Source of the DNA: Carcharhinus longimanus
Taxonomy: Eukaryota
Direction: 5' to 3'
Assembly: GCA_030264375.1 (NCBI GenBank)
Contig: JASCQW010000154.1
Coordinates: 16,674,218 to 16,738,217, forward strand
Length of the DNA stretch: 64,000 bases
Under the pieces are notes generated by a model. The model was given only the letters and a program-made list of their open reading frames with translations, was not told the DNA's origin and made no database searches. Below are positions 1-64,000 of this stretch, piece after piece. Position 1 is the stretch's first letter; each line of letters starts with the position of its first letter. A program made the translations under genes and the position numbers.

Positions 1-337
1 CCACATCCACAGGTTCCCCATTGTCCACTGCACATGTAATGTTCTCAAAGAATTCCACCAAATTAGTCAAACATGACAAATAATAAATCAAATGACAGTA
101 ATAAATCAAATCAAAAGCAAGGCAATGTTGGAAGCAGTTGAGCAGCTGCATTGTGCCTAGCTGCCAGTCTGGGACACAGTTCAGGAGATGCATTAACGAT
201 CCAGTCAGGAAGAATGAGGACATTTATTGATTCATCGACATGCTGTGGCTTAAAGCCATTCTCCTCTCACCCATCCACGTATCCACCTCATCATTCCATT
301 ACTTCAGCAGCAGCACAGCTTTCAGTTTCTTTGATAG

Positions 338-525
338 ACACAGAAAATGCTGGATAAACTCAGCAGATCTGGCAATATCCATGGAGAGAGAAACACGGTT
401 AAGGTTTTGAGTCTGTATGGCCCTTCTGCAGTTCAAATAGGCTCGAAACGTTAACTGTGTTTCTCTCTCCACAGATGCTACCAGGCCTGATGAGTCTATC
501 CAACATTTTCTGTCTTCATTTCAGA
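338..525. mobile_element. Palindromic Penelope-like (inverted pLTR-type) element
   Basis: Arm cagaaaatgctggataaactc...gagagagaaacacggttaa is inverted relative to ttaactgtgtttctctctcc...ccaacattttctg. Related copies at ~24735-24820, 47075-47225 and 51940-52075. Confidence 0.6.
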
Positions 526-527
526 TG

Positions 528-880
528 AGGGAGGCGATGGCCAAGTGGAATAAGTGCAAGACTATTAATCCAGACATTTAGCCAACGTTTTGGGACCCGG
601 ATTCGAATCCTGTGATGGCAGATTGTGGAAGTTGAATTCAATAAAAAATATCTGGAATTAAATATCTATTGATGACCACGAAACCATTGTCGATTGTTGG
701 AAAAACCCATCTGCTTCACTAAAGTCCTTTAGGAAGGAAATCTGCTATCCTTACCTGGTCTGGCCTACATTTAATTCCAGAGCCACAGCAATGTGATTGA
801 CTCTCAACTGCCCTCAGGCAACAAGAATGGATAATAAATGCTGGCCAGCCAGTGATGTCCTACAAATGAATAAAAAAAAT
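528..880 (+). mobile_element. tRNA-derived SINE, family 2 (CR1-group LINE tail)
   Basis: A box tggccaagtgg, B box gattcgaatcc, and a tail aataaatgctggccagccag...aaaaaaa shared with the LINE at 38745-39475. Confidence 0.85.
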
Positions 881-1182
881 CCACAGTGCTTTTGTTTTTA
901 TTTCACTTTCTATGCATTTCTTCACATCCCCATTTATCCATCACGTCATTGTCTTGATAACTGGATCCTAAGACAGAGGCCAAGTACATCTTAGCCGTCA
1001 GAACAACCTGCCTCTCTCTCTGCTGAAGCTCTATGGGATGTACCATGCAGAAGTAATGAGAAGCAGAAGTTAAAGAAATTGTAATTTACCAAAGTATTAA
1101 TGCACATGGGTGACTGACAAAATGTTCTTATTTTATATGCCCCTTCTTTCTACAGTGGCATATAAAATTTATTGATTAGATC

Positions 1183-1480
1183 ATAGAATCCTAAGTGCAG
1201 AAGGAGACCATTTGGTCCATCATGTCTGCACCAACCACAATCCCACCCAAGCCTTCTCCCCATAACCCCTTGCATTTACCCTAGCTAGATGCCCCTGGCT
1301 AAAGGGCAATGTAGCATGGCCAATCCACATAACCTACACATCTTTGGACTATGAGAGGAAAATCGGAGCATCCGAGGAAACCAATGCAGACACGCGGAGA
1401 ATGTATAGACTCCACACAGACAGTGACCCAAGCTGGGAATCGAATCTGGGTGAGGCAGCAGTGTTAACCACTGTGTCACC
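1183..1480 (-). mobile_element. HE1-type V-SINE, CR1/HER1-type tail
   Basis: Reverse complement of the tRNA head gtggttaacactgctgcctca, the conserved core, and a tail ending ctgcac...ttctatga. Confidence 0.88.
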
Positions 1481-1740
1481 TTGCACATTAATGCATTCCG
1501 AGTGCAAACTCCTTTTCATGTGTTTAATGCTGAATGTCAGTATGTTACAAGATCCATGGGGTGGATGAGTGGTTCCAGGATTGTTTGATGCAAAGCAAGG
1601 GGCTTGGGTGATGCGGAGGGAGTGTGAGATTGCTGTGATTTTATTTGTTATTTATAACAATCAAAGTAATTCACTGAACCTTACAGCTGGGAAGGCAATA
1701 CCAGGGATAATGAAACTGGCCACCCTGCAACTGCAACTGT

Positions 1741-1970
1741 GGGGTGGCGATGACCTAGTGGTATTATCACTAGATTATTAATCCAGAAACTCTGCTAATG
1801 TTCTGGGGATCTGGATTTGAATCCTGCCATGGTGGAATTTGAATTCAATAAAAAAAATCTGGAATTATGAATCCACTGATGACCATGAAACCCTTGTCGA
1901 TTGTCAGAAAAACCCATCTGGTTCACTAATGTCCTTTAGGGAAGGAAATCTGCCGTCCTTACCTGGTCTG
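1741..1970 (+). mobile_element. SINE family 2, truncated by a gap
   Basis: Colinear with 528-760. Confidence 0.85.
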
Positions 1971-3329
1971 NNNNNNNNNNNNNNNNNNNNNNNNNNNNNN
2001 NNNNNNNNNNNNNNNNNNNNNNNNNNNNNNNNNNNNNNNNNNNNNNNNNNNNNNNNNNNNNNNNNNNNNNNNNNNNNNNNNNNNNNNNNNNNNNNNNNNN
2101 NNNNNNNNNNNNNNNNNNNNNNNNNNNNNNNNNNNNNNNNNNNNNNNNNNNNNNNNNNNNNNNNNNNNNNNNNNNNNNNNNNNNNNNNNNNNNNNNNNNN
2201 NNNNNNNNNNNNNNNNNNNNNNNNNCATTGTTTTTGTAACTGGTCGGCGCAACATCGTGGGCCGAAGGGCCTGTTCTGCGCTGTAATGTTCTATGTTCCT
2301 GTGCCTACATGGTGGGGTTCTTCCTAGGTGTCAGGAGCCAGGCTTGAAGGAGTATGTATCTCTTGTCTTCTACCAGCCAGCTCTTCATTCTTGTTCCTGG
2401 AATGAAAAGTTACGAAATGTAGGACTGTTGCATAATGGACGGCATAATGGCACAGTGGTTAGCACTGCTGCTTCACAACGCCCGGACCTGGGTTCAATTC
2501 CAGCCTTGGGGTGACTGCCTGCATGGGTTTGAAATGGGTTGAGCCCTGTTGAGTGCCCTGTCAAACATGGTAGGGGCGGGGTTGAACCTCAGTTAAGGAA
2601 AAAGCCAGACAGAAGTGCCACTTTTGAAGACGGCATCAACAGAAATACTGTTCTATTGATATGCCTAGGTAACAGTGGTTTCTGCCTTCTGTGATCTCTG
2701 GGGGGTTGCCTTCTCGTCCTGTGTCACGCCTTTCCCATGTGCCTGCTGATCTCACCACAGGATGATAATGTTGGCCTGGTTGGAATCAGATTCAAAGGAA
2801 AAATAAAATGATCTGAAAATCTGTTTGAGTCTATTTAATTATCATATAAAATCCTGCGTTTATCGCTGACCAGCCTGTGATCTAGATTATGCTGATTCCG
2901 GTTAGGATCCTTGTACACAGCCAAGCATCTCCCAATGAAATCCAGAACAGGACCCATTGGAGCCAGTTGCTGTTTAGTTTTTATTTCTTTTTTAAATGTA
3001 GTAATCAGCTACACTCCTCCCACAAAACTAACCCCTTCAGTGTGTGATGAAACTTATCTATTTTTCATCCCGAAGGAAAAAAAGCAGTAAAACAGGGAAA
3101 TGAGAATACTGGTCTGAACTGTTTTACTTCCTTCTGGGAATGTAGCTAAATGAAGAAATAATTGACTAATTCATTGAGATAAGAGTATCATGGACCAGGA
3201 TGATCCATCCATTCATGTGTTACTGAGTGAATGGATTCAACCCATGCATCGTCTCCTGCAATGTTTCCAACCCCAGCTCTGCCTCACAAAAAAAATCTGC
3301 TTAGAAGCCAGTGAAAGTTTTAAAGTCTT

Positions 3330-3590
3330 TTAAAGTTTATTTATTCATGTCACAAGTAGGCTTACATGAACACTGCAATGAAGTTACTGTGAAAATCTCT
3401 TACATTGAGGGAGAATTTAGCACGGCCTAACCAGCACGTCTTTCGGACTGTGGGAGGGAACTGGCGCACCCAGAGGAAACCCATGCAAATACAGGGGGAA
3501 CATGCAGACTCCACAATGACAGTGACCCAGGCTGGGAATCGAACCTGGGTCCCTGGCGCTGAGAGACAGCAGTGCTACCGTACCGTACCT
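3330..3590 (-). mobile_element. HE1-type SINE, alternative (B) tail
   Basis: Core plus tail cagtaacttcattgcagtg...cctacttgtgaca...aataaactt on the minus strand. Confidence 0.85.
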
Positions 3591-5774
3591 TGTCCATGTG
3601 ACTTGTTCATTACAAAAGAAGGGAAATCAAGGGGAATATTGCAGGCGATTGTCCCCATCCCAACTTCGAACAGCCAGCTCAGAGACAAGACCTCCAAAGA
3701 CACCCAAGGCTGGAAGATCCTTTCATAAGAACATAAGAAATAGGAGCAGGAGTAGGCCATCTAACCCTTCGAGCCTGCCCCACCATTCAATAAGATCNNN
3801 NNNNNNNNNNNNNNNNNNNNNNNNNNNNNNNNNNNNNNNNNNNNNNNNNNNNNNNNNNNNNNNNNNNNNNNNNNNNNNNNNNNNNNNNNNNNNNNNNATT
3901 CAATAAGATCATGGCTGATCTGTCATGGCTCAGTTCCACATTCCCGCCCTCTCCCCATAACCCTTAATCCCCTCACTTGGAGATCTGAAGACATTAGGAT
4001 TAAGCATGTTTTAAAATAGGATATGAAAGAAAAAGTTGAGTACAAAGCTAAAACTCCTTTAGTCAGGCATCCCTCAGTGACTGCTGACTCACACCCATTC
4101 CTTGGGAATATTATCTCTATGAGCTATGTGTAATGAAATCATGAATGCATTCTTTATTAACGGGTTTGCAATTCCATTACACAATGCACAGAGGAAATCT
4201 TAACTCCTTAGTAGGTGTTCACTTGCTGTAGATGATAATCAAGATGCTCCCAATTTTCGCCTGGCAGTGCTATTTCCTGAGGCAATTTCTTCTCTTAACT
4301 GGCACTATAATTTTAAGCAGCAGTGGGTTTTATGGAGGCCACATTTTTGCCCACCTAACACTGGAGGAGGTCTCCAGTTTATCATTGCAACATCTGCTGT
4401 GAATCTGCTCACCAGCCTTTTCCTTTCAACTCTTAATTTTATAAATAGTTTGTGGGCTGAAGCTAGGTATTTGCAAACTTCAAGATGGGGAGAGAGAAAG
4501 AGGTGGGGAGACCTGTTACTTTAAAACTCCCTTCTGGCTAAATGTATAGGGCTGGTGAAGAGAGACCCTAAGAGTGTCCTCCAAAAAAAAAAAGAAAAAT
4601 TATTCCTGCTACACTCGCTATTCTTTGCTCACTGTATAAAAAGTCCACAAGACATTTCTTCCTACATTGTGCACAATAAACTGTGCCACAAGCATTTCCA
4701 TTTCTCCGCAGAGTTCTCCAGTCTCTTGCTGTGTCCATGCACAAGCATCAAAACATTGCAATAAATCAGAATTGCTGGGCGTCTGTTGTTAATAGCAAGT
4801 ATATGGTGCAGGCACACTAACTGCAGTAGGCATGCTGCTGCTGCACTGAGAGGCATTATGTTTGTATGTGGGATGAATATGTTGCTAGGCAGCAAGATAC
4901 AGCAAAGATGCTCATAATGTCTTGTCTCCATCCAGCTGCGATGAATATTATCATGTCTTAGTTAAGCATGGAGGCAGGAACAGCATTTCGTTTGAATTTT
5001 GAGTAACCTCTGACATAATTGCAGCTCCCGTGTTCATACCGGTTAAGGCCCTTTTCTGAATGTGACATTTCTGGATTTACGGCGAAACCGCAATTTAAAG
5101 TCTCCCGAATTGCAGGAAACGTAACATTTACTTTATTCCAACAATGCTATTAACTCCGTTTTGCTGCATCTAAACAGCTACTTGACGTTTGACATTGGTG
5201 TATGATTGCGTTATCAGAGAATGCTGGAAAGGCCAAGGGATGTACACATGACTTGCCTTATAAATCTTCATTTAACTTTGATAAACCATTATAACCACCA
5301 AGCAAGTCATCTAGTTAAGAAGTTTATGGCTCCCTATTAGGATGGTCATTAAATAACTATTAGAAAACAATACTGCCATCCACCATTGAAGTATTTAATG
5401 AGTTAACACCAATCATCAAATACTCATTATGTTTTAGGCAATAAATTCATTCAGGCTTTGAAACCTTCTGTTCTGGGTGTCTCTCCCTAAACCTGCAGAA
5501 AGCAAGTGCTTTTCAGCATCTCACAGACACATCCTTTGTGATAAAGATAAAAGTTTAATAACGTCAAATTTCTTCTTAAAACTTAAGTTGATAATTTAAA
5601 TCACAATATTAGACTTTCTGCATTCTCTAAAAATATTTCCAATTAATAGTTATGAAGATTTTAGATCCATTTTAGAATTGAAGTTTAATAACACGCAACA
5701 GCCTGATATAGGGAATTATCTAACTCTTAATATTGCCAATGATGTGAAAATGCCAGTGTTGGACTGGGATGGAC

Positions 5775-5850
5775 ACAGTTAAAGTCCAACAGGTTTATTT
5801 GGAATCACAAGCTTTGAGTCCTGATGAAGGAGCAGTGCTCTGAAAGCTCA
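5775..5850 (+). mobile_element. Penelope-like fragment with a minimal hammerhead motif (resumes at 6518-6570)
   Basis: CTGATGA-aGGAGCagtGCTCT-GAAA-GC-TC at 5821-5849. A homologous minus-strand copy lies at 16575-16653. Confidence 0.65.
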
Positions 5851-6517
5851 TCATAGAGTCATAGAGGTTTGCAGCATGGAAACAGGCCCTTCGGCCCAAC
5901 TTGTCATGCCACCTTTTTTTTAAAGCCCCTAAGTTAGTCCCAATTGTCCACATTTGGCCCATATCCATTTATACACATCTTACCCATGTAACTGTCTAAA
6001 TGCATTTTAAAAAGACAGAATTGTACCTGCCACTACTACTACTTCTGGCAGCTTGTTCCAGACACTCATCACCACTGTGTGAAAAAATTGCCCTTCTGGA
6101 CCCTTTTGTATCTTTCCCCTCTCACTTTAAACCTATGCCGTCTNNNNNNNNNNNNNNNNNNNNNNNNNNNNNNNNNNNNNNNNNNNNNNNNNNNNNNNNN
6201 NNNNNNNNNNNNNNNNNNNNNNNNNNNNNNNNNNNNNNNNNNNAATCTATGCCGTCTAGTTTTAGACTCCCCTACCTTTGGGAAAAGATATTGACTATCT
6301 AGCTGATCTATGCCCCTCATTATTTTTATGGACCTCTATTAGATCACCCCTAAGTCTCCTACGCGCCAGGAAAAAAAGTCCCAGTCTATCCAGTCTCTCC
6401 TTATAACTCAAAGCATCAAGTCCTGGTGGCATCCTAGTAAATCTTTTCTGCACTCTTTCTAGTTTAATAATATCCTTTCGAGAATACGCTGACCAGAACT
6501 GTACACAGTATTCCACT
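5851..6517 (-). mobile_element. CR1 (HER1-like) LINE 3' fragment
   Basis: EYCVQFWSAYSRKDIIKLERVQKRFTRM...LRGDLIEV...KGNFFTQ, typical CR1 ORF2 C-terminus, followed by a (ctatgact)n tail. Confidence 0.92.
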
Positions 6518-7244
6518 TGTAATTCCAAATAGATTGCTGGAATTGAACCTGGTGTTGTGAGACTTCTTACCATATTAATGCTGCAAAATATTTGCACTCG
6601 GCCTGCTTAATCAAGTTGAATGGTCATTATGTTGGCGTTTTCTCCTTTCATTTGCCTTTATCCATTTTTTTGACCACTGAGCTACACAGCCTCACTCCAG
6701 CTTTAAAAACCTCCCCAAATCCCACTTCTTGGATCTAGTTTGCAATTAGCCGTCTTATTCTTCTCCTTCCTGGCATCCATTTTTTTTGATGCTTGTACCT
6801 GCACGATACGTGGACTGACCCATCATTGTCACTGCCCAGGGGAGAAGTGGGGGGGCGGCAGGACCTACCCACATTTGCAACACTTAACAACCTGTGACCT
6901 TGCAGTGGTTGGCAGAGCATAGCAACATTCTTCTGCAAGAAGACTGCAGAACAAAACACTTGTTTATATTCTAGCCAGGGAGCAGGAAGAAAATATCTTT
7001 ATATCCCCATCAGCCTAGTTATTTCATAATACTGTTTTTTCTTTCCTCCTTGTTTTTCAAAATGGACAATAGCTGGGTTAATAAAAAAGGCTGAACGCAT
7101 GCTGCCTTCTGGAAGTTTCTGAGCAGCTTGAAAGTCAACAAAGGCTAACACCTCACACCACAAGGAACGTAACATTCCAGCCAAGGCAACACAATCGATT
7201 AGCAGATGAGTTGTCAGCCCCAACCAGCTGCTTGTGACCCCTAC

Positions 7245-7360
7245 AGTGGGAGTTTCCAGCCACACTCACCCCAAGATTGGAAAGTACCACCGAGGTCAAT
7301 AGGCCTGTGTTCCGCCCCCTACAATTCCCATGGCAGGCAGGACAGGAAGATTCCGCCCCT
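7245..7360. mobile_element. Short MITE-like element (PIF/Harbinger-like, inferred)
   Basis: Imperfect terminal inverted repeats gtgggagtttcc...ggaagattccgcccc. Homologous in reverse orientation to 48615-48722. Confidence 0.55.
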
Positions 7361-7489
7361 AATCTCCAACGTGGTGTTAATGGCCCCACTGTTACCTGCC
7401 TGTTTACAATAAGTTTCAACCAAGGGCCTTGTTAGCTGAATAGCTGAACCCAAAACCATTCTGGCACATTACCAAGATCTGAGCTGCGG

Positions 7490-7830
7490 GTGGCATGGTG
7501 GCACAGTGGTTAGCACTGCTGCTTCACAGCTCCAGGGACCCGGGTTCAATTGCCAGCTTGGGTCACTGTCAGTGAGGAGTTTGCATGTTCTCTCTTTGTC
7601 CGTGTGGGTTTCCTCCGGGTGCTCCGGTTTCCTCCCACAGTCCAAAGATGTGCAGATTAGGTTCATTGCCCATGCTAAATTGCCCCGTAGTGTCTCAGGA
7701 TGCGTAGGGTAGGGGGATTAGTGGGATAAATATGTGGGGTTATGGGGATGGGACCTGAGTGGGATTGTGGTTGGTGCAGACCCAATGGGCTGAATGGCCT
7801 CCTTCTGCACTGTAGAGATTCCATGATCTC
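7490..7830 (+). mobile_element. HE1-type V-SINE, full length, CR1-type tail
   Basis: A box tggcacagtgg, B box ggttcaattgc, core, and tail gggctgaatggcctccttctgcactgtag. Confidence 0.92.
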
Positions 7831-8079
7831 CNNNNNNNNNNNNNNNNNNNNNNNNGTCTTCCTCCCTTTGCTGTTCCTAATCTCTACCCACAACGATTCC
7901 ACGTTCTGCTCCTTGGCTCCAATATCATCCCTAGCAGCTAAAGCTAAAGAACTCTGTCCAGGTAAACTGCAAACTACTGGAACATTAGAACTTCTGGATT
8001 TGTGCCTTTTAGTACTAATTCAACTCTACATGCTGTTTCCCTTCATGGAAGTTCTCACTTCTGGAAATTCAGATCATCC

Positions 8080-8445
8080 TTTTTTATATATTCATTCTTG
8101 GGACACAGGCATCCCTGGCTGGCTGGCATTTATTACCCATCCTCAGTTGCCCATGGAGGGCAGTTGAGAGTCAACTACACTGCTGTAGTTCTGGAGTCAC
8201 ATGTAGGCCAAGCCAAGTAAGGATGGCAGATTTCCTTCCGTCAAGGACATTAATGAATCAGATAGGTTATCCTGACAATCGGCAATGGTTTCATTGTCAT
8301 CAGTAGATTCTTAATTCAAGAAATTTTTTGTTGAATTCAAATTCCACCATTTGCCACAGTGGGATTTGAACATGGGTCCCCAGAACATTAGCTGATTTTC
8401 CAGATTAATAGTCAAGCAATAATACAACTAGGCCATTGCCTCCCT
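8080..8445 (-). mobile_element. SINE family 2
   Basis: Reverse complement of 528-880. Confidence 0.87.
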
Positions 8446-8782
8446 CAAAATTCAACCTGCTACCCTGTGAAGGAATGCAGCAGTGGATTCTGATTTTGGA
8501 CTCATGCTAAACCATAATTTTAATTTTTATCACAGTCTTATCCTATAACCCTTTCTTTCCCTAATCCCTTTTTTATTGTATGAGTACAAAAGAAGTGAAT
8601 GTTGCAAAACCCCTTTTCTGCATTTTGAGTGTGTGTAAATTGAACCAAACTCTCATTTTATCTTACCTTGGGTTTGCTGTGGGAACATTAACAGAGGATT
8701 GGAACACTCCAAACTGAAGGTCTGGAGAAAATACACCATCATTCTTAAACAGGGAAATCAGAAATCAAAGGTACTCTTGCAC

Positions 8783-9083
8783 TGATGTTCATCCAGCAAT
8801 AAGGATACCTCAGTAGCAAATAATAAAAAAACTAACTTCACAAAAGTAAATCAAATAGAAGATTTAATAAAGAAACTTCATTACACTATCACTAGGCCCA
8901 TAACCTGGACCATAAATGCCCCCCACAATTGCCACCTGCTTTCTATTTATACCAGGTCAGCTGACCACTACACCGCTTTGCCATTGGTTACATATCTACC
9001 GGGTCAGCTGACCTTCACAGCATGTTATCATTGGTTACATTATAACAGATTCCAAAGTTAACATTGATTACATGATGACAACA
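8783..9083 (-). mobile_element. Solo LTR (Gypsy-like, inferred)
   Basis: Minus strand runs TGTTGT...ACATCA with two CCAAT boxes, TATAAATAG (8943-8951) and ATTAAA (8863-8868) in LTR order. The TSD is only partial (tgcac/ggtac). Confidence 0.65.
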
Positions 9084-9149
9084 GGTACTGAGGGAAGAAA
9101 TCAGAACCATTTAAGTTAATCCTCCCCTTTGTCCGTAACAATGCATGGA

Positions 9150-9545
9150 ATTTAGAAAGCGTCTTTTATACAGCCACTTTGGAAGTGGTCCCGTAGCAAA
9201 TTTATGCAGAGCGAAGTCCCACAAACAATAAGATGCTGGTGAGAAAATAATCTGTTGGTTGGCAGATAAAGATTCACAGAATCGCAGAACTGTTACAGTG
9301 CAAAAGGAGGCCATTTGGCCCATCATGTCTACACCACTGTTGTCCAAGATATTGAGGTGAATACTTGTGTTCTTCTTTGATATAGTGCCACGGAATATTT
9401 CATGTCCATCTGAAAGGACAGTCTAACTGCTCACCCCAGAAAACAGCACCTCCAACAGTGCAGACCTCCTTCAGTACCACACTGGAGCATCAGTCTACGT
9501 TTGCCACTCAAGTCTCAGGAATACAATTTAAACCAGCAATCTCTG
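9150..9545 (-). mobile_element. Deu-domain SINE (SacSINE1/AmnSINE1-like), degraded
   Basis: Reverse complement contains gtactgaaggaggtctgcactgttggaggtgctg...cgtggcactatatcaaagaaga...ttgtgggactt. Homologous to 50225-50680. Confidence 0.7.
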
Positions 9546-9566
9546 AGATGTTAGAGGCACAAATTG

Positions 9567-9810
9567 GTGGCACGGTNNNNNNNNNNTTGCACATTCTTCT
9601 CGTGTCTGCATGGGTTTCCTCTGGGTGATCCAGTTTCCTCCCACAGTCCAAAGATATGCAGGTTAGGTTGATAGGTCATGGTAAATTGCTCGTTAGTGTC
9701 AGAGTGATCAGCAGGGTAAATACACAGAGTTAAGGGGGATTGGGCCTGGCTGGGATTGTCAGTGCAGGCTTGATGGGCTGAATGGACTGTACGGATTCTG
9801 TGATTCTATA
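9567..9810 (+). mobile_element. HE1-type SINE, CR1-type tail, with gap
   Basis: Core and tail match other copies. Confidence 0.85.
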
Positions 9811-10198
9811 GATCTATTCGAAATGCAACCAACTGAGCCACAGCTGATAATGTGTGCACAATGCTTAAATGAATAGCATTGAAATCCACACACGTGTCAT
9901 AATCCATCATCGCAAATATTAGCATATTCGACAGAAAGAAGACTGTGAGTGGGATAATAAACCCTACACCATCCTTAGTAAGCTCCTATTGTTACTGCCA
10001 CTGTTTCAAAGTGCTCACATTTTGAATGGCAGAAGCCATGCAGGTGGATTATGGAGACAATGGAGACAGACATCAGAGATCACCATGGAGAGTGTATAGC
10101 TCTGGAGCACAGCAGACAGATGAGCAGCAGATTAGGCCAGGCGGAGTAGCTAAAAGAATGAACATCAGTGAGGTTCAAGAAGCCAGCAAACCTTTGCA

Positions 10199-10495
10199 GG
10201 GTGGCACAGTGGTTAGCACTGCTGCCTCACAGCAACAGGGACCCAAGTTTGATTCCAGGCTTGGGTCACTGTCCGTGTGGCGTCTGCACATTGTCCCCAT
10301 GTCTGCATGGGTTTCCTCCGGATACTCTGATTTCCTCCCACAGTCTGAAAGACATGCTTATTAGGTGTATCGGCCATGCTAAATTCTCCCTTAGTGTGCG
10401 TGAATAGGTGCAAGAGTGCAGCGACAAGGGGATTTCTCAGTAATTTCATTGCAGTGTTAATGTAAGCCTACTCGTGACACTAATAAATAAACGTT
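10199..10495 (+). mobile_element. HE1-type SINE, B tail, full length
   Basis: A and B boxes, core, and tail ...gtaagcctactcgtgacactaataaataaac. Confidence 0.9.
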
Positions 10496-11989
10496 AGCCT
10501 TTATCACCATTTGAAAGTAAGCATCTGCTTATTACAATAAAGCAGTTGTTTCAAACTGTATTTGATTTATTATTGTCACATTTATTGGGAGATGGTGAAA
10601 AATATTGTTTCTTGCACGCATATCATTCATAGAGTAACATGGGGGAGAAAGAAAGGAGAGTGTACAGAATATAGTGCTGCAGTTACAGGTAGGATATACA
10701 GAAAGATCAGCTTAACTTAAAGTAACTTCATTGCAGTGTTTATGTAAGCCTACTTGTGATACTAATAAATATGAATTTCGGTGTAGGGAAAAGATGCAGA
10801 TTCTTTCAAATAACTGCATGCACCTCACTCACTTGTTGTGATTCTCAGATACAATCCTTTGCTGTGAAAAGTTGCATATCACTTTTTGAAGACATATTAA
10901 CAAGAAACGTTTGCCAATAGCCAAACCATGGGGAGTAGGCAATAGAAGAGCCTGAGCTGGATAGCAACATTTTGATTTCCCTCAACTGTTCAAGTTACAT
11001 TTATTGTAATTCACAGACATATTCCAATATATATAAATAAACAATGGAGATAAATTATAAATATTTATACCTGAATAGATCACAGCGATGTACCATGAAT
11101 CTTGACAGCAACATGGACACACATACCATTTTTAAGTTCAGACCTGTCATGTTCTGACTGGGAAATATTTACCTGAAAATTAGGAATGATTTGCTCTTTT
11201 AAGATGTCTGAGCTCACATCAATTATTCAGAGATGAGCAAACAATTTTGCAAAGGGAATGAATGATATTCCACTCCAATTAAAATACACCAAATCATATC
11301 ATGTGGGGTATACTGATCTCCGGAGAGTTTGCTAGATTGAGCTGGATGAGTTCAGAGTCAGGGCTTCATGTCTTGTTTTGTGGGCCATCATTGGAGGCAC
11401 TTACGCAGATGGAGGCGCGGGGAACCTCTAGTGCAAGTGGGACTGGGATGGCAAAGGAGGGGGGGGGGGTAATTTCACCATTACAAGCCTTTATCTTGCC
11501 TGCTGCTTGCTTCCCATCGTTTGTGAATATGCGATGACGTGCAAGAAATTTAATGAGCCAGAGTTCTTTGCTGTGCTTGCCGGCAACAGCGCAGAGACAA
11601 TGGAAAAAGAGGAAGGCATGAAAAGCTGTCGACCTCTCCAGAGAATGAAACAAGTGTAAGGGAGTATGTCAGGAAGTCAGATTAGACAGATACAGTAACA
11701 AGGGAAATAGATAACACAGAAATGGCTGAAAGGAGGCAAAAACAGATGTGAAAGGTATCGGTGGATACCGTCGAAACTGAATTGCAAATAAAAGTTGATC
11801 ATTAGGGAGGAGGTCAGGGTTAAGAGATTGAGGAGGACAAGTGAAAGAGATGGGGAGAATACATGGGGGAAATCTAAACTAAACCTAACTACAAAAATTG
11901 TATCTAGATGGAGATTTTGCATTTACTCTCCTTGTTCAGATCACATCTGAATGAGTTACTGATGTAAATATGAATAAAGTGGATATTTT

Positions 11990-12283
11990 TTAAAGTTTAT
12001 TTATTAGTATCACAAGTAGGCTTACATTAACACTGTAATGAATTTATGGTGAAAATCCCCTTGTTGCCACACCCCAGCGCCTGTTTGGGTACAATGAGGG
12101 AGAATTTAGCATGGCCAATGCACCTAACCAACACGTCTTTCAGACTACGGGAGGAAACCAAAGTAACCGGAGAGAAAGCCCACACGGATGCAGACTCCAC
12201 ACAGACAGTGATCCAGGCTGGGAATCAAACCATGGTCCCTGGTGCTGTGAGGCAGCCGTGCTAACCATGGCGCCTCCGTGCTG
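11990..12283 (-). mobile_element. HE1-type SINE, B tail
   Basis: Reverse complement match to 10199-10495. Confidence 0.88.
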
Positions 12284-13139
12284 CCTGGTTGGTCAAACTG
12301 ATCATTTAGTTCAACTCCACTTTCCGCTGTCTCCCTATGTTCCTTTAGTGTCCAAAAACTACACACAAAACAGCCTTCATTTATTCACAGCAGTGTGTGC
12401 TTGTTTTTTATATTTCAACAATCGTGAAAGGACTTCTCAAATGCATCGTCACCAGTTCAGTGTCATAAATTTGCATAAAGATGGCTGACCAACAGTGATA
12501 ACTGTGGCACTCGGCATTCAAAACTGCACCCTCCTGATGCCTCTATCTGGACTTGATAGAAATCAAACAGATTTTGTGGGTTGCAAAGGAAACCCAGACA
12601 CTGATGAAAGTTTTGTTCTACAACAGTAATTTAAATTCCGAATCACCATTTCCAGGTGCATTCATTTTTCCTCCTCATTGTTAGCTTTCCCCACTCTTGT
12701 GCCTAATTCTCTTGAAAAAGAGACAATCCACTCTCAGTCCTCTAATAACCCCATTCTTGGTGGTCTTCAGGGCGACACAGCCTCCCTGTCTATGGAGAAA
12801 TGCCAAACTTTGTATTGTCTCCTGTGCTTGAAGGCATTGCTACACTCAGAAACGGCCGTGTTCATTTTTATTTTGGCACTGTGGAGAAGTGGTGGTTGTG
12901 AATTGTGTGTTGTACGCCCCTCATGAATTGTTTTTTATCTGACTTCAACGTAAAGGGAAATTGGACCCAAATTGCAACAGAGCAATGAGTCTTTACCACC
13001 ACTATTCCTCTCCAGTTCCATATCCTGTCCTAGAATCCCCCTGCCCTCCCCCGCCCCACCCCATTGTGGCTCTGCATGAATGCATTCTGCCAAATTGGAA
13101 TACGTAACACAATTTCTAATATTTTAATGCCAGAATTTC

Positions 13140-13535
13140 TAGTCACTCAAACCAAACCCCCATCCATTGACTCTGTCTACACCTCCTGCTGCCTTGGAAA
13201 AGCAGCCAGCATAATCAAGGACATCACGCACCCCACACATGCTTTCTTTCACCTTCTTCCATTGGGAAAAAGATACAAAAGTCCAAGAACACATACCAAC
13301 CGACTCAAGATTAGCTTCTTCCCTGCTGCCATCAGACTTTTGAATGGACCTATCATATATTAAGCTGATCTTTCTGTATATCCTATCTGTAACTGCAGCA
13401 CTATATTCTGCACATTCTCCTTTCCCTCTCCCCTATGTACTCTATGAGTGGAATGTTCTGTCCATATAGTGTGCAAGAAACAGTACAAGGAAAAATGTAT
13501 CCCAATAAATGCGACAAAAATAAATCATATCAAAC
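13140..13535 (+). mobile_element. Rex1/Babar-type LINE 3' fragment
   Basis: PSIDSVYTSCCLGKAASIIKDITHP..FHLLPLGKRYKS..TNRLKISFFPAAIRLLN plus 3' UTR. Confidence 0.85.
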
Positions 13536-13599
13536 ACAATTTGAAACATCTATTTTATTGTAACAAGCAGATGCTTACTTTCAAATGGTGATAAAGGTT

Positions 13600-13800
13600 A
13601 AAGTTTATTTATTAGTGTCACAAGTTGACTTACATTAACACTGCAATGAAGTTACTGTGAAAATCTCCTAGTCGCCACACTCCGGCACCTGTTCGGGCAC
13701 GTTGAGGGAGAATTTGGCACGGCCAATGCACCTAAACAGCATGTCTTTCAGACTGTGGGAGGAAACTGGAGCACCCAGAGGGAGCCCACGCAGACACAGG
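13600..13800 (-). mobile_element. HE1-type SINE, B tail, head missing (arm of an inverted duplication)
   Basis: Matches 10295-10495 in reverse, including the flanking spacer. Confidence 0.88.
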
Positions 13801-14252
13801 GAAACAGTATCTCTCTTTTCCTTTTCTGAAGGCTGTGGAATGCTTTTGTAATCAGCCACTGTCATATCATTTTTCTTGCATGAGTCTAGGCAGCAAGTTA
13901 ACAAACTGTTTGACAATTCAGATTATCGGGGCAAAGCCCGATTGTGTCCTTGTTCTGATGTGGCTAATTCTTACTTTGGGTCACAAGCAATATTGATTCA
14001 CCACTCATTGAATTCAACAGACTACATACTCACTCACTTTATACTATCATCCAATCTCTCACTTTATACTATCACCCAAATCTAAAAATGACTCCCAAAG
14101 GCTTCCCTAAGAAGGGTGGCAAAATTTTGGATCGGAAGAAGAATTCCTGGTTGACTTTAATGCAAACCCCAATCATAAGACATAGAAGTAAGCCATTTGG
14201 CCCATTGGCTCCACTATTCAATGGAATCGCAGCTGATCTGACGTAATAACCA

Positions 14253-14575
14253 TCATAAAATCCCTACAGTGCAGAAGGAGGCCATTCTGCCCATTGAGTC
14301 CACATTGACCATAATCCCTCCCAAGCCCTATTCCTGTGACCCCACATTTTTACCCTGCTAATCCCCCTGACACCAAGGAGTAATTTAGTATGGCCATTCA
14401 ACCAAAACCTGCACATCTTTTGACTGTGGGAAGAAACTAGACTATCCAAGGAAACCCACATAGACACAGGGAGAATGTGCAAACTCCACACAGACAGTGA
14501 CCCGAGACCGGAATTGAACCCGGATTCCGGGCACTGTGAGGCAGCAGTGCTAACCACTGCGCCACCATGCTGCCC
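14253..14575 (-). mobile_element. HE1-type SINE, CR1-type tail
   Basis: Full head, core and tail on the minus strand. Confidence 0.9.
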
Positions 14576-15305
14576 CTCAACTCTGCTTTCCCGCTTTATC
14601 CCCGCAACTCCTGATTCCCTTAGCAATTGAAACAACCTAATTGAAGTAAACTAAATTAGAATAGGCTAGGAATTTAATCTGTTTTTCTTAAAAAATAAAA
14701 AAGTTAGGAAAGCATTTCATTTGATATGGTGATCTTTATTGCCACTTATTTCAAATTGTAATAACATATTTAGAAGAACATCCCTAGATAGCTGTATTGG
14801 GGAATTATATTATCGACTATGAGTAGTTTATATTTTCCAAAGTATTTATATCAAAACAACTTTGAGAATTTTAACTGATGCAAAAAAAATAGAGGATAAG
14901 AGGGCTAGTATTTCTCAATATATCAACCTTTGTCTGCAATAGGCCAGTTGTGTCACACAATTTGGCATCCACATGAAAGAAACAGTTTTGGTGTAAAATT
15001 GACCTGAGCTTTTTAGTGTAGTTAGTGAGTGAAACTAAGTATGGTCAGAGACGAGATCTACAATGATGCTCTCACATTATTTGGTCCCCAAACCCTGTCC
15101 GCTTATCTTCGTTTCATTGCTTCTGGCCTCACAGAATGTAACTTGCACTTGAATATCACTGCAGTGCATTCAGAGTTCCATTAACAGGAGCCTGGAATGT
15201 AACTCACATCCGCCAGCCCCACATCACTCTCTTGAGCCTGTAGCTAGCCTGCGATACAAAAAAAAATGCTAAGGCATTTCTACAAATTGAACCTCAGATA
15301 TCTGC

Positions 15306-15367
15306 TGACACCCACTTTTCTGCACTAAATGATACATGACACCCACTTTTCTACACTAAATGATGCA
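15306..15367. repeat. 31-bp tandem duplication
   Basis: tgacacccacttttctgcactaaatgataca / tgacacccacttttctacactaaatgatgca. Confidence 0.9.
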
Positions 15368-16574
15368 GCCATATAATTCATTCAGAACTCGAACCTTCAG
15401 TCCTTAATTTTCCAGAAATAAAAAAAAGGTGGGGGAGGGTGGAATCAGAGCAAATCTGGTGTGACAGAATACTTCCTAAATTGCAACTGCAGTCTCAAAC
15501 ATCTTCCGCTGTACAATTAATTCAAATCAATCAGTAGAGATTAAGATTAATGACACTCACAGCTCTGTCAAAAGGCTGGTAATAAGATACAAAATGAGTC
15601 ACGGCAGATCTGACTCAAGTTTAAACTTGCTTGTGACATTAAAGAAAATTAACCTGTTTCTTCACTCTGAGACAATTATTGTAGATTTGGTGGGGGAGGG
15701 GGATATTGCTAAAATGCTGTTACTGATTAAAAAAAGCTCCCGATTAGGGCACCTCATTAGAAATTTTTAAATGTCAAGTACTATTAATTGCAGTGGATGT
15801 GTAAAACTATCATTTTGCATTTTATTCAGATGTAGGCAATAGGCTTCCAACCTGTGGCCCACCAAGAAGGATCTACAGATTTCTGTCTGTCTGGGACCAG
15901 TCATGGTCGACAGCACAGTGCTACACTCTTGGGTAATTTCTGATTGACTGGCATACAATTTTTGTTGCTGCGTTACCTCAAGAACAAGTGTTCTCCAAAT
16001 GTACTGCTTTCTTCTGGTAGCTGAGATGGTTTACCAAAAATTGAGACAGGAGTCTCCAGAACAATCAATATTTACAAGGAGTCCCCACTGACAATGCTAG
16101 CGTTGAATAGTAATTAGGTGACAGCTGGAACTGTACCATAAGACAGTATAAACTTGCACTTCACAGCATTTAACACCTGACATGTAAAAGATTGCACGTG
16201 TTGTAAATTTCACCTGTGGACTTAGGTTTAAAATTGCTCATTTAAAAGAGAAACTTTTTTTTTAAGGTAACCCACCTGCTTCACAACTATGCCAACTATT
16301 CCCAAGCCCTGCGCCAAGGCAGCTTTGTAGACTGAAATTAAGAAGGTTTGCCAGAGTAGCCCTGAATCACAGTCTCCGATTTGTACAGCTGTCCCTGTGG
16401 CAAGTGCCTTGCTTCCACTTAATGCCTACCCAAAGCAGCCAAATTCTGCAAGGGAGTCAGAGCAAACACACATCTGAACATTGCATTGCCTGCCACGTTC
16501 TGCTTATAATGCAGAAGCTGTATTCGAATGGATCTGAAGAACAAACGTTGCAGCTTAGAGTGGTTAGAGTAAGA

Positions 16575-16653
16575 AATCTCACAACACTAGGTTAAAGACC
16601 AACAGGTTTATTTGGAATCACAAGCCTTCGGAGCGCTGCTTCTTCATCAGGGG
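16575..16653 (-). mobile_element. Penelope-like fragment with a degenerate hammerhead motif
   Basis: Minus strand CTGATGA-agaagcagcgctcc-GAAG-GCTT-gtgattccaaataaacctgttgg. Confidence 0.6.
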
Positions 16654-17194
16654 AGAGCAGTTAGATGAGACAACCACCCTGTGCAAACTGATGGAGACTT
16701 CATGGCAGATCCTCAGCGGAGCTGTGTTAATTGTAGCTGCATCAAGCTGGATCATATGGACTAGGAGGACAAAATGGGAGCAAAAAGTATAGAAATCAAG
16801 CCTAAAGACCACACNNNNNNNNNNNNNNNNNNNNNNNNNNNNNNNNNNNNNNNNNNNNNNNNNNNNNNNNNNNNNNNNNNNNNNNNNNNNNNNNNNNNNN
16901 NNNNNNNNNNNNNNGTCAGAATCTTCTGGTCCCTCAACTGTCGATGGGGTTCCTCATTGATTACAGGCCACATCGCCGGCAAACCCACACCAGAACCAGA
17001 GGATTCAGCCGGTGTGAACAGCCAGAAAACTCCAGGACTCTGCCGGTTCCTCTCTGACACCCAGAGTGAACTGATTTAGGTACTCTTACACTGGTTTACT
17101 AATGCTTCCCCAACTGGGAGCCAGCAGGGCTTAATTACCAACTTAATGTTGAAATTATGTTGTAACAGAATGCACAACTTAATATGCATCCCAG

Positions 17195-17770
17195 ACATAC
17201 TCTTTTCCATCTTCTTCCATCAGGAAAAAGATACAAAAGTCTGAGATCACAGACCAATCAACTCAAGAACAGCTTCTTCCCTGCTGCTGTCAGACTTTTG
17301 AATGGATCTATCGCGCAGTAGCTATGACACCCTAGCTATGACTGACACATACATTCTGCACTCTTTCCTTTCCTTCTCTATGAACAGTATGCCTTGACTT
17401 TGTAACATGAGTCATAGAACCCTACAGTGCAGAAGGAGGCCCTTCAAGTCTGCACTGACCACAATCCCACTCAGGCCTTATCCCCATAACCCCATGCTAT
17501 CCTAGCTAATTCCCCTGACACTAAGGGGCAATTTAGCATGGCCAACTCACCTAACCTGCACATCTTTGGACTGTGGGAGGAAGCCGGAGTACTGGGAGGA
17601 AACCCATGCAGACATGGGGAGAACATGCAAACTCCAAGCAGACAGTGACCCAAGCTGGGACCTGGCACTGTAAGGCAGTAGTGCTAACTGCTGTGCTACC
17701 AAGCCACCAAACTCAAGAAACAAACATTTTCACTGTATACTAATACATGTGACAATAATAAATCAAATCA
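17195..17770 (+). mobile_element. Rex1/Babar 3' fragment interrupted by a minus-strand HE1 SINE (17413-17710)
   Basis: ccatcttcttccatcaggaaaaagatacaaaagt..., then the SINE, then caagaaac...catgtgacaataataaatcaaatc. Confidence 0.82.
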
Positions 17771-18269
17771 AAAACTGGATTTTATCCTAAATATCTTCCT
17801 GCAGGAGATCATGAGTAGTTAATTCATGCAGATTCTCACAATGCAATTCAAGTGCTGTAGTCTTAGGAAAATGTTTTTGAGATAAGGCTTCCAAAGTTGA
17901 GGCCCTAACTGCTGGGATTAACACTAAAGATGGCACCTGCAGTTTAACTAGCATCCTGGCCACCAGTTACATCATGAGCACTAGTACCATTCTCTTTCAA
18001 TTTTTTTATATTGGTCCTGGTTGGGCACACATTGACTGGCAGTGGGGGCAGTTCAAAGAGCAACTAACTGGTTATAAGGCACTCTGGGACATCTACGGAA
18101 ATATAAAAGACTGTAAATATCATCCACAGTGCTCTCCAACTTGGGAGTCCTTTAGCGACACACAAAGGATGGCAGGATATGGAACAGAATCAACTGATTG
18201 CAATTCATCATTGCATTTATTTTGCTCCAGTAAATTTTCATGAAGTTCATGTTTGCTCTGATGGTGCTT

Positions 18270-18945
18270 TCTTGTCAGAAAAACCCATCTGGTTCACTTA
18301 TGTCCTTCAGGGAAGGAAATCTGCCATCCTGACCTGGTCTGGCCTACATGTGACTCCAGAGCCACAGCAACATAGTTGACTCTCAACTGCTCTCCAAGGA
18401 CAATCATAGAGTCATAGAGGTTTGCAACATGGAAACAGGCCCTTCAGCCCAACTTGTCCATGCCACCCCTTTTTTTAATCATTAAGCTAGTCCCAATTGC
18501 CTGCGTTTGCTCCATATCACTCTATACCCATCTTACCCATGTAACTGTCTAAATGCTTTTTAAAAGACAAAATTGTACCCGTTTCCATTACTATCTCTGG
18601 CAGCTTTTTCCAGACACTCATCACCCTTTGTGAAAAAATTGCCCCTCTGGACTCTTTCGTATCTCTCCTCTCTCACCTTAAACCTCTAGTTTTAGACTCC
18701 CCTATGTCTGGGAAAAGGTGTTGATTATCTAGCTGATCTATGCCCCTCATTATTTTATAGACCTCTATAAGATGACCCCTAAGTCTCCTACGCTCCAGGG
18801 AAAAAATTGCCAGTCCATCCTTATAACTCAAACCATCAAGTCCCGGTAACATCCTAGTAAATTTTTTCTGCACTCTTTCTAGTTTAGGGATGGGCAATGA
18901 AAACTGACCAACCAGCAATGCGTTATGTCCCAAGAATGAAAATGA
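18270..18945. mobile_element. SINE family 2 3' part (+) interrupted by a CR1 3' fragment (-, 18405-18885)
   Basis: KLERVQKKFTRMLPGLDGLSYK...RLRGHLIEVYKIMRG nested between colinear SINE pieces. Confidence 0.85.
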
Positions 18946-18994
18946 AAATTGTCAACCCTGCAACTCAGTTATTTTGCAGGAAATTTTGCTGATT

Positions 18995-19435
18995 CCTGGG
19001 ATGGCAGGTCTGTAATGTGAGAGATTAAGTCAGTTAGGATTATATTCACTGGAGTTCAGAAGAGTGAGAGAGGGTTTCATAGAGACTTATAAAATTCTAA
19101 CAGGGTTAAACAGGGTAGATTCAGAAAGAATGTTCCCAAGGGAGCGAGGGGTCCAGAACTAAGGGTAATAGTTTGAGGATAAGGGGTAAACCTTTTAGTA
19201 CTGAGGTGAGGAGAAATTTCTTCCCCCAGAGGATAGTAAATGTGTGGCATTCACTACCCAAAGATAGTAGTTGCAGCCAAAATATCTGATTTCAAGAAGA
19301 AATTAGATATAGCTCTTGGGGCTAAAGGGATGTGGGAGGAAGGGGGGAATCAGGACATTGAATTCGATGATCAGCCATATTCAAGATGAATGGTGGTGCA
19401 GGCTCGAATGGCCTACTCCTGCTTCTAGTTTCTGT
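18995..19435 (+). mobile_element. CR1 LINE 3' fragment
   Basis: LGLYSLEFRRVREGFIETYKILTG...VRRNFFPQRIVNVW and tail gaatggcctactcctgctt. Confidence 0.88.
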
Positions 19436-19799
19436 AAGTGTTGCTGTGTGTACCCAAACTATAATTTTCAGATCATTTCACTCAAATTAAAATTTTCACA
19501 GCTCCCCCTGAATGAGAATCACAGTCACAATCCAGCAGAAACATTTCAGTCGCAGTCATTGTGAAAAATAGTCAACATGTTTCCTAATGATCATGTGGCA
19601 GGATGGTTCTTGTGCTATCACGTCGCTGAGAAATTGTTGCCCCATGTTGGAGTGAACTTCACTAATGATTACTTTGCAAGGAACAAATTCATTGTGACAA
19701 ATCCACTGGCTCTCTTATTCACGATTCACTGAAGTGAACCAGCAATTAGACCATGTCCTGAAAGCCAATTTGGATTTCAGAACCTCAACTCAGTCAAGA

Positions 19800-20130
19800 T
19801 TTTTTTATTATTCATTCATGGGACAGGGGTGTCACTGGCTGGCCAACATTTATTGTCCATCCCTACTTGCCCTTGGAGGGCAGTTGAGAGTCAACCACAT
19901 TGCTCTGGAGTCACACGTTGGTCAGACCAGGTAAGGCTGGCGGATTTCCTTCCCTAAGGGACATTAGTGAAGCAGGTGGGTTTTTCTGACAATCGACTTT
20001 TAATTCTTAATTCCAGATTTTTAAAAAAAATTGAGTTCAAATTCCACCATCTGCTGTGATGAGATTCGAACTGGGGTCCCCAGAACGTTAGCCGAGTTTC
20101 TGGATTAATAATCTAGTGATAATACCATTA
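19800..20130 (-). mobile_element. SINE family 2
   Basis: Reverse complement of 528-880. Confidence 0.85.
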
Positions 20131-21109
20131 GGAAGTAAACCTAAGGCTAGGTTAGACTCTTAGGTGACCTCGAAAGAAGTACCATTATCATTGTGTCCAG
20201 GCCCACAGCGATAGTGTTTGCGTAAGGTCCCTGCAGACAGAATGTGTATGATAACAAAATAAAATTATCCACACAAAAAGCAGTTGCTGCAGTAGTTCTT
20301 TTACTGATTATTTATTCATTGAATTCTGGTTGCAAATCAATCCTTGATTACATTTTGCAATGTTTAACTTTTAAAAAAAGACACAATTAAATAACATGTA
20401 ATGTCAGCTTATTGTATATTTCTGTAATATCAACATAGGTGGTTAAGGCTCGTCAGGAAGCCAAACCCCAGTTTTCTGTCATTTCGAACACAGCAAAGAA
20501 ACATGATTTTCAGGGGCTAAGTGCAAGATCTGATGAACATTGTAGGGAGTATTTTTAAATATGCATCAGCTGCGAGTCTATTGGAATCCAGAACAGAATT
20601 TAAGAGCCAGCTACTGTCCAAGCTGCAAGGCTAACATGGGCTCCTGCAGTGATGCCTAAAGCTGTGGCTTTCCTGTTCACACACAATTGAAGCTTTAGCT
20701 TAGGGCTCTTTCAGGATTCAAAGCAGGGGTCCCCAGGGGGCTGCAGTCATAGCCAGAGACATTGAAGCACTCGCTCGAAACATATTCAGAAGTTAAAAGC
20801 CATAAAGGGATATTTAAGATTCACAGGAAAGCGGAGCACACATTTGGGTTGAGCTTGAAATCGCCATTCCTGTCAGTCAAGGAAACCAATGCTAATTAAT
20901 GAATAATGAAAATTACATTTTAGTAAGTGAGGCTAATCATGTTTGACATTTCATCATGCAGATAAAAACAAAATACTGGAAATTGAAATAAAGGTACTGG
21001 GAATACAAAACAGGTTGACCCAGATTGCTAAGAACTAAACCCACCAATTTTAACAGAGGTAGGACGAGGAGCAGGCAACCAAACCACCTGCAAGTCATTT
21101 GAACAAAGG

Positions 21110-21440
21110 ACAAAGAACAGCACAGCACAGGAACAGGCCCTTTGGCCCTCCAAGCCTGCGCCAATCATGTTGTCACAAACCAACCACCTGTATCTGTCTA
21201 TACCTTGCCTGTTCGTGTCTAACCAGAAGCCTTAAATGTCATTAATGTGTCTGACCTCAACCACCTCACTTGGCAGTGAAATCCAGGCCCCCACCACTCT
21301 GTGTAAAAAAACTTCCCTGCATATCTCCACTGAACCTTACCTTGAAGTTGTACCCTCTTGTAATTATTTCTATCCTGGGAAAAAGCTTCCAACTGTTCAC
21401 CCTATCTATGCCCCTTATAATTTTATAAACTTCTATCATT
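21110..21440 (-). mobile_element. CR1 LINE 3' end
   Basis: acagcacaggaacaggccctttggccc tail and ...ccaccactctgtgtaaaaaaactt (reverse of FFTQ.VV). Confidence 0.75.
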
Positions 21441-22049
21441 TGATAATGGTGTCTTCATTTTAATTCTTATTCAAGTCTTAAAAGGACAGGCAGCTGGCCT
21501 TTCTAGACCACAGAAAACTCAGCATCTTAAACAAGGTGAGAATGGCTGGATCCATGAAGTGCCTTTACAGCACTGCTTGTGGGCCAGGAGCAGTTGGTGT
21601 GTTTCCTCCAGGTCCAACAACTTACCCAGTTAACATTTCTCAGCCAGAGATCTACCTGCTCCATCACTAATAAACATCGAATCCTCAAGATGACCATCCA
21701 AATCTCCTTCCACCACAAAGGGAGCCTCCAACCTCCCCTCAAAATCTCGCTCAATTCCACCCCTTCTCCATCAGCTCTCAGAGATTGAACTTGTGAAGCT
21801 GGCTTCCACATGAGGGGTCTCCAATCAGCCCGCTTGAGAGCGGGAACCCCACTCGAAGAGGCCCCTGCGATTAAATTGTGCAAAGCATTCTGGAAAGCTG
21901 CTCTTCCAGGTTTCCCAATCTCAACTCCTCAGCACAGAACTCCTATCCAGGCTAACGTCCAGGCCTACGTGGCCCAAATGAGTTGGGGTGTTCAACGTTT
22001 CAGCACTCAATTCCTTCACCTTCCTTATATAAATCATTTTCTCATTCTT

Positions 22050-22890
22050 CATGCTAATTACTCAAGCGGAGGCCATGTAGCAGGCTTCCCGTTGGGTACC
22101 ATGGCCTTTGCATGTCTCCGACCGCTGGATTGCTGGCATTGTCTGCTCTATATCGGAATTCAGCAAGTGGCTGAATACATTCTTTAAATAAGATTGAAGG
22201 GGGGACTGAAGTTTCCAAGCACCCTAGCCTCTCCTCCCCTTCCCCAAAGTGGGGAAGGGGCAAAGTGCCAATGCGCAGATGGTATCTTGGCATTATCCAT
22301 TTGGCATTAGGCAGTGTCAAGAGGGTGGGGCCTCTGGGAGGGAGAGATTGGTGGACGTAGGGAGTCCTGCAGCCACATGACACTCAGGCTTTGTGACAGA
22401 GGGAGGGAGGTCAGTGATCGGGGCTGCCAGTGGGGAGGTGGGGTTGGGTGGGAGGAATCAGGAGATTGGAACTTCTGGGGGTTGATCAAGACTTCTGGGA
22501 GATGGGGAGTGCGAGTGAATCGAGGTGGACTGTGGTGGGGATGTGATTTTAAACATGCGGGCATGTCAGAGAGGCCAGCATTGGGCTGTAATGGGGAAAT
22601 CAGAGCCATGATGGGTTGCTGTGCAGGCCAGCAGTCGGAAGGCCAGCAGTGCAGGCTACTGTGCATATGTTGATCTCCGCTCTGACAGATCGGTAGTAGC
22701 CCGCTCAGCGCTATGTTGCCGGCCTCTCCAGTGGGAATAGGCCCCACCAAAAGCTTTTTAAATAAGATTCACGTTAGTGCATTCTGCAGTGCACAGTGTG
22801 GGAGATTCAGTTTCAGACTCCCTCTGAAAAAAACAGCAGGATAAGTTTTACACAAATCCAGCACTGAATTTTTTTGGGAGAATTCCACCC
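22050..22890. mobile_element. GC-rich non-autonomous DNA transposon relic (Harbinger-like, inferred)
   Basis: Ends with ggagaattccaccc, the same terminal motif class as the MITEs at 7245 and 48615. The left end is unclear. Confidence 0.45.
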
Positions 22891-23319
22891 AGTGCGTCTA
22901 ACGTGAGATCTTAGGCATCACAGTTTGAAGACCACCACAGTTTGGGGAATCACATTTCACTGGGCAAATAGTAGTGATTACCTGAAATGAGAACTGTTAT
23001 CACTAAAATATTCAATTTGACTAAATAAGAACACACGTCAAAAACCATTCAACTTCATTTGTCTTGCTAGTCCATCACTGTGCAAACTGATCATTCAAGT
23101 TGACTTCTTAGTTACTTGAAAAATACCATGTAAAAAATATGAGAAGTTGGAACGATTTAGAGAATTTATTCTTGCTCAAAATTGTCTCTCCACTAAATTA
23201 AATCTCTAAAATTTAATCCTACATTAGGACCTAAAACTTTGACTACTGGGTCGAATTGATTGCACCTTCATTTTCTGCCAATCCTCCTCTTTCTGGTTTC
23301 AGATTCTTGATAGGATGTA

Positions 23320-23720
23320 CTTAATTTACTATTGTCACATATATTGGGATAAAGCAACAAGTATTGTTCTCTGCGTGCTATAGAGACAAAGCATACCATT
23401 CATAAAGAAAAGGGGAGGTGCAGAATGTAGTCATAGCTAGAGTGTCAAGAAATATAGGTCCATTCAAAGTCTGACGGCAGCAGGGGAGAAGTTTTTGAAC
23501 TGGTTGGTACGTGATTTCAGACATCTGTATCCTTTTCCCGATGGAAGCAGCTGGAAGAGAGAACATCTGGGGTTTGTGGGGTCCTTGATTACGCTGGTTG
23601 CTTTTCCGAGGCAGCAGGAAGTGTAGACAGAATCAATGGATGGGAAGCTGGTTGGAATGGGTTTCATTCATGACCCTTTGTAGTTTCTTGTGGCTGTGAT
23701 ACAACCAGTAAGGAGTACTT
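23320..23720 (-). mobile_element. Rex1/Babar LINE 3' fragment
   Basis: TSFPSIDSVYTSCCLGKATSVIKDPTNP..FQLLPSGKGYRCLKSRTNQFKN. Confidence 0.85.
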
Positions 23721-24200
23721 TTTCTGCATTGGAAGAGTTCCAAGAAGGGTTGCCAAATACCTGAAATGGACTGGTTGTCTCATGAGAAAATGTTGGACAA
23801 GCTAGGCTTGTTTCTGCTGGAGTTTAGAGTGAAAGGCTGTTAGGTTGAAACCTGTTAGATCCTGAGTGGTCTTGACAAGGCAGTTGGGGAAAAGAGTTCT
23901 GGATTCTCCAGGAACTATCATGGGGTCACTGCTGAGAAATAAACAGTCACTGATTTAAAACAGAGCTGAGGCTAAATTGTTTCTCTCAGAGGGTTGTCTT
24001 TCTCTTCTTGAAAAAGGTGGTGGAAGCAGAGTCTTTCAATATTTTTAAGACAAAGGTGAGTAGATTTTTGTTAAGCAAGAGGGTGATAAGTTATCAGGGT
24101 AGACAGGATGCAGATTTGAGGTTATTCAGTTACGTTAGCCATGACCGTATTAAAGGATGGGATAAGCTCGAGGGGCTGAATGGCCTACTCCTGCTTCTTG
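23720..24200 (+). mobile_element. CR1 LINE 3' fragment, degraded
   Basis: ttggaagagttccaagaaggg...FSQRVV...KVVEAESFNIFKT and tail gggctgaatggcctactcctgct. Confidence 0.8.
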
Positions 24201-24347
24201 TTTGTACAACAGTAGTTCTTACTTCTGGTCTTAAAAAGTACCATATTTTGGATGGGGTTTATTTTACGATCAGAATGCTTTGTTAACAAGGAACACATTT
24301 CAAATACCTAATGGTTTCTGATTAAATGAAAGGCCCTGGACCAAGTG

Positions 24348-24645
24348 CAGCATGGTGGCACAGCGGTTAGCACTGCTGTCTCACAGCACCAGGGATCCAA
24401 GTTCAATTGTGGCCTTGGGTGACTGTCTGTGTGGAGTTTACTCGTTCTCCCCGTGACTGCAGTGGGTTTCCTCCCACAATCAAAGATTTGCAGGTTCGGT
24501 GGATTGACGACACTAAATTGCGCCTTAGTGTCAGGGGGATTGGCACGATATATACATGAGGTTACAGGAATAGAGCCTTGGTGGGATTATCATCAGTGCA
24601 GGCTTGATGGGCTGACTGGCCTTCTTCTGCACTGTAGGGACTTTA
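24348..24645 (+). mobile_element. HE1-type SINE, CR1-type tail
   Basis: Head, core and tail present. Confidence 0.88.
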
Positions 24646-24834
24646 TGAAGTCTGGTGCTGACAAGAAGGATTATACAGCAGAAGGGGCTGTGATTAAAAA
24701 AAAGGGGAAAATATAATATTAAAAAAATTGAAGTAAAAGCAGAAAATGCTGCATCCAGCAAGTCAGGCAGCATCTGTGAAGATAGAAACAAAGTTAATGT
24801 CGGCCCTTCATCAAAACTGAAGGTGAATTTAAAG

Positions 24835-25130
24835 TTGAAGTTTATTTATTATTGTCACAAGTAGGCTTATATTATCACTGCAATTAAGTCTGAAAATCCC
24901 ATAGTCACCACACTCTGGCACATATAAAAGGTACACTGAGGGAGAATTTAGCATAGCCAATACACCTAACCAGCATGTCTGTCAGACCTGTGGGAGGAAA
25001 CCAGGAGTACCCAGAGGGAACCCAAGCAGACACGGGGAGAACGTGCAAACTCCAGACAGTCGTCTGAGGCCAGATTGAACCTGGGCCCCTAACGCTGTGA
25101 GCAGTGCTAACCACTGTGCCACTGCGCCGC
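24835..25130 (-). mobile_element. HE1-type SINE, B tail
   Basis: Head, core and B tail on the minus strand. Confidence 0.88.
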
Positions 25131-26877
25131 CCTAACAGCAGTGAACAGAATTGTGGCCTCGATCATTTGTCAGAATAATTCACATCTTCTGTGCCATAGA
25201 TATCTGACAGTCAATTAATTTTATTTGCATAATTCTAGTTTATCAGTGAAATTAGGACTAGGACTCTGTAACAGCTGCTGCCCTGCTTAAAGGTTGTTCA
25301 TGCACCTTTCCACTATAATCAGCCTCTCCAAGAAAAAAAATCCCAAACCAGCAATGTTTTCCTATGCTATCAGCCAAGATTCTAACCCAAAACAATACTC
25401 TAACGTTGCGTTTATGCAATGTGTTACACATGACTGAAGTCAAAACCTGTCCGCAGTTTAGGAAATTAGTTACATCTCCAATTATTTAGAATCAATATTT
25501 AGGAATGTATTCTGTAAGTCTGTCAAGTGTATTGATACATTATCCCCAAGGAAAAATACTGAGGCTGGCATTGGAACTTAGAGCCTCAAGGTATGGGAAA
25601 AGCAATTAAAGCAGTTTATAATCTCGTTTTTTAAAAAAAAATCGTAGATATAGGCAGACTCCACCATAGAACTGAAGGATAAAAGTCAAATCTTGCAAAT
25701 GCCAGTTGAGACTAGAAATTGGAAGGAATGTTTCCTCCCTACCTACCAAGGGTATGCAGAAAAGACTCTCAGAACAAGCAGTTACAGCAACGTTGATAAA
25801 AAACGGCTGCACGAACATTTGTTTAGGAATGAGACTGAAGGTTAGCGAGATAAGCACAGAAGAAGATAATCAAACTAAATACAATCAATTCTGCGCTACA
25901 AACACAATGGAAGGATTATCCATTGAACGCAAATACCGATATTTGAATAATGCAGAACATCGCCTCCGGACATTAAACACGCAGGTTAGAGGCTCTGAGG
26001 GGATGAATTCGTTAGTCAGTCAGTCAAAAAAATGCAGGCAGGCAAGCTGGAGCAAATGGCATTTTAAAGTTCCCCGATTTGCTATGATGGCATTAAACTG
26101 GAGAACAGGCATTAAAAAGACACTTATTCCAGAATTCTATGGGAAGATAATGAATTGCACAGATGTGAAGACGTGTTAAATGTAGCCCCAGATGCACAAA
26201 GCCGGTTCATTTGTTAACTACGTTGCAATAATGCAATGTTAGCTTTTATCACACATTGATTCTAATCAAGCAGGGCTCATTTAATACAAAAATTAAAAAA
26301 CATAAAACAAGCTGCCATTAACTTTGATTATATTAGTTAATTAATATTGCGATAGGTTTCTGGGTGGTGTCATTAACAATTCATTTAAAAAATATACTGG
26401 TCATTTCTGTTGCCCGGCCTGAAATCACTGTCACTTCCGTCACACAAGATTTCAGCTCAGGCCAATCTTGGCCCTGTTCCCAAATCTTCGGATAATTAAC
26501 AATGAATCTCAAAATTGTCACTGCCGTTTTTGGTAGTCGTTTTGAAGCTTTAGAGCTTGATCTCTTCCCTCTCACATTATCATTACTCTCATCAGTTTGG
26601 GACATCTTCCATTTCCATCTTGCTTTTGTTAACAAAAAAAAGGCGCAACATTTTCTCTCCCTCATCATTACCAGAGTTGGGGAATGGGTTTTGGCTAGCC
26701 AACTACTGGTCTGGTCCAATTGGCACAGCCTTTCTTCTGCAAAAACTCTGCTAGGACTGGTCATAAATCTTAAGAGCCAGTCAGCTCAGCACGACATAGT
26801 TCCTCCAGTGGTCCAAGCAGCAGAACCATTGCTCCAGAAAACTAATGGTCTGCGCTCAGGTTTCTCATATGCCTGCT

Positions 26878-26950
26878 GAGTACATATGTGGAGGTTGTGG
26901 ACCAGAATCGTGAGTATCGAGTACATATGTGGACGTTGTGGATTAGAATT
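26878..26950. repeat. ~41-bp-period tandem duplication
   Basis: gagtacatatgtggaggttgtggaccagaat / gagtacatatgtggacgttgtggattagaat. Confidence 0.85.
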
Positions 26951-27289
26951 GAGTCCTGTGGTCAGCAGAAAGCCCTGGTTGCTCAGTGGCCGCCTTTTGG
27001 TTGTGATGGTCGAAACACAGCTAGCACAGTGAGTGGACTCACAAAATGAATGCACTGGGACTGCCATCGGGAATTGGCCTTTGTGATGTGCTGCCTATGA
27101 TCACACACTAACTACATAGGGAGGGAGTGAATGAAATCCCCATTACATGGCAAGAGTTGCTCGCTACGACAGACCTTAAACATTGGCGAAAAGAGATAGG
27201 CATATTGCAGCAGCTTTTCATCTTGCACTCAGCAGGACAAATGCAAAAATGCCAAATTTCAAACAAGAACAATTTATGAATTTTTTTTA

Positions 27290-27572
27290 AAGTTCATTTA
27301 TTTGTCACAAGTAGGCTTACATCAACACTGCGATGAAGTTACTGTGAAAATCCCCTAGTCGCCACATTCTGGCACTTGTTCGGATACACTGAGGGAAAAT
27401 TTAGCATGGCCAATGCACTTGACCAGCACATCTTTGGAGTATGGGAAGAAACTGGAGTACCAAAGAAAACCCATGCAGACACAGAGAATGTGCACACTCC
27501 GCACAGACAGTGATCCAAGTCGGGAATCAAACCTGGGTCCCTGGTGCTGAGGCAGCAGTGCTAACCACTGTG
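27290..27572 (-). mobile_element. HE1-type SINE, B tail
   Basis: Head, core and B tail on the minus strand. Confidence 0.88.
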
Positions 27573-28787
27573 AAAAAGTGCTGACCGGTTGGAAAGTTGA
27601 TTGATTGGCTGAGGTGCTGCCATGGAGAAAGCAACAGAGAACTTTAGGCTCCCCAAGCTCCCAGGTAATCCTAAAAAGATACAAGGCTTGAACATATTCC
27701 TTTCGTTTGCAGAGAATGGCTCCCTGTGCCTGAATGTGTGTTCCTTCAAGAAAGCACACCTTTAGGCTTCAGTAATGTGTCTCTTTTCCACAACATACAC
27801 AGCAAGAGTTGACATGAGGTACATGCAGTCAATGGAATTCTGCAATTCCTTGCATGCTTGCTCTGCCTGCTTCATTTGGGCTACAGGAGATGCAATAAAG
27901 TAGTGTTTACTGACAGAAGTTCAATGGCCCCCTTTATGGATCACTTTTTGACCATGTTTTTGATTCCTCCTGAAATATTTCCCCATCTGATTCAGCTCAT
28001 GTTTTGATTACACTTCCATAAAGCTCCTTGGGGTGAATTTCTGTTTTGAAGGCGCCATATACATTGTCAAGGCAGTACTGCAGCTACAAGAAGGTGGACA
28101 AGTAAATTACTCATTTCTAGTTAATTAAACAATTAAACTGAGTGAGCAGAGATTGTGTTCACTTAACAGTTGGATTTGTTTTGCCTTAGAACAAAACATA
28201 GCTTTACTTCAGCAGAATGGCACCTACTATTTGCAAACAGCAGAATTCTTCAGGCAATAATTAAACTGAGTGATTTACCACACACATACACAAACACGTA
28301 ATTCTATAGTGTGATCAGATCCTCAAAATAGATACAAGAGTGGAACAAAATACTCCTATCTTTACACATATCTGATAGTGGAACCTAGCTGGTAAGATAC
28401 TACTTTACAACACAATTGTTACACACGAATCTCTGGAATTCATTCCTAGGGACACTGCTTTAAGAAAAAAGGTAGATAGAATAAACCGATTTACATTTTA
28501 AACCGCAGCCCCATTTTTGAAGATTTTGGTTGCCCTATTCATTTATATACTTCAAGCAGCTTCATTCCCAAAGGATACCTCTCTACTGAGGACAACCAGA
28601 AATATGCAGATACCATTCAATTCATCTTGCTCATAAAAAACTTTACCTGCAGTTAATTGCCTAGCCTTCCAGTCCCTGAAACCGTAATTAAGAGAGACTT
28701 GGCTGTGCATGATTTTGTACCATTTTGATCAAAGTAGAGTGAACTCAATTTACAAAGGGCAGCTCATTGAGAATGTTCGTAATTTGT

Positions 28788-28860
28788 TTTAATCACTATT
28801 GTCAATTGCACAAAAATTTATACAAAGGCTTCTAAAGGTATTTTACATCTCTGTACAAAA
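28788..28860 (-). terminator. Candidate BRCA1 polyadenylation region
   Basis: On the minus strand three TGTA elements precede ATTAAA (28788-28793). Alternative signals exist: AATAAA at 29350-29355 and ATTAAA near 30152 and 30204. Confidence 0.3.
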
Positions 28861-29489
28861 AGAAGTTACATTGTGCATCAGGAGCACAGCTTGTCCCATT
28901 TTACCCACATGTTTGGCAAATGAAAACCTGTGACAAAATGGGCCAGCAATCGGTGTGAAGAAACTGGTACAGATCTCTACTGCAGCACAGAGTTCCAAAA
29001 TTCAGTCAGTTGTCAAAAGGAGGTGCTCATTCCACATTAGTCTATAATATCATAGAAATGATATTATAGATGGATAGAAATGAACTCCAAATTAGTTGCC
29101 ATTTTTATCATAGGGCAGAACTGTAATCAGGGTGAACAAGAAAAAAAAGTTGTTAGTGGTATTAAGCCTTCAATTAATCATTGAAACATTCTGCAAAACT
29201 TACCAAGATTACAGTTCTGAAAATATTAAGAGACAAAAAGGTGGGGCCTTTCTTCCTGATCAATTGAGACAGCATAGGTTAAAAAGTAAAATGACCCACT
29301 TCATTAAATGAAGAGCAACAATTATTTCCTAGTTAAAGAGGAGCTATAGTTTATTGAGCCTTCCTTCTACACCCCTGAAAAATAGCTCTAAATACACAAA
29401 GGAACAATAACTGCAGATCTGTCTGAGTGAATGAATTCTGTCGTGGCAATATAGATAGATGATGGACATCTGAGAAGTTTAAGTGAAAG

Positions 29490-29850
29490 AGAAACTTGCA
29501 TTTATGTAGCACCTTTTACACAAACTTCTCAGTCAATTTTAAGTGCTTCTGAAACAGTTATTGAATCATAGGGAAGAGGCAGTCAGCATGCTCCCACAAC
29601 AGCAAGTGATGGTTTATTTGCGGGATATCAGCTAGGATTCTGGGGATAAGTCCCCTGAATCTTCTTTAACGCAGTGCCATGGGGTCTTTAATGTTCACCC
29701 AAGATCTGAAGGGGTTTTGGCTCAACCTCTTGCTAAAAAGACAGTAATTTCAACAGCTGAATGTCAGCCTAGATTTTGGTGTTCAAGTCCCCGAAGGCAC
29801 ATTTGAACACTCAACCCCTGACTCAGGGTGCAACCTACTGAGCCATGGTT
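29490..29850 (-). mobile_element. Deu-domain SINE, degraded
   Basis: aaacttgcatttatgtagcacc tail through ...ctactgagccatgg head; reverse homologue of 50225-50680. Confidence 0.7.
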
Positions 29851-30467
29851 GATGTTAAGTGGGGGAAAAGCTAGAGGAAACAGGTATGTTTAAATGTAAA
29901 CAGAGCCTAAAAATAATTTTCATCCACAATAGCAACAGGATTTACTAAAATACACAGCTGTTTTGCATTAGTAACTGAAAAATGCTAGTATAATAACTAC
30001 AGATTTTGTGGATTAGAATAGTTCTTCTGCTGGTGAGGCTGCTAAATGGAATTGCCATCACCTTTAATCTACAGTGTTACTTTTGAGGCTGAATTTTATC
30101 ACAAGGATGCTATGCACCAGTTGGTGACAAAGTGAAGTTCTACATCTACCATTTAATATTGTTTTGATTGTATGTTAAAAAAAGCTTTTCATTAGGCCCA
30201 ACATTTAATAATAGAATATTATGGTATTAACACTCAAGTATTCGAAAGAAATGGCATCGGACCACCTCTGAAAACCACAGACGATGAGGCCAACAACAAA
30301 ATAAATTTGAACAAGTTAATTAAAATGCAGTTTCTCTCTGCTCCTGCTTTTATGATCACAATTTTGCTCAGTCTTTTAATAATGTGAAACCAATTCACGG
30401 CTTTGTGTTATTTACATTCTATTTAAATAACAAATACATCTTCAGAATGCCCACTTTGTGCAGCCTT

Positions 30468-30580
30468 TCAATGTGGATGGCAGACCAGATAAGGTTGCAG
30501 ATGATGGTTCTGATAGCAAGCAACGCTGTCCAAAATCCATTCTCTGGTAACTACAATGGTGTTGTATTGTCTCTGGATTG
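30468..30580 (-). CDS. BRCA1: BRCA1 terminal coding exon 24 equivalent, to the TGA stop
   Basis: Acceptor ttgcag. AIQRQYNTIVVTREWILDSVACYQNHHLQPYLVCHPH* versus human [41 protein letters not shown]. Confidence 0.97.
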
Positions 30581-30982
30581 CTGCAACAACATTACGACAT
30601 TGTATATTTTCATTATTCATTTTATAATAGGTTTTCATATAAAGCGTCAACCATTTAAAAAGAATCCCTGTGAACATTAATTATCCCTCTCAGTTGCAGC
30701 ACAGTAAACATTATCAATCTTTACTTGACCTGAAACACACAAATGGAAACGAACCCATATCGTGAAACCAACCTCTAAGAAATTCTGGATGCAAATACTT
30801 GTATAAACTAATTGAACTCAATCTGTTGGAGTCCATTGCTCCACCACAGTCTTCCCAAACTTTTCCAGTCGCAGAATCCTTCTGCGCTCCCCAAGAATAC
30901 TGAATAAATCCGAGAACCTTATTACAAACTAAAGAATTAAACCACAAAAAATGACTATTATTGTGCAATTGGTACAGATTTC

Positions 30983-31297
30983 TTTTATTTGTTCATGGCC
31001 AGCGTTTATTGCCCAATCCTGACAGCCAACCACATTGCTATGAATCTGGAGTCACGCATAGGCCAGACTAGGTAAGGACAACAGATTTCTTTCCCTCAAG
31101 GACATCAGTGAACCAGATGAGTTTTTAGAACAATTAACAATGTTTTCATGTTCATCATTATACTTTTAATTCCACATTTCTATTGAATTCTAATTTCACC
31201 ATCTGCTGTGATGGGATTCAAACCCAGTTCCCACAGCATTACCCTGGGTCTCCAGATTACCAGTTGAGCGACAATACCACTGTGCTACGGCCTCCCC
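30983..31297 (-). mobile_element. SINE family 2 in the last BRCA1 intron
   Basis: Reverse complement of 528-880. Confidence 0.85.
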
Positions 31298-32041
31298 TAA
31301 ATATTAAAAAGCAAACTTAAAAGCTGTTTTTTTGTCCTATATGTATGCATTTATTATAATAAAAAAGTTCTGTTATTCAACTTCGCTTATCCTCCTTTTC
31401 CCCTCACAATCCTCTCGGGGACCTCACCTCCACCCCGGTCTGGGCTCTTCACAAACCCACTCACCCCTACATACCACCACCATCAGCCAAACTGACAATG
31501 GAATCCTTGCAGGGATCTTGTGGAACCCAGTGTGGAAACACTTGATCTACCACATGTCTATGAGACTCGTCAAATCTTGTGTTTTTTTTGGGGAAAAAAA
31601 TAAATCTACAACAGGCATTATCTACATGACTCCTCACTAGGCTGGAAGGGCTGTGGAGATGGAAATAGCTTTTAAATTGGGTCTGCTCTTTTAGCACTCA
31701 TTTATTTCTCTTCCATTCACCTCACTACGTTCTCACCTCTTTTGTTTTTAAGTGCAAAACACAAGCAGACATCTTGGACCTACAAGTAGGTCACCAAACC
31801 TGGAATTGTTTCAAACACATGTACCACATCCATTATTCAGCTACTACAGAGGAATTTGAGTTCAGCAATTTTTTCCCAGTATCACGAGTCTTTATTACAG
31901 GGATAGATTTGTTCCAAATAATAGGATATTTATCAAATGCAAAATTTAATGGCTGCAAAACAGATGCTTGCTGATAGTTTACTGTGCTTCAATAAAAGCA
32001 TATCCCATGCAGTAATGATATAGATTTAACTGTATACTCAC

Positions 32042-32102
32042 CTTCATAGTCAGTATTTGCTGAATTAGCATCAGGCTGTACAACAACCACTGCAGTACGA
32101 TC
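32042..32102 (-). CDS. BRCA1: BRCA1 exon 23 equivalent (BRCT2)
   Basis: 61 nt as in human. DRTAVVVVQPDANSANTDYE versus human [20 protein letters not shown]. Donor gtgagt. Confidence 0.97.
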
Positions 32103-32565
32103 CTGACAGAAGCAAAAAGTATATAACAGGGACGAAACAGTTAATGAAAATTACAAATGGCAGTGTCAAAACCATTCCCATTCTATTAATAAGTGTTTAA
32201 AGCAGTTACTTTAAATTCTGTAAAAGGAGAAAGAAAACACTTTGTTCAAGGAAATAGCTTTTCTAAAATGCAAAATTTTCAGCATCCACTATTTCATCAT
32301 ATGAATATTTTCTTATCATATTTTGAGCTCTTCACAGATTTTAATGGCATTTTCAGATTAAATTTAACTATGCTGCTGGTCATGATAAAATATAGAATTC
32401 ACACCCAATTTGCATACAATGAGATTTAATTCTGAACAGAATAATTTAGATGACATTTTTTAAATAAGTGACCAAACCAAAACTTTTGCATTATAAAGCC
32501 ACACAAATATATAATTTCTTATAATGTTTATTTCAGAGATAATGAGATCCTGATTTTTGAAGGCT

Positions 32566-32945
32566 GTGGTTGTAGCACAGTGGTTAGCTCTGCTGCCTCA
32601 TAGTACTAGGGACCCGGGTTCAATTCCCTGACTTGAGTCACTGTCTGTGTGGAGTTTGCACGTTCTCCCTGTGTCTGCATGGATTTCCTCTGGGTGCTCC
32701 GGTTTCCTCCCACATTCTGAAAGATGTGCTGGTTAGGTGCATTGACCCGAACAGGGGCCGGACTGTGGCACTAGGGGAATTTCACAGTAATTTCATTGTA
32801 GTGTTAATGTAAGCCTTGTGACTCATAAATAAACTTTAAACTTTTAAACCCCTTGCATGGGGTTATGGGGATAGGGCCTAGGTGGGATTGTAGTCAGTAC
32901 AAACACAATGGGCTGAATGACTTCCTTCTGCATTGTAGGGTTTTA
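32566..32945 (+). mobile_element. HE1-type SINE with B tail followed by a CR1-type tail
   Basis: B tail ends near 32845, then ggggttatggggatagggcc...cttctgcattgtaggg. Confidence 0.85.
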
Positions 32946-33843
32946 TGGTAAACGGTCATGTTTTATTTAGAGATTGATCATGCTGATCTTGGCTGAACAA
33001 AAGGAAGCATATCATAAAATATATAGACGAGGAGACAACGCAGTTCACATGATGAAGTCATCTTTCACCACAAACAGGCTCACATCTACCTGCTCGCTCA
33101 TCCAATGCAAAACTATATCATCTTTCACATTTCTAAGAAAGGCACAAGTAATCAAACTGCACATTAAAATTTTTCACAATAACGGCAGACATTGAGAATT
33201 TCCACACACCCTGCACTATTGCCCCATTTGTGCTTCCATTTTTCTTTTGCTGGGGTGGTGGTGGTGGTGGGTGGTGGTGGTAAGAAATTGCAGAAAAACT
33301 GCTGCTTAAAGAAGAAAGCAACCTGATAATTTGTCCCACAGCCTTTAATGTTCTAATGGACCAAACCATAGATGCAAAGATTTCTCAGGTTAATAATTTC
33401 AGCAATGCAAAAAAAAGTGCTAGTAGTTGAGGATGTTTTGGAGAAAGATTGGTAACAGAACCGGTGTGGGGTAGGAAGCAGAGGTCGAGGTCGAGTCATA
33501 TACTAAGCTCTGCAACATTAGATTTAGCCTGACCCCAAGTCAGGGAGAATGTTTGCAAACCCTTATGCAGCACCATCCTCAGTTCCAGAGTCATGTAAGG
33601 AAACCTTCATTGATAGTGACACGTAGCTGGAGGAAATGGAAAGGCAGTTGGAGAAAGTGCGAACAGCCTTGGGGGAATGTAAAAGCATCATAGCTTAACT
33701 GCTCAATTTACTCCCCAAATCATTAAGCAGACATAATGTAGTATTTAATAATACGGGATTTCAATTTCTCTCCATTAAGACACAAATCCAATTTTCTCAT
33801 TTTAATGGTTCTATGACCTTAAGGCATATTATCTTGTACTTAC

Positions 33844-33917
33844 AGGACTATAGGTGAATAAATAAGGTTCCTTAATTATGGAAGCACCGCAGAGTTCTAC
33901 CAGCCACTCCAGTTGAT
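33844..33917 (-). CDS. BRCA1: BRCA1 exon 22 equivalent (BRCT2)
   Basis: 74 nt as in human. DQLEWLVELCGASIIKEPYLFTYSP versus human [25 protein letters not shown]. Confidence 0.97.
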
Positions 33918-35340
33918 CTGCAAGAGAGCAATATTCATTTATGACATGTCTCATACCTACATTTTAGTGATGGCAAGACTGGAGTTTCTTTTAAACTTCC
34001 AACACAATTCAAAATTAATTTGTTCAGCTTCAATTCCCAACGTCAGTTGCGTAGGAAACAAAACAACTGAGGAAAAAATAATTATGCATCAAGTGTGACC
34101 TTATGCAGGCATTGTACAATGCCATTAATCCTCATCCCTGTGAAACATAACCATCTATGATCCTCATAAGAAGAGAATAATTAGAGTCTAATTTTCCACT
34201 GTACTGTTTGATATTGAAACCTTCTTAGTATTACTTGGAGTGCTTTGAACTACAAGTCCTCACTATTTCCAAAGCAAAATTTTACCTATTGGACTCTATA
34301 CCCTGAAACAACGCATGTGCTGCGTCCAATTTTCTGTCCATTAATTTTAATGGGCAAAAAAGAAAAATCAGGGGTCATGCCCCCAGGAAAACTCTACACT
34401 GTTAACATAAAACCAGATAATTACCCCTTGTATTTGCATGGAAAGTTGGCCATCTTAATACAACAATAACATTTTTGTTTCAAAAAAATGGAGGAAGCTT
34501 TTATAACACAAACACACATGCATAAATATAAATAGAATGGAGAATGATTTCTATAATGCAAAAAACTGACAACACTAAAGCAAGCCCTTCAGAGCATCAA
34601 ACTTGGGCTGTCAGCTCTTTAATTAATCTAATTTCATTTTCCTATATCTTTTCATGTTTTTCCTTTTGAAATACTTATTGACTTCCTCTTAAACAACATC
34701 AGTGTCTACCTCAATAGACATGTAATTTTCTAAATATTTCCTTTGTGAAATTCTGTATTCTAATCTTCAGTTTCATTTTTTAGCAATACACTTCTGAATA
34801 TATGCCCATCATTGTTGGTATGCCAATAAGTGGAAATGAAGCTTTTGCCTTGTTTTTTTAAAAGTCATCTCAAAAATCTTCAACTTTTGAGAGTCTCCAT
34901 CGGGTGCTATTTGAACTTTCTCTGTTTAAATAAGAAAAAAGTTCTTCTTTCACTTTGGTAAACCCTCGGGGATTGTCACAGTAACTTCACTGACACCAGT
35001 TGCCCTGCAATCCACAGCCCAGTCAGCGTGACTTCTGACATGTGCAGCAAGATGCCAAGAAAGTGAGGGTGCCCAAGCTTATGGGCTATTGCTTCTTGGC
35101 TTTTTGGCTTGCGTCCTGCACTTGGTTGAATGTGAGCCTACTTGTGACTAATAAATAAAATTTACTTTATTATACTTAGTCCATGGTCCTAATATACTGC
35201 TCAGAGTGGAATAGTACAATCTCTTGGGTCCATAAACATTACCATTTAATGTGCAATGTTTTTCTGTTCAGGGGCTGTGCTGCAAGACCAATGTCAAACT
35301 TCTGATAATTCAAATCCAGGACATCCACCTGATGGCACAG

Positions 35341-35650
35341 GGCAGCATGGTGGCACAGTGGTTAACACTGCTGCCTCATAGCATCAGGGACGCGGGTTCA
35401 ATTCCAGTCTTGGGTCACTGTCTGCACACATTCTCCCCGTGTCTGGGTTTCCTCCGGGTGCTCTGGTTTCCTCCCACACTCCAAATATGTGCAGTTTAGG
35501 TTGACCGGCCATGTTAAATTGACCCTAGTGTCAGGGGATTAGCAGGGCAAACATGTGGGGTTAAGGGAATACAGCCTGCGTGGGATTGTGGTCAGTGCAG
35601 ACTTGATGGGCTGAATGGCTTCCTTTTGCATTGTAGGGATTCTATTCTAT
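35341..35650 (+). mobile_element. HE1-type SINE, CR1-type tail
   Basis: Head, core and tail present. Confidence 0.9.
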
Positions 35651-36424
35651 AACTTTACCACAGGTCAGACTTGGATCAACACAACTTGTGTTTAGAGCAG
35701 AAAAGCTTTTCCATAAGTAGGTAGCTTTTATGAACTGCAACTTGCAATCATATGCATGGAAGAGGTTTAAGATCAAGAGTGATTCATTTATCGTCATTCT
35801 AAGTCACATAGACCACCGACAATAACTTTTGAACAGTTTTATTTTCTTTAAATACTGTGACTCCTGCCAATGCAGGATGCCCGATACTCAACGAAAACCC
35901 ATTTTTTAAAGCCTTTATTTTAAATGTGGTTTCAAAAAAAGGAAACAAGGACCTCAATTATCATGGTACACAGTCTTGTGGGATGATGGTGCAGATTGGA
36001 AAATTAAGTATGGAGGTCAGAATGCCTGCTTTTCTGTTCCGTTAGTAAAGGTGCCAACAGCAGTTATGTAGTTTTGGAACAACGCCGCCAGTTTTCCGCT
36101 TATTTTCCCACAGAGGTTTTCCTTTGAAACATAATATGGTAAGACTAACAATTCCTTTCTTCCCACCAAGATATTTGCATTCAATTCTCTCCTCTTCTTC
36201 CTTCCTCTCCAGAAAATGCTGATGCTGAGCAGGAGTTACATGTTTAAAAAGTCAGCTGGTTTCAGTGGTCAGGACTGCTGAGAGTTTGAATTTTGCTTAA
36301 AAGAAAACTAGAAACTGAATGAAGAGAATAAGCATTACACTGAGATGAGAGAAATGAGTCCTGGTCTCTGGTATAACTGTGCATTCACCACATTAGCATC
36401 AAACACAGCCCTATAAAATGTGGT

Positions 36425-36785
36425 CACAGGATGTGGGTGTCGTCGGCTAGGCTAGCATTTACTGCCAATTCTTAATTGTCTTTGAGGTGGTGTTGGTGAT
36501 CTGCCTTCTTGAACCACAACTATATTGGAGGTACACCCACCATGCTGTTGAGAAGGGAGTTTCAGAATTCTGACCCAGCAAGAGTGAAGGAACTGGGATA
36601 TAGTTCCAATTCAGAATGGTGCGCAGCTTGGAGGGAAACTTGCAGGTGGTAGTGTCTTCATGTATCTGCCACCCTTGTCCTTCAAGGTGGTAGAGGGTTA
36701 GGGCTTGGAAGGTGTGCAGCAATGCATCATAGATGATACACACTACTGTGTGTCATTGGTGGAGGAACTGAATGTTGAAAGTGAT
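36425..36785 (-). mobile_element. CR1-group LINE 3' fragment (partner of SINE family 2)
   Basis: TTTCKFPSKLRTILNWNYIPVP; reverse homologue of 39100-39460. Confidence 0.8.
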
Positions 36786-37254
36786 CATAGAATTCCTACA
36801 GTGCAGGAGGAGGCCATTACTAATCTTATAATGGAAGTCTGACAAAACATTATTTATCCAAGATTCACAGAACCTCTCCCCTGTGCAGAATTGGTACAGT
36901 CAAAACTGGAAATTGAAGTCCACCAGCTCAAACAATTCTGAAACATGACAAACATAGTTTTTAATACCCAAAATTGAAGAGTTTCCTCCTCAACAGAAAA
37001 GAGGAGGATGAAAAATGAGACGCCAGCAGGAGGGCAATAAAGTAGTCAAGTCCAGAGAAACAAAAAATCACGGATGAGGGGTTCAGTCACAACTGAGCTG
37101 AGATAGAAGCAGAAGCGATAATGTTACGATTGCCGTCACAGTAGTATTTTGTTAGAATGTGCAGATCAGATGATTTTCAGCTCGAGGTTGAATAGGCCAC
37201 CAAGGCTGAAAATGGAATAACTCAACCTGAGAGAGAATGGATGGGGAAGAACAT

Positions 37255-37540
37255 TAACGGTGGTTACAAGAGCAGATCAGGGGCTAGGAATACTGCAGTG
37301 ACTAACTCACCTCCTGACTCCCCAAAACCTATTCACCATCTACAAGACATAAATCGGGAGTGCGATGGAATACTCCCCACTTGCCTGGATGGGTGCAGCT
37401 CCAAGAAGCTCGACACCATCCAGGACAAAGCAGTCCCACTTGATTGGCACCCCATCCATGGACATTCACTCCCTCATACGGTGACAACAATGTGTGCCGT
37501 CTACAAAAAGTACTGCAGCAACTCACCAAGGCTCCTTAGA
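37255..37540 (+). mobile_element. CR1-group LINE fragment
   Basis: Homologous to 38880-39160 (EYSPLAWMGA..KKLDTIQDKA). Confidence 0.8.
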
Positions 37541-38259
37541 AAGGGGGTGCAATTTTGCAGGTGCAAACAGCAACGTGGATGCAAAATCTCGCGGAAATGG
37601 GGAAATGCCTGCGAGATCTCATTTCCCCAGCCCTTGTTGGTGATGTAAGGGAGCATTGCTTTAATACATTGGAATGAATTTGTGTATTATTATTAAAGGG
37701 GCTCCCACCACACGACTCCCTTCACCAAATTTTCAAACCTCACCGACATGACCACAACAGCTTTATGGAGATGGGAAGCAGCTGAGGGGCTCCCACTGGG
37801 GAATGGTATAGTCCTCAGGAGAGAGATATGCCTGGATAATATCACTTGTGCCAGGGGGACAGTGCCAGGGCAAGGGCAAGCCCAGAAAGAATGCTTTCTA
37901 TGGTGCATCTGTAAAAGTTGGTGAGAGTGAGATTGATGTATTTCTAATAAAAAAAACGAGATGAGGGGATATGGGGCACAGGTAGGAAGGTGGATTTGAG
38001 ACCAGGGAGAGATCAGCCATGATGTGATTGAATGGCGGAAGATGCTCAAAGGGCTGAATGGCCTACTTCTGCCTCTAATTCCCATGTACCGATGTGAAGC
38101 ATGTGCAATGTGACCAGTACCCTACACGGGACACTTAGCCACCCAGCAACAATCCCAGCCTGTCAATGGCAACAGTTAACAGTCCATCTCAAGTGAATCG
38201 TTTCTGAACTGTGAATGCCAAATTGTGACAAATATGACTAAGCAATACCATTCTTTCAG

Positions 38260-38540
38260 CAAGAAAGCATTCTTTCTGGTTGCATCACAGCTTGATATGG
38301 CTCCTGCTCTGCCCAAGACTGCAAGAAATTACAAAAGGGTGTGAACGAAGCCCAGTCCATCACGCAAACCAGCCTCCCACCCAATGACTCTTTCTACATT
38401 TCCCGCTGCATCGGCAAAGCAGCCAGCATAATTAAGCACCCCACGCACTCCGGACATTCTCTCTTTCACCTTCTTCCGTTGGGAAAAAGATACAAAAGTC
38501 TGAGGTCACATACCAACCGACTCAAGAACAGCTTCTTCNN
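38260..38540 (+). mobile_element. Rex1/Babar LINE fragment
   Basis: ESILSGCITA..SCSAQDCKKLQK..AQSITQTSLP..KAASIIKHPTH..HLLPLGKRYKSLRSHTNRLKNSFF. Confidence 0.87.
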
Positions 38541-38744
38541 NNNNNNNNNNNNNNNNNNNNNNNNNNNNNNNNNNNNNNNNNNNNNNNNNNNNNNNNNNNN
38601 NNNNNNNNNNNNNNNNNNNNNNNNNNNNNNNNNNNNNNTTCTAACATTTTACCTACCACAGACGTTAAACTAACCGGCCTATAATTCCCCGCCTTTTGCC
38701 TGGCACCCTTCTTATTTTGCACCACACAAATACCAAGCACTGAC

Positions 38745-39475
38745 CATCACCAATAAGAGACATTCCAATCACTTCCCCTTAACATTTAATGATATAACCA
38801 TCTCTGAATCCCCCATCGTCAATATCCTTGGGGTTACCATTGAGCAAAATCTCAACTGGACTCACCACATAAACACAGTGGCTATAAAAGCAGGTCAGAG
38901 GTTAGGAATACTGCAGTGAGTAGTTCACCTCCTGACTTCCCAAAGCTTATCCAGCATCCACAAGGCACAAGTCAGGAGTGTAATGGAATACTCCCCACTT
39001 GTCTGGATGGCTGCAGTTCCAACAACACTCGAGAAGCTTGACACCATCCAGGGTGCTTGATTGGCGCCACTCTACAAATATTCAATCACTCTACCACCAA
39101 CGCGCAGTAGCAGCAGTGTGTACTATTTACACGATGCATTGCAGCAATTCACCAAAGATCCCTAGACAGCATCTTCCAAACCCACGACCACTTCCATCTA
39201 GAAGGACAAGAGCAGCAGATACGTGGGAACATCAGCACCTGCAAGTTCCCCTCCAAGCCACTCACCATCCTGATTTGGAAATACATCGCCATTCCTTCAC
39301 AGTTGCTGGGTCAAAATCTTGGAATTCCATGCTCAATAGTATTGTGGGTCAACGCACAGCACATGGACTGCAGCGATTCAAGGCAGCAGCTTGACACCAT
39401 GCTCTCAAAAGCAACTAGGGATGAACAATAAATGCTGGCCAGTTAGCGACGCCCATGTCCCACAAATAATAAAAA
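38745..39475 (+). mobile_element. CR1-group LINE 3' portion with intact tail
   Basis: NILGVTIEQNLNWTHHINTVAIKAGQRLGIL..KAQVRSVMEYSPLVW, with tail aataaatgctggccagttagcgacgcccatgtccc. Confidence 0.87.
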
Positions 39476-41544
39476 AATAGAAAATCAGTGGCAAGCATAT
39501 GCAGCACAGATAAAAGACAATGGGTTCTGTTTTGATGCTTAATTTGAGGACATGGTGATTCATCCAAGACTGGATTATGACTGGTCATACTTTGACTTTG
39601 GGATAATGCAGGTGATGGCTGTGATTATAATTGTGGAAGTGATCCCAAGGTCTGCGGATGAAATCCAGAAGGCAGCATGCATAGGAGAGGGCAAACATAG
39701 ATATTTAGGGGACTCTAAATGCAAAACACGAAAATCCTGACAAAGTCATTTTAAGAGTCCCCAGTATGCTAAGGGTAAATAAAGCAAGGTAATCACAATC
39801 CTGTATTTTTGTTGTTGAACAAAAGCATCAGAAGTCTTTTTCTAAACTTGTTTACAAACTGCTTCATATGCAGATAAGTAAAAAAGAAATTTAATAAAGA
39901 TGACAAAAACTGAAATCAACACATTATTACTAAACTGATGTTAAAAAACAAAATGTGTGGGCGCAGCACCGATGAAATGTCAGGTATAATGTGTCTACTT
40001 CCAGCTAATAGAAACTGAAGAAAGCAAGTTAAATTTATCATAACATCCTGAAGCTTGTTGTTTACTAATGAACCATTATTAATGCTGTTTTCACTCTTTC
40101 AAGTGTTTGAGGAGGCATCCAAGAAACCTCAGATTACCAATTACTGGTGTGTGGTCTCCAAACAGTAGTTTATTTTCCTTTGTAAGGATGGTTTAAGGCA
40201 TGTGGGAACGAGACCAAAATGTCCAGGAGATTCCTGCCTATTGCACAGCATGCTTTTGAAGTTTCAATGGGAATAAGCAAAATGACCCATGACCTCCAAT
40301 AGAGGTAGCACAGTCGAAACCTCACCCCAGCCATCAAACAACAAAGAGCTCCAATATTCCAAAGCCCATCACGNNNNNNNNNNCTTAACCAGTGAGCATG
40401 CAGCATACCGCAATCTGAAATTCCCATTGTGCACAACCAGGGTTGTGGACATTTGAAATGCAGTGAAAGTGATGCACAAGAAAGGAAGAGGTCTTCCTGG
40501 GGTCACTTGCTGTAAATCATCCTTGAATGTGGTATACTTTATCAAGACATTTGCAAGGTCAATATCATCTTTGAGAGAGAGCCCATATAAAATCATCAGA
40601 CTGAGCAAATACAGACATTAAACTTCACAGTTTTTTTTTACAATTACCCTTTTACAAAACTGTAAAAAGAATGGCTTAAAATTGATATAATCCCTTATAT
40701 CTTGACAGGCCGCTGCTTTCATTTTGTAAATAACACTACTAAAGAAACCTTAAGCATAGCAAGTAGACAATTTAAGAATCTTGTAGTTGATGACCGAGAT
40801 CAATCCTTGGCATTAATGAAGATATTAGTCAAGCATTTGATTGATATTTTAATAACTTTGAATGGAATTCACAGCTCAATTCAAGCAAATAAATATGTAA
40901 TCTGATAATACACAAATACACCAAATTTCCTGGTAATCAACTGCAAATTACCATTTGTGACAACGACATCACAACCATTAACTCTGTTGTGTGCAGCAGC
41001 AACAACATGGATTGTATTAACAGCTGGTGCTGGAACTGGCAGCCAATACCCCGAACTACTGAATTAATCTTATTTGCATTGTTTCAATGACAAGTACATC
41101 CATCATTTGCTATCAATGACTTCCACAATTGTTATATCTGCTCAACATTCTCTACAACATGAGAGTTTAAGATGAACCTACATAGCCGACAGCATAGTAC
41201 ACTTAAAGATGACAGTAGCTAGAGAAAATCTACATTTCAGAGATAATATATTCTTATAACTCATACTGCGGGACTCTTGAGTTGTTGGGGGGGTGGGGGG
41301 GGTGGTGGGGTGGGGGGGGGGGGGGGGNNNNNNNNNNNNNNNNNNNNNNNNNNNNNNNNNNNNNNNNNNNNNNNNNNNNNNNNNNNNNNNNNNNNNNNNN
41401 NNNNNNNNNNNNNNNNNNNNNNNNNNNACTGCGGGACTCTTGAGTTGTTGGGGGGGTGGGGGGGGGGGGGGGGGGTGGGGGGGGGGTTTGCATAAATGGC
41501 AAAGTAAGGAAAAATCTATTATGCAGTTAAGTTTATGTTTTAAG

Positions 41545-41820
41545 TTTAAAGTTTATTTATTAATAATCAGGCTTACATTAACATCCCCTAGTCGCTAGAC
41601 TTTGGTGCCTGTCCAGGTATACTGAGGGAGAATTCAGCACAGCCAATGCATCCAACCAGCATGTCTTTCAGACTGTGGAAGGAAACCAGACCACTGGGAG
41701 GAAACCCAAGCAGACATGAGGAGAACGTGCAGACTCCGCACACACACTGACCCCCCAAACAAGAACTGAACCCAGGTCCCTGGCACTGAAGCAGCAGTGC
41801 TAACCACTGTGCTACCCCAT
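41545..41820 (-). mobile_element. HE1-type SINE, B tail
   Basis: Head, core and shortened B tail. Confidence 0.86.
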
Positions 41821-43369
41821 TGGCATTGATAGCAAAAGATGGATGCACTTGTCATTAAAACATAAGCTTAATTCAGCAGTTTTGGGTATTGGGGCTGCCA
41901 GTTTGTCAAAGATGGCACAAGTACAAGACCTAGGAGCAACTTTATTCTCTTATCTTGGTAATGTTTACCTAGTGGTTTACCAAATTACCAGAAAATGAAG
42001 TAAAAGAACGTTCCATCAACCTCACCAATTGTGAGAAAATGTTTAATTTCCAGTTGAGATGTTAGTACTTGGAAAGAAAATCTTTTTTGCACATGCGGCA
42101 ACTAAGGGCATCATCAGATAACTACAGAAGAGCTCCTACCACTATCCCTACTGAGTGGCATCACCACAGCTTCACCCATCACTATGAGCTTCAAGTGAGG
42201 TCAACAATTTAAAAGCAGATCCATGGATCTAAAACCCTCTAGGAACTGAATTCCATTCAGAGTCAAAAATTATGGTTCCAGGTTATTGAAAAAAAACATA
42301 CAACTCTCTACTCTGATTACTTGACAGTTGAATCTTTAACAGTAATTTCACCTGTTTGCCTCCAAGCTTCTACTGTTAGTCAGGTAATGGTTTTAATTAA
42401 AAGGCCTGATAACACTATCAGGAGTTGGAGAGCTGGCTGAATTTAAGAATGCAGGGGAGGACTTCTTTTTTATTTAAAAAGTGCTATTTTTTAATTCCTC
42501 TAAATGCATCTGCAGTTTTCATGTGTTGAAGAACAATAACACCACCAACAATGGTGGGTTGGGCAATGTTAGGAGACATGGGTAAAGACAGATTAAAGCA
42601 TACCTTCAGCATAAAGTGAAATGTGTTCACAGTATATCGAATCATTAGAGATGAAATTTCCAGGCACCCATGAGAGTGAAGCCCTATTAAACGTTATCCC
42701 ACTAGGCAATCAAAAAGGTGACTTTAAAATAGCTGGGAGCACCAAATCAGAGGTTTACTTCAATAAAGATATTGCTCTAAGTATTTAATCACGCAACATA
42801 AAAAGTACATTATTGTGCAGATACACCTACACAAGTGTCCGTATGTCAATCTGCCACCCATGCAATTCTGCTTTAATTCAATGCTCCATTTTTAAACAAT
42901 TATGGATTCTGATGTTAAACCAAGATCCCATCTATATGTTCAAGTGGGGCAGTAGACCATGCCACAATACAAACAGAAGTAGAGATTTCTCTGCAACATG
43001 CAACACTGCCTTTAACGAGCATATTGAATGTAATTGCTTGTTGTGTGACTTTTTTTGTCTGCAAACCAGCTGTCACAATTGCCGATGCAAGAACAATGCT
43101 TCAACAATAATTTGCCAATTGTGTAGCACCACAGATGCACTGAAGGTGTGGCAAATGATTGTCAAATAGTTTTCTCTTTTCTGCTTCCATTAGTCCCACC
43201 GTTAGTATGCTCATAAACACTATGGATGGATTGAATGGCTTGCTTTTGAGCTGCCCATTCTATGTCAATAACAAAAATGACAAAACTTAAATGACAGGGA
43301 TATTAATGAATGATGCAGACTCTTTTATGGTATTCAAGAAGTTTACCTGTGACATAAGGGCTGCACAGG

Positions 43370-43650
43370 TGGCAGGCACAGTGGTTAGCACTGCTGCCTC
43401 ACAGAGCCAGGGACCCAGGTTCAATTTTGGCCTCAGGTCACTGTCTGGATGGAGCTTGCACTTTCTCCCTGTGTCTGCGTGGGGGTTTCCTCCTGCAGTC
43501 CAAAGATGTGTGGGTTGGATTGACCCTAGTGTTAGGGGGGGACTAACTAGGGTAAATGTGTGGCGTTATGGGAATAGGGCCTGGGTGGGATGTGGTTGGT
43601 ACAGATTTGATGGGCTGAATGTCTTCCTTCTGTACTGTATGGATTCTATT
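43370..43650 (+). mobile_element. HE1-type SINE, CR1-type tail
   Basis: Head, core and tail present. Confidence 0.86.
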
Positions 43651-45079
43651 CCATATGGTTGATTGGAAAAGTCTTACACGTACCAAGACAACTTTAGTTA
43701 CAGATTTCCGGTTAGAGTGGATGTTATGGTTGTGCAGTACGGAGAAGAGAATAAAAGGGCAGGCGTCACTGCAGAACTTGTGCTTTTTGAAGAAAGCGCA
43801 GCGATGACAGCAAGTCTTCTGATTTGACTGCAGTGGGAAATTTGTTTCACCCATTTTACTCAGGAAGTACCCGGTAAAGTAAACTATAGGTTGCATGAGC
43901 ATTTTTTTGTTTGGGTCAGCTGTACATTCGTGAGTTGATTTTGTACTGATATTCCAGACTGCTTAAGGGTAATCGCAGTTACCATGGTTACAGTTGGCAC
44001 TTAGTGAAGATGAGACCAGATGCACAGCTGTTTTGATTTATTTTTAAAATGCTGGTGGCTTGCAGGAAAGTAGTTTTGGTGATGTGGATGAAATTCTGTG
44101 TTCAAGGACAAGTGATAAGATGCTCTTCTGGGCTACAATTCTACAACCAAGAAAAAGGGTGTCTTATGTTTTGCTTTTGCTCCGAGTATTTGTGTTCCCA
44201 TCATCTCCCCCCTCCCCAATGTTTCCACAGTAGACACCTTGCTCAGGTCAAATAGGTGCTCAGGCAACCTGTTTCCATAAGTAAGCCAAAGAGGCGCTAT
44301 AAGCAGCTGCTTACANNNNNNNNNNACAAAGGATAAACTCTCCCTTCAGTTTTCCTCCTCTCATGAGAAACAGCCCAACCCTGCAGCATCGAGCGTATTT
44401 AAGTAACAAAACCCACTAAGTGGACATTGCAGGCACTAAATGGTGTCCTCATACTCTGCATCATTATGCGGTAGAGTTGCAGTGTGCTGCCCAAGTACAA
44501 CAGTTTCTTAGTCCCTCCTCTCCTGATTTCACCTCCAGAGTGGATACGGGCAAAGGAAGAGGTGACTCCAGCTGTTCAACACAAGTCTAACGACTTGAAT
44601 AATGATCACTTGGAAAGAGAGATAGTGTGGAAAACAAACTGGCACTTGTGGTACTATAACTCAACAACCAGCAAATAACAAAAAGAAATTGGGGAGAAGA
44701 AACTTTGCAATTTAAATTAGTGGCATTAGTTAAAACTGTCACAAACAAGGCTTAAATTAACGATGACAGTTGCATAGTTTGTATTTCTTCAAATTAAGGT
44801 TGAGTGGTGATTTAGTCAGGGGTATTTAAAACGATAAAGGAATTCAATGCCGTAGATACAGAGAGACTATTCCCTCTAGTGGGGGAAACCTAGAACTGAG
44901 TTAGAATGCTGAAATCAGAGCTTGAAAGTCGATTGAAATTTTAATGACTGAATTTGATTAATTGTTCTTAGGTTAGAGTATCAAGATATGGTGTGTAAAA
45001 GCTGCTAAATTAATGTGAAGTACAGATCACCCATTTTCTAATTGAATGATTTGCATCTGATATGACATAACTGTTATAC

Positions 45080-45400
45080 CATAGAAACCCTACAGAAAGA
45101 GGTCATTTACCCCATCGAGTCTGCACCAACAACAATCCCACCCAGGTCTTATCCCTGTATCCCTACATATTTACCTGCTAACCTACGCATCCCAGGACAC
45201 TAAGGGGCAATTTAGCTTGGCCAACCAACCTAACCCGCACATCTTTGGACTGTGGAAGGAAACCGGAGTACCCAGAGGAAACCCACAAAGACACGAATGT
45301 GCAGACTCCACATAGACAGTGAACCAAGCCGGGAATCAAACCCAGGACCCTGGTGCTGTGAAGCTCCGTGAAGTGCTAACCACTATACTACTGTGCTGTG
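45080..45400 (-). mobile_element. HE1-type SINE, CR1-type tail
   Basis: Head, core and tail on the minus strand. Confidence 0.88.
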
Positions 45401-45549
45401 CACGAGCGCAAACCATTTATACCTTTATGAAAAGTACCAAATATTTGTAAAACATGCTACAAGACAAAAATTTTTCACAAAATCCTCATGACATACATAA
45501 ACAGTTGTACATTGAATAGGTATATCACTTAATTAAGCTACATGGATTT

Positions 45550-45905
45550 TTTTTAATTCATTGGACATGGGTGTCACTGGCTGGCCAATGTTTATTGCCC
45601 ATCCCTAGTTGCACTTGTTCAGAAGGCAATTGAGAGTCAACCACATTGCTGTGGCTCTGGAGTCAAATGTAGGCCAGAGAAGATGAGGACAGTAAATTTC
45701 CTTCCCTAAAGTACATCAGTGAACCAGATGGGTTTTTACAACAATTAACAATGGTTTCATGGTCAATGGTAGATTCTTAATCCCAGATTTTTTTTACTGA
45801 ATATAAATTCCACTATCTGCTATGGTGGGATTCAAATCTGGGTCCCCAGAATATCAGCTGAGTTTCTGGATTGACAGTCTAGCAATAATACCACTTGTCC
45901 TCCCC
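45550..45905 (-). mobile_element. SINE family 2
   Basis: Reverse complement of 528-880. Confidence 0.85.
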
Positions 45906-46254
45906 CCTTCCACAATGCTATTGTCGTGGAACCAGAAAATAAATCCAATGGCCGACCACATCAGCAAGCTCAAACACCAATGCTAGCTCTCTACGTTGTC
46001 CACAAGCCATTATGAAAGATTCTCTATTTATATGTAAGATACACAACTACAAAAAGCAGTATATTGTGCCAGTAGTATAGGCCTATGTTCTAAACAGGCA
46101 ATAACTGCATCAAAAAAGTTTTATGGAATCATTCCATTATTGAATGGATAATTCATACTGCACTTTTCAAATGTACATTTATAAACTTGAAGCCATGAAT
46201 TCATTAGGCCCTGGTTTAGTATTGCCATGGACGAAGCATTGATTTCATAAGCTC

Positions 46255-46710
46255 ATAAGATATAGGAGCAGAATTAGGCCATGAGGCCTATCGAATCTGC
46301 TCCATCATTCTTTCATGGCTGATATGCTCCTCATCCCCATTTTTCTGCCTTCTACTTGTAACTCTTCAACCCATTACCAATTAAAAATCTAACTCATCCT
46401 TAAATTTACTCACTGTCCCAGAATCCACATACTTTGGGGTAGCGAATTTCACAGATTCACAACCCTCTGGGAGAAGTAGTTTCTCCTCAACTCTGTTTTA
46501 AATTTGCTACCCCTTATCCTAAGACTATGACCTCTTGTCCTAGAATGCCCACAAGAAGAAGCATCTGCTCCACATCTACTTCCTCCATACTTTTTGTCAC
46601 CTCAATTTGACTTCCCCTTCAGTCTTCTAAATTCCAGAAAGTATAGACCTAAACTGTTCAATCTCTTTTCCTACAACAAACCCTTCATCTCTGGAATCAA
46701 TCTAGTGATT
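46255..46710 (-). mobile_element. CR1 LINE 3' fragment
   Basis: cataagatataggagcagaattaggcc tail and ...acaaccctctgggagaagtag (reverse of YFSQRVVNL). Confidence 0.85.
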
Positions 46711-46895
46711 TAATGTTAATTTAGCATAAAACCGACATAAATTTACATTATGTAGTAACTGGCATGGATTTAATGCATTTTCTTACCAGAAGGCCAGAGT
46801 AACCTACCAAAATTTGCATGGATTTGAAAATCAACATTAATAGTTTGTCTGAATTACTCACACAGCAGTTTGACAGGTAACTGAGAAGTTCTTAC

Positions 46896-46953
46896 CTCTA
46901 CTCATTCCTGTAAAAGAACCAAAGCAGCAAATCTCATATTGGCTTAAGAGCAG
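46896..46953 (-). CDS. BRCA1: BRCA1 exon 21 equivalent (BRCT2)
   Basis: 58 nt (human 55). LLLSQYEICCFGSFTGMSR versus human IFRGLEICCYGPFTNMPT. Acceptor tttcag, donor gtaaga. Confidence 0.95.
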
Positions 46954-47768
46954 CTGAAAAACAATGTTTAAAAAAAAAATTAACAAAAGCATTTGTGGTA
47001 ATTTATCAAGAATAGATGATTGCTTCAATATTAAATGTAAACAACATTGCTTTTAATATAAAAGACCAATACAGCAAATGCTGGACATCTGAAATAAAAC
47101 AGAAAATACCGAATGAACTCAGTAGGTCTGGCACCATCTGTGGAGAGACAAACAAGAGTTAACATTGAGTTCTTGTGACCCTTCTACAGAAGCAGGACCT
47201 GCTGAGTTTATCCAACATTTATCACTTTTATTGTTGTTTTCATTGTATTTCCACAGTACCCCTAACTTTGAAACATGTCCAAAGCTTTGGGCAAAAAAAA
47301 AAGGGTTACGATTATAATTTTTGTAAAATTAAAGAGGTGAGAGATGTGAATAGAGAAAAGAGTTCAAGAAGGGAGTTCCAGACAATGGAGCTGAGGCACT
47401 CAAAGGTTCTACCAATGGCTAAAAAGGCTTTGAGCTAAAGCTTGCTACTGGTTAAAACCACTAAAAATCACTTGCGGGCTTTTAAGTTGGTAGCCAACCT
47501 ACAACTCTCCACATTTACATTTCACAGCAAGTATATTAACATATTAACAGTATATTCTACTTCAGATGGCAATTGGCTGCAAAATAATTTTATTAAAAGA
47601 AATTGAAGCTATCAATTAACAAAAAGCCAGCAGAGACAGTTCAGTTTCAGCACTCCCACAATTTTTAATATATTGAATAGCAAATAACTTGCACAAGTTG
47701 TGAAAATAAATCATACCAATGGGGAGGGAGGGACAAGGGAAAAGAGCAGCTGCTATTTTAACTCTTAC

Positions 47769-47852
47769 TTTTCCATCCGTTGTTTTTCTTGCTTTTCTTG
47801 GGCCATNNNNNNNNNNNNCATTGATTACATCACCCCTCACCTCAAACATGTC
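47769..47852 (-). CDS. BRCA1: BRCA1 exon 20 equivalent (BRCT linker; contains a 12-N gap)
   Basis: 84 nt including the Ns, as in human. DMFEVRGDVING...GPRKARKTTDGK versus human [28 protein letters not shown]. Donor gtaaga. Confidence 0.96.
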
Positions 47853-48614
47853 CTGAAATATTTCAGAACAAAAATACATTATTGTAATAGCTTATAAAAA
47901 AAGCAGATATTTGACAATACCAAAATGTCTCAAGATATACAATGCCACACAATGTTTTGAAAGGTCTTACATGTTGTAATTCGCAGAATGTACAAGAGTA
48001 ACAAAAATATTAAATTCTAAAATTAATTTCTCAGGTTGCTTAGTAGATTAGAAAACCACCTTCCCTACTCTGGAGCTTGGATTAAGATATTACTTTTCTT
48101 TCTCCTTGGTAAGGAGCTCATGTGAAAGACAGTTCAGAAATATAGAACAGAATTGTAGAGGGAGCTAATCTAGTCTACAGGTACAAAGTTTGAGATACTT
48201 TTTTTATTTCATATTAATGGGGCGTAAGATCTACCCATCCAATCCAAATAGCGTTCTTAAGTCTTCTGAAGCAGACAGAGCCTGATACAACCTTTACCTC
48301 TGTTAACTATAATAATTTTAAATCAATTGGACCACTGAACTGATTACGTGCAAGAGTAGAATTTAATGCAGGCAACAGGGATCACCCTGCTGGCTGGAGA
48401 GCCAATGAGAGCCACATGTCGCTTTGTTTTGATCGTCCCTTTAAGGGCAACACAGCAGAGCAAGGGTCACTAGGCCTCAGTGACCTATCTGGATTCAAGA
48501 GTGGAGAATCATCCCAGGGGTAGGAACTCTTCTTGGGCACAGGGACTTTAAAATTAGCTGCAAACATGCTGTTCTTAAAGACAACTGTAAATAAATCCCT
48601 TTTTGTTCACTCAT

Positions 48615-48722
48615 GGGGCGGAATTTTCTCATCCCGCCTGCTATGGGAATCACAGCGGGCAGGACACAGACCATGCAACGGTCCGTTGACCTTGGGGCAA
48701 GCACAGCTGGAAAATCCCACCC
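48615..48722. mobile_element. Short MITE-like element
   Basis: ggggcggaattttc...gaaaatcccaccc; homologous to 7245-7360. Confidence 0.55.
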
Positions 48723-50047
48723 ACAAATTCTCAGAAAGTGCACCATTACATACTTTCACCCAGGAAGGCCTGTCACTCTGAATGAAAATAGGGCCTTTAA
48801 TTTGGCAGCAGCATTTCTTTCCCAGGATTCAGGGCTTGCCCGCCAAGAGCTGCTGGCCAAAGGCTGGAGCCCTTCATTGCTTGGCAGTGCTACGAGGGGA
48901 GCAGTGGCTTTTGCCAGTAATACATCCATTTGAGCTTCCTCTCAATAAGTGCCCCCCGCCAAACTCACCAAGGAAGAGGATATAAACCTGTACCCACAGT
49001 TATTTTTATTGGTGATGGGAGAAGAATTAAGTATGAATCCACTTCAGTTTTCTTTTCCTCCTAATACAAGCATTTTGCAACATGGATATTTTGTACCCTC
49101 AATTTGGATAAAACACTTGATTAATAAATAAAATGAATAAACGAGCACTTTATGATTATCAAACTCTATATGAATTTGGGTCAATACATGGGCAATTCAT
49201 CCAAACTCATCTATAAACTGTGTATTAGTTGCTTGGAATCAGAAGGGGCTGTGGCACAATAATGTTGTTAGGTATCAACATCGCACTGTCAATGATATCC
49301 CACTGCACATGATTCAGCTGGTGCAATGCAGATGTCATTGCAGCCAGTAGGTCTGGGATGTTAAAAGATAGCACTTAAAATCGATGACAAGACAATGCAG
49401 GGGCCAATATTCTTTATTTTATGAAGTGTAACGTTAAAGCTTTACTGAGTACAATTTTCAGATACGCAAATCAAATTGAACTATTTGTAATCCAAATATA
49501 ATTGGACTATCAAAACACAGACTTGACAGAACTGCAAAGTCGGTGGCATATTTGGACTTCTATATCTCAAACCAATAACTTTAAAATTGGTTATACATGT
49601 AATCTTCAAAAACAAGTTACGCTATGTCCATGTTGCACTGTACAAAGCTCATGGTAACACAAATAAAAGTGACAAGGTGGGCAGAGTTACACAGCTATAG
49701 TTTGTTACAGGGGCATGATGTGAAACCAATCCAATGTTATTAAAAACACAAGTGGCTAAAAGCATTAAATAAAACTGAGCCCTCAAAATACATTTAGGTC
49801 AAAGTTCTGAATTTAGTTAAGAAAATAAATAGCCAAGGGTCAAAATTAATATTCATATCAGGGAGTTAGGAAAGGTTTAATGTAATGCATCAGGGATGAC
49901 ACAAGGCAGAAGACAGCAATGTCATCTATCTCAGCAACAATGGAGAGGTTTTAGTGCACTAATTTCTGCATGACTAAAACCATAAAATACTATTCATGTC
50001 AAAATGAAAACCAATGTTCTCTGTAGAGAAAAAAAAAGTAACCTTAA

Positions 50048-50088
50048 CTCATCAATTACTATGCATTTTCTAAAACACTCGACAATCC
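50048..50088 (-). CDS. BRCA1: BRCA1 exon 19 equivalent (donor reads TT instead of GT)
   Basis: Acceptor ttttcag, 41 nt as in human. WIVECFRKCIVIDE versus human WVTQSIKERKMLNE. The phase 1 to 0 junction is required by the neighbouring exons, but the following bases are TTAAGG. Confidence 0.9.
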
Positions 50089-50224
50089 CTGAAAATAAAT
50101 CACTGCAGTCATTTCGCAAGCACAATACAATCTTAAAGGTTTTGGCTATATTAAGTACTTAATGATACTAGTTTTCAATCCAAAAGGCAATCATTGTTTT
50201 ACACTGCTGGATCTCTAGGTGTTA

Positions 50225-50680
50225 GCTTTTGTTCAGCGGTAGAAATGTCACTGATTCAGAATGTCACAGCTTCATGCTCCACTTCAGAGTTGAGCCAATA
50301 ACCTAAGCTGACCCTCTAACACAGTACTGAAGGAATGCTGCACTATCACAGGGGCAGCCTTTCAGATAAGGTGTTAAAGTGAGGCCTTATGCACCTTCTC
50401 AGGTCAACATAAAAGATTCCATGGCACAATTTGAAGAGCACGAGCGTTCTCCAAGTGCACTGGCCAATAATCCATCCGTCAACTAACATCGACAGAAACA
50501 GGTTAGCTGTTCATTTGTCTCATTGTTGTTTCCAGGACTCTGCTGTGCAAGCTGGCAACCACTTTTGCCTATATTACAAAAATGACGACTCCTCCAAAGT
50601 ACTCAGCTAGTGAAATGAAGCACTCTGGGTCATGCTGCTGATGTGTGGGTGCTATGTAAAAATATGCAAGTTCTTTCTCT
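50225..50680 (+). mobile_element. Deu-domain SINE (SacSINE1/AmnSINE1-like), near full length
   Basis: cagtactgaaggaatgctgcact...tttcagataaggtgttaaa...aaaagattccatggcacaatttgaagagca...gctatgtaaaaatatgcaagttctttc. Confidence 0.78.
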
Positions 50681-50769
50681 TTCACGTGCACTTCAGTTTA
50701 GGAATTTTTTGATTCTCTAATTAATCAACAATCACCAGTTTCTTATCAATTTTAGGCAGACACAAATAG

Positions 50770-51030
50770 TTTTAAAGTTACTTTTTATTAGTGCCACAAG
50801 TAGGCTTACATTAACAATGCAATTAAGTTACTGTGAAAATCCCCCAGAGTCACAGGTTTACAGCATGAAAACAGGCCCTTTGGCTCAACTTGTCCATGCC
50901 ACCCCTTTTTTAACCACTAAGCTAGTCCCAATTGCCCACGTTTGGTCCATATCCCTCTATATCCATCTTACCCATTTAACTGTCTAAAAGCTTTTTAATA
51001 GTCACCACACTCTGGCGTCTGTTCGGGCAG
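50770..51030 (-). mobile_element. HE1 B-tail fragment interrupted by a CR1 3' end (50848-50997)
   Basis: ...gtgaaaatcccc | CR1 tail | gtcaccacactctggcgtctgttcggg; lies ~50 bp from the exon 18 donor. Confidence 0.8.
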
Positions 51031-51041
51031 CTATTACATTA

Positions 51042-51188
<147 letters not shown>

Positions 51189-51584
51189 TTAACATACCAG
51201 GTTGGCTTTGGCAATGATTTTTATTAAAGCATTTTTCCAAGACATACATAGCTGGATCACTGATTTCCCTTATCTACTATATCAATCTTCATCAGTAAGC
51301 TCACAAGTTGCACTATGCTTGAATTCTGAGAGATACCTTGTATTTTCATTTAAAAAACTAATCATGTTCAAATGGCACAACAGCACCATCTCATATTAAT
51401 AATTCACAACATGTCAAGCTAAGTTGTTTTTTAATCCCATGTCAAATAAGCGGTTTGTTTTTTTTACTGGGATCAGAGATGAATGGCAACCAAGCAAATA
51501 TTAGACATTCAATTTTAGTACAATTGTAACCAAAATAGTGAGAAATTTGAGGCAAGCATTTTAATACATCAACAGGATGCCTAG

Positions 51585-51725
51585 GATGGCACAGTGGTTA
51601 GCGCTGCTGCCTCACAGTGCCTGGGACCTGAGTTAAATTCCAGCCTTGGGTCACTGTCTGTGTGGAGTGTGCATGTTCTCCCCATGTCTGCGTGGGTTTC
51701 TTCCAGGTGCTCCAGTTTCCTCCCA
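51585..51725 (+). mobile_element. HE1-type SINE 5' part
   Basis: Head and core only. Confidence 0.85.
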
Positions 51726-52402
51726 AGGAATTTAGGGGCAGGGTATCCAAGAGATCAGAGTGAAGGGAGGAGGTTTGCATGTAATAGACCAGTTGGACCA
51801 AATGACTCAGTTCTGTCTTGCAACTTTCATAGAAATAGAATCCTTACAGTGCAGAATGAGCTCATTCGGCCCATTGAATCTGCACTGACTGACAGAACAT
51901 TTTATTCAGGCCCTGTCCCTAAATTCCTCTACAATAAAGGCAAAATACTGCAGATGCTGGAAATCTGAAATAAAACAGAAAATGCCCAGAAAGACTCAGC
52001 AGGTCTGGCAGCATCTGTGGAGAGAAACTGAAGTACCATTTTGAGTCTGTATGACTCTTCAGAGCTGAAGAAGGGTAGGAATATGATGAATTATAATGTT
52101 GGAGGGGTAGGTGGGTGGGGGGAGAGGGGGTGTGCATGGAGAAAGTGGAGCAGAATAGGTGGGAGACAGCACTGTAATGGAAACAAGACAAGGGAAGCGT
52201 TAATAGTTTTGGTAAAAACTAAAAAAAAGCGCTACGGTAAGTTAGCAGAATATGTTAATAGCAGACCAAGGGTCAGCACTCTGAAAGCCAAGCACATTAC
52301 AGTATTTACCCCGCTAATCTCCTTAATTTACACATGTTGGGGCAATTTAGCATAGCCAATCCAAAAAACGTGAAGCTGGGTAAAATTATAAGAGGCAGAT
52401 AC

Positions 52403-52490
52403 CTGTTTTCATGATGACATGCGTTGTACTGGGTGAAAAATTACTGAGGAACGCGGCTCCTGTTTTTCTTGCAAATGTTTCAACCAGCAA
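52403..52490 (-). CDS. BRCA1: BRCA1 exon 17 equivalent (BRCT1)
   Basis: 88 nt as in human, AG/GT bounded. LLVETFARKTGAAFLSNFSPSTTHVIMKT versus human [29 protein letters not shown]. Confidence 0.97.
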
Positions 52491-54239
52491 CTGAAATGGG
52501 AGATGGGGGGGGTGGTGGGGAGAGGAAAATAAGACTCATTTACATTCAATTTAATAACTTTTAACTTGGTATGTCATCATTACTTAAATTTAACTTCTTA
52601 CACTTTCTAAAATAAAACAAGATAATACCACTGGACATGAAAGTAAGCCAGAGGTTTACTGAAAAGTACGGTACAGAAATAGGCCCTTCAGTGCAGGCTT
52701 GAAGGGTCGAAGGGGCTGTTCCTGTGCTGTACTTTTCTTTGTTCGACAGGCTGTCTGCACACTTAAAGGCAGCAGTGGGGCAAGATTGGAAAAACTCTCA
52801 TTTCACCCAGTTTTGATAATCCAACACCCTCACTGAGCACAACTCTCAAATTTATTCAACATAATTTCTTTCAGAATATAAACATAAAGGAAGTGAGATC
52901 CCTTGACAAATTAACAATGGGAAAAAAATGCCTTTTCAAAATCAAAACCCAGGAGTAAATCCCGAGGAACATGAATTAAAAGAAATTATTAGTGGCAGAT
53001 GTGGTTATCCCACCAATTATGCTTCTTTTTTGTATGCTGGCAGCAAAAAGTGGTGCAGCTTGTAGATAATTACATCTCATTGTTTAACTGGGATACTCCG
53101 TCAAAGTCAGCGTGCTGTCACCAGCGACATTTCCATACAGAACTGAACACTTCAATGTCATGGTCGTCAGGTTTTAGCATTTCCCAGTTTTTTTAAAAAA
53201 AATAACAACAGCCACATTCAATGGCTGAACATGCAGTTGACATATAAATTAATCCTTTATCCACTTTGGCTTAAAAATTGGTTTCATAGCTTTTGCTGGA
53301 CGCCTGTCCAAAACAAAGATGTCAGCGTTTGTTTAGACGTGTAAATATGACATCCCAAGTGTTCCTGAATTCCAATTATATTTGCATTCCAGCTTTGTGT
53401 GCATGTTTGATACAATAGGTTACACCAAGGTGAGTGATATATTTCCAAATCCTTGGTTGTGGTGTCAAAGTATGTTGTGAAATGATTGGTTCTTGTAATA
53501 GTATGTGTCAAATACTTAAAAAAAAAGTCTGACCGACTTCCAACCCTTTTTCCTCCCTCTGCACACACTGTTTTTACTGACTGCTGAAAAGATTCTTCTG
53601 TGTGTCCTTAAGTTACATAATTTGTTCTGAGCTTTGGACAGCTGAACATCAGTTCAACCTTGGAATAGACAGCTAAGTGGTCCCACTGCACAAAGAACAA
53701 AATGAATAATTATGTATTGTACATAAAACAAAGGCCATTATGGACCACCAATTTCTGGAATATTCTAGATAACAATGAAATTTCCATTATAATGAACTTG
53801 TAACTGTAGATTAGACAGATAGCCTTCATAACACAGCTGCAGCAAATCATTAATCTGATATCATTGAAAATGTCACAAAATAGTACTCTGGTTTTACCAT
53901 CGCAATGATTTTCAGCTTTAATTTTACAGGCAAGTATCTGACTCCGTTGCAGGTTTACTTGCGTCATATGTTGTCAGAAAGTCAAGAATGAAATTCAGAT
54001 ATGTTCTGTCTCAAAACATGCACCTCCACAGAATCTCTGCATGCTCTCCCAGTGTAAACCTAAGCAGATTATTTTGTGCATCTTGGTAAATTCCACCAAG
54101 TTATTGGATAATTTAAATAGCTACGGTCATCACCTTGCTCACTTCTGTCACTCTTTTTTGGGGGAAACCTTTAGCTATTGAGAGCGGATGATATTGAGGG
54201 AATTGGCTTGGAGGCGTTGCATTAACATCTAAGTTGAAA

Positions 54240-54830
54240 TACACCTAATTTTCTCCAAAGGCTTGTCGACTCTTGCTCTGCTGAAGGTGTTTGAATGTCT
54301 TAGTGAGATCTATGAAAATAAGGCAAAGTGTCTCCTACACTTCCCCATGTAGCTGATGTATGGAGAAGATCAAGGCTACAGTAAATCTGCCAGCATGGAA
54401 ACTTCACTGCACTTCCAGGTACACTTGGTCTGCAAGGAGATGACANNNNNNNNNNNNNNNNNNNNNNNNNNNNNNNNNNNNNNNNNNNNNNNNNNNNNNN
54501 NNNNNNNNNNNNNNNNNNNNNNNNNNNNNNNNNNNNNNNNNNNNNTGACATCTTTAAAGTATTACCAAAGAAAAGGCCTTCCCAGGACATTAAGGGGCAA
54601 GATGCCAAGGTGGTTGCTGTCTCCACTGAGACTGAAGTGTGTTTGCATCACACTTCTCCTGTGAAATGGAGATTAATGTCCCAGAGAAGGTCATAAGGTC
54701 AATTCAATAGATAGGACTTTATGCATGAGCAGATGAGCTGGGTTCCATCCTTGCTAGGTATTTTGTTAAGCAGTCTATAGCCTCCTCAACCTCATGCAAG
54801 AATCATTCTTCATCTAATTCACCCATGTGA
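54240..54830 (-). mobile_element. RTE-clade LINE, N-terminal RT part (inverted)
   Basis: Degenerate EVEEAIDCL..DG, SNHLGILPLNVLG, LADQVYLEVQ*SFHAGRFTVALIFSIHQL, LIFIDLTKTF, EKI; these resemble RTE motifs PESQCGFRAGRSTVDMIF and AFIDLTKAFD. Confidence 0.78.
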
Positions 54831-55017
54831 AAGCTGCGGGAATGTGTCAAGTGCAGACTGGGTGATATCCATCTTATAGTAATGCTCAAACCAACTGGAC
54901 ATCTGTTCATTTCTGCCAGTGAGCACATTCTCACCTGCTAACTTGGCTTGGGTCGGGGGTGAAGAAGAGGGTCAACACTGGTGACGGGAGGACCAAATGC
55001 TCCCTCGATTTTGTCAA

Positions 55018-55752
55018 GGTCAACAAAACAAAGGAGATTGTCATCGATTTCAGGAAGTATAAAAGGAGAACATGCCTTTGTCTACATCAACGGGGTGGAA
55101 GTAGGAAGGGTCGAAAGCTTTAAGTTTTTAGGTGTCCACAATCACCAACAATCTGTCCTGGTCCCTTCATGCTGCCACTATAGTTAAGCAAGCCCATCAA
55201 TGCCTCTACTTTCTCAGAAGACTAAAGGAAATTTGGCATGTCAGCTACGACTCTCACCAACTTTTACAGATGCATCATAGAAAGCTTTCTTTCTGGTTGT
55301 ATTGCAGCTTGGTATGGCTCCTGCTCTGCCCAGACTGCAAGGAACTACAAAATGTCATGAATGCAGCCCAATCCATCACGCAAACCAGCCTCCCATCCAC
55401 TGACTCTGTCTACACTTCCTGCTATCTCAGCAAAGCAGCCAGCATAATCAAGGACCCTACGTACCCTGGATATTCTCTCTTCCACCTTCTTCCATCGGGA
55501 AAAAGGTACAAAGTCTGAGGTCACATACCAATCGAATGAAGAACAGCTTCTTTCCTGCTGCTGTCAGATTTTTGAATGGACTTAGCTCAAATTAAGTTGA
55601 TCTTTCTCTACACCCTAGCTATGACTGTAACACTACATTCTGCACTCTCCCATTTCCTTCTCTATGGACGGTATGTTTTGTCTGTACAGCACGCAAGAAA
55701 CAATATTTTTCACTATATGAAAATACACGTGACAATAATAAGTCAAATCAAC
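55018..55752 (+). mobile_element. Rex1/Babar LINE 3' portion
   Basis: VESFKFLGV..ITNNLSWSLHAATIVKQAHQCLYFLRRLK..KAASIIKDPT..HLLPSGKRYK, with tail cacgtgacaataataagtcaaatc. Confidence 0.9.
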
Positions 55753-55844
55753 ATATTTTGTAAATTTTCACGATCACAGTCAGTTTGCATAACTTGACAT
55801 AAGTTAATCCAGTGTTTATTTGTGCAGTTTGTCCCCATCTTTTT

Positions 55845-57300
55845 TAAGGCTGTCTTTATCTAATTAAGCGCCTCAGTCTCAAACTTCCGCCATGACATTA
55901 TGCACTGCACTATAGTTTGATGGCTTTACGTCCAACAATTGCAGAATGAAGAATGGAGTGAAACAGAGTCTTTACACCACTCTCTTTGGCACCTTCTCTG
56001 TGCTCCTGACCTACGCCTTCTCTACGATTTTATGGTACAGTGGTTAGCATTGCTGCCTCACAGTGCCAAGGATGTGGGTTCAATTCCTAGTTTGGGTGAC
56101 TATCTGTGTGGAGTTTGCATTCTTCCCACGTCCACGGGGGTTCCCTCTGGGCGCTCCGGTTTCCGAAAGCCATGCTAAATTCTCCCTCAGTGTACCCAAA
56201 CAGGTGCTGGCTGAAGTGTGGCAACTAGGGGATTTTCACAGTAACTTCATTGCAGTGTAAGTGGAAGCCTATTTGTGACTAATGAATAAATGCAGGATAT
56301 GGAGGGGTCTACTTGCTCACTAGGTCAGACAGGAAGCTCTACAATCTATCAAGGCTGAAAACGAGGATAAAATAATTTGTGTCTCCTCGATGCTTTGCTC
56401 TAGTCACTTTCACGGAAGCTCAGCTACACAGTCTCATGGACTATCTCTCCCAAGCCTTATCTTATTGTCCAATTATAAGCAGCCCAATAATTGGTGATGG
56501 TACATCTCCACTTCTGATCACCAACACCCTGCTAGAAGCGGGGTGTTTGCCCAGAGACCCTGGTGACAGATAACATGTCCCTTGTAGAACATGACACATG
56601 CACGAGGAAAGCAGGTACCGCCTTTAGCCGATTCACAAAATGTTAACTGAATAACATTAAACTGACCCTCAAGATCAAGCTAATGGGTTATAAGGAAGGT
56701 TCCCAGCACCTTCCTGTATTGCTGTGATACATCGACAACACACAGCTTTCAAGAAAAGAAGCTCAACAGTATCCATCTTTAGTACCTGTGGCACATTATG
56801 GGTATATCCTGGCAGGACAGAATCATTAATGTGACAGCCCTCTCAAAGTCAGAGCTACCATGTTGTTAAGCACTCAAACAGTGGTGCATTATTGGCTTGG
56901 GCACACGTGCAGGATGGAAAATACCCAAAGTCATATGGCAAGGTGAGGTAGCTGGAGCCAGATTTTCAGTAGGACACCCAAAGCATTTTGTTCAAAGATG
57001 CTTGCAAGCATGACACGAAGGCCCAGAAGATCAATTACCGTATCCGAGAGTTATGAGTTGATAATTAAGGAAAATGCTAACATCGCCTGTGGACTAACAT
57101 GACCACTGGCTATGCCAACAGACACCAACACGAAAACAACAATCCACAATGGCACATGTGGCAGAATGTGCATTTCAAGCATCAATCTCTTCAGCCAGCA
57201 GCATGAAGACTTCATGAAGACACCCCAACTGAAATGGATTTGTTTGATGCACATCCATCATCTTCCGTAACTGGAAGATGGAAGCCAGCCAGTGAACTGC
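55845..57300 (+). mobile_element. RTE-clade LINE, C-terminal RT part and 3' end, interrupted by an HE1 SINE (56032-56290)
   Basis: KNGVKQ..TTLFGTF, GVYLLTRSDRKLYNLSRLK, TEAQLHSLMD, IMGISWQDRI, WLGHTCRME, FKDACKHD. Confidence 0.82.
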
Positions 57301-57429
57301 CTCTGGGTTAATGACCTTAACTGTTAATTCTGTTCCCTCCAGCAGTCAGGTTCAGTGATTCCTCATTCTCAGTAAAAACGCCAAGAGATTTAATCAACAG
57401 GGAACAAAGGAAAGACATTAAAACAAAAT

Positions 57430-57745
57430 CATAGAATCCTACAGAGCAGAAGGAGGCCATTCAGCCCATCAAGTCTAACTGTCCACAATCTCCACCCAGG
57501 CCCTATCCCCATAACCCCATGCACATAGCCTAGCTAGTCCCCCTGACGCTAAGGGGCAATGTAGCATGGCCAATAAACGATAACCTGCACGTCGTTCAGA
57601 CTGTGGGAGGAAGCCTGAGCATTCAGAGGAAACCCACCCAAAGGGAAAACGTGCAAACTCCACACATAGTGACTCAAGCCAGGAATCAAACCCAGGTCTC
57701 CAGTGCTGTGCGGCAGCAGTGCTAACCATTGTGCCACCATGTCAC
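57430..57745 (-). mobile_element. HE1-type SINE, CR1-type tail
   Basis: Head, core and tail on the minus strand, ~115 bp from the exon 16 donor. Confidence 0.88.
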
Positions 57746-57860
57746 CCAAAGTTAATTCGTTATGTCAGCTTTGCTAATGGTACTGGATTTTTAAACTCGA
57801 GGAGGATTGATAGCTCATTGCTTTGAAAATACTAAAAATTTGACATAACTTAAAACTTAC

Positions 57861-58207
57861 AATTTCGTTTTTGTTCAATCCTGAAGCTACAAAGGACATT
57901 TTTCTTTTAATGGTCACAACCGTGCTCTTGCTGGCATTCGCACTTTTGTTAAAAACAGGAGATGAAGTTCGTGAAGATTTGCTATGCTTGAAGCTTTTGG
58001 ACATTGCCCTTCTGTCATGTTGGGGTTTCTCATGCTGGGGAGGTGACATACTCTCGTCGTCAGCAACATCTTCTGTAGGCTGGCATCTTATCATAGACAA
58101 AACAGAAGGGCTACTTGCTGATGCCAAAACACAGTCTCCCTTTCCTGCACTCTCTAATTTGTTTGTCAACGTAACGTCTTTCAGCAGTTCCTCACCATCA
58201 TGATTTC
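57861..58207 (-). CDS. BRCA1: BRCA1 exon equivalent to human exon 16 (linker plus start of BRCT1)
   Basis: Acceptor ttcaag, donor gtaagt, 347 nt, phase 1 to 0. Ends KRKMSFVASGLNKNEI, matching human KRMSMVVSGLTPEEF. Confidence 0.95.
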
Positions 58208-58293
58208 CTTGAAGAATAAACACATTCATTAGCAAATTGCAAAATATTAGAAGTTGTAGTATCATGGCATTTCTGAAGAGAATTAACAATCCT

Positions 58294-59228
58294 TGCTATT
58301 TTCATTGGGACTTTTGGCCTTTAATTTTGGTAAAATTATGGTGATCATATAATCTGTTCTGGAGTCTGCCTGGCAGCAAGCCTGGGTTTGATTGTTAAAG
58401 GGGCCCAAGATTGTTTTATTGGGAAGATGATGCAAGATGTCTATGCTCGGGAGACATGGGCAGCAGCCTCTGTGTTTACGCTGGATAGGCTGAGAGTCTC
58501 TAAACCCCAGAAGAGTATTGAAAATGTCAGGTTGTACGCTTTATATTGTCCATTTAGTTCCAGTCTGAAAGAGATGGGCTCTCAAGGATTGTGAACCAGA
58601 ATTTCTACCTGGATACAAAGCCCATGTGATTAATGTCACCATGGAAATGGGCTTTGAGAAGGGAAGAGTATCTAAGAGATTCCTGAAAACTCTCAGACAG
58701 TTGGTCTGCCAGACTCCAGGAGAGGGTGAAAAGCTATTGACGAGATGCTGTGGTTCATCATACAGGAATCTGGATGGGAGCTTGTGCAAGGATTGGAAAG
58801 ATCCAATTTGTTGGGAGTTAAAACAAGGACGAATGGTTTGCCTAGCTTTAGCCTGAAGGATAAATCTCCAGGAAAACACACACTGAAAAACAGTTCTGGA
58901 GTTCAAAGTTTCCAGGCTAAAAATGGAAAAGATCCAAAACAAACTCTTGTGAATCAAGAATCACTTTGGACTGATTCTGGGAAAATTAAATATCTACTTA
59001 AAAGACAGTGTAACATATGCCAGCTAGAATTTTTTCTTTCAGTTGCGTTAAAAGTTCCATCTGCATTTGAAAGTATACAATGACGACAAATATGGTGTTT
59101 AGTCAATGCTTTTGTCTGTTACAGTATCAGTTTTAAAATGTGAAACTTTGGTGTGACATCCATTCAAATATTAAATAGGAGTTTTAATTTCATTTTAAAA
59201 TATAACAGTCTCCATGGAGATTGCAACA
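58294..59228 (+). mobile_element. Probable long solo LTR, degraded
   Basis: TG...CA ends (tgctat...ttgcaaca) and a 3' end aaaatataacagtctccatggagattgcaaca resembling shark LTR ends as I recall them. No TSD found. Confidence 0.45.
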
Positions 59229-60486
59229 TGGCCCCTATAATAGTTACAACTCCTTAAAAGGTACATTAAAATCATCAAGACCAAGCAACAACGAAAATAG
59301 TGACCAAAATGTCACTTTCCTCAAAAGAAAATTAAGTAATTGAACGTAATCTTCATCTTCATCAAGAATAGAGTTCTTTTCTTTGCAAAAGTTTTTTTAA
59401 AAATCAATTAATCTTTTCCTCATTCTAATTTGAAAACTTATTTTCTGGTGATCACTTTTCAGGACAAGGTATAGAATGTGACCAAACTAAAAAAAGAAGT
59501 TCCACCATTTTGTAGAAATTTAAACCCATCTCAATTGCAGTGTAGTTAAATTGATAAAGTGCAAGAGCTCAATTCATCTGCAGCAGTGGGGAAACCAACA
59601 AACCTGGTTTCATTCTCAATCAAGCCAATAAACGGATCCATTTTAGTTGCACTCTTAATTTCTGGCTATCACTCTGTTGAGTATTTTGTGAGATTGCTAG
59701 AGCACTGTAGATATTAGCATTTTCTAAACGTACAGGAGCATAGGTTTGTCCCAGCTACAACACTGTTAAACAAAATGGATCAACATTATTTGTAAGACAT
59801 CAGTGGTCAGAATTCTTCCCTCACTCTTTGGGGAGGCTTTCATCTGTAACAGGAGTGGCATTAGAAAGTTTGCAAACCAATGTTAACAGCACATTTATAC
59901 TTGTGAATTGCTTCCTGAGTAAGTTATGTTCTTGATCACTGTTGTGTAAAATTCCCCTAGTTATATTGTAACTCAGCGGCATCACCTGGTGTCACTGTAA
60001 ATGGTCCACACAGGTTAAAAAGTAGCAATGAGATCATAAAAAAACACAGAAAATGAAGCGCCATAGGAGATTAACTAGCATGATGAGCTAAAGTTTTGAA
60101 TGTGGAAGCCGAACCTCTCTGAACAAAGGAAGAAGACCATACATCAATTCTTATTTTATTCAACATCCACACACAAAACAGGNNNNNNNNNNNNNNNNNC
60201 TGCAAAACCCTTAAAGGTCTACAAGTGTAGTGGGAACTCTGCAACTCTAAAGCACTTAAGAATCAGAGGCATTAGGACAGGACATGGATGCAGACTGCGC
60301 TACATTTTACTCCATTCCCAGGTTGATCTTTACAGATTATATCAACTGCTTGTGTTTTTACTACATACAGGACATATTGAGTTTTTTAAATTCCAAACTT
60401 TTATTATTTAGTGTCACAGGTAGGCTTATATTAACACTGCAATGAACTATTACTGATCTGTGGTGGATGTTTTAATCTGTAAATAC

Positions 60487-60662
60487 CTTCACTATCTGAG
60501 TTTGTGTGTTTCTTTATCTCCTCTTTCTCTTGTGCGGCATTTGGCGAGTCAGTAATTTCTCCCTGAGAGCCTGCTTTGGATTGGAATTGGTGTGGCGAGT
60601 CATCCACTGCTTGAAGCCTCTCTGGTTTTTGTCTAATTTCCAAATCCGTACCAGATATTGGG
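60487..60662 (-). CDS. BRCA1: BRCA1 exon equivalent to human exon 15
   Basis: Polypyrimidine tract plus gacag acceptor, donor gtattt, 176 nt, phase 2 to 1. Reads PISGTDLEIRQKPERLQAVDDSPHQFQSKAGSQGEITDSPNAAQEKEEIKKHTNSDSE, in frame with both neighbours. Confidence 0.82.
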
Positions 60663-60704
60663 CTGTCAAAAATAGAAAAAAAGCAGTTAAAAATGTCACA
60701 ATAT

Positions 60705-61485
60705 TAACATTCAGCACCATTCCCAATTCCTCAGGTACTGAAGCAGTCCCTACAGCAAGGCCTGGACAACATACAGACTTGGGCTGAAAAGTGGCAAGTA
60801 TCATTTGCATGACACAAGTGCCAGGTGACGAGCATTTCCAACCAAAGAGAATCTAACCAACTCCTATTGATAGTTAATGACATTACCATTAATGAAAAAC
60901 TAAATTGGATCAGCCAGATACGTATTGTGGCTACAAGAGCAGGTAAGAGACTGGAGATTCTGAGGCTGAATTAACCTACCTTCTGACTCCCCAAAGCCTG
61001 TCTACCATCAAAAAGAAGTCAGGAGTGTAATGGAACACTCTCCTCTTGCCTGAATGAATGTAGCTCCAACAACACTCAAAGCTCAATACCATTCAGGACA
61101 AAGCAACTTGATTGGTCAGCACCCCATAAACTTTAAACATTCACTGCCTCTACCACAGACTCTCAAGCGGCAGCAGTGTACATCAAGTGCAACATGCACT
61201 GCAGTAACTTCAAGGTTCTTTCAACAGCACGGTCCAAGCACATGACCTCTACCACCTAGGACAAAGGCAGCAGATGCATGGGAACATCTCCACCTGCAAA
61301 TTCCCCTCCAAACCACACACCACCCTGACTTGGGTTTATATCACAGTTCCTTCACTGTTGCTGATCAAAATTCTGGAACTTCCTTCCTAACATCACTGCG
61401 TGTACCACCACCTTCAATGGCAATTAAGGGTGGGCACCAAATGTTGGCTCTGCCAGCAATACCCACATCCTGTTAAAGGATAAAA
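60705..61485 (+). mobile_element. CR1-group LINE 3' portion
   Basis: FSTIPNSSGTEAV..LDNIQTWAEKWQVSF.., colinear with 38745-39475 through the tail. Confidence 0.85.
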
Positions 61486-61899
61486 AAGCAAAACGTTTTT
61501 GCAGACAATATTGACACAAGATATTACATTCATCTACATATTTCTCATTCCCAAGGTACCTAGAATACATGTACAAAATATTCCAAATTAACTTCTGTTT
61601 TGTAGCCTCAAAAGCAAGGTAGAACTTCTTTTTGGGAGGATTTGGCACTGCAGACGTTCCTATGCCATGACAAGCTGCCTTTGTCCTTCCAGGTGGTAGA
61701 GGTCACACGTTTGGAAGATCTATTGAAGGTGCCTTAGAAAGTTGCTGCAAGGCATGCTGCAGAGATAATGCAGCCAGTAACAGTACTTTGGGAAAAGTCA
61801 AACACGTTGGCTCAAATTATTCTTGGAGAAAACAAAAAGGGAGACAATAGGAATGTACTTTCCAGTTAAGCACTATATAAAACATTAAACTTGTTCAAA

Positions 61900-62290
61900 T
61901 AAAGTTTATTTATTAGTGTTACAAGTCAGTTTACATAAATACTACAATGAAATTACTGTGAAAATCCTCTAATTGCCACACACCAACACCTGTTCAGGTT
62001 CACTGAGGGAGAATTGGGAGGGAGCTTGGCCAATGCACCCAACCAGCCCATCATTCAGACTGTGGGAGGAAGCCAAAGCACTTGGGAGGAAACTCATGCA
62101 GGCACAGGGAGAACATGCAGACTCTGCTCAGACAGTGACCCAAGCCGGGAATCGAACCCAGGTTTGGTGCATTGCCCATGCTAACTTCTCCCTCAGTATA
62201 CCTGAACAGGTGCCGGAGTGTGGTGACCAAGGAATTTACACAGTAACTGTGTTAATGTGAGCCTACTTGTGACACAAATAAACAAACTTA
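61900..62290. mobile_element. Head-to-head fused HE1 B-tail SINEs (inverted repeat)
   Basis: Minus copy 61900-62163 is joined directly to a plus-strand 3' half at 62165-62290. Confidence 0.85.
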
Positions 62291-62608
62291 AACTTAAGGC
62301 TTGTCAGTGGTTTACTGTGATCCAAGTATCTTCTCTGAAACCAAACTAAATTCAGTAATGGTTACTCTTCAGGCAATTTTTTTAAAAACAAGATAATACA
62401 CAAATTGTTTACAGAAGTATTGACGATGGCTACAGAAATAATTGTTCATTGACCTCTGTAATAGTTTGGGGAGCCCAGTTTAAGGGAAGGAAACATGGAG
62501 AACAGGATAAGGCATTTTCATCTCACACTAAACATGTTCAACACCTACGTGCTGTTTCTTTAGTCAATAAATATATGCAAATTTAAACAAGTCCTGGTAG
62601 AACCTTAC

Positions 62609-62756
62609 CATTCAGTCTCCTCTTTGTCCTCATGTGCAAAGACTACACTTGTATTTAGCAGTGGCTGAGGTCTTACAGCTTCAGTTGCTGGAAGAAATTG
62701 TGATTTTGATCTGCTTTGCAAATTTTCAGGAAGCCCCAGGTGAAATTCAGCAGTAA
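62609..62756 (-). CDS. BRCA1: BRCA1 exon equivalent to human legacy exon 14 (SQ-cluster region); gene continues beyond the window
   Basis: Acceptor ttgacag, donor gtaagg, 148 nt, phase 1 to 2 as in human exon 14. Reads TAEFHLGLPENLQSRSKSQFLPATEAVRPQPLLNTSVVFAHEDKEETE and splices in frame to the next exon. Sequence similarity is low, so the call rests on phase and position. Confidence 0.8.
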
Positions 62757-64000
62757 CTGTCAATATGAAGAACATGCTTTTAAAAAAAAGTACATACATT
62801 TACCTTTGCAAAGAAGTTGCAATGTGGAAGCTGCTCGTGAAGCCCAACCAGTCTGTCAGTATGTGAGGTTTTAGATAAGTGCTGGAATTTCATATTTGCT
62901 CATAAAATTTGATTAAATATATTCCACCCTAGGCCAATTAGGCTTCGCTGCACTGATGATAATGAAGAATTAATGAGCATAAATAATTCATAAGTGGATC
63001 ATGAAGGTTTGCCTAACTGATAAAAATTAATCTGGTGATCCCCTGCTACCTGTGTAATAATAATGGATTGGTTCTTTCATTTGCCGCCCTCACCACTAAG
63101 TTAAGTACTTTTATTCTTTGACATTTTCCGGTCAGGATCTTCCATTGTTCTCAAGGTTGAATGGTTCAGGAGGCGTGGGAAAGCCAACAAGGGAGAAAAT
63201 CAGGGAACAAAAGAGGGTTTGGGTCTTCATAGGAAAGCATACCTCATTAAAAATGATCTGTGTTGAATTCTACCTGAATGTAGCAGTAAGCCCATAACTT
63301 GCTGGAAGTAATTTTATAGCAATATGGAAGTGTCCTATAAAGTAGAAACAACTGAAAATTAATGGACATCATGTGTAAGCTTTAAAGTTAATGAAGTAGT
63401 TCAGGGTTTCAGGTGGGGGTGAGTGGAAAGTAGGGAAATAATGAAACCGTTCCCAAGACAGATTCTAGATTTGGATCATATGAAATGAGGACATGAACGT
63501 AAAGCAGCTTTGATACACAGAGTGCCGAATCTTTCTGTCCATGGAACATTTAGGGACTGAATTTTAAAGTCATAAGCTACAAGTAAAAATCATTGATAGC
63601 TTTTTTCAAAAGCCGCTTGGCCATGTCAAAGCTCTGGATGAAAACACAATTCAAATGCCATGTCATAGACAGCACAAGGTTATATTACAATTACTATCAC
63701 GTAGCAATAAGTCTCAAAATTAACAGATAAAAATGATCAATTGTAAGTGCCTTTGCAGTTAAGAGTTTAAAATCTTGCTGGAATGGCATCTTACATGCAG
63801 CCAGATCTCAGGCGAATCAACTGAATGTGTCTTTGATAAAAGCAATGGAATGATTTTGGATCTCATACCTTGTGGTTACCCACTTAATTGTAAATGGCAA
63901 AGTCAAAAGCCTCATCTGCTATCATCAGGTAGAATGAAACACATAGAATCAATGAAATGATTCTAACTAGATGGAATTAATTTGAAACTAAAATGGCAAT

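What the first reader, a model, noticed from the sequence alone, without database searches (positions are those of the whole stretch)
50035..50090. Non-canonical TT splice donor in an essential BRCA1 BRCT exon
Seen: the 41-nt exon ends GAT GAG|TTAAGGTTAC, with T at +1 (50047) where human has GT. The nearby GT options, GA|GTTAAG (40 nt) and AAG|GTTACT (46 nt), both frameshift against the only nearby acceptor (47852), and skipping also frameshifts. All other exons are intact. Possibilities: an assembly error (substitution or a dropped G here or at the next acceptor), a real loss-of-function allele in this animal, or a true TT-AG intron. Known: a mutant TT donor can be used in human FANCC, and GTTAAG donors can be read by shifted U1 pairing. 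An error is the most parsimonious explanation.
Basis: partly seen in the sequence, partly recalled or inferred. Interest (0 to 1): 0.7.

Follow-up and report, generated by a model that had tools for sequence, protein, structure and literature searches.

The report
Shark BRCA1 splice-donor G>T variant
This shark's only BRCA1 gene has T instead of the normally invariant G at the start of one intron, a change also present in sequencing data of the same species but absent from three relatives, so it is likely a real, recent, mostly damaging mutation like those of human breast-cancer families rather than a typing error or an old splicing oddity.

Summary
Observation confirmed: the 41-nt BRCT exon (50088-50048, minus strand) of the single-copy BRCA1 ends GAG|TTAAGG; 19 of the other 20 donors are GT (1 in an N gap), 21 of 21 acceptors AG, and a TT splice gives an intact 1947-aa frame. 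Three of three relatives' DNA runs read G at 50047 with no indel, and a relative's spliced contig uses exactly these exon ends: it is a single +1G>T substitution, not a dropped G and not a conserved TT-AG intron. Zygosity and splicing were not measurable (no raw reads, no RNA run of this species). Most likely a recent, leaky loss-of-function allele, probably heterozygous; it sits at the position of human c.5193+1. Open, more exciting reading (about 0.25): a homozygous or fixed, working TT donor.

The parts
50047..50047 (-). Intron +1 base: T where relatives have G (+1G>T); position equals human BRCA1 c.5193+1
   Evidence: T in window and in same-species contig X1; G in X3, X7, X15; human position from PMC6772163 and PMC3519833 passages
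50048..50088 (-). 41-nt BRCT exon (legacy exon 19, MANE exon 18, coding exon 17 of 22)
   Evidence: spliced contig of organism B lies exactly on 50048-50088 with loose ends equal to the neighbouring exons
50040..50050 (-). Mutant donor GAG|TTAAGGTT; keeps 7 of 11 U1-matching positions; no second GT at +5/+6
   Evidence: U1 motif recalled; comparison with TT sites in PMC6280755 section 6
50047..50048 (-). GT newly created at -1/+1 by the substitution; use would delete 1 nt (stop after residue 1822)
50058..50059 (-).
   Evidence: deleted E is invariant in 70 of 70 homologs
50041..50042 (-). Intronic GT at +6/+7 (46-nt exon), frameshift (stop after residue 1824)
50010..50011 (-).
   Evidence: score -7.4 on the gene's own donor matrix
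50029..50037 (-). T9 run at +11..+19 of the intron, a possible TIA1-type enhancer of a weak donor (inferred); present in relatives within one base
   Evidence: enhancer role of such tracts from PMC6280755 passages
47853..50047 (-). 2195-nt intron, TT...AG in this genome
47769..47852 (-). 84-nt next exon (legacy exon 20), canonical AG acceptor and GT donor
   Evidence: start confirmed by loose end of X6 contig
51080..51157 (-). 78-nt previous exon (legacy exon 18)
   Evidence: end confirmed by loose end of X6 contig
52403..52490 (-). 88-nt exon (legacy exon 17)
57861..58207 (-). 347-nt exon (legacy exon 16)
60487..60662 (-). BRCA1 coding exon
62609..62756 (-). BRCA1 coding exon
46896..46953 (-). 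58-nt exon (legacy exon 21)
33844..33917 (-). 74-nt exon (legacy exon 22)
32042..32102 (-). 61-nt exon (legacy exon 23)
30468..30580 (-). Last coding exon with stop codon

Best explanation
The T at 50047 is a +1G>T substitution in the donor of a BRCT exon of this shark's single BRCA1 gene, absent from three relatives, and it is likely a real, recent germline allele, likely carried on one chromosome only, that is predicted to act as a leaky loss-of-function allele. Mechanism (inferred): U1 can still pair with 7 of 11 positions, so the exon would be partly recognised, but cutting would split between the TT at +1 (correct mRNA), the GT that the change itself creates at -1 (1-nt deletion), exon skipping and nearby cryptic GTs. 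The -1, +5 and skipped forms stop 261-275 nt before the last junction (shown) and would be removed by nonsense-mediated decay or give a protein without a working BRCT pair (established knowledge). A normal second allele would keep the animal healthy. Shown: the substitution, its absence in relatives, its presence in a same-species contig, the intact rest of the gene. Inferred: zygosity, splicing outcome, effect.
For: Substitution, no indel: X3, X7, X15 all read C on + strand at 50047 (3 of 3 DNA runs laid). Real in DNA: X1 contig 49683-50811 has 0 other letters, 0 gaps. No compensating change: within +1..+8 the relatives differ from the window only at +1. No decay of the gene: 1947 aa open, 1 difference from P0001 in residues 1741-1828 and 2 in 1829-1957 (X positions excluded), so the change is young or the gene still under selection; one copy only. 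Human donor at the same junction: +2T>A and +2T>G gave only aberrant transcripts, mainly skipping (PMC12805630 passages); +2dupT, which makes a GTTAAG site, causes skipping (PMC12518100 abstract); +1G>A is likely pathogenic (PMC6772163 passage). TT sites without a second GT at +5/+6, like this one, spliced inaccurately at -1 and +1 (3 of 4) or switched to cryptic sites (1 of 4) in reporters (PMC6280755 section 6). At 14% or less of correct transcript BRCA1 behaves as loss of function (PMC12805630 passage). Brca1 loss is embryonic lethal in mice (PMC11789497 passages), which favours the heterozygous state.
Against: Zygosity is not shown: contigs drop one allele and no raw reads were offered. 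Two separate assemblies both carry T, and X1 has 0 differences from the window over 2,946 unique bases (records 1-5 and 8; repeat pieces 6 and 7 left out); for a heterozygous animal with independent allele picks that has probability 0.48, 0.23 or 0.03 at heterozygosity 0.05, 0.1 or 0.23%, which leans towards a homozygous stretch or a low-diversity species. If X1 is a second animal, the allele is shared and not rare. The flanks of this donor score 6.05 on a matrix from the gene's other 19 GT donors (leave-one-out range -1.5 to 6.3), a T9 run follows it, and the human ortholog tolerates +2T>C with 61% correct transcript: the site is a good candidate for real TT use. Zebrafish lives without BRCA1, so essentiality in sharks is assumed.
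Confidence: 0.55

Rival explanations
1. The T is homozygous in this animal or fixed in the species, and the TT is used at +1 often enough (over about 20-30% of transcripts) to supply BRCA1: a young, working TT-AG intron in a tumour-suppressor gene.
For: Both assemblies read T and X1 shows no difference over 2,946 bases. At least ten other positions in this 3-kb stretch are specific to this lineage against X2/X3 and X7 (read from table 3), so lineage-specific changes are common here. 7 of 11 U1 matches, as many as the natural ETV1 and the FANCC TT sites quoted in PMC6280755 (my count on the sites printed); strong flanks; T9 run. ETV1 has a constitutive TT-AG intron (PMC4176328 passage). 20-30% expression is thought enough for BRCA1 tumour suppression (PMC12805630 passage). 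Downstream BRCT exons show no decay.
Against: No compensating change next to the donor. Lacks the +5/+6 GT on which accurate TT splicing depended in reporters. Most human GT>TT changes disrupt splicing (PMC6280755 introduction). Constitutive TT donors are very rare.
Confidence: 0.27
2. The T is a sequencing or library artefact shared by the assembly and run X1 (same reads), and the animal has GT.
For: X1 may be the source sample and its word depth is only about 7; a T9 homopolymer lies 10 bases away; scans over many genomes collect rare errors.
Against: A different assembler had to prefer T over G from the reads; contigs of three relatives read G in the same sequence context; no other difference between X1 and the window in 2,946 bases.
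Confidence: 0.1
3. The allele is rescued by an in-frame cryptic GT donor (-12 nt or +36 nt) that gives a slightly shorter or longer but working BRCT domain, as in F7 IVS6+1G>T.
For: Both donors are in frame with acceptor 47852 and stop-free; the -12 site scores 1.69, inside the range of real donors of this gene; precedent in PMC3787739 (abstract).
Against: The segment from the BRCT1 tryptophan to the G-D motif is 19 residues long in 70 of 71 homologs where the motif was found (72 examined; the exception is a hypothetical bird gene model); -12 removes a glutamate that is invariant in 70 of 70 and a hydrophobic residue kept in 69 of 70; the +36 site scores -7.4.
Confidence: 0.05
4. The change is somatic (a clone in the sampled tissue or a cultured cell line), not inherited.
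For: Nothing in the data excludes it; only one run of this organism was listed.
Against: It must be in about half of the molecules or more to win in two assemblies.
Confidence: 0.03

Closest known systems
Human BRCA1 c.5193+1 and +2 donor variants (legacy exon 19, 41 nt): c.5193+1G>A, +2T>A/G/C, +2dupT, +1delG
   Same: Same gene, same exon length, same junction; skipping and a 1-nt shift are out of frame (PMC3519833 passages; PMC12805630 passages; PMC12518100 abstract; PMC6772163 passage).
   Different: Wild shark, G>T at +1 (no human RNA result for +1G>T was found); the shark site has G at +6 where human has T; zygosity and phenotype unknown.
FANCC c.165+1G>T mutant TT donor (Hartmann 2010; seen only through PMC6280755, section 6 and reference list; the paper itself was not held)
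   Same: +1G>T after an exonic G, pattern G|TTAAG, competition between +1 TT and -1 GT.
   Different: FANCC site has a second GT at +5/+6, on which accurate +1 use depended; the shark site has not.
Natural TT-AG introns of ETV1 and FBXO9 (PMC4176328 passages; PMC6280755 section 6)
   Same: AG|TTAAG core, U2-type acceptor.
   Different: Those are RNA-proven and have T at +6; the shark TT is not conserved in 3 of 3 relatives and is unproven in RNA.
F7 IVS6+1G>T with in-frame cryptic donor (PMC3787739, abstract)
   Same: +1G>T at a frameshifting exon with an exonic in-frame GT upstream.
   Different: There the deletion left some activity; here it removes an invariant BRCT residue.

Membership tests
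BRCA1 ortholog | N-terminal RING, large central exon, tandem C-terminal BRCT in one gene | tested here: met
   22 coding exons, 1773 of 1957 aligned columns identical to M. asterias BRCA1; PDB BRCT hits
BRCA1 ortholog | Single functional locus, not a decayed duplicate | tested here: met
   1 match in the genome by DNA and by protein; no stops; BRCT 98-99% identical to P0001
Natural (physiological) TT-AG U2-type intron | TT at +1/+2 in genomic DNA, not an assembly slip | tested here: met
   window and X1 contig agree; X1 may be the source animal
Natural (physiological) TT-AG U2-type intron | Spliced at the TT in RNA of this species | not testable with these tools
   no RNA holder of organism A was listed; X6 is another organism
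Natural (physiological) TT-AG U2-type intron | Conserved across related species | tested here: not met
   3 of 3 relatives have GT
Natural (physiological) TT-AG U2-type intron | Fixed or homozygous in the species | tested here: inconclusive
   only contigs, one run of this organism
Accurately spliced TT donor (FANCC/ETV1 type) | Second GT at +5/+6 with G|TTAAG core | tested here: not met
   site has G at +6
Loss-of-function donor +1 variant | Change of the invariant +1 G at a constitutive, out-of-frame exon | tested here: met
Loss-of-function donor +1 variant | Little or no correct transcript from the allele | not testable with these tools
   needs RNA or a minigene
U12-type intron | RTATCCTT donor consensus (recalled) | tested here: not met
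   donor reads TTAAGG, ancestral GTAAGG

The most novel reading that the evidence does not exclude
This shark species has fixed a TT donor in a constitutive BRCT exon of BRCA1 since it split from relatives that are about 99% identical, and splices it correctly enough to live, with help from strong flanks and the T-rich tract: a newborn TT-AG intron in a tumour suppressor, and a living test of how leaky the equivalent human c.5193+1G>T change can be.
Probability: 0.25. Interest if true: 0.72.

Novelty: new member of a known kind. Interest (0 to 1): 0.42.

Why it matters
If heterozygous and damaging, it is a wild-shark counterpart of a human breast-cancer splice variant at the very same junction, a concrete item of genetic load for a conservation genome and a warning that a reference assembly can display one animal's broken allele. 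If homozygous or fixed and spliced, it would be a recently born, working TT-AG intron in BRCA1 and would bear directly on how +1G>T variants are classed in clinics. Nothing on this site turned up in print in my searches (shark + BRCA1 + loss-of-function; TT-AG + vertebrate; shark + zebrafish + BRCA1; search listings only), which cover only the held open library.

Tried and rejected
Dropped G at donor or acceptor: rejected, relatives show a substitution and no indel at the donor, and the contigs of X2 and X3 over the acceptor have 0 gaps. Conserved TT-AG intron: rejected. Second BRCA1 copy or alternate haplotig: none found. Pseudogene decay: rejected. U12 intron: no consensus. The first lay did not list 50047 because its table was cut (81 rows hidden); X2's base at the site was therefore not read directly and X2 is not counted. 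No RNA holder of this organism was listed: no evidence either way. Search for transcript-derived BRCT fragments with an altered junction: 59 hits, only one cartilaginous-fish-like fragment, normal junction. Fold of a homologous BRCT pair: mean pLDDT 39, uninformative, not used. Saturation-editing scores for c.5193+1G>T and the FANCC paper could not be read (not held); their supplements may hold the human +1G>T result. The donor matrix is built from only 19 sites and is a rough guide; no MaxEntScan or HBond score was available. Earlier notes of this scan: 8 shown for this genome, none on this gene; 0 by words.

Full report
What is there. The window's minus strand holds the 3' part of a BRCA1 gene of a carcharhiniform shark; the nearest named protein is Mustelus asterias BRCA1 (P0001, 93% over one exon). 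With ten neighbouring genome stretches I built the whole gene: 22 coding exons, 1947 residues and no internal stop if the intron in question is cut at the TT, 1773 of 1957 aligned columns identical to P0001. Of 21 donors 19 are GT, one lies in an N gap and one is TT; 21 of 21 acceptors are AG. The TT follows the 41-nt exon 50088-50048: GAG|TTAAGGTT, T at 50047. The genome holds one copy. The BRCT part is 98-99% identical to P0001 on both sides of the site (1 difference in 88 and 2 in 129 residues, X positions excluded), so the gene shows no decay.

Is the T real? One search listed 21 public runs; only X1 carries this organism's label (97% of words held). Laid on 47820-51250, its contig 49683-50811 spans the site with 0 other letters and 0 gaps, at word depth 7.1, and its six non-repeat pieces (2,946 bases after overlaps; two SINE pieces left out) show no difference from the window. 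X1 may be the animal the assembly came from, so it is not an independent sample; but it is an independent assembly from reads, which makes a slip of the genome assembler unlikely. Contigs drop one allele at heterozygous sites, so zygosity cannot be read.

What do relatives have? In a narrow lay on 49960-50140, three of three DNA runs of other organisms (X3, X7, X15) read C on the plus strand at 50047, that is a canonical GAG|GTAAGG donor, with no insertion or deletion at the junction; within +1..+8 this is their only difference from the window. A 3,160-base contig of organism B lies exactly on 50048-50088 and its loose ends are the start of the next exon and the end of the previous one: a spliced transcript that confirms both exon ends in a relative. 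So the TT is a single +1G>T substitution on this organism's branch. It is not a dropped G and not an old TT-AG intron, and no compensating change has arisen beside it. X3 differs from the window at 18 of about 1,540 bases, so the change is younger than that split.

How it would splice (inferred). I enumerated all GT/GC donors within 200 bases and AG acceptors near 47852. The change itself creates a GT at -1/+1; use of it, of the GT at +6/+7, or skipping gives stops after residue 1822, 1824 or 1804, each 261-275 nt before the last junction, hence targets of nonsense-mediated decay by the usual 50-55-nt rule (established knowledge). The segment concerned is 19 residues long in 70 of 71 homologs in which the flanking motifs were found (72 examined), and the deleted glutamate is invariant in 70 of 70, so these are poor rescues. 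The TT site itself keeps 7 of 11 U1-matching positions, its flanks score near the top of this gene's donors (6.05; leave-one-out range -1.5 to 6.3 on 19 sites; a rough matrix) and a T9 run follows. In reporters, TT ranks second to GC among non-canonical donors and depends on enhancers; G|TTAAG sites without a second GT at +5/+6 were cut at both -1 and +1 (3 of 4) or abandoned for cryptic sites (1 of 4) (PMC6280755: abstract, passages and section 6). The shark site is of that kind. I therefore predict a mixture with a minority of correct mRNA: a leaky loss-of-function allele.

Comparison with what is known. The junction is human c.5193. In minigenes +2T>A and +2T>G gave only aberrant transcripts, +2T>C gave 61% correct transcript (PMC12805630 passages); +2dupT causes skipping (PMC12518100 abstract); +1delG shifts the cut by one base (PMC3519833 passages); +1G>A is likely pathogenic (PMC6772163 passage). 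I found no RNA result for human +1G>T (the saturation-editing paper was not held). About 20-30% expression is thought enough for tumour suppression and 14% or less is loss of function. ETV1 has a constitutive TT-AG intron (PMC4176328 passage). Brca1 loss kills mouse embryos, while a BRCT phospho-binding mutant gives sterile males and faster tumours (PMC11789497 passages); zebrafish has no BRCA1 (PMC6335974 passage). It works like FANCC c.165+1G>T or a human c.5193+1 variant; it fails the conservation test for a natural TT-AG intron, and the RNA test could not be run.

Weighing. For a heterozygous damaging allele (0.55): invariant base, no compensation, no +5/+6 GT, human precedents, likely importance of the gene. 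For homozygous or fixed and working (0.27): both assemblies chose T, and zero differences over 2,946 bases is expected with probability only 0.48, 0.23 or 0.03 in one animal at heterozygosity 0.05, 0.1 or 0.23% if allele picks are independent (the last figure is the X2-X3 difference of 7 listed places in about 3 kb, read); strong flanks and T tract. Shared artefact 0.10, cryptic in-frame rescue 0.05, somatic 0.03. These odds are judgement, not computation.

Verdict. Interest 0.42; 0.72 if it proves fixed and spliced. A read pile-up and one RT-PCR would settle it.

Noticed in passing
window 62601-62611 (minus strand, donor after exon 62756-62609): This donor, ATG|GTAAGGTT, has the same +1..+8 letters as the ancestral form of the mutated donor: an internal control for a minigene or RNA comparison.
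   Followed up: no
L004, donor after the fifth coding exon (region coordinate 92675): Weakest GT donor of the gene, only 4 of 11 U1 matches; the same exon has a second in-frame AG 9 nt upstream that would add three residues present in P0001.
   Followed up: partly
window 30581-30667 (minus strand): An upstream AG at 30667 is in frame and stop-free with the last coding exon and could add 29 residues if used; no evidence of use.
   Followed up: no
window 49258-49297: Contigs of X2 and X3 break here and X3 shows a back-joint with 8 extra letters, suggesting a small duplication in that relative's intron.
   Followed up: no
window 48395-48739 and 50695-51039: Two high-copy repeats in the introns flanking the exon (summed contig depth about 1e4 and 1e6 in the four DNA runs).
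   Followed up: no
P0015 (bird, hypothetical protein): The only homolog of 71 with a longer segment at this same exon junction (23 extra residues that look like read-through intron), probably a gene-model artefact or another broken donor at this junction.
   Followed up: no
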